From assembly GCA_963771465.1 (NCBI GenBank), contig CAVYTU010000007.1, positions 75,223 through 139,222 on the forward strand: a DNA stretch of 64,000 nucleotides. The letters are read 5' to 3'. The notes beneath the pieces were generated by a model. That model was given only the letters and a program-made list of their open reading frames with translations. It searched no databases and was not told where the DNA came from. Below are positions 1-64,000 of this stretch, in pieces. The position numbers were made by a program, and so were the translations under genes. The stretch's first letter is position 1. The number at the start of each line of letters is the position of its first letter. The DNA comes from an uncultured delta proteobacterium. GTDB taxonomy: Bacteria > Desulfobacterota > Binatia > UBA9968.

Positions 1-179
1 CGAAATCCGGCCCTGGCAAATGGGCCAAGATTGCGCAGAAACACGTCCGCCGAGCTGCCGAGCGACGCGCCATGCAGAAACAGCAGCGATGGCCCTGAAC
101 CTTCTTCGATATAACGAAGTTGCAGTCCATCGACGCTAACAAACTTGTCTTTCGGTTTGATTCTTTCCACAGTATCCAT
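1..179 (-). CDS. alpha/beta hydrolase, N-terminal part (runs off window start)
   Basis: Manual translation from ATG at 179: MDTVERIKPKDKFVSVDGLQLRYIEEGSGPSLLFLHGASLGSSADVF...; LFLHG oxyanion motif; AGGAG RBS upstream. Confidence 0.8.
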   Translation of the reverse strand, partial: MDTVERIKPKDKFVSVDGLQLRYIEEGSGPSLLFLHGASLGSSADVFLRNLGPFARAGF

Positions 180-451
180 GAGATTATCTCCTCTTAGGGC
201 AGAATAAAGATTCTAATCCAGCTGCGCGTTGCCACGTAACGGGCGAGGCAGCTCCATGGCGACGTCGTTCAAGTTTAGGAACTCTGTACAGAAAACTTAA
301 TCAATGTTTCTGACCGGACCTATAGCGCCGAACCGGCGAGGTGTCAATTGCGCGAGCGTTTCGTGATCGTCGTAGCGTTGCTTCTGCTGGGTAAGGTTTA
401 CTTGCCAATGTTCCTGGCATTGCGTAGGATCGAATCGGTTGAGCGACTCTC

Positions 452-1264
452 ATGCGCATTGCCACTCAAGCCGTTACATTTTGTTTTGCCACCGCGTTGC
501 TCGGGTTGCCGCTATTTGAATCGGATGGCGCCGATTCCAAAGCCGCCTCGGACATGATTCGCGTTCCCGCTGGCCCATTCCTGATGGGCAGCAACAACGG
601 GCCGGAAGATGAGCGGCCACAGCATCAAGTTAACGTCGCCGAGTTTTTCATCGACCGAACTAAAGTGGCTAACGCGCATTTCGCACAATTCGTGAATGCG
701 CGCGGAGTGAAGTCAGCCGACGGACAAATATGGTACGATAGCGATGATAACGACGCGCGGATTCATCGGCGCGACGGTAAATGGCAGGCCGATGCCGGCC
801 ATGAGAATCATCCGGTGGTGGAAGCTTCTTGGTACGGCGCGTCGGCGTATTGTTCATGGGTTGGCAAGCGTTTGCCCACCGAAGCGGAGTGGGAGAAGGC
901 GGCGCGCGGTACGGATGGCCGAAAATATCCCTGGGGCAACGATGCGGTGGATTCAACGCGGGCGCATTTCAATGGCGGCTGGAACGATTTCCGCCCGGTG
1001 GGAAGTCTTCCCAAAGGCGCGAGTCCATACGGCATGCTTGACGCCGCGGGCAACGGCTGGGAATGGGTGAGCAGCGCCTATATGCCTTATCCTTACAATA
1101 CCAACGACGGGCGCGAAGATTTTACCAAGGCGCAAGTGCGCGTCACGCGCGGCGGCGGGCAGGATTCGCGAGCCGACGAATTGGCCACCACGCATCGCGG
1201 CCGCCATGTGTCGCGCAATCCGCGCGGTGGCCATCACAACATCGGCTTTCGCTGCGCTCGCTGA
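452..1264 (+). CDS. formylglycine-generating enzyme (SUMF1/FGE-sulfatase) family protein, probably secreted
   Basis: FLMGS, HPVVEASWYGA..YC.W.GKRLPTEAEWEKAARG, YPWG, GN.WEW, IGFRCAR motifs; hydrophobic N-terminus; no DinB domain. Confidence 0.85.
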   Translation: MRIATQAVTFCFATALLGLPLFESDGADSKAASDMIRVPAGPFLMGSNNGPEDERPQHQVNVAEFFIDRTKVANAHFAQFVNARGVKSADGQIWYDSDDNDARIHRRDGKWQADAGHENHPVVEASWYGASAYCSWVGKRLPTEAEWEKAARGTDGRKYPWGNDAVDSTRAHFNGGWNDFRPVGSLPKGASPYGMLDAAGNGWEWVSSAYMPYPYNTNDGREDFTKAQVRVTRGGGQDSRADELATTHRGRHVSRNPRGGHHNIGFRCAR

Positions 1265-1279
1265 GTACCACTAGTTCCC

Positions 1280-1921
1280 ATGCCGGCCTATTTCATCACC
1301 CAAGGCGTACTGATCGGCTTCGTGGTCGCCGTGCCGGTTGGTCCGCTCGGAATCTTATGCATCAACCGCGCGCTGGTAGCGGGGGCGTTATGCGGACTTA
1401 TTTCCGGCCTTGGGGTGGCGACCGCGGATGCGCTGGCGGCGAGCGTCGCGGCTCTGGGTATCTCGTTTGTATCGGGCTTTTTGATCAAGCACCAGATTGT
1501 TTTGCGTCTGGCGGGCGGTGTATTTCTCTGTTACCTCGGCGCACAGATTTATCGCACCAAACCGAAACCGGCGGCGGCGCCGCCGAGCGACGTCAACGGC
1601 TTGGTCAATGCTTACGCGACGACGTTCGTCCTAACCTTTTCCAACCCGGTGACGCTACTTTCATTTATCGCGATCTATGCCGGCTGGCATGTGCCGAGCT
1701 TGCAGGGGCGATATCTTGCCGCGGCCCTGCTGGCGCTCGGCGTCCTTATCGGTTCGGCGCTTTGGTGGGTCTGTTTGTTCATTGGCATGACGGCGTTTCG
1801 CGAGAAATTCAGTCTCGACGCGCTCGTCTGGGTGCATCGTGTTTCAGGCGCATTGATGGTCGGGTTCGGTATCGTCATACTTTTAAGCTTGTCGCCGCTC
1901 AAGCAGGTATTCGGTATTTAA
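1280..1921 (+). CDS. LysE family translocator
   Basis: AVPVGPLGILCINRAL, G.G.ATAD, LTFSNP motifs; about 6 TM helices. Confidence 0.9.
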   Translation: MPAYFITQGVLIGFVVAVPVGPLGILCINRALVAGALCGLISGLGVATADALAASVAALGISFVSGFLIKHQIVLRLAGGVFLCYLGAQIYRTKPKPAAAPPSDVNGLVNAYATTFVLTFSNPVTLLSFIAIYAGWHVPSLQGRYLAAALLALGVLIGSALWWVCLFIGMTAFREKFSLDALVWVHRVSGALMVGFGIVILLSLSPLKQVFGI

Positions 1922-1928
1922 ATCTAAG

Positions 1929-2900
1929 ATGCTAAGTGAGTCGATCGCCTTTGTGAGCCGCGCCGGCGGCGTACCCAGCGTGATTAATGGCGCATTAGCG
2001 CTTTTTCATATTGGCTTGAATATTTTTCAATTTGTCATCTTGCCGTTGTGGCTTTTGCCGCTGGAGCGAAACTGGGCCTGGACGCTTTTGCCGCTGGCGC
2101 TATTGACCAATCCGTTCTGGAGTCTGATTCACGAGGCGATCCACGATCTATTTCATCCCAACCGCCGCGCGAACGCTCTGACCGGCCGCCTGCTGGCGAT
2201 TCTGTTCGGTTCGCCGTTTCGCATCCTTCGGCAGAGCCATTTGCTCCATCATAAGCTCAATCGCATGCCGGTGGAGGGGACGGAATATTACGATCGCGGC
2301 AAAGGCGCTAAAGCTGCGGCGGCGCCGGGGTACTATTTTCAAATTTTGCTCGGCCTGTATCTCGTCGAAGTCGTGAGCACGCTGGGTTTCCTTTTGCCGC
2401 GTCAATGGCTGCAACGATTCCGCGAAAAACATTTGCCGGCACACAGCGTCAGCAGCATTCTTATGCAGAACTGGCTTGGTGCGGAATCACTGCGCGAGAT
2501 TCGCCTCGACGGTTTGCTCACCCTCGTGTGGCTGTCGTTTTCGTTTTGGTTATACGGTGAGAGCTGGCCGCTGCTGCTCGCCGTGTTAGTGGCGCGTGGC
2601 TTTTTGATTTCGTTTCTCGATAATGTGTATCACTACGAAACTCCGGTGAGCGATGTGTTCTTCGCAAAAAATCTCCAGTTGCCGGCGCCGCTCGCCAAGC
2701 TGCTGCTCAATTTTAACCTCCACGGCATTCACCATATCAACCCGGCGATCTCGTGGATCAATTTACCGAAGGCTTTCGAAGTCCAAGGGGCGAAGTTTCA
2801 AGGCCGCTACTTTGCCGCAGCCCTGCGCCAACTGCGTGGCCCCATCGCGCTCCAGGAATTGCCCCAAGGCGCGCCGACGCTGCGCGTGCGGCCAAATTAA
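1929..2900 (+). CDS. membrane di-iron fatty acid desaturase/hydroxylase family protein
   Basis: Three His boxes HEAIH, HLLHH, HGIHH with intervening TM segments. Confidence 0.85.
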   Translation: MLSESIAFVSRAGGVPSVINGALALFHIGLNIFQFVILPLWLLPLERNWAWTLLPLALLTNPFWSLIHEAIHDLFHPNRRANALTGRLLAILFGSPFRILRQSHLLHHKLNRMPVEGTEYYDRGKGAKAAAAPGYYFQILLGLYLVEVVSTLGFLLPRQWLQRFREKHLPAHSVSSILMQNWLGAESLREIRLDGLLTLVWLSFSFWLYGESWPLLLAVLVARGFLISFLDNVYHYETPVSDVFFAKNLQLPAPLAKLLLNFNLHGIHHINPAISWINLPKAFEVQGAKFQGRYFAAALRQLRGPIALQELPQGAPTLRVRPN

Positions 2901-3925
2901 CCTTCTTTACGAAACAACAGCACCGAGAACCATTGATTAGCGTCGGTGAAGTGCTCGACCGGTGTGAGGCCGATGAATCGTAATTGTTGTTGGAGCCGGT
3001 TGGCGTCGAATTTGCGGCTGATCTCGACGAGAATTTTTTCGTTCTGACGCCACTCGAATGCAGCACCAGCGTTCGGGAAGCGAATTTCCTGGGACGCGGT
3101 GGCGACGGCGTACATTTCGATCTGTTGCCATTCTGGATTGAACCAGGATTGGTAGCGCATTTGCTTCAAGTCGAAATTGGCGCCGAGCAAACCGTTGATG
3201 TTGCGAAAGACATTCAAGATAAATTCAGCGGTGATGCCGCGGCTGTCGTCGTAGGCGTCTTCGAGTAATTTTACCGGTTTTATCCGGTCGGCGCCGAGCA
3301 GAAGATAATCGTCGGGCCCCATGGCCGCCGATAGGGCGCGGAAAAAGCGCGGAAACTCGGTATGGTTGAAGTTGCCGATGGTGCTGCCGAGAAAGACGAA
3401 CAAGGTCGGCAGACTTTTTTCGATGGCGCAAATGCCGTCTTCGTAACGTGCGTGGATGCCGTGGAATTCCAACTGAGGAAAATCCTTTTGCACCGCGCTC
3501 TGTGAAGCGAGCAGGCCGGCGACGCTTACATCAATGGGCGCGAAGACACTCTGGCCGCGCTGGCGCGTTTGCTCGCTCAGCAAATGGATGGTTTTCTTGC
3601 TGTAACCGGCGCCGAGCTCGACGATGCATTTTACCGGCGCGGCGGCGACGATGTTCTTCGCGTTGGCTTCGAGAATGCTATTCTCCGTTCGCGTCAGATA
3701 ATATTCCGGCAGGTCGCAGATATCTTCGAACAATTCCGAGCCGTGCTCGTCGTAGAGATGATAGGCTTCGAGCCAGCGCGGCTGATCCCAAAGCGTGGTC
3801 AAGATCGACATGGTTGGAATGGCGTCGAGGTCGGCGTCTTGCAAAGACCAGATGCCCGGCGGATTGGACAGCCAGCGCGAGCGCTGATCGGCGGCGAAGA
3901 TATGTGGCGCTGTTGGTTGTGTCAT
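2897..3925 (-). CDS. egtD: EgtD-like SAM-dependent (histidine) N-alpha-trimethyltransferase
   Basis: YDEHGSELF..I..LPEYYLTRTE, VELGAG, FLGSTIGN, AYDD..GITAEF, IEM, EISRKF motifs. Confidence 0.85.
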   Translation of the reverse strand: MTQPTAPHIFAADQRSRWLSNPPGIWSLQDADLDAIPTMSILTTLWDQPRWLEAYHLYDEHGSELFEDICDLPEYYLTRTENSILEANAKNIVAAAPVKCIVELGAGYSKKTIHLLSEQTRQRGQSVFAPIDVSVAGLLASQSAVQKDFPQLEFHGIHARYEDGICAIEKSLPTLFVFLGSTIGNFNHTEFPRFFRALSAAMGPDDYLLLGADRIKPVKLLEDAYDDSRGITAEFILNVFRNINGLLGANFDLKQMRYQSWFNPEWQQIEMYAVATASQEIRFPNAGAAFEWRQNEKILVEISRKFDANRLQQQLRFIGLTPVEHFTDANQWFSVLLFRKEG

Positions 3926-4025
3926 GAGTTGGGAGACTATAAAAGAAAATTGAACAGGATGCGACCACGGGTTTAAGTGCTAATTTCGCATGCTGAATAA
4001 CCTGCGCAAGTAGGGAGGCGAAATT

Positions 4026-4105
4026 CCGTTATGCAGCGCGAAAGCGGGTCATCCAGGTTCATTCCGGGGTTCAAAAGAAAGCCTGGATTCCCGCGGGAAT
4101 GACGG
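4026..4105. repeat. REP-like palindromic element (GTCATTCCCGCG...GGGAATGAC type), degenerate
   Basis: ccgttatgcagcgcgaaagcgggtcatccagg ... cctggattcccgcgggaatgacgg inverted arms. Confidence 0.6.
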
Positions 4106-4123
4106 AGGGGAACCTTCGCTTTT

Positions 4124-4891
4124 ATGAACAGCAATGAAACAACGATCAGATTTTGGGATGTGAACTTCGTCCTGCCCGACGGCAAGAAGTTGCTCGCCGA
4201 TCTCAATCTTGAGGTCGCGAGCGGCGAGACTCTGGTTTTGCTCGGCCGCAGCGGCTCTGGCAAGACGACGATGATGAAGTTGATCAACCGGCTGATCGAT
4301 CCGACTTCGGGGCGGCTAGAGGTGGAAGGGAAGGCGACGGTGGAGTGGGACCCGATCCAACTGCGCCGGCGCATCGGTTACGTCATCCAAGAGATCGGTT
4401 TGTTTCCGCATCTGACCATCGAGCAGAACATCGGGGTTGTCCCGCGGCTCGAAGGTTGGGAGCCGGATCGTATTGCCGAGCGGGCGCGCGAGCTGTTGAA
4501 ACTCGTCGGCCTCGACGCCGACCGCTTCGCTCAGCGATTTCCCCGCGAGTTGTCCGGCGGGCAGCGCCAGCGTATCGGGGTGGCGCGGGCGTTGGCTGCC
4601 GATCCGCCGGTCATTCTTCTGGACGAGCCTTTCGGCGCCCTAGATCCAATCACTCGGCACGGCATTCAGCAAGAATTCAAATCCCTGCAACAGGAACTCG
4701 GCAAGACGATGGTGTTCGTCACGCACGACATCGCCGAGGCTTTTGTCCTGGCGACTCGCATCGCGCTATTGAAAGACGGCGAGATGGTTTTGCTCGGGCC
4801 GCCGGCTGAGCTGCTCGAATCGAGCCATCCGGAAGCGCGCGCTTTCGCCGAGTGCTTTCACGACGGTCAAAGCATCGGGAGACCGAAGTGA
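4124..4891 (+). CDS. osmoprotectant/betaine-type ABC transporter ATP-binding subunit
   Basis: Walker A GRSGSGKT, LSGGQRQR signature, LLDEPFGALD, FVTHD; LRRRIGYVIQ typical of OpuA/ProV/EgtV. Confidence 0.9.
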   Translation: MNSNETTIRFWDVNFVLPDGKKLLADLNLEVASGETLVLLGRSGSGKTTMMKLINRLIDPTSGRLEVEGKATVEWDPIQLRRRIGYVIQEIGLFPHLTIEQNIGVVPRLEGWEPDRIAERARELLKLVGLDADRFAQRFPRELSGGQRQRIGVARALAADPPVILLDEPFGALDPITRHGIQQEFKSLQQELGKTMVFVTHDIAEAFVLATRIALLKDGEMVLLGPPAELLESSHPEARAFAECFHDGQSIGRPK

Positions 4892-6450
4892 CGCTGCTGG
4901 AATTCTTCACCCACAACAGCGGCGAACTCGGCGAGCTGGTCTTAGAGCATTTATTTTTAGTCGTCGTTTCCACCGGCATCGCCGTGCTGATCGGCGTGCC
5001 ACTCGGTATCTTGCTGACGCGCAAACCGGGATTGAGTAAACCGATTCTCGGCTTCGCCAACATCATGCAGACGGTGCCGAGTTTGGCGCTGTTCGGTTTT
5101 CTCATTCCGCTCAATCTTTATCTATTCAATGTGAAGATCGTTGGCGGCATCGGCGCGCGCACGGCGATCGTCGCGCTGGTGCTTTATTCGCTCTTGCCGA
5201 TCATCCGCAACACGTTTACTGGAATTTCCAATGTCGATCCGGCGATCCGCGAAGCCGGGCGCGGCATGGGCATGACCGACCGTCAATTGCTTCTCCAAGT
5301 CGAGTTGCCGCTGGCGCTGGGCGTAATCATCGCCGGCGTGCGCGTGGCGACCGTGATTTGCGTTGGCACGGCGACGATTGCCGCGGCGATCGATGCCGGC
5401 GGCTTGGGGCGCTATATTTTTCGCGGCCTGCGCGCCAATGATAATGTTTTGATTCTTGCCGGAGCGGTGCCCGCGGCGCTGATTGCCCTTGCCGCGGATT
5501 TACTTTTGGGCTACGTCGAGAAAACGATTCAGTCCGGGGCGGCGGTTAAGGTAAGCGGTCGCAAACTTTTATGGTCCGGCGCCGCGGCTCTGTTGGTTTT
5601 TCTCGCAGTAGCGTATTTCTTTTTAGGCAAAAGCGCCGGGCGCATCGCGGTAGGCTCAAAAGACTTCACCGAACAAGTCATTGTCGGTGAAATTCTCGCC
5701 CAGGCGATCGAAGCGAAAACCGGTGCCGAAGTGGTGCGCCGCTTCGATCTCGGCGGCAACTTAGCGCACGATGCGCTGATCGCCGGCGAAATCGACGTCT
5801 ATGTCGAATACACGGGCACGGGCTTACTGGCGATTCTCAAGGAAAAGCCGCTGTCCGATCCGCAGGAAGTTTATCGACGGGTGAAGTCGGAATACGCCAA
5901 GCGCTTCAAGTTGGAGTGGACCGAGCCGCTCGGCTTCAATAATACTTTCGCCATTCTCGTCCGCGGCGATGACGCCAAAAAGCTCAATTTGAAAACCGTC
6001 AGCGACGCCGCAAAGGTCTCCAATCAATGGCGCGCCGGTTTCGGCCAGGACTTCATGTCACGCGCCGACGGTTATCCGGGATTTTCCAAAGCCTACGGCT
6101 TTCACTTCGAAGCGACACGCGAGATGGATTTGTCCTTGACCTACCGGGCGCTGGCGGAAAACCAAGTCGATCTGATCGCCGGTAATTCCACCGACGGTTT
6201 GATCTCGCGCTACGGCTTATTTCAGCTCGACGATGACCGCCGCTATTTCCCACCCTACGACGCCGTGCCGGTGGTGCGCCAGGCCGCGCTGGAAAAATAT
6301 CCGGCGCTGCGCGAGGTGCTAAAACAACTGGGTGGCATTCTTAGCGTCGACGAAATGCGCAAGCTCAATTATGCGGTGGACGCTGAGAAGCGGCAGGCGA
6401 AGGATGTGGCGCGGGAGTTCTTACGGCAAAAACGGCTGCTCGATCATTGA
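4888..6450 (+). CDS. betaine-type ABC transporter, fused permease + substrate-binding domain (OpuBC/EgtU architecture)
   Basis: QTVPSLALFG, EAGRGMGM (EAA loop), then SBP motifs GSKDFTEQ, YVEYTGT, FPPYDA; GTG start overlaps the ATPase stop. Confidence 0.9.
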   Translation: MTLLEFFTHNSGELGELVLEHLFLVVVSTGIAVLIGVPLGILLTRKPGLSKPILGFANIMQTVPSLALFGFLIPLNLYLFNVKIVGGIGARTAIVALVLYSLLPIIRNTFTGISNVDPAIREAGRGMGMTDRQLLLQVELPLALGVIIAGVRVATVICVGTATIAAAIDAGGLGRYIFRGLRANDNVLILAGAVPAALIALAADLLLGYVEKTIQSGAAVKVSGRKLLWSGAAALLVFLAVAYFFLGKSAGRIAVGSKDFTEQVIVGEILAQAIEAKTGAEVVRRFDLGGNLAHDALIAGEIDVYVEYTGTGLLAILKEKPLSDPQEVYRRVKSEYAKRFKLEWTEPLGFNNTFAILVRGDDAKKLNLKTVSDAAKVSNQWRAGFGQDFMSRADGYPGFSKAYGFHFEATREMDLSLTYRALAENQVDLIAGNSTDGLISRYGLFQLDDDRRYFPPYDAVPVVRQAALEKYPALREVLKQLGGILSVDEMRKLNYAVDAEKRQAKDVAREFLRQKRLLDH

Positions 6451-6582
6451 CCTCGGGAGGCGCACTTAGTTTTTCTTTATTGGTTCGATGGCGCGGATTT
6501 GGCACATAACAGGAATCTGCACGAGATTGCCTAGAGACGGTGGAAATTCGGCGCGGCTTACCGCAGAAAGTCGGGTGGCACG

Positions 6583-7629
6583 ATGGCGAAAGTGAAAGGT
6601 TTTATCGACGCCGACGGACATGTGGTCGAAAGCGATGCCGAGTTGCTGGATTTTCTACCGCGGCCGTACCATGGGCGCGCTGACCTGCTCGCATTCCCGT
6701 TCTTTCCCACCCTGGACGGGTTTCATCGCCAAGCGCGGCGCGTCGCCGATGGCAAAGGCCGTTACATCGCCAAGGGCAGTTTGAAAGAGTGGCAAGATTT
6801 TCTCGATGAAGATCAAATCGCCTGGTCGGTGCTTTATCCCACCGCCGGGCTCACCTTCGGCTTGATCCGCGACAAGGATTGGGCTTGTGCGGTTGCTGCC
6901 GGATACAACAATTATCTTTACGAGACCTTTACTAAACCGGAAAAACGTTTGAAGGGCATGGCGCTGATCCCGCTCCAATCGATTCCTGACGCGGTGAAAG
7001 AATTGAAGCGCGCCGTGAAAGAACTCGGCTTCGTCGGCGCGATTTTGCCGGCGGTCGGATTGCGCCAGCCCTTCGGCGATCGGAAATATTTCCCGGTTTA
7101 CGAAGTAGCTGAGAAACTCGGTGCTTTGCTCGCCGTTCACGCCGCCCCGACACAGGGGATCGGCGTGGACAACTTTGACCGCTTGATCGAGGTGCGCACG
7201 CTCAGCCACGGTTTTGGTCAGATGATTCAGATGACCAGTATGATTTATAACGGCGTGGTGGACAGGTTCCCGAAATTGAATATCGCCTACGCCGAGGCGG
7301 GCTGCGGCTGGGTGCCGTATTTACTCGAACGCATGGACATGGAGTACGAGCACCGCAACACGCAAGTGCCGGAGTGCAAAAAGTTGCCCTCGGAGCATTT
7401 GAAAAGCGGACACATCTTCATTCATTGTGAGCTCGAAGATCGCGCCATCCCGCAGGTGGCCGAGCAGCTACGCGACGATATCCTTTTCTGTGCCACCGAT
7501 TTCCCGCACGAGCCGCGCACCGAGTTTCGCGAGAATATTGAAAAATTCTTGGCGCGGAAAGATGTCCGCGAGGAGACCAAGCATCACTTGCTGTTCGAGA
7601 ACCCCAAGCGCATGTATCCGCTGGCGTAG
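6583..7629 (+). CDS. amidohydrolase_2 family metal-dependent hydrolase/decarboxylase
   Basis: IDADGH, VLYPT, AVH, EAGCGW, ATDFPH motifs. Confidence 0.85.
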   Translation: MAKVKGFIDADGHVVESDAELLDFLPRPYHGRADLLAFPFFPTLDGFHRQARRVADGKGRYIAKGSLKEWQDFLDEDQIAWSVLYPTAGLTFGLIRDKDWACAVAAGYNNYLYETFTKPEKRLKGMALIPLQSIPDAVKELKRAVKELGFVGAILPAVGLRQPFGDRKYFPVYEVAEKLGALLAVHAAPTQGIGVDNFDRLIEVRTLSHGFGQMIQMTSMIYNGVVDRFPKLNIAYAEAGCGWVPYLLERMDMEYEHRNTQVPECKKLPSEHLKSGHIFIHCELEDRAIPQVAEQLRDDILFCATDFPHEPRTEFRENIEKFLARKDVREETKHHLLFENPKRMYPLA

Positions 7630-7787
7630 CCGGAAGCTGCGATGGGAGAACTTGCTCGACTGTGCCGAGCTCGCCAAGAATTATGAGAGGAGTGAGAGAA
7701 TATCCGTTAGTAGGTCGATAAAAAATGCTTCTGAGTCCTTTGACGATTCCAGAGCTCGTCCTGAGCTAGCCGAATGAACGAACGCAA

Positions 7788-9248
7788 TTATGATTTTGAA
7801 TTGCGGATCAGTCGCGCGTAGAAGTTTACACAGCGCTCGTAGTCCTGAATAGAAATTCGTTCATCGATGCCGTGATATCGCTTGGTGTCTTCGATATTGA
7901 GCGTTATCGGCAAGAAGCGAAAAATATTTCTTGTGAGTGCCGCATAGTGTCGCGAGTCAGTGGCGCCGACCAGCAATGCTGGTGCGACAATCGCTGTGGG
8001 TGCGGTCTCGCGAATCGTGCGCTGGAGTAGCTTGAAAGTCGGACTCTCGATATCGGACACGCCCGACGGCTCCGTGGGGATCGGCAACGCGGTGAGCTTG
8101 ATGCGCGGTTCGTCGATCACTTCTCGCACGTGTTCCATCGCGCCGGCGGTCGTCTCGCCTGGCATGACACGTAGATTGACCACCGCGCGGGCCTGGGCCG
8201 GTAAGATGTTTTCTTTGACGCCGGCGTTGAAAATCGTCGGCGCCAAGGTGGTTCGTAGGACGGCGTTGGTGAGCGGTGACGCGGTTAATTGCTTTTTCAC
8301 CAGGGGCTCGAACAACCAGAGATTGGCGAGCGTCGATTTTTTGCTCCACGCCATTTCGGCGCCGAGAAATTCGAACATTGCGCGCGTCGGTCCGCGCAGC
8401 TCGGCTGGAAACGGCGCCGCGTCGAGGCGTTGGAGCGCACGGCTCAGCGTGCCGATGGCGGTATCAGCCGGCGGGATCGAGCTATGGCCGCCGGTGCTCG
8501 CCACTGTGAGCTCAAGGCTTAAGTAACCTTTCTCGGCAACGCCGATGAGCGCCACCGGCGCCGCAATGCCCGCAATGATGCCGCTCAAGATATTCATTCC
8601 TTCGTCTAGGGCAAACTCCATTTCTATTTTTCGCGCGCGTAGTAGCTCGGCGATTTTTGCCGCGCCATGGTTGCCGCCGAGCTCTTCGTCGTGGCCGAAC
8701 GCCAAGTAAACCGTTCGCTCTGGCGCGAATCCTTCGCGCAGTAAATGTTCCACCGCCTCAAGCATCCCCAGCACGCTCGCCTTGTCATCCATCGCGCCAC
8801 GGCCCCAGACGTAACCATCAGCGATGGTTCCCGCGAACGGCGCCTGGGTCCATGATTTTTCAGTTTCGGAATCTACGGGGACGACGTCCAGGTGAGCGAG
8901 CAAGAGAATCGGTTTTAGTCCCTCGGTTTTTCCTTTCCAAGTGTAGAGCAAGCTGTGCTCGTTGACGGCTTCTTTGCCGAGGTAGCGATGCACGAGGGGG
9001 AACGATTTTTCCAAGAAAGCGTGAAAATTGCGAAATTCCTGGGCGTTGAATTCGGCGGCGGTTTGATAGGAAACGGTCTTGAAGCGAATCGCTTCGCCGA
9101 GCCGGCTCACGATGGTATCGCGCTCAACATTGATGGGCACGATGGGAGCCGCGTGTATTTGCCGGGAGGTGAACGTCGCCGTGCGCACGACAATGATGGC
9201 GCCGAGAAGTCCAACGACGCCGACAAACGCAAGAATGAATTTTTTCAT
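7788..9248 (-). CDS. M20 family peptidase/amidohydrolase (PM20D1/carboxypeptidase S-like), membrane-anchored
   Basis: LLAHLDVVP, GRGAMDDK, GHDEE, EKG, GGHSS, GATDSRHY, HG.DERI. Confidence 0.9.
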   Translation of the reverse strand: MKKFILAFVGVVGLLGAIIVVRTATFTSRQIHAAPIVPINVERDTIVSRLGEAIRFKTVSYQTAAEFNAQEFRNFHAFLEKSFPLVHRYLGKEAVNEHSLLYTWKGKTEGLKPILLLAHLDVVPVDSETEKSWTQAPFAGTIADGYVWGRGAMDDKASVLGMLEAVEHLLREGFAPERTVYLAFGHDEELGGNHGAAKIAELLRARKIEMEFALDEGMNILSGIIAGIAAPVALIGVAEKGYLSLELTVASTGGHSSIPPADTAIGTLSRALQRLDAAPFPAELRGPTRAMFEFLGAEMAWSKKSTLANLWLFEPLVKKQLTASPLTNAVLRTTLAPTIFNAGVKENILPAQARAVVNLRVMPGETTAGAMEHVREVIDEPRIKLTALPIPTEPSGVSDIESPTFKLLQRTIRETAPTAIVAPALLVGATDSRHYAALTRNIFRFLPITLNIEDTKRYHGIDERISIQDYERCVNFYARLIRNSKS

Positions 9249-9310
9249 CGGAATCACTGACTGGTAGCAAGTTCACTGTGTGACCGCAAACCGCTGATTT
9301 GTGGGAAGGT

Positions 9311-9337
9311 TTGACAAGCAAGGGCTTGTCCTATAAT
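9311..9337 (+). promoter_or_regulatory. sigma70-like promoter overlapped by a palindrome
   Basis: TTGACA-15 nt-TATAAT; GACAAGC-aagg-GCTTGTC inverted repeat at 9313-9330. Confidence 0.55.
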
Positions 9338-9379
9338 TTTTTAGGACGATTTAACGATAGAAAATTGGAGGAATAAGCG

Positions 9380-10315
9380 ATGAGTGATTTCTATACGGAT
9401 TGGCTGGAACAGTCTAAGGCCAATGAGAAGGCAGTGGCTGAATCGCCACGATTTACGCGGTCCAAGGATCTCAAATGGGTGCGCACACCGCAGGATTTCA
9501 CGGCGGCGTTGATGATTGCGCCCGAGTTGGGTTTTACCACTGGAGGTAGCTGTATGATGCGGGCGGAGATCCCGGTGGGCTGGCATTCCGGCCAACATCT
9601 CCACGGTGAAGAGGCGATCTATATCGAGAGCGGCGAAGGCTTCATGATTCTCGACGACAAACGTTACGATTTCGGTCCTGGCACCGTAATTCACGTGCCC
9701 TATCGGTCAACCCATCAGCTCTTCAACACCGGCAAGGTTCCGGTTGGCTACATCTCCGGCCTGGCCTGGCATCTCGAAGCCGCGGTTTACATGGGCAAAA
9801 TGGAACAGTTGGAAAAGTGCGGCGAGAACGATGCCAAGGCGATGGCAGCTTTTCCAAAGGAAGAATCTCAGAATTGGCCCGAAGATGGCCGGCGTATCGC
9901 CATGCATCAGAGTCAGCATGTGAAGTCGGATGAGTCAAAACACGGCGCGACCTATTTCTTGATGGGCCGTAGCGGCAAAGACAATGGTTTTAAGGCGACC
10001 GGCGTGGCGATCAGCTCGATCTTCGTCGATCTGCCGCACACCAAGAGCCACAGCCACGCGCATCCCGAAGCCTATCTCTACGCGCTCGAAGGCGACGGTT
10101 ATTCCGAGATCGGCGGCAAACGTTATGACTGGAATCAAGGCGATGCTATCCATGTGCCGCCGGGCATGCTGCACCACCAGCACTTCAATCCCTACGATCG
10201 CGATATGAAGGAGCTGCGCTTCGAGTTCGGCGTGCGCTATTGGTTCGTCGATCAGTACAAAGGCTACGTCACCATCGACAAGCACCTGAAGGCGACGACG
10301 CACATGATCGACTAA
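9380..10315 (+). CDS. bicupin protein (gentisate dioxygenase-like fold)
   Basis: Two cupin motifs: HLHGEEAIYI..G.G and HAHPEAYLY..GDG, each followed by H.HQ.FN; GGAGG RBS. Confidence 0.8.
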   Translation: MSDFYTDWLEQSKANEKAVAESPRFTRSKDLKWVRTPQDFTAALMIAPELGFTTGGSCMMRAEIPVGWHSGQHLHGEEAIYIESGEGFMILDDKRYDFGPGTVIHVPYRSTHQLFNTGKVPVGYISGLAWHLEAAVYMGKMEQLEKCGENDAKAMAAFPKEESQNWPEDGRRIAMHQSQHVKSDESKHGATYFLMGRSGKDNGFKATGVAISSIFVDLPHTKSHSHAHPEAYLYALEGDGYSEIGGKRYDWNQGDAIHVPPGMLHHQHFNPYDRDMKELRFEFGVRYWFVDQYKGYVTIDKHLKATTHMID

Positions 10316-10334
10316 TAGCTTCGCTCATTCGGCT

Positions 10335-10374
10335 AAAAAAGGCGAGCTAACAATTGCGTTAGCTCGCCTTTTTT
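10335..10374. terminator. bidirectional intrinsic terminator
   Basis: aaaaaaggcgagctaac-aattgc-gttagctcgcctttttt between convergent genes. Confidence 0.9.
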
Positions 10375-10404
10375 GTTGGAGCGGATCTTGGGACGGAAGA
10401 TCGC

Positions 10405-12177
10405 TCAGCCGTGATTGCGTCGGTCGCAGACGGAGTCGATGAGCGCGGGTTTGCCTTGCTTGACTTGCTCGATGGCGCGCTTAAGAGCGCCTTTCATATC
10501 GTCGCCATTTTCGATTGGGCCTTCGGCATACCAGCCCATCGATCGCGCCAAACCAGCGAAGTCGGGGTCAGGGCCGTAAAGGTCCATGCCGATGTGCGCG
10601 CGAGTCGGATCTGTCCCGCGGGTTCTGGCCAATACCAATTGGTGGTTCCAATCGTTATAGTAAGCGCGGTTGTTGAACATGACGATGAGCATGGGGATTT
10701 TATATTTGGCGGCGATCCACAATGCTCCGGCGTCGAACATCAAGTCGCCATCCGGTTGTAGATCGACCACGAGCCGTCCGGTTCCCTTGTTCGCCAGTGC
10801 GGCACCCAACGACAAACCGATCTGCGTGCCGGTGCCGAGTTCGCGTCCGGCGTGAGAATAAGGCCGATCGAAATTCCACAGCTTCTTACCCCAACCGCCT
10901 ATGTCTCCCGTGGTGAGCACCCAGTCTTCGCCTTTGATTGCGTCCCACACTTCAAGGGCAAGACGCGGCATGGTCATCGGCTTGGAATCCCAATTCTCCT
11001 GGGCTTGCTTGGCCCACTTGGCGCGGTTTTCGGTGTGGCGCTTGCCGATCGCTTCGGCGCGCTTGGCGATTTTTTCCGCCAGCCCCGGCGTCTTGGCGAT
11101 GCGTTCTTTTAAAAGTTTGGTCAGTTGCGGCGTCGCCGTGACCGGGTCGGCGGTCATGCGTTGCTGGGCATAGTAAGGACGCGCGTAGTCCATCGACCAT
11201 TTGCTGATTTCAATGTCGGTAAAGCCGATGTCGATCCAGGTTGCGTTCGCCTGAACTTTGCTGACGACCGTGCGCGTGGCGATGTCACGCACGTGAGTCG
11301 GCTTCTCGAAATCGGCGATGTCGAGGGTCAAGACAACATCGACGCCGTCGTAGCAGCCGTCAAAGTCCGACGTAAGATTGAGCGGATGATCGTTGGGGAA
11401 ATTAAGCCGCGAGCCGACGTCCCACACCGACGCGCCCAACGTTTCGGCGATCTCCACAACATGATTCCACCCATGGGGCGGACGGGCGGCGAAGTCGGCG
11501 ATGATCGCGACACGATTCGCGGCGGCGAGAGTGTCGGCGGCTTTCGCCAGCGCAATCGGGTCCGGTGATGGCGCCGTAGGTACTATGGCGCTGCCAGCGG
11601 GCGGCATCTCGACATCGTGATCGAGCTGGGCTTCTTGGAGGCCGGCGTCGTAGCACATGTAGATTGGCCCCTGGCGCGCGCTCATCATGACCGAGTAGGC
11701 GCGCGCGAAGGCACCAGGTACGCCGTCGACTGTCGACGGCTGATAATCCCATTTGACGAAATTGCGGATCGCTTCGCCTTGCACGTTGGCGGTGTGAATC
11801 CAATCGATGAAGGGCCGACGCTTCGGTTCCGCGAGCGGCCCAGTGGCGCCCATGATAAAAACCGGCGCGCGATCGAGATAGGAATAATAGACGCCCATGG
11901 GCGCGTGCAGCAAGCCGACTAGGTTGTGCACGATGGCGATCATCGGTTTGCCTTTAACCCGAGCGTAGCCGTGGGCGATCTGCACGGCGATCTTTTCGTG
12001 CTGGCAGAGAATCATCGGCGGGTTGTTCTCGCCGTAATTGACCAGCGAGTCGTGCAAGCCTCGGTAGCTCGCGCCGGGATTGAGCGCGATGTACTCGAAC
12101 TCATACTTTTTGATCATGTCGACGATGACGTCGGACTGCCAACGCTTGTCGGATTTTTTGACTGTCGTATCTGCCAT
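10405..12177 (-). CDS. thiamine diphosphate-dependent enzyme (acetolactate synthase/decarboxylase-like), paralog 1
   Basis: NPGASYRGLHDSLVN, catalytic HE, ThDP motif PDGD...NN. Confidence 0.85.
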   Translation of the reverse strand: MADTTVKKSDKRWQSDVIVDMIKKYEFEYIALNPGASYRGLHDSLVNYGENNPPMILCQHEKIAVQIAHGYARVKGKPMIAIVHNLVGLLHAPMGVYYSYLDRAPVFIMGATGPLAEPKRRPFIDWIHTANVQGEAIRNFVKWDYQPSTVDGVPGAFARAYSVMMSARQGPIYMCYDAGLQEAQLDHDVEMPPAGSAIVPTAPSPDPIALAKAADTLAAANRVAIIADFAARPPHGWNHVVEIAETLGASVWDVGSRLNFPNDHPLNLTSDFDGCYDGVDVVLTLDIADFEKPTHVRDIATRTVVSKVQANATWIDIGFTDIEISKWSMDYARPYYAQQRMTADPVTATPQLTKLLKERIAKTPGLAEKIAKRAEAIGKRHTENRAKWAKQAQENWDSKPMTMPRLALEVWDAIKGEDWVLTTGDIGGWGKKLWNFDRPYSHAGRELGTGTQIGLSLGAALANKGTGRLVVDLQPDGDLMFDAGALWIAAKYKIPMLIVMFNNRAYYNDWNHQLVLARTRGTDPTRAHIGMDLYGPDPDFAGLARSMGWYAEGPIENGDDMKGALKRAIEQVKQGKPALIDSVCDRRNHG

Positions 12178-12215
12178 TCAGATGCCCTCCTTATGTTAGG
12201 TCGATAAATTTACAA

Positions 12216-12298
12216 TTCACCACGAAGGTCGCGTAGGGTACGAAGGGTTCGAATAATTAGTTTCTTCACCTTTGTGCCCTTTGTTATTTCGTCGTGAA
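12216..12298. repeat. CACCACGAAG-type inverted repeat element, degenerate
   Basis: ttcaccacgaaggtcgcgtagggtacgaaggg ... cctttgtgccctttgttatttcgtcgtgaa. Confidence 0.55.
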
Positions 12299-12316
12299 AG
12301 CGAAGCTGTGTACGAT

Positions 12317-14086
12317 CTAGGCATTCTCGCCGCGGCGCCAGACTATCACGTCGACGAGCGATGGCTTGCCGGCTTTAACCTGCGCGATGGCGCGTTTCAG
12401 CGCTGGCGCGATTTCGGCTGGATCTTCGATGGCGCCTTCGGCGTACCAACCCATGCCTTTGGCGATGTGGGCGAAGTCCGGCGGCGGCGCTTCCAAGTCC
12501 ATGCCGATGTAAGCGCGCGCGGGGTCGGTGCCGCGCTGGTGCGCCATGTGAATTTGATGCGCCCAGTCGTTGTAGTAGGCGCGGTTGTTGTACATGACGA
12601 TCAGCATCGGGATGTCGTACTTGATCGGCGTCCAGAGCGCGCCTAAGTCGAACATCAAATCGCCGTCGGGTTGGAGATCGATGACGAGCTTACTGGTTCC
12701 CTTATACGCCAGCGCCGCGCCGATCGACGTGCCGATCTGGGTGCCGGTGCCGAGCTCGCGACCAAGGTGGCGGTAAGGTTTGTCGAAGTCCCATACTTTG
12801 TGCACCCATTCCTTGAGCGTGTTGGCGGTGAGCACCCAGTCTTCATCTTTGATCACCTGCCATATTTCATACGCTAGGCGCGACTCGGTCATGGGCCGCT
12901 CGTTCGCTTCCTTTTTAACTTGCTCCTGCCACTTCTCCCACTGGCGGTTATGCCTTTCGCCGATCGCTTTCTTGCGTTCGTCGATGCGCGTCACCAGCGC
13001 TTTATCGCCAGCGATGCGCTTGCGGATCGCGGCGGTCAACGCGGGAATCGTCAGTGCGCTGTCGCCGAGCACGCGGTGATCCCAGTTGTGATGTTTGTTA
13101 TAGTCGGTGGCCCATTTGCTGATCTCGATGTCGGCCAATCCAACATCGATCCATTTGCAGTCTGGCGTAGTCACCACGGTGATCTCGCGCGTCTGAGTAT
13201 TTAACTTGTGCGAGCCGCGGGTCCAGTCGACGACGTCCAATGCAGCCACCAGATCCACGCCGTTGAAAGCATCGCCATGGAAGCTCACGCTCAATGGGTG
13301 TTTGTTGGGAAAGCCAAGCCGCTTGTTGATATCGTACACTGAAGCGCCGATGGTTTCGGCCAACTCGACGGTCGGCGCATAGCCGATGGGCATGCGCGCG
13401 GCGTATTCGGTCAAGAGCAGCGGATTCTTGGCGGCGACCAGCATGTCGGCGGCTTGCTCGATTGCGGTGCTTTCGGGTGCAACCCGCGACGGCACTTTGA
13501 CGTTGTAGTGCGGCACCGTGACGTTTTCCGTTAGCTTCGCTTCCTGCATCGCCGAGTCGTAGACCATGTAGACCGGCCCTTGCGGTTCGCTCATCATGAT
13601 CGAGTAGGCGCGCGCGAAGGAATCGGGCACGCCGTGAATGCTGCCGGGCTGGTAATCCCATTTGGTAAACTGGCGCACCGCGTCGCCTTGGGCGAAGGCG
13701 GTGTGAATCCAGTCGATGAACGGACGGCGGTATTTCTCGTCCATCGGCCCGGTGGCGCCGATGAGAAATACCGGGCTGCGGTCGATGTAGGCGTAGTAGA
13801 TGCCCATGGGCGCGTGCAAGAGGCCGACGACGTTGTGCACGATGGCGATCATCGGTTTGCCGCTCGCCTTGGCGTAGCCGTGAGCGATCTGCACGGCGAT
13901 CTTTTCGTGATTACACAGCAGCATCGGCGGCTGGTTCTCGCCGTAGTTGACCAACGAGTCGTGCAATCCGCGATAGCTCGCGCCCGGATTGAGCGCGATG
14001 TATGGGAAGCCGTATTGCTTGATCAGATCGACGATGATGTCGGATTGCCAACGTTGGGTGGATTTTTTGATTTCGCTTTCGCTCAT
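12317..14086 (-). CDS. thiamine diphosphate-dependent enzyme, paralog 2
   Basis: Same motifs as 10405-12177; colinear over the full length. Confidence 0.85.
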   Translation of the reverse strand: MSESEIKKSTQRWQSDIIVDLIKQYGFPYIALNPGASYRGLHDSLVNYGENQPPMLLCNHEKIAVQIAHGYAKASGKPMIAIVHNVVGLLHAPMGIYYAYIDRSPVFLIGATGPMDEKYRRPFIDWIHTAFAQGDAVRQFTKWDYQPGSIHGVPDSFARAYSIMMSEPQGPVYMVYDSAMQEAKLTENVTVPHYNVKVPSRVAPESTAIEQAADMLVAAKNPLLLTEYAARMPIGYAPTVELAETIGASVYDINKRLGFPNKHPLSVSFHGDAFNGVDLVAALDVVDWTRGSHKLNTQTREITVVTTPDCKWIDVGLADIEISKWATDYNKHHNWDHRVLGDSALTIPALTAAIRKRIAGDKALVTRIDERKKAIGERHNRQWEKWQEQVKKEANERPMTESRLAYEIWQVIKDEDWVLTANTLKEWVHKVWDFDKPYRHLGRELGTGTQIGTSIGAALAYKGTSKLVIDLQPDGDLMFDLGALWTPIKYDIPMLIVMYNNRAYYNDWAHQIHMAHQRGTDPARAYIGMDLEAPPPDFAHIAKGMGWYAEGAIEDPAEIAPALKRAIAQVKAGKPSLVDVIVWRRGENA

Positions 14087-14408
14087 GCTGATTTGCTCCC
14101 TCGTGCCAACATTAAGAGCGGCAACGCCGCTCCGCCATTCCTTATGTCAGAAAACCCGCCGCGAGTCATCATGGGCGGACATCTTTTGTTATCTGGGAAA
14201 TAGCGAGGTCGTCAAGGGGTTTGATTGCGCCGTGGCTTGATTGTGCCGCCAGCGCGCCGCCCTGTCCGATCCAGTTCGATCGTCAAGCTAACGATGAAGC
14301 GAGTGCGAGTAATTGATTTTTTTCAATGGCTGTGGATTACTGACGCCAACCTCATGTGCGTTCTGCTTACGACGACGACCTGCGATAATTGATTTTGTCT
14401 GCGCGTCA

Positions 14409-16004
14409 ATGCAAGGCTCTTCAAGCAAATCCCCAATGGGCGTGCCGCAGCAGTTAATTTCTCGCGGCGTTTGTGCCGCAGCGTTGGCTTTAACGCTGAT
14501 CGGCGCCGGTATACTCACCGTTGCCACTCACTCGGGGATTGGCATTTACACCGATTCGATCGTCTATATCGGCGCGGCGCGAAGTTTCCTCGCCGGCGAT
14601 GGTTTTCAGTATCTGACCGATATCGGCCAGTTCTCTCCAATCACTCAATATCCACCCGGTTATCCGTGGCTCATCGCAGCGTTTGCGTGGATGGGGTTAG
14701 ACCCGCTCGATAGTGCGCGCTGGATCAGCATCTTTTTCTGCGCCGGCAATTCACTGCTCATCGCGTATATCGTACTTTGCGCAACGGCATCTTTTGGCGC
14801 AATGCTTCTGGCAGTGTTTCTTTCTTTCGCCGCCTTCCCGATGGTCTATATCAATTCGCAGGCGCTATCCGAACCGCCATTTATTTTTTTGATACTATTG
14901 GGCTACTGTTTCTTAGCGCGCTATTTGCGAGAATCTCACGCCGCATCGATTTACTGGTTTGCTCTGGCTATCGGGTTGAGTTGTCTGGTGCGCTATGTCG
15001 GCATCGCCTTCGGCATGACCGGTGCCGCGGTGATTCTATTTCACGGCCGAGATGATTGGCGCAAGCGATTTGTCGATGCCACAACCTTCTCCATATTGTC
15101 GGCGATTCCCATTGTTGTTTGGGTTGTCAGGAACTACTTGTTGGCGGGCAACGCGGTCAATCGGACCTTCGGTTTTCATCTGCCGACGCTGGCGGATTTA
15201 TTGCCTTCGATGGACACCGTCGCTTACTGGCTATTGCCGACGAGCATTGTTGACAATGCGCCGTGGCCTTCGCGCTTGTTTATCGTGCTCGTGTTGATGC
15301 TTTTCTGCGGCCTGGCGAGAAAGGTGGATTTGTCTCGGTCGTGGTATCCGCGCTTGATGATTTATTGCGTGGTCGGCTACGGCTCGTTCTTGTTTGTTTC
15401 CTTTTCATTTAACGATCAGCCGCTCTTTTTCGATACTCGCACTCTGGCGCTGCCCTATGTCGCGGCGATGATTGTCGCGCTGACAATCATGACGGAGTGG
15501 TTAAGAATAAATCGCTCGATGGGAAAATCCTGGCGCTGGTTTGGCTTCGATTGTGTGATCATCGTAGTGCTCGTGCTCCAGCTGATCAACGGGGTCGTGT
15601 GGCTGCGCCATAGTTACTTGGGCGGGATCGGCTTCGCTTCCGAAACATGGCGCCATTCCGAACTTATCCATTTCGCCAAGAATGCGCCGCAGTCCACCCC
15701 GATCGTCAGCAACGCTCCCGATTTCATTTATACCCTGACCGGTAGACGCACCGCCATGATTCCTTACAAAGCTGATCCGGACACCCGTCAACCCAATCAG
15801 CAATTCACCAAGGCAATAGCAGTCATGCACGAGCAGTTGAAGCAGCCCAACGCAGTGTTTGTCTACTTCAACGATGAAGATCGACTATGGTATTTGCCGT
15901 CGATCAAAGAGCTGGAAAGCGCTATTCCGCTGTACGCTGTTAAGACCGCGAAGGATGGAACGATCTACGGTCTAAAGAGTTCCGAGACGGCATCCGCGCG
16001 CTAG
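14409..16004 (+). CDS. GT-C fold (ArnT/PMT-like) membrane glycosyltransferase
   Basis: DS..Y...A, YPPGYP, LSEP.F, RYVG motifs; about 12 TM helices; start uncertain (14313-14437). Confidence 0.7.
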   Translation: MQGSSSKSPMGVPQQLISRGVCAAALALTLIGAGILTVATHSGIGIYTDSIVYIGAARSFLAGDGFQYLTDIGQFSPITQYPPGYPWLIAAFAWMGLDPLDSARWISIFFCAGNSLLIAYIVLCATASFGAMLLAVFLSFAAFPMVYINSQALSEPPFIFLILLGYCFLARYLRESHAASIYWFALAIGLSCLVRYVGIAFGMTGAAVILFHGRDDWRKRFVDATTFSILSAIPIVVWVVRNYLLAGNAVNRTFGFHLPTLADLLPSMDTVAYWLLPTSIVDNAPWPSRLFIVLVLMLFCGLARKVDLSRSWYPRLMIYCVVGYGSFLFVSFSFNDQPLFFDTRTLALPYVAAMIVALTIMTEWLRINRSMGKSWRWFGFDCVIIVVLVLQLINGVVWLRHSYLGGIGFASETWRHSELIHFAKNAPQSTPIVSNAPDFIYTLTGRRTAMIPYKADPDTRQPNQQFTKAIAVMHEQLKQPNAVFVYFNDEDRLWYLPSIKELESAIPLYAVKTAKDGTIYGLKSSETASAR

Positions 16005-16227
16005 AATTGAAGGCTATTGCCGGGACGATCTTTTTTCACCAGTCTGCCAAGCGATCGGTGGCAACATTGTAAGTTTCTTAGGGAATCTGTGATGTTAGAC
16101 GTTTCAGCCATAATTGGGGAATTCCACTGAGCGAAAATCCGATGGAAAATGAATTATTTAAATCCAGTAAACCTTTGGCCGGCGCGCAAGTCTAATTTTG
16201 TAGAGGCTATTAAACCAAGGAGGTATC

Positions 16228-16533
16228 ATGAAACTCTCAAAAAACGCGCTGTTAGGTGCACTCGTCATTGGCGGATTGTTTGCCGTAACGGCGCCGGCAT
16301 CTGCGGATTACAGACATGGTCGTTACTATAACAATCGGACAGAAATTCGAAATGACCGGCGCGAGTTATTCAACGATCGTCGTGAGTTGCGTCGTGACTT
16401 GCGCAATGGCGCAAGCCGCGCCGAAATCGCGCAGGATCGTCGCGAAATCCGCGATGATCTGCGAGAACTACGACAAGATAATCGGGGTTGGCGCTATGAC
16501 CGCTGGGGCCATCGTACATGGTGGGGCTGGTAA
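16228..16533 (+). CDS. small secreted Arg/Asp-rich heptad-repeat protein
   Basis: AGGAGG RBS; signal peptide ending ASA; repeats (E)IRNDRR/ELFNDRR/EIAQDRR/EIRDDLR. Confidence 0.8.
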   Translation: MKLSKNALLGALVIGGLFAVTAPASADYRHGRYYNNRTEIRNDRRELFNDRRELRRDLRNGASRAEIAQDRREIRDDLRELRQDNRGWRYDRWGHRTWWGW

Positions 16534-16600
16534 ATGCTGATAATGTCGAGACGATTTACCATCAAGCGACACTTTCTCAGCTAAGTTCAAGGTGATCGAA

Positions 16601-16632
16601 TCGGGGGTGCCGGCACTGTCTGGCACCCCCGA
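16601..16632 (+). terminator. strong hairpin, likely terminator
   Basis: tcgggggtgcc...ggcacccccga between convergent genes. Confidence 0.65.
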
Positions 16633-16761
16633 CTGATTCTGTTCATTTCCCTTTCATTCAACGATGCGCCGCATTATTTCGATCCTCGCACCAGAGCGTT
16701 GCCTTACGCTGCGGCAATGACCGATTACGGATCAGCGAAAGTTTCCTCACCGCCATACTCA

Positions 16762-18204
16762 TCAGTACGATTTTGGCCATGACTCCGGCGTAGGTATCTG
16801 CTTCTCCTTGGAACTGACGCTGGAAAAGTAGATCCATCCTGCCAGTAATCGCAGGGTTGATGACAAGCCGAACAATAGCGCTAACGTAAGCAAAAATATC
16901 GCGAAGGCTTTTTCAGTTTCCACGGTCGCAGATGGCACTATCGTCGCGAACCCTAACCCCGCGGTAGCACTCATCATCTGGCTGTAGAGAGTGGCCGCAA
17001 AGCCGTAAGGCAGCGCCTGGTCGACAGCGAGAAATATTCTGCAAAGCATCGGCTCCTCACGAAGCGACCACACGGTATGCATCATCGGATAGAATGAAAG
17101 GCAAGCAACAGATACGGCGTACCAAATGTAATGGCCTTGATGGAAAAGCGATCCGTGCCACGCCGGCAGCAGCACCATGGGTACAGCAAACGTCAGGGAT
17201 AATATCGTAAGCGTCCATTTTCTAATCGTGCTGTTATTCAATAGGATTGCTGAAATAGTCAAAACTAGTGTCCCGGTAACCATGATGCCTGCCATTATTT
17301 CAATGAGCGAAACCTGTGTATCCAGCCAGATTTCTGCTCCTGAAATCAGAGTGCCTGCAACGTCGAAAACGCTCGCCGGAGAAACACTGAAGTATCCAAA
17401 TTGATTTAGGACCTGCCAAACAATGGTCAAAAGTATAATAAGGAGCGTGGCCGTCCAGAACGACGCTCCGTCTCTGCGGCGTAGATCGGCAACGAGAATC
17501 TCTCTGTACGAAGCTGCGCTGTGATCGATACCAGATATATTTAACCAGTTAACCACAAAGAGAAGGAATGCCAGAACAGATGCCGCGACATAATGCCTCA
17601 CTACATTATCATTTGCGGAAACCACGACCCAGTTATCCAGCCAAACTGACAATGCCAATACGAGTGAAATAAACAAAGCTCGATGGCAAGCAAGGCCCAT
17701 GGATTCCGAAACGCTCCTTCGCCACTCTAACCGCAACAGATGTCTGGTACACAAAAAGTGATAGCAAACTCCTAGAGCTACTGCCGGGATCGTCATTGTC
17801 CAAATAAAGAAATACCGATCACCTTGTTGGCCGGGGGCCACAAAAAGCAGCAGAACCAAAGCCCACCAGATGATGAACGGTGTCCACTGTCCGATTCGAA
17901 GTAGCGAAATCGACGCCGATGCTAGTTTGGAATTCTGCGCAATTAGGTAGCCAAGCATGGCTCCAATCGATCCGCCGGGCAAACAGGAAAGCCCAAATAA
18001 GATGGCGATGTTGCACAACCCGTATCGCAGCTTGTCTCCGCCCCAAGTTTCGGGAAAACTTATCCAACGAACGGCGTTAGGGTCTTCAGGCGACGGTCTC
18101 GTGTAAATTAATAGCAATGCAAAAAATAGTGCAAGAATTGGAAGTGAGAGCGCTCTTGTCAGACTGATGGTGTCGCCTTGTGCGTCGTCAAGCTGTTCGG
18201 TCAT
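16762..18204 (-). CDS. divergent tandem ABC permease-like (NitT/TauT-type) membrane protein
   Basis: Two half-repeats with permease-like segments (SPASVF...IWLDTQVSL.EI..G; MMSATAGLGF); AT-richer than flanks; start uncertain. Confidence 0.5.
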   Translation of the reverse strand: MTEQLDDAQGDTISLTRALSLPILALFFALLLIYTRPSPEDPNAVRWISFPETWGGDKLRYGLCNIAILFGLSCLPGGSIGAMLGYLIAQNSKLASASISLLRIGQWTPFIIWWALVLLLFVAPGQQGDRYFFIWTMTIPAVALGVCYHFLCTRHLLRLEWRRSVSESMGLACHRALFISLVLALSVWLDNWVVVSANDNVVRHYVAASVLAFLLFVVNWLNISGIDHSAASYREILVADLRRRDGASFWTATLLIILLTIVWQVLNQFGYFSVSPASVFDVAGTLISGAEIWLDTQVSLIEIMAGIMVTGTLVLTISAILLNNSTIRKWTLTILSLTFAVPMVLLPAWHGSLFHQGHYIWYAVSVACLSFYPMMHTVWSLREEPMLCRIFLAVDQALPYGFAATLYSQMMSATAGLGFATIVPSATVETEKAFAIFLLTLALLFGLSSTLRLLAGWIYFSSVSSKEKQIPTPESWPKSY

Positions 18205-18236
18205 GGTCCGCTGCCATTTAGGTGCACACAGAGTCC

Positions 18237-19664
18237 TTAGTGGTTTATCACCGTCATCAAGTCGCAAGCATTCGCCAATCTAGCAACGGACCAAGCGGCT
18301 TCAATTAACTGTGATTGGCGGCCTCCGTCCAAAACCCCTTCGCAGCAAGACCGCACCTTTGCTTCCAAATCAGCATCGTTCAGTGGATTTTCCGGGCCGC
18401 CGCGATAGCGTTCGTCGGCCCAGCCTTCGACTTGTTTGCCGTTCGTCAACTGGATGGCGATGCGCGAGCGCATTTTGTCGAAGCCGAGTTTTTCGATTTC
18501 CGGATCGAGTTCGGTTGTGATGCGCTTTTGCATCGCTTGCATGGGCGCGGCGGCGACGAACCCGTCGGAAAATTCTTTCTTGCCAGCTTTGCGCGCCAGT
18601 GCGATCATCGCCAGCGCGGCGGGCAGAGAAAACTTTGCTTGCAAGTGATTGGCCGCGATCGGATAGCGAATCGGGTTGAGAATGTTGGTGCCGGCGAAGA
18701 CTCTCACTGTCTCGATGTCGTCCGGCTTCACGTCATGTTCACTGACAAGCTTCAACATTAGATCGATGGTTGGATGCGTGAGCACGCCGCAGGGATACGG
18801 TTTGATCGATACGCCGGGTTCGGCGATCGTCCAGGTCTTGCCGAACCCTTGGAAAATCTTATCCGCGCTGACGCCGCCGCCTTGAACCGCAAAAAATCCC
18901 CACGGGCCGTCGAGGGCGTCAGGATCGGCGGTGAAACCGCGCGCCGCGAGCAGCGCGGCGGTGACGCCGTTCTCCGCGGCACGGCCGACGTGGAGCGGCT
19001 TGGTCATGGTGCCGAAATTACAACGGATGCCAGCGGCCATGCTGGCGGCGATGCCAAAGCCGCTGCGCAACTTCTCGCCATTTAATTGCAGCAGCTTCGC
19101 AGCCGCTGCGAACGCGCCAAAAGTTCCCACCGTGGCGCTGGAGTGCAAGCCTCGCAAATAGTGCTGGGGCAACATCCACTCGGAGATTTTGCACTCGACT
19201 TCGAAGCCGGTGAGAAAGGCGAGCATGAAAGTTTTGCCATCGATGCCGCCGACTTTCTGCGCCATCACCAAAGCGCTGCTCAATGGCGGAATCGTCGGAT
19301 GAGTTAACAAGCCGTAGACGTGCGCCGGATCGATGCTCACCTGACTATCGTCCCAATCATGAGCGTGGCCGGCGGTGCCGAGCACGCGCGCGGCCATCGG
19401 CGCCGGCACTTTAGTTTTGCCGCGGCTTAGCAACAGCGCGTCCAGCCGCCCGCCGATTTCAGCCGCTTCGTCGACGAGCAACTGTACCGTCTGTTCCTCA
19501 GAACCCGCGACAAAGAGCCCGAGGCCGTCGAGCAAGCAGCGTGTGCCGATGCGCAGCGCTTCAGCGGGAATCGCCTTGAGTGTTACGTTCTCGACGAAAG
19601 CAGCTGCCGCGGCAGTGGTTTTCAAGCCGTACGGTACGGACGCGTAAGGATTTTGCTCGGCCAT
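18237..19664 (-). CDS. MmgE/PrpD family protein
   Basis: LLDGLG, GTAGHAHDWDD, HP, GTMTKPLHVG.AA, KPYPCG..HP, AKFS, GGPENPL. Confidence 0.92.
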   Translation of the reverse strand: MAEQNPYASVPYGLKTTAAAAAFVENVTLKAIPAEALRIGTRCLLDGLGLFVAGSEEQTVQLLVDEAAEIGGRLDALLLSRGKTKVPAPMAARVLGTAGHAHDWDDSQVSIDPAHVYGLLTHPTIPPLSSALVMAQKVGGIDGKTFMLAFLTGFEVECKISEWMLPQHYLRGLHSSATVGTFGAFAAAAKLLQLNGEKLRSGFGIAASMAAGIRCNFGTMTKPLHVGRAAENGVTAALLAARGFTADPDALDGPWGFFAVQGGGVSADKIFQGFGKTWTIAEPGVSIKPYPCGVLTHPTIDLMLKLVSEHDVKPDDIETVRVFAGTNILNPIRYPIAANHLQAKFSLPAALAMIALARKAGKKEFSDGFVAAAPMQAMQKRITTELDPEIEKLGFDKMRSRIAIQLTNGKQVEGWADERYRGGPENPLNDADLEAKVRSCCEGVLDGGRQSQLIEAAWSVARLANACDLMTVINH

Positions 19665-19701
19665 GGCGAATTAACTTTCTGCGATGAGTAATGTTTGACA
19701 A

Positions 19702-20394
19702 TCAATCGACAACTTCGGAGACGTAGTAGTCGATGAAGCGGCGGTGAACGTCAGGACGGCTTTCGTTTCGGGCCATCGCTTCGCATTCCTCTTTCGAGTG
19801 GACTTTTACCGGCCCGAGCGGCGCGGCCATGATTTGGAGCTTGGCGCTGCGCACTAAGTCTAAGCCGAGACGAAGCAGTTGATCCAAATTTGTCGCCACC
19901 ACCGTGCCGCCGTGGCCGCGTAGCAGCACGGCGACTTTATCGCCGAGGGTCTGTGCGACTTTGTCGCCGAGGGACTCGTTGCGAATCAGAACCGGCGAGT
20001 CGTAGATCGGTGTGCCGCGGTAAAACTGCACGCCGCAGTTGGCGATGACCTTTATTTCTTGTCCCGTGGCGGCGACGGCGATCACTTCATCGGCGTGATA
20101 ATGCAGAATACATTGGACATCGGCGCGCGCCTTGTAGATCGACGTGTGCATCGCGGTCTCGCCGTTGGGCTCGCCGAAGCCGTCGAGTTTGTTGCCGTCG
20201 GCGTCAAGGATGATTAAGTCCCGCACGGCGACTTTTCCCGGCGGCATATGCGGCGTGCTGAGTATGTGATCGTTGGGCAAACGCGCGGTGATATGGCCGT
20301 AGCCGTCAATCACGCCTTGATGTTGCAACACTTTGGCTACCATCACCATTTTATCTTTGAGTGCTTCCAACGGTTCGATCATGATCATCTCCAT
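19702..20394 (-). CDS. class II aldolase/adducin family protein
   Basis: GHITAR, E..MH..IY.AR.DV..ILHYH, LLRGHG. Confidence 0.88.
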   Translation of the reverse strand: MEMIMIEPLEALKDKMVMVAKVLQHQGVIDGYGHITARLPNDHILSTPHMPPGKVAVRDLIILDADGNKLDGFGEPNGETAMHTSIYKARADVQCILHYHADEVIAVAATGQEIKVIANCGVQFYRGTPIYDSPVLIRNESLGDKVAQTLGDKVAVLLRGHGGTVVATNLDQLLRLGLDLVRSAKLQIMAAPLGPVKVHSKEECEAMARNESRPDVHRRFIDYYVSEVVD

Positions 20395-20454
20395 TTGTTG
20401 TGTAACGCTTGGGTGGAATTGTGGTGAAAGCCGATCGACGGCAAAAACTTCAGC

Positions 20455-21297
20455 TCACTTTATGTTCGATTGTTTGAGAAAATCGTCGAACAACGTAGCC
20501 ATTTCGCCGGCCTTCTCGTCCCACTCTTCGCGCGGACTGAGCGCTTCGTCGTAGTGCTTGGGAAACAACACGTGCACCTCGCTGGTTTGCAACAGGCGGC
20601 CGAGGGTTTCGCCGGTCTGCCGCCCATGGGTGAGATCGTTTCCTGGGACGATACACGCTGGAACTTTGATCGAGCGCAGATCGGCTTCCGTCGCGCCAAT
20701 GACCGGTAGGTCGGCGCCTTTGAGAAAATAATCGCGCCAGCGTGACATCACCTCGATGAAGCGCGCCGGCGCCATTTTCATGAGCGCGTCGCGGTTCTCC
20801 GGGCGGGCTCGGATTCTTTCCTGCCAATGTTCCATTTCGCACACGGCGGCCATGCCGCCGGCTTTGGCGGCGGTGATGAACTGGCCGTAGTATTCTTCCG
20901 CCAAGCGCTCACAGGCGAAGCGGCCGCCGGTGACACGCCAGAGTAAAAGAGCGCGCACGCTCTCGGGATGGCGCAGCGCGAATAACAGAGCGGTGCGGCA
21001 ACCGGAAGAACTGCCGCCAACAATGGCGGGCAGCGCGCCGAGTTGATTGAGCAACTCGTGGATGTCATCGGCCCAGATCTCGTACTCCGAGTCATTACCG
21101 TCGATGACAACATCGGAGGCGCCGGTGTTGCGCCGGTCGAAGATGACTACGCGGTAGCCCTTCTCCGCAACTTTGCCTGCTAACAGTTCGATGCCGCTGA
21201 TATCGCGCCGGCCGCCGGGCGAGAGCGCGACCCACGGGCCGCTGTTGCCGAGAACCTTATAGTTCATGCTAACGCCGCGAACCTTTGCGATGGGCAT
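20455..21297 (-). CDS. alpha/beta hydrolase
   Basis: DRRNTGAS, nucleophile elbow GSSSG, AGGAGG RBS. Confidence 0.85.
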   Translation of the reverse strand: MPIAKVRGVSMNYKVLGNSGPWVALSPGGRRDISGIELLAGKVAEKGYRVVIFDRRNTGASDVVIDGNDSEYEIWADDIHELLNQLGALPAIVGGSSSGCRTALLFALRHPESVRALLLWRVTGGRFACERLAEEYYGQFITAAKAGGMAAVCEMEHWQERIRARPENRDALMKMAPARFIEVMSRWRDYFLKGADLPVIGATEADLRSIKVPACIVPGNDLTHGRQTGETLGRLLQTSEVHVLFPKHYDEALSPREEWDEKAGEMATLFDDFLKQSNIK

Positions 21298-21327
21298 GGC
21301 ATCCTCCTTTTATTACGCAGCGACCAT

Positions 21328-21440
21328 AACCCATTTGCGACGGGCGGTTCAATTGGCAAGCGAAGTTCGCGGGCCATTGGAACAGCTTGGCAACCCGACA
21401 AATTGACTTGCAACCGCACCGTTGGGTGTCTTCACCTTTC
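21328..21440 (-). ncRNA. candidate structured element, copy A (homologous to 26526-26708)
   Basis: 21374-21435 matches 26620-26682 at 52/63 positions; self-complementary arms. Confidence 0.4.
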
Positions 21441-21676
21441 CTGGCCCGCGTTTCAATCCGGCCCAAGCTTACTGGGCTTGGCTAGGAATTAGCATGTCAC
21501 GAATTATCTTGACGCCATTTCCGGCTCGGGCTAATAGTCTTGGTAATTACAGCTTTGGATTTTACGGTTCGCGCTGCATCATCGACCGCACTGCTACGAC
21601 GCACCCGCACTGCCGATAGAACTATTGAATCGGAACTGCTGAAATCAATGATAGTGATAGTCGATTACTTTCAACC

Positions 21677-22700
21677 ATGAGACTTCGTTCTCACGTCTTA
21701 ATCATCGCCGCCGCGACGCTGCTGCCGATCGTCGCCATCGTGTCTCTTGCGGTGGTTTTGCTTTTCCAAAAACAGCGCGACCTCGAGCTCGATCGTTTGG
21801 TAGACACAGCGCGGGCGCTGTCGCTGGCGGTCGATCGAGACTTCGAAACCGGCTTGGCGTCGCTAAAAACGCTAGCGACGAGCGAGCACCTACAAGCCGG
21901 AGATCTCCGGACATTTTACGACGAGTCTAAGCGCGTGCTCGCGGTCCACGAGGGCCCGAATGCGATCATTTTAGTCGATCCTTCAGGACGGCAAGTCATT
22001 AACACGCGCCGCCCATTCGGCGAGGCGTTGCCCCAATACGGCGATCCGGGTTTCATCGAGCAGTTGGTCAAAAGCCGCCGGCCCGCTGTATCGAACCTGT
22101 TTATGGGGCGCATCATTAAAAGGCCGATGCTTTCGGTCGGTGTCCCCGTGATGCTTGACGGTCAGGTCAAATACGCGTTGACGCTGAGTCTATCGCCGGG
22201 TTCTTTGCAACAACTCTTGGCACAAGGGGCGATCGCGGCCGATTCTTTGGCGACAATCATTGACGGTAACAAATCTATCGTCGCCAGAACCCAGGAACTC
22301 GAAAAGTTTTTTGGTAAACCCGCCGATCCGATCGTGTTCGCGCACACCGCAGAAAGCCCTGAGGGATGGCGGTTCGTTCCGCGTCAACATAGTGGAGGCG
22401 TCGAATCCTCGTATGCGGCGCATCGCCGCTCTGAATTCTCTGGCTGGACGGTGGTTATTGGAGTGCCGACAGCTAAGGTCAACGCGCTATTTTGGCAAGC
22501 TTTGCAATTTATCGGCGGCGGCATCGTAGTTCTTTTGGGCGTCGCGCTCGGTCTAGCCGCAGTATTCGGGCGGCGCATCATCTCATCCATCACAGCCCTC
22601 GCCGCTGGAGCCAAAGCATTGGGCTCCAGGGATACCGTGTCGATCGTGCCCTCGGCCATATTCGAAATCGATCAGGTAAGACAAGCGATCGGGGCGAAAA
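21677..22700 (+). pseudogene. truncated Cache-domain sensor (histidine kinase N-terminus only)
   Basis: TM-Cache-TM-partial HAMP (SAIFEIDQVRQAI), then non-homologous read-through into acnA; no HisKA/HATPase or other output domain. Confidence 0.7.
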
Positions 22701-22830
22701 CACTGTCCTCTATCCTCCATCGTCGATCTTCGACCCGGTTCTCATTAAACTGTCGCAGCGCTCCCTGTTGCTTTATCGTCCCACGATCGCTACAAAATAA
22801 AGCCTACCCATCTTTACGTAAGGAGCGCTC

Positions 22831-25524
<2,694 letters not shown>

Positions 25525-25660
25525 AAAATCATTTGCGAATTGCACGAAATTCGTGACGACAAGAAGAGAAGCGCTGGCGACGTTAGGGAAGGGTTCGCTG
25601 GCGTTTTTTTTTGCCAATTCATTTTTTCGCGGCGCTGGGCGTGCCGCTGAGGGGACGGCC

Positions 25661-26470
25661 ATGAGCACACCGGCGTATATCGGCAAATTCACCGCCAACA
25701 ATCCCGGCATCATGACGCTGCAAGGGACCAACCAGTATATCGTCGGCAAAGAGAGGGGTCTGGTGATCGACGTGGCGTTGAGCGCCGACTCGAACATGGA
25801 CGGCATTCTCGAACAGGCCGAAGCGATGGGGGTGAAAAAAATCGACAAGATTTTGCTAACCCATATCCACAGTGACCACACCGGCGGCGCGCTGGCGCTG
25901 CGCAAACGATGCGGCGCTAAACTCGGCATTCACCGGTCGCGCAAAGGCTATCTCGGCGGCGAAGATTTTCAATACGACGACAACGACCGGATCGATTTCG
26001 GCGCCGGCGAACTCAATGTCTTGCACACGCCGGGCCATGAGTCGGGCCACTGCTGCTTTTACGAAGGCGGCGATAAGGTGTTGTTCAGCGGCGATAACAT
26101 TCTCGGCTACGGCACCGCGGTGATTCATCCGCCCGACGGTAACATGACCGACTATATGCAGACCTTGGAACGGCTGCTCGGAATTGAAATGAGTCTGATC
26201 CTGCCCGGCCACGGACCGCTGATAGGCAAGCCGGAGGCGAAGATTCGCGAATATATCAAGCATCGGCTTGCGCGCGAGGGGCAGGTGTTAGGCGCGCTGC
26301 GCAACGGCCGCAACAGCATCGGCGATATTACCGACGCGATCTACGTCGACGTCTCAGCGGCGCTCAAGCGGGTGGCGGAGTTTTCCGTGCAGGCTCACCT
26401 GGAAAAGTTGCAACGCGAAGGCAAGGTTAAAAAAGAAGGCGCGCGTTATCTGCTAGTAAGTGATCTTTGA
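25661..26470 (+). CDS. metallo-beta-lactamase fold hydrolase (LACTB2-like, C-terminal winged helix)
   Basis: NPG.MTL.GTN, THIHSDH, TPGH, FSGD, PGHG; possible earlier GTG start at 25553 would add a twin-arginine-like leader. Confidence 0.88.
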   Translation: MSTPAYIGKFTANNPGIMTLQGTNQYIVGKERGLVIDVALSADSNMDGILEQAEAMGVKKIDKILLTHIHSDHTGGALALRKRCGAKLGIHRSRKGYLGGEDFQYDDNDRIDFGAGELNVLHTPGHESGHCCFYEGGDKVLFSGDNILGYGTAVIHPPDGNMTDYMQTLERLLGIEMSLILPGHGPLIGKPEAKIREYIKHRLAREGQVLGALRNGRNSIGDITDAIYVDVSAALKRVAEFSVQAHLEKLQREGKVKKEGARYLLVSDL

Positions 26471-26525
26471 TTTTCGAGACTTGTTACGGCCTGCTGAACC
26501 CGAATCGCGCAGTTGAAATTGAATC

Positions 26526-26708
26526 AGCGAACGAGGCGCAAACCTTCCGTAGTGAAGACAATGGGCTGTGGCTCTGAGCAAGTAACTGAGATCGTTGTCC
26601 AGCGAGCGATACTTGGTCACCATTGGAGCGGCTTGCCAGCCCGGTAAAATGACTTTGCAACCGCAGCGTTGAGTATCTTCACTACTCCAGATTCGCGCCT
26701 CGCTCGGC
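26526..26708 (-). ncRNA. candidate ~180-nt rod-shaped structured RNA or MITE, copy B
   Basis: Terminal arms 26532-26560 and 26674-26702 are complementary; their mismatches are G-U pairs when read on the minus strand. Confidence 0.5.
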
Positions 26709-26716
26709 GTAAGCAA

Positions 26717-28090
26717 TCACTTCAACTGGGGAACTCGAGCTGAATCGAATCGAAGCGCCATCGATTCGGGCTCGATCTCTAAATCTCTCCACGCTGCTTC
26801 GGCAACGGTGCTCAATCGATGGGCCGCCACGCCGCTTAAAAGCATTACAACGGGACCTTTGATTTGCAGCGTTACGCCGTCGCCATTGCGAAGACGAGCG
26901 CTGAGCGACGGCGCGATTTTGTCCGCCGACGCGTCGAAGCGGGTGCGCTGGCGATTTTCCAGCACTGCGCGATAGCCACGCTGGAAGGCGGCGGCATCTT
27001 GCTCTGATTTCCAGGTGCTGAACCAAACCGTGACGAAGTTCTCGCCGTCTTGAAACGCATAGAGCTGATCGCCGCGCCAGGAAGACGCGATCACGCTGGC
27101 GAGTTTCGCCGGCAATTCGGTTGCGATCATGGCGCGCAGCAGATATTCGCCGATCGTTTGCTCGACGAGCGGGCGGTCTTTCATGGCGCGGATAAGGCCC
27201 GCGGGAAAAAAAACTGACGGTGCTTCAAGTAAAGCAAAATAATTTTCCGGGTGGAGGATTTGCGCGGTCGATAGCGGTGGATTGGCGTAGAGCGCGCTGA
27301 CTCCTTGCCAGCCTTTGGCCTTGAGCGCCCAGAGCGCAAACTGGCTGCCTTCCCGATAGGGAAGTAAAAGTCTGTGGCGCAGATAGTCGGGCAGGCGTGC
27401 CGCCGACTTTTCCAGCTCCAGCGCGAAGGTGCCGGCGTTTTGCAAGTCGACGCCGGAGAGTGCGTCGATATTTTTTCCAGCACTGCGGGCGATCACCGTA
27501 AGCGCGGCATCGCCGGTCGCCAAAGCGCGAAACGCCAAGCGGCGATCCTCCAAGTTGAGCGCGCTAGTTTTTCCCTGCCATTGAAAGTTCTGCTCGTGCA
27601 ACGCCATGATGATGGCGAAGCCGAGCGGTGCTTCGCGTGCCGAGACAGGGTCGGAGATCCTGAAAGGCGCGCCAAGGACAGACGCGTTGGGCGCGAGCGC
27701 GACAGCCGCCGTCAATTCGTTGTAGGCGGCTAACCGTTCGAGCCGGCGATATTCGACGAGCGCCTTGCCGAGGTCGACGCCGTTGGGCAATAGCCCAATC
27801 GCGCTATAGGCGCTTTCGACATGGCGGGTTTGAAACGGCGCGTAATCGTCGTCGGCGGACTCGACTGGGTTATAATCCGTCAGCGTGATCTCGCGCTTCA
27901 ACGGCAGCTGGCGAAACTTGGCAATTTCCTGCGCCAGTGCGGCAAATTCGGTGGGTGTGGCTGACGGTGTGGCTCGCGGTTCAGAGGAAAGACAGCCGGC
28001 GATCGCGAGCATCAGTAGCGGCGTAAGTGGACGCGCCGTAAATCTGTGTAGACGCAGGCGCGGCGGGTATTTCGACCTCGGTTCATCCAC
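26717..28090 (-). CDS. hypothetical lipoprotein, zincin-like family with degenerate metal motif
   Basis: Lipobox LAIAGC; AL...QNF, AL.TGDA, PY.EG..F, PPLST.QILHPE.Y, W.GD motifs. Confidence 0.65.
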   Translation of the reverse strand: MDEPRSKYPPRLRLHRFTARPLTPLLMLAIAGCLSSEPRATPSATPTEFAALAQEIAKFRQLPLKREITLTDYNPVESADDDYAPFQTRHVESAYSAIGLLPNGVDLGKALVEYRRLERLAAYNELTAAVALAPNASVLGAPFRISDPVSAREAPLGFAIIMALHEQNFQWQGKTSALNLEDRRLAFRALATGDAALTVIARSAGKNIDALSGVDLQNAGTFALELEKSAARLPDYLRHRLLLPYREGSQFALWALKAKGWQGVSALYANPPLSTAQILHPENYFALLEAPSVFFPAGLIRAMKDRPLVEQTIGEYLLRAMIATELPAKLASVIASSWRGDQLYAFQDGENFVTVWFSTWKSEQDAAAFQRGYRAVLENRQRTRFDASADKIAPSLSARLRNGDGVTLQIKGPVVMLLSGVAAHRLSTVAEAAWRDLEIEPESMALRFDSARVPQLK

Positions 28091-28792
28091 CTATTTCTCC
28101 ATGATGATGACCGAATAGCCGGCTTGGCTCACTTGGCGCGCCTGTTCTTCGGCGGCACTGCGGCTGGGAAAAGTACCCAGATGCACTCGGTAGTACGTCA
28201 TGTCTTTCGATTGCAGCGGGCTGATCGCCACGTTGGTAAATGCTTTGGCGATGCGATCGCGCAGCTGTTGGGCATTTTCCAATTGAGCGAAGGAACCGAG
28301 TTGCAGCGTGTAGTCGAGGTTGGCGCGGATGGCGCTCAGCCGCACCGGGCTGTCGACAACGTCGATGCGCACGAGAGCCGTGCCTGGCCCGACCATATGG
28401 ATCGACTGTGCCGCGGCGTAGGAAAGATCGATGATTCTATTCTTGGCAAATGGGCCGCGGTCATTAACCAGGACTTGGGCGGCGGCGCCGTTTTCCAAGT
28501 TCGTCACCATCACTTTAGTGCCCAGGGGTAGAGTTTGATGGGCCGCAGTCATTTCATCCTGGTTATAAATTTCGCCGCTCGCCGTGGCTTTGCCGTGAAA
28601 GCCCGGCCCGTACCAGGAGGCGATGCCGGTTTGGCTGACGCGGCTCTCCGGCAAGGTCGGTGCCGGCACTCTAGATACGGGTACGGCGCAGCCGCTCAGA
28701 ACCGCCAGAAACGCAAAGCCGATCGCGCCACTGCGGCGAAGTTTTCGGTAAGCGGCGATGGCAAAAAAGCTGTCTATGATCGAGTGGTTCAT
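28091..28792 (-). CDS. rlpA: septal ring lytic transglycosylase RlpA family lipoprotein with SPOR domain
   Basis: Lipobox LSGC; GIASWYG.GFHG..TASGE, TAAH.TLP, VNDRGPF, RIIDLS; C-terminal SPOR (LQLGSF...NA). Confidence 0.92.
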   Translation of the reverse strand: MNHSIIDSFFAIAAYRKLRRSGAIGFAFLAVLSGCAVPVSRVPAPTLPESRVSQTGIASWYGPGFHGKATASGEIYNQDEMTAAHQTLPLGTKVMVTNLENGAAAQVLVNDRGPFAKNRIIDLSYAAAQSIHMVGPGTALVRIDVVDSPVRLSAIRANLDYTLQLGSFAQLENAQQLRDRIAKAFTNVAISPLQSKDMTYYRVHLGTFPSRSAAEEQARQVSQAGYSVIIMEK

Positions 28793-28966
28793 CGAGACGC
28801 GAGTATAACCAAAAGCCATTCGAGAGAAAAGTAAATTTCGGTGTTACCCAGCGGCTTAAGACAAAATTCTTCGGCTCGTTGTCGGTGTATGATCGGCTTG
28901 CTTGCCTATTTTACCCAAGCATGGGTTTGTGTTAGCTTACCGCTAACTTAATTGGGGAGTTGATGT

Positions 28967-29713
28967 ATGTCTGGTCATTCCAAATGGAGCACAATCAAGC
29001 ATAAGAAGGCTGCCAAGGATGCCAAGCGCGGCAAAATTTTCACCAAGCTGATTAAGGAACTCACCGTCGCGGCGCGCATGGGCGGCGGCGACATCAACGC
29101 CAATCCGCGGCTGCGTACCGCGGTGCTGACCGCGCGCGGCAATAGCATGCCGAGCGAAAATATCGACCGGGCTATCAAGAAAGGCACCGGCGAACTCGAA
29201 GGCGTTACCTATGAAGAAATCCAATACGAAGGCTACGGGCCGGGAGGCGCGGCGATCATCGCCCAAGTCTTGACCGACAATAAAAATCGCACGGTATCGG
29301 AAATTCGCCGGCTGTTTGCCAAGCACGGTGGTAACATGGGTGAGACTGGCTGTGTGTCCTGGATGTTTGAAAAGAAAGGTCTGATCACCGTCGAAAAATC
29401 CCAAGCCGACGAAGATCGCTTGATGAGTATCGTGCTCGACGCCGGCGCCGAGGACATTCGCGATGAAGGTGAGATTTTCGAGGTGGTCACTCAACCCGAG
29501 GATTTTCACACGGTCAAGGAACGCTTGGATCAGGAAAAAATTCCGGTTGCCAGCGCTCAGGTTACACTTCTACCGAAGAGTACCGTCGATATCGACGCAA
29601 AACACGCCGAGCAAATTCTCAAGCTGAGCGAAGAGTTGGAAGATCATGACGACGTGCAAAGCGTTTCCGCCAACTTCAATATTTCGGACGAACTGATGGA
29701 AAAGGCGAGTTAG
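28967..29713 (+). CDS. yebC: YebC/PmpR family protein
   Basis: [33 protein letters not shown]. Confidence 0.97.
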
Positions 29714-29718
29714 CCCCA

Positions 29719-30288
29719 TTGGCCGACGCTGGCAAAAAATCGCCGCCGCGAATCATCCTGGGAATCGATCCCGGCACCATGGCGACCGGTTGGGGAGTGG
29801 TTCAAGTGGTTGGCAACGCGCTGCGCCACATGGGCCACGGCACCATCAATTCATCGAGCGCGGAATCTCAGGCGCGCCGCTTACACCGTATCTACAATGA
29901 ACTTTCGAAAGTAGTCCGCGAATTCCGTCCGGATGGCGTCAGTCTCGAAAAGGTTTTCTTCGCTCTCAATGTGCAAAGCGCCTTGAAGCTCGGCCAGGCG
30001 CGCGGCATCGCGCTTCTGGCTGCCGCAGAGCAGGATGTCGAAGTGCACGAATATAGCGCCATGGAAATCAAGTCGGCCGTGGTGGGCTATGGTCACGCGA
30101 CCAAACAGCAGGTGCAAATGATGATTGGATCCCTGTTGAAGGTTTCGGGACGGGTGCCGACGGATGCCGCCGACGCCTTGGCTGCGGCGATCTGCCATCT
30201 CAATCGGCAAACTTTTGAATCCCGTGTTGCCGCCGCCGCGGCGAAAAAGCCGACGCCATTTCGGCCCCGTGACACGAGCGTGCGCTAG
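29719..30288 (+). CDS. ruvC: Holliday junction resolvase
   Basis: ILGIDPG, LGQARG, GYGHATKQQV, DAADALA. Confidence 0.96.
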   Translation: MADAGKKSPPRIILGIDPGTMATGWGVVQVVGNALRHMGHGTINSSSAESQARRLHRIYNELSKVVREFRPDGVSLEKVFFALNVQSALKLGQARGIALLAAAEQDVEVHEYSAMEIKSAVVGYGHATKQQVQMMIGSLLKVSGRVPTDAADALAAAICHLNRQTFESRVAAAAAKKPTPFRPRDTSVR

Positions 30289-30450
30289 AGCTGGCCGAAG
30301 ATATATAATAATTGAACTGGCGTGAATAGGCCGCAAAGGACGTAGAGCATTAAACCTAACTCCCTTCTTGGCGTCATGGTATCTTGGCGCGAGTAGTTCT
30401 TTCACTAGATTAAAATACTAAATCGTACTGCAGATGTTGTTGTACAGATC

Positions 30451-31047
30451 GTGATCGCACAAATTAGCGGCAAGCTCGCGCAAAAACAGCCCGGCGAAGT
30501 CGTCATCGACGTCGGCGGCGTCGGCTACCTGGTGTTTATTCCGCTCAACGTTTTTTACCGTTTGCCCGACATCGGTACGCCGATGAGCCTGCAGATTCAC
30601 ACCCATGTGCGTGAGGACGCGCTGCAGTTGTTCGGCTTTCACGATGTCGCCGAGAAACAGGTGTTTTTGCTGCTCACCGGCGTGTCCGGCATCGGCCCAA
30701 AGCTGGCGCTCAATATCTTGTCCGGGATAGCCGCCGAAGATTTGGCGCGGGCGCTAAAAAATGGCGACCAGGTGCGCTTGGTGGCGATTCCCGGGGTCGG
30801 CAGGAAACTCGCCGAGCGCATGATTGTCGAATTGAAGGATAAGTTCGCCACACTGGCGCCGGCGAGTATCGACAGCACGGTCAAGCCGGCGGCGTCATCG
30901 CAAAAGATGCAGGACGCGGTTTCCGCCTTGATCAATCTGGGATATAAAAAACCAGAAATCGAAATAACCGTCCGTGAAGTTCTCAAGAACGCCGAGCTGT
31001 CGCTGGAAGATGTTTTGCGCGAGACTTTGCGGCGGATGAGCCACTAG
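30451..31047 (+). CDS. ruvA: Holliday junction DNA helicase subunit A
   Basis: GVGY, HVRED, VSGIGPKLAL, PGVGRKLAER, ALINLGY. Confidence 0.96.
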   Translation: MIAQISGKLAQKQPGEVVIDVGGVGYLVFIPLNVFYRLPDIGTPMSLQIHTHVREDALQLFGFHDVAEKQVFLLLTGVSGIGPKLALNILSGIAAEDLARALKNGDQVRLVAIPGVGRKLAERMIVELKDKFATLAPASIDSTVKPAASSQKMQDAVSALINLGYKKPEIEITVREVLKNAELSLEDVLRETLRRMSH

Positions 31048-31101
31048 CGCAGTGAGTTGGCGCTGCTTTACATTGCAGGATGCTGAAAGATGATTTTGAC
31101 C

Positions 31102-31173
31102 TGTCACCCTGAACTAACTGAAGAGTCTCATGGAGTAGAAAAGGCGAGATTCTTTGTCTCGCTCAGAATGACG
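31102..31173. repeat. REP-like element (GTCATCCTGAGC...GCTCAGAATGAC type), degenerate
   Basis: tgtcaccctgaactaactgaagagtct ... agattctttgtctcgctcagaatgacg. Confidence 0.6.
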
Positions 31174-31230
31174 ATCGAAGTCAGGAGATTTTTGACGTGC
31201 TCTATATAGTCGAAAGAGTGTAAACAGACC

Positions 31231-32256
31231 ATGTTGGACGGGCACCAAACCGACGAAGACTCAGGATTCGATTTAAGCTTGCGTCCGCGCGGCTTTGACG
31301 AATACGTCGGCCAAGACCAGGTCAAAGAAAACCTCAAAGTCGCCATCGCCGCGGCGCGGGCGCGCGGCGATGTGCTCGATCATATTCTTTTTCACGGCCC
31401 GCCGGGGTTGGGCAAAACCTCCATCGCCTATATCATCGCGCGCGAAATGGGCGTCAATATCAAAGCCACTTCGGGGCCGATCATTGAGCGCGCCGGCGAC
31501 TTGGCCGCGCTGCTGACCAATCTCGACGAAGGCGATGTGCTGTTCATCGACGAAATCCATCGCCTCAATCATGTCGTCGAAGAAGTGCTCTATCCGGCCA
31601 TGGAGGACTATGAGATCGACATCATGGTCGGCCAGGGACCGGCGGCGAAGTCGATCAAGTTGCCGCTGAAAAAATTTACTCTAATCGGCGCCACCACGCG
31701 CTCGGGCTTGCTCACTTCGCCGCTGCGCGATCGCTTTGGCCAGAGTTTCCGTTTGGATTTCTACGATGCGATTTCCTTAGCGCACATTCTCAAACGTTCG
31801 GCTGCGATCCTCGGCGTCAAGGAAGACCAAGACGGCATCGCCGAGATCGCTTGCCGTTCGCGTGGCACGCCGCGCATCGCCAATCGCTTGCTGCGCCGGG
31901 TGCGCGACTACGCCCAGGTCAAAAGCACTGGGACAATCACCAAGGCGGTGACCGAAGAAGCGCTGCTCATGTTGCAAGTTGACCGCATAGGTTTGGACAA
32001 GATGGATACGTTGCTGCTGTTAACTTTGATCGATAAGTTTGCCGGCGGTCCGGTGGGCGTCGAAACTTTGGCCGCAGCCATCGGCGAAGAGAAAGACACC
32101 ATCGAAGATGTCTACGAGCCGTTTCTGATTCAAGCCGGTTTCATTCAGCGCACGCCGCGCGGGCGCATGGCGACCGTCTTGGCTTACGATCACTTCGGGC
32201 GCAAGCCAAGAGCCGCCCCAAGTGATCCGGCGAAAAAACAGCCGAGTCTGTTTTGA
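31231..32256 (+). CDS. ruvB: Holliday junction DNA helicase subunit B
   Basis: [34 protein letters not shown]. Confidence 0.97.
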
Positions 32257-32295
32257 GGTTGATGACATTGGACTGCCTCATCGAGCGTTGACGCG

Positions 32296-32508
32296 ATGGC
32301 CGGCTTGGGTAAGATCTTAATTTATCTCGGTCTCCTGTTGATCGTCATTGGCATAATTCTCACTCTCGCCGGCAAGTTGCCGTGGCTCGGCCGTTTGCCG
32401 GGTGACATTGCAATTGAGCGCGACAACTTTTCTTTTTATTTTCCGATCGCGACTTCGATCCTCGTCAGCGTGATCATCTCGCTTGTCCTTTACTTCTTGA
32501 GAAGGTAA
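32296..32508 (+). CDS. DUF2905 family small membrane protein
   Basis: WLGRLPGDI, FYFPI.TS; usual position after ruvB. Confidence 0.88.
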   Translation: MAGLGKILIYLGLLLIVIGIILTLAGKLPWLGRLPGDIAIERDNFSFYFPIATSILVSVIISLVLYFLRR

Positions 32509-32511
32509 GCT

Positions 32512-34779
32512 TTGGCTAGTTTTCGACCCGCAAATCAGGCCCAGCCGATGGAACCCGCGAACCCCGCCAAAGCCGTCGAAGAGCTCCGCAAATACGAAGA
32601 AACCAAACGGCGCAAGCGGGAGGGCATCGTCATCCTGGTGACCTTCCTTTTGGTGGCCGCGCTGATCTTCTTCGAGGTCCAGCTACCGGACGTCTCATCG
32701 GAATATTCGCTCGGCAGCAATATCCTGTTTTTTCTACTCATCAACGTCAACATCATCCTGCTCGGGTTGCTGGCTTTCCTGGTCGTGCGCAACGTAGTCA
32801 AGCTGATCGTCGAGCGCAAACGGCGCATCCTCGGTTCATACTTGCAAGTCCGCTTGGTTTTGGCGTTCGTCGCGCTGTCATTGGTGCCGAGTGTGCTGCT
32901 GTTCGTGATCGCCGGCGGTTTGCTGACCCGCTCCTTCGACCGCTGGTTTGACGCCAAAGTCGAAAGCGCACTGCAAGGTTCCTTGGAAATCGGCCAGACC
33001 TATTATCAAAACTCCGCGAATAACGCGATCTTTTACGCCCGTCAGTTGAGCCGAGCGATCAGCGAAGAAGGGCTCTTCGAGCAAAAGCGCAGCGCGGAGC
33101 TGAAGTCCTTCGTGCAAAGTAAACAGAAGGAATACAATCTCGGTACCGTGGAGATCTTTTCGCCGCAGGGTCAGCCGTTCGTCGTCGCGTTCAACGACAA
33201 GGTGCCGACCGGCGTGACGATCAAGCCGGAGTCGGAGTTTCTCACCCGGGCGCTGCGCGGCCTCGAAGTCACAACCACGCAGGCCTTCGGAGACGCCGAC
33301 GTGATTCGCGGCGGAGCGCCAATCCATGCCAAGGATAAGCGCATTATCGGGGTGGTGGTGGTCGATTACTTCGTGCCGAAAAGTATCAGCAAACGAGCGG
33401 CGCAAATCTCCCAGTCCTATGAAGAGTACAAGTACCTGACGTTTCTCAAAGCGCCCGCGAAGAATAGCTATATTCTCACTCTGCTCTTGATCACTTTGGT
33501 GTTGATCCTGGCGGCGACGTGGTGCGGTATCTATATTTCGCGCGGCATAACCGTGCCGATCCAGAAGCTCGCTGAGGGCACTCACGAAGTCGCCCAGGGC
33601 AATTGGGATTACCAAATCGAGTCGGGCGGTGACGATGAGATGGGCGTGCTGATGAATTCGTTCAATCACATGACCGGCGATCTGAAGCAAATCAAACTGG
33701 AGCTCGAGCGGCGCGGCAAAGTCGTCGAGATGCTGCTCGCCAATATTGCCGCGGGTGTGGTCTCGGTGGACCCGGCGGGCAAGGTCACGACTTGGAATAA
33801 GGCGGCGGAGCAGCTGTTAGGCGTCAAAGCGGCCGACGCGCTGGGAAAAAACTTCCAAGAGGTTTTTCGCGCTGACGCGTTGGCCGGGGTTCGCGAGATC
33901 GCCGACAACGTTCAGGGACACCAGAGCGTCGAGCGCGAAGTAAAAATTCCCATGCCGCAGCAGTTGCTGACGGTGGTGGCCAGCGCGGCGACCTTGCACG
34001 ACGACGACGGGTCGAGTCTCGGCTTCATGATTTTTCTCGAGGATATTACGCAGATTCAAAAAGTGCAGCGCATGGAAGCTTGGCGCGAAGTGGCGCGGCG
34101 CATCGCTCATGAGATCAAAAATCCGTTGACGCCGATTCAATTATCCGCGGAGCGATTGCGCAAGCGCTACGCGGGTATGCTGAAGGAGGACGGCGCGGTC
34201 TTGGACAAGTGCACGACGACGATCATCAAGCAGGTCGATGAACTTAAGAATCTGGTCAATGAATTTTCCCAGTTCGCGCGCCTGCCTGCCGCGCAGCTCA
34301 TGTCGAACGACTTGAACGAAGTGGTCAATGAAGCGTTGTTTCTATTCAAAGAAGGCCACAACGGTATCGATTTTCAATTTCGCCGCGGCGTGATTCCGGC
34401 CGTCGATCTCGATCGGGAGCAAATCAAGCGGGTGTTGATCAACTTGCTGGACAACGCCGTGGCGGCCGTTGACGGCGGCGGCGAAATTAGGTTGGCCACG
34501 GATTACGACCCGGCGCGGGCTATCGTCACCTTGGAAGTCGCCGACAACGGTTGCGGTTTGGCGCCGGAACTGGGCACGAAAATATTCGAGCCTTATTTTT
34601 CGACCAAACAAAATGGCACCGGGCTCGGGTTGACGATTGTGAGCCAGATTATTGAAGATCACCGCGGCTATATTCGCGCGCTGCCGAACCTGCCGCAGGG
34701 AACCCGTTTTTCTATCGAATTGCCCGTTGGAGACGACGCCGAAACGATGGAAATGTCGAAAAAGGTGCTACACTCCTAA
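32512..34779 (+). CDS. ntrY: NtrY-like sensor histidine kinase (TM, periplasmic domain, HAMP, PAS, HisKA, HATPase)
   Basis: AWREVARRIAHEIKNPLTPIQLSAERL, NLLDNA, DNG.G, FEPYFSTK, GTGLGL; start may be 32548. Confidence 0.9.
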   Translation: MASFRPANQAQPMEPANPAKAVEELRKYEETKRRKREGIVILVTFLLVAALIFFEVQLPDVSSEYSLGSNILFFLLINVNIILLGLLAFLVVRNVVKLIVERKRRILGSYLQVRLVLAFVALSLVPSVLLFVIAGGLLTRSFDRWFDAKVESALQGSLEIGQTYYQNSANNAIFYARQLSRAISEEGLFEQKRSAELKSFVQSKQKEYNLGTVEIFSPQGQPFVVAFNDKVPTGVTIKPESEFLTRALRGLEVTTTQAFGDADVIRGGAPIHAKDKRIIGVVVVDYFVPKSISKRAAQISQSYEEYKYLTFLKAPAKNSYILTLLLITLVLILAATWCGIYISRGITVPIQKLAEGTHEVAQGNWDYQIESGGDDEMGVLMNSFNHMTGDLKQIKLELERRGKVVEMLLANIAAGVVSVDPAGKVTTWNKAAEQLLGVKAADALGKNFQEVFRADALAGVREIADNVQGHQSVEREVKIPMPQQLLTVVASAATLHDDDGSSLGFMIFLEDITQIQKVQRMEAWREVARRIAHEIKNPLTPIQLSAERLRKRYAGMLKEDGAVLDKCTTTIIKQVDELKNLVNEFSQFARLPAAQLMSNDLNEVVNEALFLFKEGHNGIDFQFRRGVIPAVDLDREQIKRVLINLLDNAVAAVDGGGEIRLATDYDPARAIVTLEVADNGCGLAPELGTKIFEPYFSTKQNGTGLGLTIVSQIIEDHRGYIRALPNLPQGTRFSIELPVGDDAETMEMSKKVLHS

Positions 34780-34796
34780 ATAGATGCGGAGGAAGG

Positions 34797-36101
34797 GTGC
34801 AAGAGCTGTTGCTGCAAAAGACCATATTGGTCGTCGATGACGAGGACGACGTGCGCGAGTCGGTGCGCGAAGTATTGACCGACGAAGGTTATCGAGTCGT
34901 CGATACCGCCGACGGCACTCGGGTGCTCGAGATGATACGCGCGGAACGGCCGGAGTTGGTGCTCCTCGATATCTGGATGCCGCAAGTCGACGGCATCGGC
35001 TTGCTCAAGGAGATCAAGAGTCAGGAGCCGGAAATCAACGTCGTCATGGTGTCCGGCCATGGCAATATTCATACGGCGGTGACGGCCACCAAATATGGCG
35101 CCTTCGATTTTATCGAAAAGCCGGTATCCCTGGAGGGACTTCTCACAACCGTCCAGCGCGCGTTGGGCGAGTCGCCCGGATTAGAAGCGCAGGAAAAGGC
35201 GGCCAAGGGAGCACGCAAGGCCAAGACGGCGAAGCCAACGAGTTCACGGCCGCAATCCCACAGCGCCGCGCAAACGATCAAACAAAAAACCTTGAAAAAG
35301 AGCGTGGTGCTTTCCGGGCAGGGACTTCATTCCGGTGTTAAGACCGGACTGCTCCTCCATCCATTGCCGCCCGGTAGCGGCATACAATTCACCGGCATCT
35401 CGGCCGATGTCACTGTGCCAGCCCATTTAGACTATGTCGGTTCCACAGGTTACGCGACCACGCTGCGCTCGAAAGGCTTCGCCGTCGGCACTGTGGAACA
35501 TCTGCTCGCGGTGCTGCACTGTTACGGCATCACCAATTTGCTCGTGAAGGTGCAGGGTGAAGTGCCGGTCATGGACGGCTCGGCGTTGGACTTTTGCCAG
35601 GCTATTGACGAGGCCGGTATCGAGGAGGAGGACGCCGAGCTGGCTGAAATCGTCATCGACAAGATCTATCAGTTCGACGCCAAGGGCGGCGAATCGATCT
35701 CGATCAAGCCGGCTGACGAGTTTTCGGTTCACTATGTGCTGCGTTATCCCGCCCCGGTGGGCGAACAAGAATATACCTACCATCATCGCGGCGCGGAGTC
35801 GTTTAGGAGTGAAATCGCACCGGCGCGGACGTTTGGCTTTTTGCGCGATATCGCTAAGCTGCAAAATATGGGACTGGCCAATGGCGGACGGCTCAGTAAT
35901 TTCATTCTCATCGACGATGAAAAAATCGTCAATACCGAATTGCGCTTCCCCGACGAGTTCGCGCGCCATAAAATCCTCGATGTGCTCGGCGATTTTTATT
36001 TGCTTGGCCGGCCCATCCGCGGCGCCATCACCGCGCGTATGACCGGCCACTCGGATAATATCGCGCTGTTGCGGCAGATCCGTGAAGGGATGAAACTTTA
36101 G
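34797..36101 (+). CDS. lpxC: fusion: NtrX-type receiver domain + UDP-3-O-acyl-GlcNAc deacetylase LpxC
   Basis: Receiver: ILVVDDE, LLDIWMP, SGHG, FIEKP. LpxC: QKTL...GLHSG, TVEHLLA, EVP.MDGSA, IAPARTFG, HKILD..GD, TGH. GGAGG RBS before GTG. Confidence 0.93.
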   Translation: MQELLLQKTILVVDDEDDVRESVREVLTDEGYRVVDTADGTRVLEMIRAERPELVLLDIWMPQVDGIGLLKEIKSQEPEINVVMVSGHGNIHTAVTATKYGAFDFIEKPVSLEGLLTTVQRALGESPGLEAQEKAAKGARKAKTAKPTSSRPQSHSAAQTIKQKTLKKSVVLSGQGLHSGVKTGLLLHPLPPGSGIQFTGISADVTVPAHLDYVGSTGYATTLRSKGFAVGTVEHLLAVLHCYGITNLLVKVQGEVPVMDGSALDFCQAIDEAGIEEEDAELAEIVIDKIYQFDAKGGESISIKPADEFSVHYVLRYPAPVGEQEYTYHHRGAESFRSEIAPARTFGFLRDIAKLQNMGLANGGRLSNFILIDDEKIVNTELRFPDEFARHKILDVLGDFYLLGRPIRGAITARMTGHSDNIALLRQIREGMKL

Positions 36102-36149
36102 TACGGCGCCGGCAAGCCAGGCGCGAAACCGTTGGCGAGAGTTATTGCC

Positions 36150-36599
36150 ATGGAAGATTCCGCTCAATACCAGAGACTCTTTACCATCAACGAGGCTAAT
36201 GAACTGCTGCCGGTTCTCCGTCCCTTGGTTGAACAGATTCTCGATAATATTCGGCGGCTAAAAAGCGCGAGCGAAAACGTCATCCGAAGGGAGCAGCTCG
36301 ACCCGGAAGCGCCGGATTTGATGGCGCAGCTCACTCAAGACAGCGAGATTACCCGTCTGGTCGAGCAGGTGAAGCAGTGGGTCGAGACGATCAATGAACA
36401 TGGCTGTCAGTGTAAAGGCGTGGAACAGGGGTTGATCGATTTCCCCTGTGTGTACGGCTCCGAAGTGGTTTTTCTCTGCTGGCAGCTTGGCGAACCGAAC
36501 GTTAGTTTTTGGCATCGCATCGAAGACGGCTTCGCCGGCCGCCGGCCATTGCTCGACGGCGAAAGTTCAGAACCGGAGAGCGGTACGTCTTATCATTGA
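36150..36599 (+). CDS. DUF2203 family protein
   Basis: FT..EAN.LLP, GLIDFP, LCW..GE..V..WH....GF.GRRP. Confidence 0.88.
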   Translation: MEDSAQYQRLFTINEANELLPVLRPLVEQILDNIRRLKSASENVIRREQLDPEAPDLMAQLTQDSEITRLVEQVKQWVETINEHGCQCKGVEQGLIDFPCVYGSEVVFLCWQLGEPNVSFWHRIEDGFAGRRPLLDGESSEPESGTSYH

Positions 36600-36656
36600 C
36601 CTTGGCGACGACGAGTCGCCGGCAAGTTCGATTCTCCACATTGTAGTTATTCCGCC

Positions 36657-37832
36657 ATGAAGCATGCCACGGCGGACAGCGCCAAGTTACTTTCATCGCA
36701 AATCAAGCAGGCAGCCCAGCAGCTCGGCTTCGAACTGGTCGGCATTTCTCCGCTCAAAGCGCCGCTTCACGAGCAGTCCTTCGCCGAGTGGTTACGGCAA
36801 GGCTTGGCCGGCGAGCTCGGCTACATGGAGCGTACCGAAGCGCTCAGGCGCGAGCCGCGCGAGCTGGTTCCCTGGGCCGCGTCGATCGTTTCCGTCGCTC
36901 TCAATTATTATACCGCCTTTGCCCGGCCGCCGATCTCCAAGACGACCAACGGTTGGATATCGCGTTATGCGTGGGGCGACGATTATCATGACTTGATCAA
37001 AACCAAGTTGGCGTCGCTGCTGGAACGCATCAACCGGCTGGCCGGCGCGCCGGTTCAAGGCCGCGCCTTCGTCGACTCCGCGCCGGTCATGGAAAGAGAT
37101 TTGGCCGGGGTCGCCGGCCTCGGTTGGATCGGCAAAAACACTCATCTGATATCGCCAAGAAAAGGCTCGTGGTTTTTCTTAGGCGAGCTGTTCGTCGATC
37201 TGCCGCTGGCGTATGACCGGCCGATCCGCGACCGCTGCGGCAAATGCGATTTGTGTCTTAAAGCCTGCCCGACCAACGCTTTCGTCGGGCCGTACATTCT
37301 CGACGCGCGCCGCTGTATTTCTTATCTAACCATCGAACTTAAAGGCTTCATGCCGCGCCACCTGCGTCCGCTGGTGGGCAATCACATTTTCGGCTGCGAT
37401 ATCTGCCAAGACGTTTGCCCCTATAACGTTAAAGCTCGAGAGACGGCGGAAAATACCTTCGGTCCACGCCCGGGTCTGTACGCGCCGCAACTCATTCCAT
37501 TGCTCTCGCTCAGCGCCGAAGAGTTCCGCCAGCGTTTCCGTGGCAGCCCGATCCGGCGCGCCAAGCGGCGCGGTTTTCTCCGTAACGTTGCCGTCGCGCT
37601 CGGCAACATCGGCAGTGTCGAAGCTGTTCCAGCGTTAGTTTATGCGCTCGATGATAACGAACCGTTGGTGCGCGGCCACGTTGCCTGGGCCTTGGGTCAG
37701 ATTGGATCTACTTTAGCCGTTGCAGCGTTGCAGCGACGGTTGCAACTTGAAACCGATCCGGCAGTGCGCGCTGAGATTGACGCGGCCATCGATCATTTGG
37801 GCGCAGATACCGGCGTGCTCAAGCGCGAATAG
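36657..37832 (+). CDS. queG: epoxyqueuosine reductase
   Basis: SRYAWG.DYH, VDSAPV.ER, GLGWIGKN, CGKC..C...CPT, CISYLTIE, GCDICQ.VCP; HEAT-repeat C-terminus. Confidence 0.95.
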   Translation: MKHATADSAKLLSSQIKQAAQQLGFELVGISPLKAPLHEQSFAEWLRQGLAGELGYMERTEALRREPRELVPWAASIVSVALNYYTAFARPPISKTTNGWISRYAWGDDYHDLIKTKLASLLERINRLAGAPVQGRAFVDSAPVMERDLAGVAGLGWIGKNTHLISPRKGSWFFLGELFVDLPLAYDRPIRDRCGKCDLCLKACPTNAFVGPYILDARRCISYLTIELKGFMPRHLRPLVGNHIFGCDICQDVCPYNVKARETAENTFGPRPGLYAPQLIPLLSLSAEEFRQRFRGSPIRRAKRRGFLRNVAVALGNIGSVEAVPALVYALDDNEPLVRGHVAWALGQIGSTLAVAALQRRLQLETDPAVRAEIDAAIDHLGADTGVLKRE

Positions 37833-38148
37833 CGCGTCGCCTATGCGAGCGCTGATCTTAACTGCTTGAATCAAGCTGTTGTCGCGTCGTCGGCGCGTCG
37901 CTGTAATGTTCGAAATAATTAGGGCACGATGTTTTGCATTTAGAGCTGGACTTCTGTCGATAATTCTTAGTAAAATACGTTAGCGATTTTGGCTTGTCGT
38001 TCCGCACCGGGTTCAGGCTCACGTATACGATTTCGGTTTGTGAGGCTATCGTCGAATTTACCGCACGGACACCAGCGTCAGAGAGAAACTCTCCGCCAAC
38101 CGTTCGCCTCCCTTCCTAATCCGTCCGCAAGCGTCGCGCTGGAGATTT

Positions 38149-39282
38149 ATGATCAGAGTTTTTTGCGCATGGGTGTTTATTGTTGGGTGCTGCGTGCTGT
38201 CAGCTTGCACACCGATCGCGGCGACCCCCTCAGACTCTGGAGAATTTTCAAGGACGGCGGGACTTTTTCCGTATATCGATGGCGCCGCCCAGGGGCTGCA
38301 CACAGAGCTCGACAAACCCGTGAAAAGTACCTTTGCGCTGGAGTTGGGCCGCAAGCTTGTTGAATTCAAAGCGTCTTATATCGAGGAGCGCCCTACCGAC
38401 GTCACTAAGAACGCGACAGCGAATGACAATTCCACAGTACCATCCGGTCGCTACTTCGATCTGCTCGCCAGTTCATCGCGCTTCGATGGCAAACTCATCG
38501 GCGAAAGTGAGATCGCCTACAGCGGCATCTCCGGCGCAGGACTAGCGGATCAACTGCCAACCATGTCACGGCTAACCCTGAGGGGAAATTGGGGAGACGC
38601 CAATTACGGCGCGACTTATCGGACTTTTGGCGGCGGTTTCGTCTCCACCGCCGGACGCCGATTCGACAATCCCCGCGATGAACGAGAGACTTGGGGCGAA
38701 TATGATTTCAAACTGTTCCGCCTCAAAAGCACCCTGGGAGAGTCGTCAGAACGGCAGCCGGATAGCGGGCAATTCACTCTGGCCAAAACCGCCGCCACTT
38801 CTTTGACCTTTAATCGAAGCGGTTGGAGCGCACTCTTATCTTCGAGTTATGCCATCATCGATCAAGACGAAGTTGGCATAGACAAAACGACCGCTTTCAG
38901 TCATGGACTGTCATTCGCTTACCGGCCGACAAGTTTTATAACCATCGAGCCCGGCTTCAACGTCAAGCAAGAATGGAGCAGCGCAACCGGCCTGAAAACA
39001 AACACACCCTCAGGCGGAATCGCTCTGGTGTCCACGCTGTTTCGAGATGTGAGCTTGACCGGCCGGACATCCTACGCCCATGGTTTTAGCGAGGACCCGC
39101 TCAAGGACAACTCAATGTTGAACACGGCGGCGAGTTTCAATTGGAAGCTCGGCAGGTCATTTATTGGCGAACAAGCGTTGTCTTTCCAATTTGAGTACAA
39201 ACACGAAGTGAACGCTAGTTCGGTTACCACGCCAGTATCAGGCTTCACTGGCTTGCTTCAATGGAAGCTTGCCGGGTTTTGA
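38149..39282 (+). CDS. hypothetical exported protein, probable outer-membrane beta-barrel
   Basis: Signal/lipobox-like N-terminus, alternating amphipathic strands, C-terminal Phe. Confidence 0.55.
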   Translation: MIRVFCAWVFIVGCCVLSACTPIAATPSDSGEFSRTAGLFPYIDGAAQGLHTELDKPVKSTFALELGRKLVEFKASYIEERPTDVTKNATANDNSTVPSGRYFDLLASSSRFDGKLIGESEIAYSGISGAGLADQLPTMSRLTLRGNWGDANYGATYRTFGGGFVSTAGRRFDNPRDERETWGEYDFKLFRLKSTLGESSERQPDSGQFTLAKTAATSLTFNRSGWSALLSSSYAIIDQDEVGIDKTTAFSHGLSFAYRPTSFITIEPGFNVKQEWSSATGLKTNTPSGGIALVSTLFRDVSLTGRTSYAHGFSEDPLKDNSMLNTAASFNWKLGRSFIGEQALSFQFEYKHEVNASSVTTPVSGFTGLLQWKLAGF

Positions 39283-39373
39283 TATTCTGATTTTGTAAGT
39301 TCACTTCGCTTGCAGGGTACCCTTTAACCTGACCTTCGTTTCGTGAAGTCGAAATCGGTGGTAGTTTGTTTTA

Positions 39374-39859
39374 GTGAAGCAACCGACGCCGCCGCATTTC
39401 ATTCAGCCGAATCTTTTGGAGCGCGCCGTCAACCATGTTTACGGCTGGTTCGCAACGCTTGGCATCGCGCCGTCTTACAGTTGGTTACTGCGGACCACGG
39501 GACGCAAGACGGGAGTGATTCATTCTACTCCGGTCAATATTCTGGCTTATGACGGGAAATTCTATTTGGTGGGCACCCGTGGCCATACGCAGTGGTCGCG
39601 CAACGCCGCTGTGTTCGGCGAGCTGACTCTGAAACGACGGCAAACGCAGATCACTTGTCGCGTCGCTGTCGTGCCGGAAGAACGGAAAGCCGAGCTTCTT
39701 AAGGCGTATCTTACGCGGTTTAATTGGATGGTGCGGCGCTTTTTCCCGGTTCAAAGCGAAGCGCCGGTATCGGCATTTGCCGCGATCGCGGCGCGCTATC
39801 CCGTCTTTGAACTGCTAGCGTCCGGCCTGCAGAGCGACTTTTTTCCTGGCCGCCTCTAG
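39374..39859 (+). CDS. deazaflavin(F420)-dependent nitroreductase family protein
   Basis: LL.T.GRKTG....TPV, W.RN, YPVF.L. Confidence 0.75.
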   Translation: MKQPTPPHFIQPNLLERAVNHVYGWFATLGIAPSYSWLLRTTGRKTGVIHSTPVNILAYDGKFYLVGTRGHTQWSRNAAVFGELTLKRRQTQITCRVAVVPEERKAELLKAYLTRFNWMVRRFFPVQSEAPVSAFAAIAARYPVFELLASGLQSDFFPGRL

Positions 39860-39927
39860 TAGCCTTTTCATTGATCGATTCGTCAATATCGATTTGACTG
39901 GCGATTAGGGCCCATTATCGATCGCCA

Positions 39928-40350
39928 CTATCGCGGCACGACTTTGAGCGCATCGAGCAAGATTGCCGGTATGCGCGCGACTTTACTGGAGCGGCCGATG
40001 CAGGCGTGTTTGGTCGTGCCGGTGGCTAACAGGCCGTTATTGGATTGACGCGAGATTCGATAACGGAATGACAGCGACGCTCGGCCAAGCTCGGTGAGTT
40101 CAGTTGTGATTTCGATGTCCTCATCGTAGCGCGCTGAGTCGGCGTAACGGCAATTGACCTCAATGACCGGGAAATGAAATCCCTGTTCCTCAATGCGCGA
40201 ATAGGGCAGGCCGATCTGGCGGAGGAATTCTGATCGGCCCTGCTCAAACCAGCGCAGGTAATTAGCGTAATACACTACGCCCATCTGATCGGTGTCGCCG
40301 TAGATGACGCGATAGGTGGTGGTGTTGATGGTTGTTGCGGCTTTGTTCAC
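39928..40350 (-). CDS. YbgC/FadM family acyl-CoA thioesterase
   Basis: RV.YGDTDQMGVVYYANYLRWFEQGR. Confidence 0.92.
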   Translation of the reverse strand: MNKAATTINTTTYRVIYGDTDQMGVVYYANYLRWFEQGRSEFLRQIGLPYSRIEEQGFHFPVIEVNCRYADSARYDEDIEITTELTELGRASLSFRYRISRQSNNGLLATGTTKHACIGRSSKVARIPAILLDALKVVPR

Positions 40351-40528
40351 GACTATTACGTCTAGTGGTTTTTCGCCTGGGACTCAACGTTGCGCTGTGA
40401 TTAAGGCGTTTGTCTTGACAAGTTAAACTCAAGTGTGATTTAAACTTAAAAAAAATTCCGTCGTCACGGCGACAGATCAGCAGCCATCGCTCTGATCAGC
40501 AACGATAAACTCTTAAGGAGGAAGGTGA

Positions 40529-40993
40529 ATGAGCAACATAGCAAAGCATATTTCTTGGCCGGTTAGCGCGTCGTTAGTAGCCGTATTAGCGATCGCGTGC
40601 AGTTCGGTTGACGAAAAACCTGCGCCCCCGCCGGCTGCCCCCGCGGTGGCGCCAAAACCAGCTCCGGCTCCCGCTCCGGCGAAAGCGGAATCGGCAAAGG
40701 CTGAAGCAGCCAAGACGGCTAAGACTAAAGCGGTTGATGTTGAAGGCGTGATCAGCGCGGTCGGGCAGCGCACGATTACCTTTCAAATGGAACGCAAAGG
40801 TAAAGTGCGCGAAGAAGTGGTCGGCGTCGATGACAAGACCAAAATCGAAAAAGCCGGCAACAATGTCAAGCTGGGCGATCTGCAAGCAACCGACAAGGGC
40901 ATGATCAATTACGAGCCGGACGCCTATTCGCCGGCGATTGCGATCAAGATCACCGGCAAAGGCGAGATTCAAAAAATCGGCGGCGACGATTAA
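40529..40993 (+). CDS. lipoprotein with Pro/Ala linker and small OB-fold-like domain
   Basis: AGGAGG RBS; lipobox LAIAC; G.I..V...IT, V.DKTKI...G....LGDL..G/D pattern. Confidence 0.75.
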   Translation: MSNIAKHISWPVSASLVAVLAIACSSVDEKPAPPPAAPAVAPKPAPAPAPAKAESAKAEAAKTAKTKAVDVEGVISAVGQRTITFQMERKGKVREEVVGVDDKTKIEKAGNNVKLGDLQATDKGMINYEPDAYSPAIAIKITGKGEIQKIGGDD

Positions 40994-41892
40994 TTGCGGT
41001 AGCGGTCGGCGCGATCGCCGCCGACAATCTCCAAGTCGAACGACTGCTCATCGCGCAAGATTCTAAACGAGATCCGTTCCCCCGGCCGTTTCTTCCACAT
41101 TTCTTGGTAGAGCGCCTGGCGCGAACGGATCTCTTGTTTTTCCACCGACAAAATAATATCGCCCTGCCGCAAACCGAACTTTGCCGCCGGCCCGTTGGGG
41201 ACGACGCCGCCGATGACGACATGGCCAGCCATCGCTTGTGGATAAAGTCCCAGCCATGGCCGGCGCGGCCGGCTTTGTACTTGGCCGAACTGTTTCAACT
41301 CGCGCTCGTAGTTTAAGTAGTAGTCGACCGGGATAGCGAGGGAAAACTTTCCCACTTCATTCAGATTCAACGACACCACGCCGATCAACTCGCCGCGAAA
41401 GTTAGCCAGGGTGCCGCCGCCGAAACCGGGATTGAACGCGGTCGTGCGAATGGTTTTTTCGATCATGTACTCCCATTCGCCGTCGTAGGATTCCAGCGAC
41501 GAGACATAGCCGCCGCTCACACGCCGGCTGTTTTGGCCGGCGCTGGCGATCATTACCGCCGCTTCGCCAAGCGCGACGCCGTCGGCGGCGGCAAGTTTTA
41601 AGAAGGGCAGGTCGCGCGCGGCGATTTTTATCAGCGATAAACCGGTTTCTTGATCCTGGGCGGCAATTCTTGCCGGATGCTGCTCGCCGTCGGATAGCGT
41701 TACCGTGATCGAAGAAGCGCCGATGGTGACATAATGTACGGTTAGAATGTAGCCGTCGGGATCGATGATCGTCCCCGAACCGACCCGTTCCGAGCCCAGA
41801 TTGCGCGCCGAGGGATGGCTATCCGGGATCTTGACGTTGAGATCCACGGTGGCGGGTAAAATCGAATGAATCAAACCGAGGTGACCGTTCAA
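40990..41892 (-). CDS. S1C/HtrA-like trypsin + PDZ protein lacking catalytic Ser
   Basis: GSGTIID.DGYILT, NPGFGGG (vs NPGNSGG), RPWLG, PA...GLR.GDII; TTG start overlaps upstream stop. Confidence 0.8.
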   Translation of the reverse strand: MNGHLGLIHSILPATVDLNVKIPDSHPSARNLGSERVGSGTIIDPDGYILTVHYVTIGASSITVTLSDGEQHPARIAAQDQETGLSLIKIAARDLPFLKLAAADGVALGEAAVMIASAGQNSRRVSGGYVSSLESYDGEWEYMIEKTIRTTAFNPGFGGGTLANFRGELIGVVSLNLNEVGKFSLAIPVDYYLNYERELKQFGQVQSRPRRPWLGLYPQAMAGHVVIGGVVPNGPAAKFGLRQGDIILSVEKQEIRSRQALYQEMWKKRPGERISFRILRDEQSFDLEIVGGDRADRYRN

Positions 41893-42893
41893 AGTGCTGC
41901 TCCTTGGGAACAAGCATCGCCTGTTCGAGCTAGATTGGTGACGGCGTCGCCGGCAAAGTGCTTTCCCTGCCACGTGTCGCGCCGAGCTAGCGCTTTGACG
42001 ATGGCGTTGTGGACGCCGCGCTTGTCGACCGACCATTCGGGCGCCACCGTGATCTCCCGATAGGTTTCCGCCGAGAGCCGGTGGATGACGATCTTGGGAT
42101 CTAAGAGTTCGACAAAGTCGAGGACGAGGTCGATGTATTGCTCTCGACTCAACAGCGGCACTTGGCCGAGATGATAATATTTTTCCAACTGGGTGTTTTT
42201 GATCACATGGAGATTGTGCAGTTTGACGCCGTCCATGCCGAGCCGGTTAAACAGCGCCGGGGTAGCGAGCATCTCCGCGCGGCTTTCGCCGGGAAAGCCG
42301 AGGATCAAGTGCGTGCACAGGCGCAGCCCGCGCGCTTTGACGCGGCGGACGGCGTCGATATATTCACTGAGCCCATGGCCACGATTGACCCAAGCGAGGG
42401 TGCGGTCATACATCGACTCAAGTCCTACTTCAAGCCAGAGATAGGTTTGTCTCGATAATTGGCTCAAGAGCTCCAAGACATCCTCGCCGAGACAATCGGG
42501 CCGTGTGGCAATCGAGACGCCAATGACGCCGGGAAACTCAAGGGCCTCGCGGTACAGTCGCTCCAACTTGGTGATGTCATCGTAAGTGTTCGAATAGCTC
42601 TGAAAATAGGCGATGAACTTCTCCGCTTTGTGGCGTTTTTGCAGTGCCAGCGCGCCTTGCTCAAGCTGCGCGGTAACGGACATGCGCGGCTGATAGCTTT
42701 TCGCCGTGTGGCTGGCATTGTTGCAGTAAATACAGCCGCCGACCGCGACCTTGCCGTCGCGGTTCGGACAAGTGAAGTCCAAGCGCAGGCCGATCTTATA
42801 CACCCGCGCGTCGAAGCGCTCGCGTAGAATGCCGTTGAACGAATTGAAGCGTCGGCCGCGCCAACGCTGTGGCAAATAATTTGGTAAATCCAT
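41889..42893 (-). CDS. TIGR01212 (YhcC-like) radical SAM protein
   Basis: FTCPNRDG..GGCIYC, AYFQ.YSNTY, ATRPDC, HLILG.PGE, VKLHNL. Confidence 0.93.
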   Translation of the reverse strand: MDLPNYLPQRWRGRRFNSFNGILRERFDARVYKIGLRLDFTCPNRDGKVAVGGCIYCNNASHTAKSYQPRMSVTAQLEQGALALQKRHKAEKFIAYFQSYSNTYDDITKLERLYREALEFPGVIGVSIATRPDCLGEDVLELLSQLSRQTYLWLEVGLESMYDRTLAWVNRGHGLSEYIDAVRRVKARGLRLCTHLILGFPGESRAEMLATPALFNRLGMDGVKLHNLHVIKNTQLEKYYHLGQVPLLSREQYIDLVLDFVELLDPKIVIHRLSAETYREITVAPEWSVDKRGVHNAIVKALARRDTWQGKHFAGDAVTNLARTGDACSQGAAL

Positions 42894-43049
42894 GGCAGAT
42901 AAAATGACGGTTAACAAAAAGCTGGTGAATGTACAAGGCGTTCTGAGTGTCTCAGCGGTAATTCTTTAGCCCATCAAAACGCCTGCTGCGGGCAACGAAA
43001 GTTGCGGATAAAGCATCATTTTTTCGCGCTTTGGAGGATGGCTATCAAC

Positions 43050-43077
43050 TTGACAATAGGAGGGAATTGTCTATATT
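43050..43077 (+). promoter_or_regulatory. sigma70-like promoter of the yceD-rpmF-plsX operon
   Basis: TTGACA-16 nt-TATATT upstream of yceD. Confidence 0.55.
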
Positions 43078-43109
43078 CGATGAACACTGAACGGCCCGCA
43101 TTAGCGCCG

Positions 43110-43646
43110 ATGAAAATCTCCATCGACGAGATTCCTCAAACACCGAAAGAGATCGATTTCTCCGAGAACGTTGAGGAACTCAACAAGATATACAGCCGAG
43201 ACAATAGCCCGGATTTCGGCTTTCCGCCATCGTTGGATGTGCATTTGGTCTATTATCGATCGGGCCCGGAGCTTTTTTTTAGCGGCAATTTTAGCGGTGC
43301 GTTCACGGGTCATTGCGGCCGCTGTCTGGAAGAGTTCCACTTTTCGCTCGATCAGAGATTCGATTTCGTGCTAACTCCCGATCCGAAACGATCGAGCCAT
43401 GGGGCGGCGGAGTTACATCGCGACGAGCTCGGTTTAAGCTATTATTCTTCGGAAGAAGTTGATATGGCACCCTTGATCGCAGAGCAAGTGATATTGGCAT
43501 TGCCAACCAGACCGCTGTGCTCGGAAAATTGCCGTGGCCTCTGCGGCCATTGTGGAGCGAACTTAAACAGTGAGAGTTGCAATTGCGCTGACGTTGACGG
43601 CGATCCGCGCATGGCGCTATTCCGCAGGCTCAAAGTCGGACAATAG
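43110..43646 (+). CDS. yceD: YceD/DUF177 family protein
   Basis: CGRCL, LC..NCRGLC..CG.NLN...C.C, DPR; upstream of rpmF. Confidence 0.92.
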   Translation: MKISIDEIPQTPKEIDFSENVEELNKIYSRDNSPDFGFPPSLDVHLVYYRSGPELFFSGNFSGAFTGHCGRCLEEFHFSLDQRFDFVLTPDPKRSSHGAAELHRDELGLSYYSSEEVDMAPLIAEQVILALPTRPLCSENCRGLCGHCGANLNSESCNCADVDGDPRMALFRRLKVGQ

Positions 43647-43704
43647 CGTGAAACGAATTTTGATCGGCTGATATATTAATTGAAAGAAAGATAGGGTCAT
43701 ACTT

Positions 43705-43887
43705 ATGCCGGTACCCAAACGAAGAACTTCGAAGCGAGTGAAGAACCAGCGCCGTTCGCACGATCATCTAACCAAGCCGCAGTGGAGCACCTGCCCCAAT
43801 TGTAGCGAAACCGTTTTGCCCCATCGGGCGTGCGCCAAGTGCGGCTTTTACCGCGGCCGCGCGGTCATCCCAACCGAAGAAAGTTAA
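43705..43887 (+). CDS. rpmF: 50S ribosomal protein L32
   Basis: MPVPKRRTSK...RRSH, CPNC...PHRAC..CGFYRG. Confidence 0.97.
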   Translation: MPVPKRRTSKRVKNQRRSHDHLTKPQWSTCPNCSETVLPHRACAKCGFYRGRAVIPTEES

Positions 43888-43901
43888 GTCTTCTACTTCC
43901 C

Positions 43902-45023
43902 ATGCCGAAAATCGCCATCGATGCGATGGGCGGAGACCACGCCCCAGGAGTCGTGATCGAGGGTGTATTGCTTGCGGCTCAAGGGCTTGGCGTCGAGCTC
44001 GTGCTGATCGGTCAGAATGAAGCCATCGAGCAGGAGCTCGCCAGGCACCCTCACGCGCCGAAATTTGACATTGTCGCCGCATCGCAAGTCGTGCCCATGC
44101 ACGAGGCGCCGAGCGTCGCGTTACGCAAAAAGGACTCGTCGATGAAAGTCGGCTTCGAGATGATGAAGCGCGGCGAAGTCGACGCGGTGGTGAGCGCGGG
44201 CAACTCCGGCGCGATGATGGCGATCGGCATGTTCGTCATGGGCCGGCTTTCGCAAGTCGCCCGGCCCGCGATCCTCGTCGTCGTGCCGAATCTCGACAAG
44301 GGGACCGTTATCGTCGACGCCGGCGCCAACGTCGATTGCAAGCCGCTGCACCTGGTCCAATTCGGTCTCATGGGTTCGATCTATGCCGAGCGAGTCTTGG
44401 GTGTTACCAACCCACGGGTCGGTGTGTTGAGCAACGGCGAGGAAGAAGGTAAAGGCACGGACTTGACCCGCGCTGCGAGCGAGCAGTTGGCCGCGGTGCC
44501 GGTCAATTACATCGGTTACGTCGAAGGGCGCGATATTTTCAACGGCAAGGTCGATGTGGTGGTTTGCGACGGTTTTACCGGCAACGTTGCGCTCAAAACC
44601 ATGGAAGGCGTGGCCAGTTTCGCCGGCGAAGTTTTGAAAGATGCTTTCAAGCAGAGCGTATCGAGTAAGTTGGGATATTTGATGAGCCGTAACTCGCTCA
44701 AGCAAGCGTACCGCCGGCTGGATTACGCCGAGTACGGCGGCGCGCCGCTGATCGGTTTGGACGGCGTTGCGATCATCGCGCACGGCGGGTCAAATCCGCT
44801 GGCGATCAAAAACGCCATTCGTCAAGCGCGCGACGCGGTCGATCAGCAGATGAATCGCCATATCGCCGAGGCTTTGGCTGAACTGGATCGCATCGCAGGA
44901 GATCGTAAAGCGGGATTGCCGCAAAAACTCTGGCATCGGCTCAAGTCAAAGATCGAAACCATCGGCGAAAAGAGCGATACGCCGAGCGGCACGGAGGTAC
45001 GGAGGCGGAATGGCGAGTCCTAA
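43902..45023 (+). CDS. plsX: phosphate acyltransferase
   Basis: IAIDAMGGD.AP, SAGNSGA, DAGAN, NGEEEGKG, CDGFTGN, HGGS. Confidence 0.96.
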   Translation: MPKIAIDAMGGDHAPGVVIEGVLLAAQGLGVELVLIGQNEAIEQELARHPHAPKFDIVAASQVVPMHEAPSVALRKKDSSMKVGFEMMKRGEVDAVVSAGNSGAMMAIGMFVMGRLSQVARPAILVVVPNLDKGTVIVDAGANVDCKPLHLVQFGLMGSIYAERVLGVTNPRVGVLSNGEEEGKGTDLTRAASEQLAAVPVNYIGYVEGRDIFNGKVDVVVCDGFTGNVALKTMEGVASFAGEVLKDAFKQSVSSKLGYLMSRNSLKQAYRRLDYAEYGGAPLIGLDGVAIIAHGGSNPLAIKNAIRQARDAVDQQMNRHIAEALAELDRIAGDRKAGLPQKLWHRLKSKIETIGEKSDTPSGTEVRRRNGES

Positions 45024-45948
45024 TATCGCATACGTCTTTCCCGGTCAGGGATCGCAATCCGTCGGCATGGGCAAGGAGTTTTGCACCCAGTTTTCAGTTG
45101 CCAAACAGGTATTCGCCGAAGCTGACGATGCCCTCGGTTTTTCACTGAGCCGGCTCTGTTTCGAAGGCCCTGAAGCGGATCTCAAGCTTACGGAAAATAC
45201 CCAGCCGGCGATTCTCACCGTGTCGATCGCGGCGTTGCGTGTGCTCCAAGCGGAAACTGCTTTGCGGCCAGCCTATGTCGCGGGTCACAGTCTCGGTGAA
45301 TACAGCGCGTTGGTCGCCGTCGGCGCGTTGCGTTTCGGCGATGCAGTGCGAATAGTCGGCCAGCGCGGCCGCTTGATGCAGCAAGCGGTGCCTGCCGGAG
45401 TCGGCGCCATGGCGGTAATTCTCGGCTTGGAAATGGACGCGGTGCGCGCGCTCTGCGTCGACGCTAGTCAAGGCGAAGTGGTCGCGCCGGCGAATTACAA
45501 CGGCGGCGGTCAAATCGTCATCGCCGGCACGAAAACTGCGGTCGCTCGGGCTATGGCACTGGCCCAGGAGCGCGGCGCCAAACGGGCGTTAGATCTGCCC
45601 GTAAGCGCGCCATTTCATTGCCAATTGATGCAGCCGGCAGCGGACGGCTTGAAGCAGGTCTTGAGTGAATTTATCATCCAACCTTTTTCCGTCGGCGTTG
45701 TCACCAACGTCGAAGCGGATGTCAATCAAGATGCCAACCGAGTGAAAGAGCTGTTGTCCGAGCAAGCGGTCAAGCCGGTGCGCTGGGAAGAATCGGTGCG
45801 AAAATTGTATCTTCTGGGTTGCGCGCGGGCCTTGGAGATTGGTCCAGGCAAAGTGTTAAAAGGTCTGATCAAGCGTATCGCGCCGGACATGGCAGTCGAC
45901 AATTTTGAAACGCCGCAAGACCTGCCGCGAATCGCCGCGGCCGCATGA
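45010..45948 (+). CDS. fabD: malonyl CoA-ACP transacylase
   Basis: FPGQGSQ, TQPAI, GHSLGE, SAPFH. Confidence 0.96.
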   Translation: MASPNIAYVFPGQGSQSVGMGKEFCTQFSVAKQVFAEADDALGFSLSRLCFEGPEADLKLTENTQPAILTVSIAALRVLQAETALRPAYVAGHSLGEYSALVAVGALRFGDAVRIVGQRGRLMQQAVPAGVGAMAVILGLEMDAVRALCVDASQGEVVAPANYNGGGQIVIAGTKTAVARAMALAQERGAKRALDLPVSAPFHCQLMQPAADGLKQVLSEFIIQPFSVGVVTNVEADVNQDANRVKELLSEQAVKPVRWEESVRKLYLLGCARALEIGPGKVLKGLIKRIAPDMAVDNFETPQDLPRIAAAA

Positions 45949-46697
45949 GCTCGATGAATCTTCAGGGCCAAGTGGCGTTGGTCACCGGCGCCAGCCGTGG
46001 CATCGGCAGAGCGATCGCGTTGAGCCTCAGCCGAGCCGGTGCCCATGTGATTGTCAATTATCGCGGCAATCAGGCGGCGGCTGAAGAATCCCTGAGCGCG
46101 ATAATTGCCCAAGGGGGAAAGGGCGAGCTGTGCCCTTTCGACGTCGCCGATGAGACGCAGATCGAAGCGGCGGTCAAAAATATCGTTGACCGACATCAGA
46201 AAATTGATATTCTCGTCAACAATGCCGGCGTAACCGCCGATGGTCTCTTGATGCGCATGAAACCGGCGGATTGGGAGCAAGTCATCGGCGTCAATTTGAA
46301 GGGCACGATTCTCTGTACCAAAGCGGTCTCGCGCATGATGATTCGCCAGCACGGCGGCCGGATTGTCAACCTGTCGTCAGTGGTGGGCCAGAGCGGCAAT
46401 GTGGGGCAGTCGCTTTACGCGGCATCGAAAGCGGGAATCATTGGTTTCACCAAGTCGGTGGCGCGCGAAGTCGCTTCGCGCGGCGTGACCGTCAACGCGG
46501 TGGCGCCCGGATTCATCGACACCGACATGACCCACCGCTTGCCGGAAAAGTTGCGCGAGGAGTTCCGCCACGCCATTCCTCTCGGCCGTTTCGGCACTTG
46601 TGATGAAGTGGCTGACATGGTTTTGTTTCTAGTGGGGCCGGGGGCGGGCTATGTGACCGGACAGGTTTTCGGTATTAATGGCGGGCTATACATGTGA
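45945..46697 (+). CDS. fabG: 3-oxoacyl-ACP reductase
   Basis: TGASRGIG, NNAG, YAASK, PGFIDTDMT. Confidence 0.96.
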   Translation: MSSMNLQGQVALVTGASRGIGRAIALSLSRAGAHVIVNYRGNQAAAEESLSAIIAQGGKGELCPFDVADETQIEAAVKNIVDRHQKIDILVNNAGVTADGLLMRMKPADWEQVIGVNLKGTILCTKAVSRMMIRQHGGRIVNLSSVVGQSGNVGQSLYAASKAGIIGFTKSVAREVASRGVTVNAVAPGFIDTDMTHRLPEKLREEFRHAIPLGRFGTCDEVADMVLFLVGPGAGYVTGQVFGINGGLYM

Positions 46698-46724
46698 TCA
46701 ATTTGTAGCAGGAGGTATGGGAAG

Positions 46725-46961
46725 ATGGCGGCATCGGTACAAGCACGAGTAAAAGAAATCGTTTGTGAGCAGTTGGGCGTAAGCGCGGAAGAAGTGACGC
46801 CGGAGGCGTCGTTCATCGAGGATTTGGGTGCGGACTCCCTCGACATCGTCGAGTTAGTCATGGCCCTCGAAGAAGAATACGAGATGGAAATCTCCGACGA
46901 GGACGCTGAGAAGATTAAAACCGTCCAGGATGTCATCACATATATCGAGGGACATCGCTAA
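46725..46961 (+). CDS. acpP: acyl carrier protein
   Basis: [14 protein letters not shown]. Confidence 0.97.
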
Positions 46962-47112
46962 TCCGATTGGGGCGATTTGACGCCGGCCGGTGTTTTCGGG
47001 GCCGAGCCGGATTCGATTCCGATACTGCGGGACGACGCTTCGGGCGATCTCTCCTGCAATTTCTCTTGTTTCAACACATTTAGTCATCTGAATACGAGTG
47101 TCGTGGAAGGAT

Positions 47113-47586
47113 ATGATCGCCATCGGTTGCGACCACGGTGGAGTGGAGCTTAAAGAATTTTTGCTTGGCTGTTTGCGCGGCCAAGGCGTCGAGGTGCGCG
47201 ACTGCGGCACTGAAGGTGCCGCGTCTGTGGATTATCCCGACTATGGCCGTGAAGTATCTGAACGCGTTTCCGCCGGCGCAGTCGAGCGCGGTGTTTTGAT
47301 CTGCACCAGCGGCATCGGCATGTCGATCGTCGCCAATAAATTCCCCGGCGTGCGCGCGGCGCTGGTTTTCGATATTGATGCGGCGCGCTCCAGCCGGGAG
47401 CACAACGACGCTAATATTCTCGTCTTGAGCGGCGCCAAGACCGAGCCGCAACTGGCCCGGCAAATTGTCGAAGCATGGCTCGCGACACCTTTTGCCGGCG
47501 GCCGCCATCAGCGCCGGGTGGACAAAATTTCACGACTGGAACAGGAGCTCGGCTCGCAATTGAACGTTCAGGGTAAAGCGGGTTAA
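47113..47586 (+). CDS. rpiB: ribose 5-phosphate isomerase B
   Basis: IGCDHGG, SVDYPD, ICTSGIG, HNDAN, GGRH.RR. Confidence 0.95.
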   Translation: MIAIGCDHGGVELKEFLLGCLRGQGVEVRDCGTEGAASVDYPDYGREVSERVSAGAVERGVLICTSGIGMSIVANKFPGVRAALVFDIDAARSSREHNDANILVLSGAKTEPQLARQIVEAWLATPFAGGRHQRRVDKISRLEQELGSQLNVQGKAG

Positions 47587-47589
47587 TGA

Positions 47590-48849
47590 ATGAGTATGTC
47601 ATTTCTCGAACAGACCGATAAAGACGTGTTTGCCGCGATACAAAAGGAAACACGGCGATTGGAAGGCAATCTCGAACTAATCGCCTCGGAAAACGTCGTC
47701 AGTGAAGCAGTGCTCGAAGCGCAGGGCTCCGTGATGACGAACAAATACGCCGAAGGCTATCCGGGCAAGCGTTACTACGGCGGTTGCGAGTTCGTCGATG
47801 AAGTCGAGTCGTTGGCGATCGCGCGGGCAAAAGAGCTGTTCGGCGCTGACCACGCCAACGTGCAGGCGCACTCGGGATCGCAGGCGAACATGACCGTCTA
47901 TCTCGCGGTGCTTAAGCCGGGCGATAGCTATCTCGGCATGAACCTCGCCCATGGCGGCCATTTGTCGATGGGTAGCCCGGTGAATTTTTCCGGAATCATC
48001 TATAAAGTTATTCCCTACGGCGTTGCGGAAAAAACCGAGACCATCGATTACGACGAAGTCGAACGGTTGGCCAAAGAGCACCGGCCTAAATTGGTCATCG
48101 CCGGCGCCAGCGCTTATCCACGCATCATCGATTATCCGCGCTTTCGCAAGATTGCCGACGAGATCGGCGCGTTCTTGATGGTCGATATGGCGCATATCGC
48201 CGGCCTAGTGGCAGCGGGGCTGCATCCCAGCCCGGTGCCTTACGCCGACTTCGTCACGACGACCACGCATAAGACTTTGCGCGGGCCGCGCGGCGGCATG
48301 GTACTCTGCAAAGCCGAGCATGCGAAATCCATCGACAGCAAGGTTTTTCCCGGCCTGCAGGGCGGGCCGCTGATGCACGTGATCGCCGCTAAAGCGGTGG
48401 CGCTTAAAGAAGCGCTTAGCCCGGAGTTCAAAATCTACCAGCAGCAGATCGTCAAGAATGCTCAGGCGCTGGCTCACGGGCTGATAAAAAACGGTTTCCG
48501 CTTAACTTCCGATGGCACGGACAACCATCTGATGTTGGTCGATCTGCGCAAGTCCGAGCTAACCGGAAAAGTCGCCCAAGAGACTTTGGACAAGGCGCGT
48601 ATCACGGTCAACAAGAACGGCATTCCTTTCGACACCCGCTCGCCGTTCGTCACCAGCGGTATTCGCATCGGTACGCCGGCGGTGACCACCCGCGCTATGA
48701 AGGAAAGGGAGATGGCGATGATCGCCGACTTGATCGCGCGCGCGCTCGGTTCGGTGAGCGATGAAGCCAAGCTGCGCGCGGTGGCCGATGACGTGGGCGA
48801 GCTGTGCAAAAAATTTCCGGTATATCCGCACCGTTTGGGCAAAGCTTAG
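47590..48849 (+). CDS. glyA: serine hydroxymethyltransferase
   Basis: [41 protein letters not shown]. Confidence 0.98.
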
Positions 48850-48862
48850 CCAGAGATTCACG

Positions 48863-48938
48863 TCGAGGATTGAGGATCGAGGATAGAGGATGGCGCATTG
48901 AGATTTTCGATCTTCCATCCTCGATCCTCCATCATCGA
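48863..48938. repeat. inverted pair of heptamer tandem arrays (GAGGATN)n/(NATCCTC)n
   Basis: tcgaggattgaggatcgaggatagaggatgg ... tcgatcttccatcctcgatcctccatcatcga. Confidence 0.75.
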
Positions 48939-48946
48939 TTTTTAAG

Positions 48947-49465
48947 ATGAAATGTCCCTTTTGCCATGAAATAGAAAACCGCGTCATCGATTCGCGCTTG
49001 AGCAAGGACAACAACATGATCCGGCGCCGGCGCGAGTGCGAACGCTGCACGCGCCGCTTCACGACTTACGAACGGGTCGAGGAGATGATGCCGCTGATCG
49101 TCAAAAAAGACGGCCGGCGCGAGGGCTATGACCGGGTCAAAATCATCAATGGACTCAAACGCGCCTGCGAGAAGCGGCCGGTGAGTATTAACACCATCGA
49201 AACCATCGCCGACAGCATCGAGCGGACTTTGCAAGAACGCGGCGAAAAGGAAATCGTCAGCTCGGTCATCGGCGAAGCTTTGATGCGCGAACTGCACGAT
49301 ACCGATCCGGTCGCCTATGTGCGCTTCGCCTCGGTGTACCGTTCGTTCAAGGACATCAGCGAGTTCATGGTCGAGCTCGAAGAGTTGATCAAAGAGCGCA
49401 AGGTGCCTCTGGTTAAAGTGGCCAAGGCTATCAAGCCGCTTGACCCGCGCCAGAGAAGGGATTAG
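48947..49465 (+). CDS. nrdR: transcriptional repressor NrdR
   Basis: MKCPFC, VIDSR, RRRREC..C..RFTTYE, ATP cone, YVRFASVY. Confidence 0.97.
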
Positions 49466-49470
49466 CCGCG

Positions 49471-50574
49471 TTGGCCCAGTCTCGCTGGAGCGATCAAGAG
49501 CGGCGCTACCTCCGTTTGGCGTGCCGCTTGGCGCGCAAAGCCGCCGGTCGCACCAGTCCCAATCCCATCGTCGGCGCGGTGCTGGTGCGCGGCGGCAAGA
49601 TCGTCGGCACTGGCTACCATCGAAAGGCCGGCGGCGATCACGCTGAAATCGTCGCGCTAAAAACTGCCGGGACGAAAGCCCAAGGCGCGACGCTTTATAT
49701 TACCCTGGAACCTTGCAGCCACTATGGCCGCACGCCGCCGTGCGCCGATGCGCTGATTCGCGCCGGCATTAAGGCCGTCGTTGCCGGCATGGGTGACCCC
49801 AATCCGCGTGTTGCCGGTCGTGGCTTCGATAAACTTCGCCGTGCCGGTATCAAAGTTCAAGTTGGTGCATGCGAAACTGAATGCCGACAATTGCTTGAAG
49901 CTTTTTCGAAATTCATCACTCGGCGCATTCCCTTTGTGACGCTCAAGCTCGCCGCGACACTCGACGGAAAGATCGCGACTGCAAGCGGCGATTCGCGCTG
50001 GATCAGCGGCCCAGCGTCGCGCGCGCGGGTGCACCGATGGCGCAATGAAATGGATGCCGTGCTGGTCGGTGTGGAGACCGTGCGCGCCGATGATCCGCAG
50101 TTGACTTGCCGGATTGTCGGCGGGCGTAATCCCTATCGGTTGGTGCTCGATAGCCGCTTGCGCATTTCGCTGACGGCGCAACTGCTACGGCAGAAGGATT
50201 CTGAGAAAACTATTATCGCCACGACCACAAAAGTATCAGCGGCAAAAATTCGCGCTATCCAAGCCCTCGGCGCGCAGGTCTGGTGTTTGCCTGGGCGCGA
50301 CAATCGCATCGCTTGGCAGCCATTGCTAAAAAAACTCGCGGCACAAGGAGTAGTCAGCGTCCTCATCGAGGGCGGCGCGGCGGTGGCGGCGTCGGCGCTC
50401 AAAAATAACCTTGTCGATAAGGTCGAGTTCTTTTATGCGCCGAAAATTCTCGGCGGCGACGGCCGCGCGATGATCGGCGGTTTAGCGATAGGCAAGATGG
50501 CCCGGGCGATTCAGGTGAAAAATCTGACCGTGCGCAAATCGGGCGACGACATTTGGGTTACAGGATATTTGTGA
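49471..50574 (+). CDS. ribD: riboflavin biosynthesis deaminase/reductase
   Basis: PNP.VGA, HAE, LEPC.H.GRTPPC, TLDGKIA, EGG. Confidence 0.96.
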   Translation: MAQSRWSDQERRYLRLACRLARKAAGRTSPNPIVGAVLVRGGKIVGTGYHRKAGGDHAEIVALKTAGTKAQGATLYITLEPCSHYGRTPPCADALIRAGIKAVVAGMGDPNPRVAGRGFDKLRRAGIKVQVGACETECRQLLEAFSKFITRRIPFVTLKLAATLDGKIATASGDSRWISGPASRARVHRWRNEMDAVLVGVETVRADDPQLTCRIVGGRNPYRLVLDSRLRISLTAQLLRQKDSEKTIIATTTKVSAAKIRAIQALGAQVWCLPGRDNRIAWQPLLKKLAAQGVVSVLIEGGAAVAASALKNNLVDKVEFFYAPKILGGDGRAMIGGLAIGKMARAIQVKNLTVRKSGDDIWVTGYL

Positions 50575-50601
50575 TCCCCATCGACAGGAAGAATTGGCTC
50601 C

Positions 50602-51195
50602 ATGTTTACCGGATTGATTGAAGACGTTGGCAGGATTGGCGCGCTTAGATTTAAACACGGCTCGGCGGTGTTGACGGTAAAAACCAAGCTGGCGGTGCGC
50701 AGGATGGCGCTCGGCGCCAGTGTGGCGGTGAACGGCGCGTGCTTGACCGTCGTGAAGAAGCTCAGTGGCGCGTTTACGGTCGACGTCTCGCCGGAAACCC
50801 TGGCGCGAACCAACCTAGAAAAACTTTCCCTGGGCAGCTTGGTCAATTTGGAACAACCGATGCGTTTGCAAGAGCGGCTGGGTGGCCATCTCGTCACCGG
50901 CCATGTGGACGGCGTCGGCACTGTGGTATCGATACGCAAACATGGCGAGTTTACGATGTTCACTTTTAACGTCCCGGCGCGTCTGGGCCGGCTGCTGGTG
51001 TCCAAGGGGTCGGTGGCGGTGGACGGTGTCAGTCTCACCGTAAACGAATGCCGGCGCGACCGATTTTCCGTCGCAATCATCCCGTTCACCTTGCGGCACA
51101 CTAATTTGCAGGGCCGCAGGGTTGGTGATAAAGTCAATATCGAAACCGACCTGATCGGCAAGTACGTTCATAGTTTCCTAGAAAAGCGCCGCTGA
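50602..51195 (+). CDS. ribE: riboflavin synthase alpha chain
   Basis: MFTGLIE, NGACLTV, GGHLVTGHVD, KGSVAVDGVSLTV. Confidence 0.96.
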   Translation: MFTGLIEDVGRIGALRFKHGSAVLTVKTKLAVRRMALGASVAVNGACLTVVKKLSGAFTVDVSPETLARTNLEKLSLGSLVNLEQPMRLQERLGGHLVTGHVDGVGTVVSIRKHGEFTMFTFNVPARLGRLLVSKGSVAVDGVSLTVNECRRDRFSVAIIPFTLRHTNLQGRRVGDKVNIETDLIGKYVHSFLEKRR

Positions 51196-51229
51196 TTTAC
51201 CAATAACGGTGCTTCAAGAAGTTTGATTC

Positions 51230-52456
51230 ATGCCCATTTCGACCATCGAGCAAGGTATCGAAGATATCCGCAACGGCCGGATGGTGATCCTGGTCAACGA
51301 GGACGCACCCGACAGCGATGGCTTTTTCTGCTTGGCGGCAGAGAAGGTGTCAGCCGAGAGCATCAATCACATGATGCACCATGGGCGCGGCATTATTTAT
51401 GTCACCTTGACCGACGAAAGAATCCGCGAGCTGTGTATTCCGATGGTGTCGGCGGAAAATAGTTTGCTGTCGGGTTTGCTCAGCGGCGCGTCTTTTTCGG
51501 TGAACCTGCCGGGCGTGCATGGAGTCTCGGCCCAAGGTCGAGCCCACACCATCCGCGCGGTTATTTCGGATGAGATCAAACATGGCGAGCTGGTTGTTCC
51601 TGGTCACGTGCAACCTTTGCAAGCTCGCACCGGCGGAGTGTTGGCTCGCTCGGGGCGGACCGATGCGTCGGTGGATTTGGCGCGCTTGGCGGGCTTTAAA
51701 CCGGCAGGCGTGATTTGCCAGATCCTCGAAGAAGACGGTTCCATTGCGTTGCTGCCGTCGTTGGCCAAGCTCGCAGAGCGCCAGGGGCTAAAAATTCTTT
51801 CCGTGGCGAGCTTGATCGCTTATCGCTTGCGCAACGAGAGTCTGGTCGTGCGGGTCGCCGAAGAAGAGTTTCCGACGCTGCACGGCGGTAAATACAAAGC
51901 GATCGTTTACCGGAACGTGGTCGACGGCGCCGAGCATATGGCGCTGGTCAAAGGCGAAATTACCTCGAGCGACAACGTCTTGGTTCGACTGCATTCCGAA
52001 TGTCTCACCGGCGATGTGTTTGGCTCGGAGCGCTGCGACTGCGGTGATCAGATCCGCCAATCACTACGCCAAATCGATGAGCAAGGCAGCGGCGTGCTGG
52101 TTTATATGCATCAGGAAGGGCGCGGCATCGGACTTACCAACAAGATCCGAGCTTATGCATTGCAGGATCAGGGACGCGATACCGTGGAAGCCAATCTGGA
52201 GTTGGGCTTCAAAGAAGATCTCCGCGATTACGGCATTGGCGCGCAGATTCTCCGCGACCTGCACGTTGAAAAAGTGTCCTTGCTGACCAACAATCCGCGC
52301 AAGATCTCCGGCCTGGAAAATTACGGCGTCAAAGTCATCGAGAGAGTGCCGCTGGAAATTTCGCCGCGCGACTCTAATATACACTATCTCAGGACTAAGC
52401 AGAGCAAGCTCGGCCATATGCTGTCCAATCTCGAAGGCAAGCCGGTGAAACACTAG
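51230..52456 (+). CDS. ribBA: RibBA-type fusion: degenerate DHBP synthase domain + intact GTP cyclohydrolase II
   Basis: GCHII motifs [33 protein letters not shown] intact; DHBPS motifs substituted. Confidence 0.92.
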
Positions 52457-52477
52457 TTCTTCTGCCAGCGAAGATTC

Positions 52478-52945
52478 ATGGCTACTATTGTCGAAGGAAA
52501 ACAGGAGGCCGATGGTCTTAGGATCGCCATTGTTGTCAGCCGCTTCAATAATTTCATTACTGAGAAGTTACTGGACGGTGCCCTTGATGGCTTTTCCAGC
52601 CACGGCGGCGCGGAAAGTAATCTGACCGTGGTGCGCGTGCCCGGCGCCTTTGAGATTCCCATCGTCGCGGACAGGCTAGCGGCGAGCGGCAAGTTCGACG
52701 CATTGGTTTGTTTAGGTGCGGTGATTCGCGGCGACACGCCGCACTTCGATTACGTTTGTGACGCGGTGACGCGCGGGATCGGCGACGCCGTCAAGACCTA
52801 TAAAATTCCCATCGGCTTTGGCGTCCTGACAACCGACAACGTGCAGCAGGCGATGGATCGCGCCGGGACGAAAGACGCCAACAAGGGCTACGAAGCGTTG
52901 TTAGTCGCCGTCGAGATGGTCAATGTGCTGCGCCAAGTTGTGTGA
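52478..52945 (+). CDS. ribH: 6,7-dimethyl-8-ribityllumazine synthase
   Basis: SRFN, VPGAFEIP, GAVIRGDTPHFDYV, FGVLT. Confidence 0.97.
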   Translation: MATIVEGKQEADGLRIAIVVSRFNNFITEKLLDGALDGFSSHGGAESNLTVVRVPGAFEIPIVADRLAASGKFDALVCLGAVIRGDTPHFDYVCDAVTRGIGDAVKTYKIPIGFGVLTTDNVQQAMDRAGTKDANKGYEALLVAVEMVNVLRQVV

Positions 52946-52951
52946 CACGTC

Positions 52952-53440
52952 GTGGTCGTTGGCGCTAAATTCATCGAGCAAACCTTGTCAGAAATTCAAC
53001 CCGATAGCGTGCCCAATTTGCCGCGCAGCAACCGGCGCAAGGGCCGCGAGCTGGCGCTCCAGGCGCTTTACCAGATCGAGATCACCGGCGATCCATCGGT
53101 GGCGGCGGTGGAATTGTTCCTGCAACACTTCGAGGGAAATACCAAGGCTAAAGAATTCGCCCGCCGCTTGGTTTCCGGAACGGTAAGCCAGCGTGCCGAG
53201 ATCGACCGCATGATCGATCAGGCCACCGAAAACTGGAAGAACGAGCGTTTGGCCAAAGTCGATTTCGTGTTGCTGCGCATGGCCGCCTACGAATTGGTCT
53301 TCTGTGCCGATATCCCGACCGCGGTAACTTTGGACGAAGCGATCGAGATCGCCAAACGCTTTGGCGGCGAGGAGTCCGCGGGCTTTATCAATGGAGTCTT
53401 GGATCGGGTGGCCCGATCCAGTTGCGCGAAATCCGACTAG
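52952..53440 (+). CDS. nusB: transcription antitermination factor
   Basis: [36 protein letters not shown]. Confidence 0.95.
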
Positions 53441-53450
53441 AAGATTGACC

Positions 53451-56048
53451 ATGGACGAGCGTTATCAAGCCAAAGCGATTGAAGAGAAGTGGCAAAAGAT
53501 TTGGGCCGAGAACCAAGCATTTCAGGTCACTGAGGACGCGGCCAAGCCGAAGTACTACGTCCTCGAGATGTTTCCCTATCCGTCCGGCCGTATTCACATG
53601 GGCCATGTGCGTAACTATTCCATCGGCGATGTGGTGGCACGCTACAAGCGCATGCGCGGCTTCAACGTGCTCCATCCGATGGGCTGGGATGCCTTCGGAT
53701 TGCCGGCGGAAAACGCCGCCATTGAGCGCGGCGTGCATCCGGAAGCTTGGACCCAGGAAAATATTCTCTATATGAAGACCCAGCTCAAGCGCATGGGTCT
53801 GTCCTACGATTGGGCGCGCGAAATCGCCACCTGCCAGTCGGAGTATTACCGCTGGAATCAGTGGATCTTTTTGCAGTTTTTCAAAAAGGGACTGGCCTAT
53901 AAAAAAAGCTCCTTCGTCAATTGGTGTCCATCCTGCGAAACGGTCTTGGCCAACGAGCAGGTGATCGACGGCGCTTGTTGGCGCTGCGACTCTGCGGTGA
54001 TGCAAAAAGAATTGGAACAGTGGTTTTTCCGCATCACCGATTACGCCGAGGAGCTGCTCGGCGATCTGGACAAACTCAGCGGTTGGCCCGACAAAGTACT
54101 GACCATGCAGCGCAACTGGATCGGCAAATCGATCGGCGCTGAGATCGATTTTCCGCTCGTCGGCCACGACGGCGCTCTGAGGATCTTCACCACCCGCCCG
54201 GATACCATCTTCGGCGCGACATTCGTTTCACTGGCGGTGGAACATCCAATGGCTGAAGCTCTAGCACGTGACACGGCGGAAGCGGACGCGGTTAAGCAAT
54301 TTATCGATCGTTATAAAAATATCAGCCAAGCGCAACGGGGCGCTGAGGAAGGCGAGAAGGAAGGCGTCTTCACCGGCGCCTACTGCCGCAATCCATTTTC
54401 GAACGAGAATATTCCCATCTATTTGGCCAATTTCGTCTTGATGGAATACGGCACCGGCGTGGTGATGGCGGTGCCGGCTCATGATCAGCGCGATTTCGAG
54501 TTCGCGAAAAAGTATAACTTGCCGATTCGCGTCGTCATCCAGCCCAACGACCGCAAACTTATACTCGCCGAGATGACCGAAGCTTACGTCGACGAAGGGG
54601 TCATGGCCGATAGCGGCATTTTTTCCGGTACCCCCAATATCGCCGGCAAAGAAAAGATCGCGGCGTTTGCTGAAGCCAATGGTTTTGGCAAGAAGGCGAT
54701 TCGCTTTCGGCTGCGCGACTGGGGTGTGTCGCGCCAACGCTACTGGGGTACGCCGATCCCGATTATTTATTGTGAAATATGCGGCGCTATGCCCGTGCCG
54801 GAAGATCAATTGCCGGTAGCGTTGCCGAAAGACGTTCCGTTTACCGGCAAGGGCGGTTCGCCATTGAGTGATAGCAAAACATTCTCGCAAGTGGCCTGTC
54901 CGAAATGTCACGGCAATGCGCGCCGCGAGACGGATACCATGGACACCTTCGTCGACTCGTCTTGGTATTTTCTCCGTTACACTTCGGCGAATTTTACTAA
55001 GGCGCCGGTCGATGTCGATAAAGGCCGCTACTGGATGGCGGTGGATCAATATATCGGCGGGGTCGAGCACGCGGTGCTGCATTTGCTCTACGCGCGTTTC
55101 TTTACCAAAGCGTTGCGTGATGTCGGCTTGGCAACTGTGGGTGAGCCGTTTACCAATCTGCTCACCCAAGGAATGGTATCGAAGGAAACCTACCGTTGCA
55201 GCGAGCATAATTGGCTCTTCCCCAACGAGCTTGTGGGTTCGGACAAGGATGGCTGGAAGTGCCCGCTGTGCCATCGGCCAGTGCAAAAGGGCCGGGTCGA
55301 AAAAATGTCCAAGTCGAAGAAAAACATCATCGACCCGGAAGATCTGATTGGCCAGTACGGCGCCGACACGGCTAGGTTGTTTACGCTTTTCGCCGCGCCG
55401 CCGGAAAAAGATCTCGAATGGAGCGACCAGGGAGTCGAGGGCGCCTTTCGATTTCTTAGCCGGCTCTGGCGCTTGGTGTTTCAGCAGCGCGAGCTCTGGA
55501 CGAAGCCCTCAAGCAATGGCGCGCCCGCAGAGTTGACCTCTAAGCAGCGCGATCTCAAGCGCATGATTCATCGGACGATTAAGAAAGTCTCCGACGATAT
55601 CGACGGCCGGTTTCATTTCAACACGGCGATCGCGGCGATCATGGAGTTGTCCAACGCGCTCAGCGCGGCAATCCAGGACGATGCCAACCTGAAGGACAGC
55701 GCGCCGATCATTAAGGAAGGGCTGGAAACGATGATTGTCCTGCTTGCGCCCTTCGTGCCGCACGTCGCGAGCGAGCTCTGGGAAGAATTGGGACATCGCG
55801 AATCGTTGGATCGGCTTCCTTGGCCGAGCTATTCGCAAGCCGCGCTGGTGGAAGAGCAGTTGCTGATCGTTGTGCAGGTCAACGGCAAGGTACGCGGCAA
55901 AATTACCGTGCCGGCGGATATGACCCAAGAACGGATTCAGACCGACGCCTTGGCTGACGCTAGAGTCGTCGGCTTTCTCGAAGGGAAAAAAGTCCAGCGC
56001 GTGGTTTACGTGCCGCGCCGCTTGGTCAACATTGTTGTGGAGGGTTAA
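53451..56048 (+). CDS. leuS: leucine--tRNA ligase
   Basis: [42 protein letters not shown]. Confidence 0.98.
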
Positions 56049-56667
56049 GCTCGTGAAAAATTCTCCGATGATTCGATGGCAGCGAGTTTGGTTCTTACTG
56101 GCTGCGGTGGTGCTGCCGACTGTCGTCGGCTGCGGCTATCAATTTGTCGGTGAGAGCACGCTCTTGCCGAAGGATGCCAAAACGATCTATGTCGAGCCGT
56201 TTGTCAATCGTAGCCACGATGTCGGCATTGAGAAGGAGCTCACCTCGGCACTGCGCGGCGAGTTTTACCGTCGGCGTCAACTGACGGTCGTCGATCAAGC
56301 CGAGTTTGCCGACGTTATCGTTAGCGGCGTGGTTCGTTCCTTGGACAGCAGCGTCGATTCGGTCAATCGCCATGACGAGGTTTTGCAGTATGAATCGCGG
56401 CTCAATCTCGACGTAACCCTGAGGCGCCGCGAGCCCTATGAAGTGCTTTGGCGCGGTCATGGCTTGCAGCTTAATGAAGTTTACGCCGGTTCGCGGTCAG
56501 CGGTGGTTACAACCTCCTCCGATTTCCGCACGGGAAACTTGAGCGCGTCGGATGTCCGGCGCATGACCGACATTCAATTGACGGACACCGAACGCAAAAA
56601 TGCCCGCGACCAATTGATGGAGCGATTTGCTAAAGAACTCCACCAGAGAATGATGGAAATGTTCTAA
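56032..56667 (+). CDS. lptE: LPS assembly lipoprotein LptE family
   Basis: Lipobox VVGC-GY.F; TIYV.PF.N; located after leuS; true start may be 56053-56068. Confidence 0.8.
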
Positions 56668-56724
56668 GGAATAAAACCGAATTAACGGAGCCGCAGCCGG
56701 GACATGAATGCGGCGCGGTGAGCT

Positions 56725-56997
56725 CTAGCCGACAGTGGAAATCTTCGCGGCCGCTCGCGATAGGCGTGACAACCAGCGCGAGCCGGTATTGTTTTTGATA
56801 ACACCTTTGCTTACCGCCTTACTCAGGGCCTTGTTGACCGCGCGCAATTGAACCGATGCATTTTCAGCATTCTTCGATTCGATCGCTTGTCGGGTTTTTT
56901 TGATCAAAGTGCGAAGCTTCGATTTTGTTTCGATGTTCCGCGCCCGTCGCTTGAGGCTTTGTTGATGCCGTTTGATGACAGATGTGTGGACCGCCAA
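56725..56997 (-). CDS. rpsT: 30S ribosomal protein S20
   Basis: TTG start with GGAGG RBS; S.IKRH.QS.KRRARN..KS.LRT, KGVI..N...R..SRL. Confidence 0.95.
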   Translation of the reverse strand: MAVHTSVIKRHQQSLKRRARNIETKSKLRTLIKKTRQAIESKNAENASVQLRAVNKALSKAVSKGVIKNNTGSRWLSRLSRAAAKISTVG

Positions 56998-57337
56998 GTG
57001 AAATCCTCCGAATTTACTTCGCTCTTTGTACCATCGGCCTCGATACGAGTCAACGTGCTCGATTAGCCGTAACAAATTCTAGCCGGCATGAAACGCCCTT
57101 CGCGTGAATAATCAGTGCTGCACACTGGCGCGCACGGTCGGCGCAACGAGAATCCCCCTCATCTCGCTTGCCGTCTTGATCTTTCCGCCTCGGAAATAAT
57201 CGCTAGCGTCAACTTCCCCGTGACAAAAAATACAAATCGTTTAACTGACTAAAAAGATACACGATTCCGGCGCCGTGAAATTGAGCAAAACGTTGCGCCT
57301 TGGATAGATTGCCCGCGCGCGTGGGTTTCATTAACGG

Positions 57338-57465
57338 TTATCAACAAGTTATAAACAATTTCTGTGAATTCCACCGCCGTTCCGTAAGACTAGTGCTCGA
57401 CAACGTGGAATATCTGCCACTGATTGCACAGATGATTTGCCCAGCGAATATTTTCCTTATCCACG
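57338..57465. promoter_or_regulatory. cluster of DnaA-box-like nonamers
   Basis: TTATCAACA (57338), TTATAAACA (57349), TTATCCACG (57457) vs consensus TTWTNCACA in a long AT-rich intergenic region. Confidence 0.35.
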
Positions 57466-57687
57466 ATTCGAACCCGATCGCTAGAAAATATTTGTCGTGC
57501 AGCGGCCGCCGCGTTGTTTCTCCTGATGGCGCGATATTCGATCCTCTCATAGCGTGCTTGCTGATATAAATACATCAGCGTTTTCCGTGCCGTTCCACTT
57601 GAATCTCCATTAGACATATGCGATAAAAATTGCTTAATGAGGACTGTGTAGTACAAGATGTGTGACGGGAAAGGAGGTGAATCAAAG

Positions 57688-57906
57688 ATGGGAAAGAAAT
57701 TCGTTTCATTGGCGGCCATTACCCTCTTCGCTTTTACTTTAACGTTCGTCGGATGTGGTAAAAAGGAAGAACCGGCTCCGCCTCCACCGCCGCCAGCGCC
57801 AGCAGCGCCTGCGCCGGAACCAGCGGCTCCTCCTGAGCCTGCGAAGGATGCAGCTCCAGCACCTGACAAGGGAATGGAGAAAAAAGAGGATGCAAAAACC
57901 AAGTAA
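57688..57906 (+). CDS. small Pro/Ala-rich lipoprotein, paralog 1
   Basis: AAGGAGGT RBS; signal MGKKFVSL...FVGC; PAPPPPPPAP core; EKKEDAKTK tail. Confidence 0.8.
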   Translation: MGKKFVSLAAITLFAFTLTFVGCGKKEEPAPPPPPPAPAAPAPEPAAPPEPAKDAAPAPDKGMEKKEDAKTK

Positions 57907-57966
57907 GCATTTGGTTTTCATTGCATTGTTGTTGAGGATGTTAGTGACGTGAAAGGAGGTGACTTA

Positions 57967-58224
57967 ATGATAGGAAAGAAATTTGTTTCGTTGTCGGCGC
58001 TTGCCGTCTTCGCTTTTACGCTCACATTGGCAGGTTGCGAGAAAAAGGAGACAACAGTTGTTGCGCCGCCGCCGCCGGCTCCGGCTCCGGCACCGGCTCC
58101 GGCAGGGCCAGAGGGAGCACCGGGAGCGCCAGGAGCACCAGGCGCGCCGGGAGCACCAGGCGCACCAGGCGCACCGGGACCAGATGCGCCAGTGGAGAAG
58201 AAAGACGAAGGAAAAACCAAGTAA
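57967..58224 (+). CDS. small Pro-rich lipoprotein with collagen-like (Gly-X-Y)9 tract, paralog 2
   Basis: AAGGAGGT RBS; signal MIGKKFVSL...LAGC; GPE-(GAP)7-GPD; EKKDEGKTK tail. Confidence 0.8.
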   Translation: MIGKKFVSLSALAVFAFTLTLAGCEKKETTVVAPPPPAPAPAPAPAGPEGAPGAPGAPGAPGAPGAPGAPGPDAPVEKKDEGKTK

Positions 58225-58259
58225 GGATTTTTAGCCTTATACCGGTTGATGCTACCGAG

Positions 58260-58292
58260 AAAGGGGAAGGGTTTGACACCTTCCCCTTTTTT
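58260..58292 (+). terminator. intrinsic terminator
   Basis: aaaggggaagg-gtttgaca-ccttccccttttt t. Confidence 0.85.
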
Positions 58293-58321
58293 GCAATTTT
58301 GCTGTGCGGTCGCGGATTGTG

Positions 58322-59047
58322 GTGAGCGATTCAAATATGACGCTAACGGAGCATCTTGAGGATCTCCGCTGGTGTTTGTTGAAGTCGGTCATAGCCGTCT
58401 TTGTCATCTCAAGCGTTTGCTACTATTTCTCTAATGTGATTTTTGGCTTTATGGTCGCGCCGCTGCGGCAACACTTGCAGCCCGGCCAAAGTCTGATCGG
58501 CACCAGCGTCACCGAAGCTTTTTTTTCCGAGCTGAAAGTCGCTTTGGCGGCTGGCGTGCTGTTTTCCAGCCCGTATATTTTTTACCAGATCTGGCGTTTT
58601 GTCGCGCCGGGGCTCTCGGGCCGGGAAAAAAAGTTAGTGGTGCCCTTTGTTTTGTGCGCGACGTTGTTTTTTATCGGCGGCGCGTACTTTTGTTATCGGA
58701 TCGTGCTGCCGGTCGCGTTTAAATATTTCATCGAGCAGTACGCGACCATGGGGGTTATGCCGGCGATACGGATCGGCGAGTATTTTACTTTTTTTTTCCG
58801 TATGGTTTTGGCGTTTAGCGTGACTTTTGAGCTGCCGGTTTTTACATTTTTCCTGGTGCGGCTGGGAATCTGGAACTACCGTTTGATGATCAGCTCGTTT
58901 CGTTATGCGCTTATCGCGATCTTTGTATTGGCCGCTATGCTGACGCCGACGCCGGATGTCATCAATCAAAGTTTGTTGGCATTGCCGATGTTGGTCTTAT
59001 ACGTTCTCAGCATCGGCGTCGCGTATATTTGGCGCCGCAAGGAATAA
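58322..59047 (+). CDS. tatC: twin-arginine translocase subunit TatC
   Basis: MTLTEHLEDLR, YQIWRFVAPGL...EK, FELP, TPTPD. Confidence 0.95.
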   Translation: MSDSNMTLTEHLEDLRWCLLKSVIAVFVISSVCYYFSNVIFGFMVAPLRQHLQPGQSLIGTSVTEAFFSELKVALAAGVLFSSPYIFYQIWRFVAPGLSGREKKLVVPFVLCATLFFIGGAYFCYRIVLPVAFKYFIEQYATMGVMPAIRIGEYFTFFFRMVLAFSVTFELPVFTFFLVRLGIWNYRLMISSFRYALIAIFVLAAMLTPTPDVINQSLLALPMLVLYVLSIGVAYIWRRKE

Positions 59048-59081
59048 ATCGAATTTTGGTTTCTATGGTTGAGGAGGAGTA

Positions 59082-61211
59082 ATGATTCCATTTGTAATCG
59101 TGATTAGCTGTTTGTCCTTGGCTTTTGCCGTGTACCTAGCGCGCCAGGTGCTGAGCAAGGACACCGGCACGCAAAAGATGCGGGACATCTCGGACGCCAT
59201 CAAAGAGGGCGCCGAAGCTTTCATGTCGCGGCAAAACCGTACCATCATTATTTTGTCCGCGGCTTTAGCCGTACTCATCTTTCTCCTCTACGCCTTCGTG
59301 CGCACCCCGAGCAAGGCCGACCCGGTGCCGCCAATGGAAACGGCTTTTTGGACGACGCTCTCTTTCGTGCTCGGCGCGGCTTGTTCGCTGATCGCGGGTT
59401 ATGTCGGCATGTGGGTTTCCATCCGCGCCAACATACGTACCGCCGCCGCGGTTCGATCCAGTCTCAACGAAGCCTTGCAGATCGCGATGCGCGGCGGCGC
59501 GGTGTCCGGTTTGTTTGTCGTCGCCATGAGCCTCCTCGGCGTCGGCGGGCTGTATGCGTTGCTTGACGCCCTCGGGCATGATCCGCAGAAAATTCCGTTT
59601 ACCATCGTCGGCTATGGATTCGGCGCATCGTTCGTCGCGCTCTTCGCCCAGCTCGGCGGCGGTATTTATACCAAGGCAGCCGATGTGGGCGCCGATCTGG
59701 TCGGCAAAGTCGAAGCCGGCATCCCCGAAGACGATCCCCGCAATCCCGCGGTCATCGCCGACTTGGTCGGCGACAACGTCGGCGACTGCGCCGGTCGTGG
59801 CGCCGATTTGTTCGAGTCCACCGCAGCCGAGAATATCGGCGCGATGATTCTGGGCGTCGGCTTGTTTCCCTACTTCGGTTTGAAAGGGATTCTTTTCCCG
59901 CTGGTAGCACGCGCGCTGGGCCTGGTCGCTTCGATCGTCGGTATCATGGTAGTGAAGACTAAAGAAGATGGCGACGCCATGGCGGCGCTCAACAAGGGCT
60001 ACTACGTCACCAGCGTGTTGGCGGTTGCCGGGTTCTTTTTTACCGCGAAATATTTGCTCGCGGTCGATGTGTCGAAGTATCCCGAAGCCGAGTCGGCGTG
60101 GTTCTATTTTTTCCTGTGCGGCGTTGTCGGTATCGTGATGGCTCAGGCCTTCGTTTACATCACCCAGTATTACACCGAGTACAGATATCGGCCGGTTAGA
60201 GAAATCGCCGAGGCGTCCAAAACTGGGCCGGCGACGAACATCATCGCCGGTATCGCGGTGGGTCTGGAGTGCACCGCGATTCCCGTGTTGGTGATTTCCG
60301 TGGCGATTATCACCTCCTACTATTTGGGACTGAACAGCGGCGTAAAACACGCCGGCCTGTTTGGCACCGCGGTGGCAACCATGGGCATGCTCGGCACCGC
60401 CGCATATATTCTCGCCATGGACACCTTCGGTCCGATCACCGATAACGCCGGGGGCATCGTTGAGATGAGCGGTCAACCGGAAGAAGTGCGCCGCAAGACG
60501 GACCGGTTAGACGCGGTCGGCAACACCACGAAGGCGCTTACCAAGGGCTACGCGATCGGCTCGGCGGCGCTGGCGGCGTTTTTGCTGTTTTCCGCCTATC
60601 TCGATGAGGTGGCTCATTACGGCCATCCTTTAGAAGTAGTCAACATCGCCAAGCCGGAGGTTTTTGTCGGCGGCCTCCTCGGCGCCATGCTGGTATTTCT
60701 GTTTTCGTCCTTTGCTATTAGGGCGGTCGGCAAAGCTGCCTACTACGTCATCAACGAGGTGCGCCGGCAGTTCAAAGAGAACCCCGGCATACTCTTGGGA
60801 ACGGTAAAGCCCGACTATCGTCGCTGCGTCGACATCGTGACCCTCGGTGCTTTGAAGCAAATGGTCGTTCCCGGTCTACTCGCGGTGACCATGCCCGTGG
60901 CGGTTGGTCTGGTTTTCCGTATGTTTGGCATCGGTGCCGAAGCCGTGGCGGCCTTCTTGATGGTCGGCACGATCGCAGGAATCTTGATGGCGACCTTCTT
61001 CAACAACAGCGGCGGGGCTTGGGATAACGCCAAGAAATATATCGAGAGCGGCCAGTACGAAGGCGGCGGCAAAGGTTCCGATCCGCACAAGGCTGCGGTC
61101 GTCGGCGATACCTTGGGCGATCCGTTCAAAGACACCGCCGGCCCCAGTCTCCACGTCCTAATCAAGCTTTTGGCGACCATCACGCTTGTGCTGGCGCCCT
61201 TGTTTGTCTAA
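59082..61211 (+). CDS. hppA: membrane-bound H+-translocating pyrophosphatase, K+-independent type
   Basis: GGIYTKAADVGADLVGKVE, EDDPRNP, DNVGD; GNTTKA (Lys marks K+-independence); GDPFKDT. Confidence 0.96.
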   Translation: MIPFVIVISCLSLAFAVYLARQVLSKDTGTQKMRDISDAIKEGAEAFMSRQNRTIIILSAALAVLIFLLYAFVRTPSKADPVPPMETAFWTTLSFVLGAACSLIAGYVGMWVSIRANIRTAAAVRSSLNEALQIAMRGGAVSGLFVVAMSLLGVGGLYALLDALGHDPQKIPFTIVGYGFGASFVALFAQLGGGIYTKAADVGADLVGKVEAGIPEDDPRNPAVIADLVGDNVGDCAGRGADLFESTAAENIGAMILGVGLFPYFGLKGILFPLVARALGLVASIVGIMVVKTKEDGDAMAALNKGYYVTSVLAVAGFFFTAKYLLAVDVSKYPEAESAWFYFFLCGVVGIVMAQAFVYITQYYTEYRYRPVREIAEASKTGPATNIIAGIAVGLECTAIPVLVISVAIITSYYLGLNSGVKHAGLFGTAVATMGMLGTAAYILAMDTFGPITDNAGGIVEMSGQPEEVRRKTDRLDAVGNTTKALTKGYAIGSAALAAFLLFSAYLDEVAHYGHPLEVVNIAKPEVFVGGLLGAMLVFLFSSFAIRAVGKAAYYVINEVRRQFKENPGILLGTVKPDYRRCVDIVTLGALKQMVVPGLLAVTMPVAVGLVFRMFGIGAEAVAAFLMVGTIAGILMATFFNNSGGAWDNAKKYIESGQYEGGGKGSDPHKAAVVGDTLGDPFKDTAGPSLHVLIKLLATITLVLAPLFV

Positions 61212-61229
61212 TTGACACGGTGCATTCGA

Positions 61230-61262
61230 GAAGGCCTCTCCCGCGAGAGGCCTTCGCATTTT
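61230..61262 (+). terminator. intrinsic terminator after hppA
   Basis: gaaggcctctc-ccgc-gagaggccttc followed by gcatttt. Confidence 0.7.
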
Positions 61263-61310
61263 CTGATCAAGAGTTTTGTGCTAGGAAATATTCTCGTTAC
61301 TCCCTTCCGA

Positions 61311-61349
61311 GCCCGGATGGTGGAATAGGTAGACACGAGGGACTTAAAA
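61311..61349 (+). tRNA. tRNA-Leu(TAA) 5' half only, interrupted at the anticodon loop (probable att junction)
   Basis: GCCCGGATGGTGGAATAGGTAGACACGAGGGA-CTTAAAA; the expected TCCCT 3' arm is absent. Confidence 0.85.
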
Positions 61350-61662
61350 GACTGGGAAGCCGCTTTCACCAGAATTCAGCAGAAACGCCAACTTAGGAAT
61401 AGGTTGGCGTTTTTGTTTGTATTTTCGTTCACTCGGTTTTTTTCAGCGATTGCAGCGACCACGCCGTTTTTGCAGGAATTGCGCGATATTTTGCAACGCA
61501 TCTGTAACACAGGTGGAATACACGCGGTGTCTTGTGTTTAAACTCAGACATGGATTATGAAGTTACAGATTGTGATTAACGACAACTCAAAATTTCAACT
61601 AGTCACCCTACAGGGAAAAGGAAAAGCAGGAGCGGGCGCTTGTACTGGATGACTGAAAAACC

Positions 61663-62300
61663 ATGAGTGTCGGCACGGGCATATTTCTGGCGGGTGCGCT
61701 TTTAGCCGTTGTGGCTCTCTATATCGCCACTAAAGACCGATGGAATTGGATGAAAACTATACTGTGGCCATTGGGCGTAACGTTGACCATGGTAACTGGC
61801 TTTTACCTTCACAGTCTGATTCCTGAAAAACCAAAGGTCGAGAAAACCTTTTGGGAAATCCCGTTAGGTGCGTCGCAGACTGATGTCCTATTCATCAGAG
61901 GTAAACCGTCGACTAAAGAGAGTGATAGGTGGGTTTATTCTTCCAACACGATGGTGGAAGCTGGGATTACAGTTACAATGTTAGATTCGTGGACGGAAAG
62001 GTGTAGCTCGTCGTTTTTACCTGCTGTTTAAACGGCACGGATTCCCGCGGGTATATTCAGGGGATAGCTATCGGTGCTACTGAAAAAAGTGACGTTCAGA
62101 AAAAATTCGGACCGCCTACATCCACCGCAGGTTCTGATGATGGATTGACAAGAATTTACAGCTACAGGGATTACAATGTGGCGTTTGTGCTGGAACAGAA
62201 CAGGGTCATAGGACTTGGTATATATAACCCGGCAGTGGCTCCGAACGGTATCTCATGTTTTCTGCATCAGAGAAGGCAAACTAAAAGAGTCGATTGCTAA
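61663..62300 (+). pseudogene. membrane-anchored protein with two SmpA/BLIP-like repeats; frameshift plus internal TAG
   Basis: IPLGASQTDVLFIRGKP is mirrored by IAIGATEKSDVQKKFGPP in another frame; shift near 61940 and TAG near 62005. Confidence 0.6.
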
Positions 62301-62469
62301 TAAACGGCGGTTTTCTCTGGAAGCCGCCGTTTATGTTTATCTTTCGACGATGCCTTCGACAGTGCTAAAAGTGCATTTCGTGCTAATGTCGCACGAAAAT
62401 TGTCCCGAAATTGTCCCGAAATCTCGCGATGAGCGACCGCGAATTGCAGAAACGGATAAAGGAAATGCG

Positions 62470-62799
62470 ATGGTAAAAAAATTAGCGCTTGGAACTATTT
62501 TGTTCGCACTCTCATTAAATATGGGGCATGCGGCTGAGCCCGAGCTCTACACATGCGCTTATTGGCCGCAGCTGACTCCCACTTTCAAAGCAGGTTATGT
62601 ATTCGGTTGGGTTGGGGCTGTAGATAGTATCGCAAAGATTCAGGACAATGTGGGTCAATTCCTGTGGCCCAAAGGTTATGGAGTCAGTAGCGTCGTGTTG
62701 GAGATGGACGATGCATGCAATAAACTGGAAAACCACAACCAGAAACTCGGGGACATGATGCTAATTATATCAGCTACGCTAAACGGCGTCGGGAAATAG
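62470..62799 (+). CDS. small secreted hypothetical protein
   Basis: AAGGA RBS; signal peptide MVKKLALGTILFALSLNMGHA; two Cys. Confidence 0.7.
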   Translation: MVKKLALGTILFALSLNMGHAAEPELYTCAYWPQLTPTFKAGYVFGWVGAVDSIAKIQDNVGQFLWPKGYGVSSVVLEMDDACNKLENHNQKLGDMMLIISATLNGVGK

Positions 62800-62817
62800 G
62801 TTGGGCTCGCCGAGGTC

Positions 62818-63105
62818 TTACCCTGTCCAAGTTAACCCGCTCACACTTTTTAACTGAGCATCAAGCGCTTGTTGAAATGTTTCTATCTGATCAATTAGCT
62901 TTAACGCATCATCCCGGAAAACCGTTATTGGTTTGCCATCTACACCGTCAACGGCTTCCAACGCCATAGAGGGCCTTCGGCCAGCGGCCATTAATTGCCG
63001 CCGCGTTGTTCTCGCCACCAAATATTCCTGGCGCAACCCTTCAAGGAAAAGCAACAGGTCGGCTGCCTCGACTTTTTCATAGTCCCGGCACAGTAGTCTC
63101 AACAT
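62818..63105 (-). CDS. hypothetical protein
   Basis: 95-aa ATG ORF with helical, protein-like composition. Confidence 0.5.
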   Translation of the reverse strand: MLRLLCRDYEKVEAADLLLFLEGLRQEYLVARTTRRQLMAAGRRPSMALEAVDGVDGKPITVFRDDALKLIDQIETFQQALDAQLKSVSGLTWTG

Positions 63106-63323
63106 AAATCGAAATCTTCATCATTGACCGTTCGGTTTGCCCACCGTTTGCGCCAAGGGCGCTCGTTCGCCACGGATTCCAACCACGCCAGGATTTGTTC
63201 ATCGGTTTTGTCTGCCATTAAGGCTCAACCCTTCTCGGCACTAGCGCACGCAACTACGCACGCTAAAACTATAACAAATATCGCAGTGCGACACGAGAAA
63301 AATGAACCCGACAGGGGGAGACA

Positions 63324-63506
63324 ATGGCGAAAGATAAAGAGTTGACGTGGCAAGTCAACGTGAAATTCACCGATGAAAACCAGGTAGGGCGCAATTTTGG
63401 CTTTAACGTTTCCGAGATAGTGAGGCGCTCGACTCTCGAAGGGTTAAAAAAGTTGGAACGGGCCAAAATCTCAGGCTCACCGCAAAATAACGTAGAAGCT
63501 CGCTAG
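63324..63506 (+). CDS. small hypothetical protein
   Basis: ATG preceded by GGGGAG; 60 aa. Confidence 0.45.
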   Translation: MAKDKELTWQVNVKFTDENQVGRNFGFNVSEIVRRSTLEGLKKLERAKISGSPQNNVEAR

Positions 63507-63523
63507 AAAATTTTGAGCCACTC

Positions 63524-63830
63524 ATGCCCCGTATCAAAAGATGGTTCCCTGTAAGCCACGACATCAATGCCGACGCGGAAGTGTGGGCCATGCGGAAGCA
63601 GATAGGGGAGAAAAAGCTTGTCAATTTGGCTGAAAATTTTATCCATCGCTGACCGCAATGATAGTCAACTTCCAGGTGACTACGACCAGATTATTAGGTC
63701 GATAGCAGGGAAGTGTCAGGCCACTATGAGAACGGTAACAAGCGTGTTCGAGTTCGCTATGCATTCACCCGAGCATGACAGGGCCAAATGCCGGCCGACG
63801 AGTACACGCTGGATCACCTTGACGCGATGA
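63524..63830 (+). pseudogene. frameshifted phage replication-initiator-like N-terminal fragment
   Basis: MPRIKRWFPVSHDINADAEVWAMRKQIGEK joins SLSIWLKILSIADR after removing one A from the A-run at 63611-63615. Confidence 0.5.
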
Positions 63831-64000
63831 TCGACGCTTTCGACAAGGTCGGCTTTGAGCCGGTCGTGAAGGCCGGGCATGCCGATGGCCAAGAAGTCGC
63901 CAAAGAAGCTCGTAAGGTGTTCGGTGCGCCAAGTCTTGGAAACGTCGAGCGCGTTTACCGGCGGGGCGATGTGTTATTTGCCGACTTAACAAATATCCCG

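Follow-up and report, generated by a model that had tools for sequence, protein, structure and literature searches.

A receiver–LpxC fusion protein and its NtrY-type kinase: a candidate two-component switch on lipid A synthesis

LpxC carries out the committed and essential step of lipid A synthesis, is toxic in excess and is a major antibiotic target. In the stretch of DNA analyzed here (64,000 nucleotides from an uncultured soil bacterium, hereafter the window), LpxC is encoded as the C-terminal half of a protein that begins with a response regulator receiver domain (REC), and this fusion gene forms a two-gene locus with an NtrY-type sensor histidine kinase gene (table 1). Such a layout raises the question of whether the kinase acts on the enzyme itself. 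The best explanation, to which we give a probability of about 0.65, is that a signaling system dedicated to lpxC collapsed onto its target, so that phosphorylation of Asp58 by the kinase would control LpxC post-translationally.

Table 1. Features of the kinase and fusion genes in window coordinates
Feature	Position	Strand	Basis or remark
NtrY-type sensor histidine kinase gene	32512-34779	+	ORF, 755 aa; Pfam domains
Kinase stop codon	34777-34779	+	Sequence reading
Shine-Dalgarno GGAGGA	34788-34793	+	3 nt 5' of the fusion GTG start, within the 17-nt gap between kinase and fusion genes
GTG start codon, fusion gene	34797	+	Sequence reading
REC-linker-LpxC fusion gene	34797-36101	+	ORF, 434 aa + stop codon; Pfam, NCBIfam
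Receiver (REC) domain, NtrX type, residues 8-124	34818-35168	+	Pfam PF00072, solved relatives, receiver tree
Codon of Asp58, predicted phospho-acceptor	34968-34970	+	Invariance across alignments
Linker, residues 125-160	35169-35276	+	Low pLDDT; low family identity
LpxC domain (UDP-3-O-acyl-GlcNAc deacetylase), residues 161-430	35277-36086	+	PF03331, TIGR00325, solved LpxC

The initial annotation had described an NtrY-type kinase followed by an in-frame receiver–LpxC protein, and this reading was confirmed by the ORFs, the Pfam domains and TIGR00325. In the kinase, Pfam recognized NtrY_N (residues 40-304; 31.5 bits, cutoff 23.2), HAMP (342-392), PAS (408-512), HisKA (524-592) and HATPase_c (634-739), all five above their cutoffs, which is the composition of an NtrY/NtrX-system kinase. 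The NtrY_N region is membrane-spanning, with an extracytoplasmic part, and the H-box of the HisKA domain reads AHEIKNPLTPI. A profile search of the 6.9-Mb genome returned this kinase alone as an NtrY_N match.

In the fusion protein, Response_reg (PF00072) covers residues 10-119 (E 8e-32; 110.1 bits, cutoff 30.2), with the motifs VDDE (D14/D15), LLDIWMP (D58), VSGHG (S86) and IEKP (K108) and the switch aromatic F105. D14, D15, D58, S/T86, K108 and F105 were invariant in 64/64 aligned short plus long forms of the family; in 64/64 short forms down to 40% identity, the first five were again invariant and F105 was conserved at 90% or more. The closest solved receiver is that of Brucella NtrX (4d6x/5m7n, E about 1e-29 to 1e-30), and in our receiver phylogeny the fusion receivers group with operon-encoded NtrX receivers (SH-aLRT 99). 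The NtrX equivalog NF051870 matched only the REC part of the fusion, at 143 bits for a cutoff of 600, no AAA+ or HTH domain was detected in the window protein by Pfam, and no NtrX equivalog above cutoff was found in the window genome. Judged by its receiver phylogeny the window protein is derived from NtrX, yet it is not an NtrX.

The LpxC half is equally well defined. PF03331 spans residues 163-428 (E 1e-81, 274 bits, profile positions 1-266 of 268), and the NCBIfam lpxC equivalog TIGR00325 scored 246.1 bits against a cutoff of 187.25. The domain aligns to the solved LpxC 6moo (E 1e-51), whose motifs are matched by TVEH (E234/H235), HKILD (H391/K392/D395), TGH (H418) and D399. E234, H235, H391, K392, D395, D399 and H418 are invariant in 64/64 short forms down to 40% identity; among them are presumably the zinc ligands (His, His, Asp) and the catalytic Glu/His, roles that we take over from work on Escherichia coli and Aquifex aeolicus. 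Sequence reading and alignment invariance together recovered every receiver and LpxC motif that the initial annotation had listed. Moreover, a profile search answered its question of whether this is the only lpxC of the genome: the fusion was the single LpxC match, and lpxB, lpxK and lpxD were present in one copy each, on another contig. With LpxC, LpxB, LpxK and LpxD each found once, the fusion is predicted to provide the deacetylase activity of the lipid A pathway. It is not always the sole LpxC among its relatives, because one genome carries a stand-alone lpxC beside the kinase and a fusion elsewhere.

The segment joining both halves, ESPGLEAQEKAAKGARKAKTAKPTSSRPQSHSAAQT, is 36 aa long (about 40 aa in the initial annotation), Ala/Lys/Ser-rich and predicted to be disordered. 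Across the family its length ranges from 22 to 61 aa, and pairwise identity averages 0.61 in both REC and LpxC and 0.11 in the linker. Based on these alignments, both halves of the fusion are intact and under equal constraint. No conserved internal start was found in the fusion, the ancestral Met position being a start codon in only 3/64 sequences.

Such constraint bears on the possibility that the receiver is a relic of the fusion event, a constitutive structural or dimerization module whose phosphorylation has no effect, with LpxC regulated by other means. Receivers that work independently of phosphorylation usually lack the active-site residues. In the fusions, D14, D15, D58, S/T86 and K108 are kept in 64/64, REC shows the same degree of constraint as the essential enzyme, and a dedicated kinase has been retained in single copy although the DNA-binding regulator is gone. 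We therefore regard a purely structural receiver as highly improbable, even though atypical phosphorylation-independent receivers exist, such as ChxR (PMC3960148).

Enzymes governed by receiver phosphorylation are well known among response regulators, as in CheB (REC-methylesterase), PleD/WspR (REC-GGDEF) and RpfG (REC-HD-GYP). The window fusion is built like them, receiver first and catalytic domain last with a flexible linker in between; their outputs act on signaling molecules or chemoreceptors, whereas that of the fusion is a committed, essential step of bulk biosynthesis. REC-HD-GYP architectures are discussed in bioRxiv 10.1101/2021.11.05.467447. AF2 modeled the window protein with a mean pLDDT of 87.2 and a pTM of 0.85, pLDDT falling below 50 at residues 127-157, and a 47%-identical homologue with a pTM of 0.87; the linker alone was disordered in both models. 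Both pTM values exceed the ~0.7 that we estimate for independently placed domains, a hint that REC and LpxC may be placed in a defined way relative to each other. Set beside CheB-type autoinhibition, in which a receiver without phosphate lies against the catalytic domain, the models, with their disordered linker, suggest that the two domains may be held in a fixed arrangement. The receiver might cover the active site, as in CheB, or promote dimerization, as in PleD.

A different output of the same phosphorylation would be LpxC turnover: FtsH, Lon or ClpXP would degrade LpxC brought to them by the receiver, itself a degron or a module binding an adaptor in a phospho-dependent manner. RssB and CpdR are receivers that take part in phospho-dependent delivery of proteins to proteases, and LpxC proteolysis in E. 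coli, by FtsH/LapB/YejM, involves a C-terminal degron and membrane adaptors. Turnover would keep the E. coli principle of proteolytic LpxC control while giving it a two-component input, and the disordered Lys/Ala-rich linker could be a protease entry site. In E. coli the same committed enzyme is under post-translational control through proteolysis, and a review also mentions Lon as a possible protease in some alphaproteobacteria (PMC12444477). The fusion differs from the E. coli enzyme in ending directly after the LpxC fold, with the C-terminal tail absent. On the other hand, the linker is unconserved in identity and length, unlike a recognized degron, no conserved adaptor gene was found in the neighborhoods of fused loci, and the high whole-chain confidence of AF2 suits a domain-domain contact better. 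We consider control through turnover unlikely.

Could the fusion be a product of assembly or binning, two distinct genes, one for a receiver and one for LpxC, having been merged by mistake? The window genome is a metagenome-type assembly (99.4% complete, 6.3% estimated contamination), and in 5/70 related loci holding both parts the reading frame is broken or a stop intervenes on the way from REC to LpxC; these five may be sequencing errors or pseudogenes. In fact, both domains occurred in 120/120 of the best protein clusters (ENA, JGI, NCBI, Logan) and in 100% of the members of each of 17 Atlas clusters with at least 50 members, 63 in-frame fusions came from named MAG contigs, and contigs of two other studies crossed REC-linker-LpxC junctions without indels. 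On these grounds we reject the chimera reading, for which the remaining chance is negligible. A search for the Response_reg + LpxC architecture thus found it widespread rather than unique to the window assembly, as the initial annotation had feared it might be, and its wish for sequences spanning the linker is answered by the same junction contigs. The fusion is present in hundreds of independent assemblies and thousands of environmental sequences, far beyond chance. All its carriers are uncultured, its support at the RNA level consists of contigs in metatranscriptome libraries, and our literature search found no paper describing a receiver–LpxC fusion.

The initial annotation had also looked to a conserved ntrY adjacency. 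This holds in the class of the window organism, where the kinase adjoins the fusion in 10/10 sampled genomes (the window genome included), but not throughout the phylum sample, in which the kinase lies on another contig for 23/32 short fusions and 11/21 long ones; outside the class, kinase and fusion are usually apart. Adjacency was seen in 67/87 fused loci with 2.4 kb or more of sequence upstream. A kinase orthologue occurs in 273/301 genomes of the phylum, nearly always in single copy, and 5/5 genomes examined with non-adjacent fusions had a single NtrY-type kinase without a neighboring regulator. Where the genes are unlinked, their pairing would rest on both being orphans; in the window, its position and its being the sole NtrY-type kinase make the kinase the probable cognate donor of phosphate to the receiver.

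Unlinked genes would also suit a reversed or sideways flow of information, in which the receiver would learn from the LpxC domain whether substrate or product is bound and, by draining or competing for phosphate, would tune NtrY signaling to an unlinked regulator. The window genome encodes 13 full-length NtrC-family regulators that could take phosphate. Nevertheless, the 10 best NtrC-family receivers of this genome do not group with the NtrX/fusion receivers (SH-aLRT 99 for that clade), the orphan-kinase loci had no adjoining regulator in any of the five cases, and a pure sink has no need of an intact, sole and catalytically complete LpxC. We see only a very slim chance for such a flow and return to LpxC as the output of the kinase.

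Further evidence for a dedicated kinase-LpxC system comes from relatives in which the genes are separate. In these unfused genomes the order lpxC-DUF4390-ntrY-ntrX was found in 6/6 extended loci, ntrY lay just downstream of lpxC in 20/34 genomes, 3/3 regulators examined had GAFTGA or GSFTGA, and a sigma-54 promoter preceded 6/13 lpxC genes. No sigma-54 promoter was detected in 61 fused operons or 20 orphan fusions. The LpxC domains of the fusions group in a single clade (SH-aLRT 99). Among the fusions are long forms with the architecture REC-AAA+-relic HTH-LpxC. GAFTGA, the sigma-54 contact loop, has been lost in 18/18 long forms, as has the Walker B Glu (ATPase glutamate), and in the short form, that of the window, the whole AAA+/HTH module is gone. 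Gene orders, phylogeny and promoter searches together establish the synteny series, a single origin of the fusion and the loss of the promoter.

With its order lpxC-DUF4390-ntrY-ntrX and often a sigma-54 promoter, the unfused arrangement matches a published system of Desulfovibrio devoted to lpxC only. According to PMC3333781 and PMC4045070, lpxC is the only identified target of the D. vulgaris kinase DVU2931 and its sigma-54 regulator DVU2934, and of Dde_3000/Dde_3003 in D. alaskensis. DVU2934 has GAFTGA (PMC4641369), a loop that the regulators examined in our unfused relatives carry as GAFTGA or GSFTGA, and in Syntrophobacter fumaroxidans lpxC lies directly upstream of the orthologous operon, according to Rajeev et al., a placement like that in the unfused relatives with their sigma-54 lpxC promoters. 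A putative orthology of DVU2931/DVU2934 to the kinase and receiver of the window is suggested by architecture and synteny. Desulfovibrio controls lpxC at the level of transcription, by way of sigma-54 and a DNA site; by contrast, GAFTGA loop, AAA+ ATPase and sigma-54 promoter are all missing from the window protein and operon, so the fusion is not a regulator of the DVU2934 type, and its receiver is covalently attached to LpxC.

The initial annotation had pointed to NtrYX of Alphaproteobacteria as a precedent; it stands, but not as the sole closest one, the Desulfovibrio pair that targets lpxC having been left out. The NtrY/NtrX systems of Rhodobacter sphaeroides, Caulobacter crescentus and Brucella share the kinase architecture NtrY_N-HAMP-PAS-HisKA-HATPase, and the nearest solved receiver is from Brucella; unlike the window protein, which lacks AAA+/HTH, NtrX binds DNA, and dozens of genes make up its regulon. 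In R. sphaeroides, loss of NtrYX raised lpxC mRNA 8.8-fold and increased LPS (PMC7240162; PMC12444477), and the effect on lpxC is indirect, with no NtrX site at lpxC (PMC7240162). LpxC-FabZ of Bacteroidota and others (PRK13188), a secondary NCBIfam match of the window protein, is also a natural LpxC fusion; there the added part is C-terminal and is a metabolic enzyme from the supply line of that same pathway, not an N-terminal signaling domain. Two loci of Bacteroidota MAGs in our material contain such LpxC-FabZ fusions, whose open frames measure 499 and 468 aa.

Taken together, these observations point to a two-gene two-component system in which the response regulator would be the enzyme. The NtrY-type membrane kinase would detect an envelope, periplasmic or PAS-borne signal and phosphorylate Asp58 of the receiver, tethered by the flexible linker to LpxC. 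LpxC output would then depend on whether the receiver is phosphorylated, through catalysis (by intramolecular contact or dimerization) or possibly stability, and because of this lipid A flux would follow the signal with no transcription step. In the proposed history, an ancestral lpxC-dedicated system with a sigma-54 promoter had its regulator fused to LpxC in one lineage, after which the sigma-54 contact loop, the ATPase glutamate, the DNA-binding helix and finally, in the window form, the entire AAA+ module would have been lost. The interpretation of the initial annotation is supported, every in silico test run being favorable; phosphotransfer from the window kinase, its effect on LpxC and the direction of that effect are what we infer from sequence. 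More tentatively, at somewhat less than even odds, an lpxC-only kinase/sigma-54 pair that fused its regulator to LpxC and dropped promoter, ATPase and DNA-binding parts may have become a CheB-like switch, by which an envelope signal controls lipid flux on a scale of seconds.

The fusion bears on the open question of how LpxC is controlled outside enterobacteria. A 2025 review of LpxC control (PMC12444477) names proteolysis, a small number of protein partners and transcription acting indirectly, and the words "receiver" and "fusion" do not appear there. Direct two-component control of LpxC would be added by the fusion and, if true, would be a third principle beside proteolysis and transcription. 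What is new here, at the level of genome comparison, is the lpxC-DUF4390-ntrY-ntrX order in unfused relatives, the single fused clade, the decayed long forms and the loss of the sigma-54 promoter. Within one phylum this gives a series from an unfused sigma-54 operon, through a long fusion with decayed AAA+/HTH, to a minimal REC-LpxC, which allows the steps by which a regulatory short-circuit evolved to be followed unusually well; if true, it would document a shift from transcriptional to post-translational control with the same sensor kept. As a self-contained system of two proteins, it would lend itself to reconstituting the coupling of signal to enzyme in vitro. What NtrY-type kinases naturally sense is still debated, and our work points to a tie with lipid A demand. 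In the organism of the window, the switch on outer-membrane synthesis probably acts straight on the protein, and not via lpxC transcription as in its relatives.

The gene that follows the NtrY-type kinase in the window encodes a receiver joined in a single frame to LpxC. Such a fusion had been proposed in the initial annotation, and open reading frames, Pfam and NCBIfam all confirmed it; every motif named there was also found in the fusion sequence. The receiver domain occupies residues 10-119 of the fusion (Pfam, E 8e-32) and a full LpxC residues 163-428 (E 1e-81). The protein scores 246 bits against the NCBIfam lpxC equivalog (cutoff 187) and 143 bits against the NtrX equivalog, below the cutoff of 600. 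It is thus recognized as a receiver and as an LpxC. It is not recognized as a sigma-54 activator and, although derived from an NtrX-type regulator, it is not recognized as one of these either; it would work like an enzyme-output response regulator.

Features of the kinase-fusion locus and its neighbours in the window
Feature	Position	Strand	Remarks
ruvA and ruvB	30451-32256		Directly upstream of the kinase gene
NtrY-type membrane histidine kinase	32512-34779	+	755 aa; NtrY_N, HAMP, PAS, HisKA, HATPase_c
Shine-Dalgarno sequence GGAGGA	34788-34793	+	Before the GTG start at 34797, in the 17-nt gap after the kinase stop codon
Receiver-LpxC fusion gene	34797-36101	+	GTG start, 434-aa frame
DUF2203 gene	36132-36599		3' of the fusion gene
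queG (epoxyqueuosine reductase)	36657-37832		3' of the DUF2203 gene

A ruvB gene is also found 5' of lpxC in two loci in which lpxC is unfused (L146 and L147) and 5' of an orphan kinase in a third (L157), which makes it a stable neighbourhood anchor across the phylum. The DUF2203-queG pair is kept downstream in close relatives (about 69% identity and above) and absent at more distant fusion loci, and bears no sign of membership in the kinase-fusion system.

Whether the fusion is the only lpxC of its genome could be settled in the affirmative: in the host assembly (6.9 Mb in 19 contigs, 99.4% complete, 6.3% contamination) it was the one LpxC match, and lpxB, lpxK and lpxD, one copy each, are clustered on a different contig. 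The architecture is also widespread. Both domains were present in every one of the 120 top-ranking protein clusters (76-98% identity; ENA, JGI, NCBI, Logan), and in 17 ESM Atlas clusters of 50 or more members 100% of the members have both. Of 41 genomes belonging to its genus or order, a count that takes in the unpublished genome G005, 40 have LpxC, nearly always as a single match in a fusion-size open frame; the sole miss, G020, is 91% complete. Still longer fusions, suggested by open frames of 575-996 aa around lpxC in same-order genomes, were rejected as stop-to-stop artefacts of high GC.

Near-identical DNA occurred in 14 runs from 11 studies, mostly of soil. The junction is borne out by contigs from two other studies, covering 34947-35779 and 34590-35496 with at most two substitutions and no indels, and thereby crossing the kinase end, receiver, linker and LpxC. 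Perfect-match contigs from two metatranscriptome libraries covered 34532-34879 (the kinase/receiver junction), 34911-35268 and 35317-35558. This RNA evidence, which applies to the parts of the locus so covered and leaves aside the low-share runs X18-X20, gives only a hint of expression of the kinase-fusion locus, because DNA can contaminate metatranscriptome libraries.

From 79 named MAG loci we extracted 63 in-frame fusions; five others had a frame break or a stop between the parts, two were without a start codon under the rule applied, and nine were cut or non-fusions. In the five broken loci (L047, L075, L078, L083 and L084) the receiver and LpxC parts are out of frame or stop-separated. 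Three of them belong to a single long-read MAG series, which makes indel errors plausible, and they may also be pseudogenes.

Two kinds of fusion were found, a short form such as that of the window, with a linker alone between receiver and LpxC, and a long form with AAA+ and HTH-like segments in that place. Across 52 short and 12 long forms, residues D14, D15, D58 (the predicted phospho-acceptor), S/T86, F105 and K108 of the receiver are invariant. The same holds, with F105 at 90% or more, in an alignment of 64 short forms with identities as low as 40% (that of the window, 46 from MAG loci and 17 from evenly sampled genomes of the phylum; L025 and L062, cut by contig ends, and L027, L044 and L056, close to rows present, were left out), in which LpxC residues E234, H235, H391, K392, D395, D399 and H418 are invariant as well. 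The latter correspond in alignment to the metal-binding and catalytic motifs of solved LpxC structures. Mean pairwise identity is 0.61 for receiver and LpxC alike and 0.11 for the linker, which varies in length between 22 and 61 aa. Judged from these alignments, both halves are under selection. Only three of the 64 sequences have a start codon at the ancestral Met site that precedes the conserved LpxC N-terminus (IKQ.TL); a separately translated LpxC is therefore not something the family conserves.

Among 301 evenly sampled genomes of the same GTDB phylum, the best 150 LpxC matches included fusion-clade LpxC in 76 genomes (45 co-linear full-length matches, six short fusions with a separately aligned receiver and 25 open frames of 554-837 aa); the remaining 74 of these 150 were LpxC of stand-alone size with 36-45% identity. 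In all six extended loci with unfused genes, the order is (ruvB)-lpxC-DUF4390-ntrY-ntrX. The regulator of such loci combines a receiver with a strong match to the sigma-54 AAA+ domain (252 bits) and also has a lid and HTH_8, with GAFTGA or GSFTGA in the three examined. In one unfused locus, ntrX is followed by a Ser/Thr protein kinase with PEGA domains (L146:6704-8536).

Long fusions consist of receiver, AAA+ (74-132 bits), lid and LpxC. Walker A is retained in 18 of 18, and both the GAFTGA loop and the Walker B glutamate are gone from all 18. A segment aligning with the NtrX HTH persists in 16 of the 18, and Pfam HTH_8 stayed below cutoff in the six tested (one at 16.6 bits); this segment is regarded here as a relic rather than as an established DNA-binding domain.

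A tree of LpxC domains had 76 rows, from 42 short forms, 18 long forms and 16 stand-alone proteins, three of the last being distant outgroups. A single branch (SH-aLRT 99, stem length 0.64) sets every fused domain apart from the rest. Long forms are mixed with short ones, requiring three to four changes, in what was a quick search without bootstrap that left the base of the fused clade unresolved. This pattern fits a single fusion after which the AAA+ module was lost repeatedly, the direction of change being taken from domain logic and the decay series rather than from the root of the tree. A receiver tree of 119 columns, poorly resolved within the NtrX/fusion group, separated the receivers of the fusions and of operon NtrX from the other regulators of the genome (SH-aLRT 99).

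Of 13 unfused lpxC genes, 6 have a sigma-54 -24/-12 element (TGGCAC-N5-TTGC, at most one mismatch) no more than 105 nt upstream; none was found upstream of the kinase gene in 61 fused loci or upstream of any of 20 orphan fusion genes. Counting both strands, the 64-kb window as a whole holds three such sites.

One genome, G074, carries a stand-alone lpxC followed by ntrY and lpxK, the kinase gene having no regulator behind it (L152, contig C33) and, on a second contig (L121, C11), a fast-evolving receiver-LpxC fusion with very long branches in both domain trees. With its two lpxC genes, it is a possible evolutionary intermediate. We conjecture that lpxC came to lie after ntrX by tandem duplication of lpxC-ntrY-ntrX and subsequent deletion. 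In two families, the kinase match crosses a single in-frame stop into an open frame of about 1208-1217 aa (TGA in family f27, genomes G101, G171, G203, G059 and G321; TAA in f53, G086 and G158), so that ntrY and the downstream regulator seem to share one frame with one stop between them, consistently per family. This could be coincidence, read-through or recoding.

The adjacency of kinase and fusion, part of the initial proposal, held in the class of the window and gave way across the phylum. Within the class, the kinase adjoins the fusion in 10 of 10 sampled genomes, counting G116 and the window. Phylum-wide, ntrY lies immediately upstream of the fusion in 10 of 21 genomes with long forms and 9 of 32 with short forms, the latter nine all belonging to the window's family and class except for one genome. 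A higher figure, 67 of 87, comes from the fused loci with 2.4 kb or more of sequence upstream, a set biased to close relatives of the window. Cross-referenced coordinate tables showed that 20 of 34 genomes with an unfused lpxC have ntrY downstream of it at a distance of at most 2.5 kb.

An NtrY orthologue (E 1e-70 or better) is present in 273 of the 301 genomes, almost always single. In five genomes whose fusion is not adjacent there is a single NtrY_N kinase each, and no receiver or AAA+ gene stands beside any of the five, the neighbours including NAD kinase, a ParB-like protein and DctM. The lone kinase and the fusion elsewhere are thus complementary orphans. The window's genome likewise has one NtrY_N kinase. 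None of its regulators passes the NtrX cutoff; of its 13 generic full-length NtrC-family regulators, the 10 best fell outside the NtrX/fusion clade of the receiver tree. Contigs labelled Mycobacterium sp. (L046), Enterobacteriaceae (L087), Chloroflexota (L082) and Verrucomicrobiia (L027) carry Binatia-type fusions in the typical neighbourhood, probably as a result of binning or labelling errors and not of a wide host range.

Control of lpxC by two-component systems has been reported elsewhere. In D. vulgaris, lpxC is the single target of the regulator DVU2934, encoded with the kinase DVU2931, and the orthologous operon of S. fumaroxidans has lpxC directly upstream (Rajeev et al. 2011, PMC3333781). 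DVU2934 is a GAFTGA regulator of lipid A synthesis (PMC4641369). In D. alaskensis, whose lpxC has a sigma-54 promoter, a kinase mutant showed strong up-regulation of lpxC and of no other gene (Kuehl et al. 2014, PMC4045070). Our unfused loci match this system in architecture, synteny and promoter type. In R. sphaeroides without NtrYX, lpxC mRNA rose 8.8-fold and LPS increased, with no NtrX site at lpxC (PMC7240162). A 2025 review of lipid A regulation sums up this result, and the words "receiver" and "fusion" are absent from it (PMC12444477). The Desulfovibrio and Rhodobacter data concern only the modulation of lpxC dosage by ancestral systems. The literature searched contained no description of a receiver-LpxC protein.

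Receiver and LpxC are kept through all fused forms and the dedicated kinase is retained, while the AAA+ domain, HTH and sigma-54 promoter can be dispensed with. On these grounds the simplest reading, to which we give about two chances in three, is that the kinase would phosphorylate D58 and that this phosphorylation would now act on LpxC itself. The phospho-switch first suggested for this locus is in this way supported in silico.

AlphaFold2 models of the window protein (from the 64-row alignment; mean pLDDT 87.2, pTM 0.85) and of a member with 47% identity, taken from a lineage whose kinase is unlinked (89.2 and 0.87), confine disorder to the linker. By simple arithmetic, some 155 non-LpxC residues placed at random relative to LpxC would hardly allow a pTM above about 0.7; the models would therefore imply a defined arrangement of receiver and LpxC. 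A complex prediction with the two parts as separate chains (residues 1-126 and 158-434), run without controls, gave a score of 0.01 against a mark of 0.32 and was counted neither for nor against.

As for how phosphorylation might reach the enzyme, receiver phosphorylation in CheB and PleD works through intramolecular contact or dimerization, and we favour a phosphorylation-sensitive step of this kind over phospho-dependent proteolysis. The PF18073 model for LapB matched 11 of 14 control genomes, Gram-positives included, and is uninformative on a LapB-type adaptor; its two zinc-ribbon matches in the window's genome are the N-termini of 453- and 484-aa ORFs (L104 on contig C15 and L105 on C13). 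LpxC as an output domain is, in the literature searched, unprecedented for response regulators and, if phosphorylation of D58 does act on the enzyme, the fusion would represent a new mode of LpxC control.
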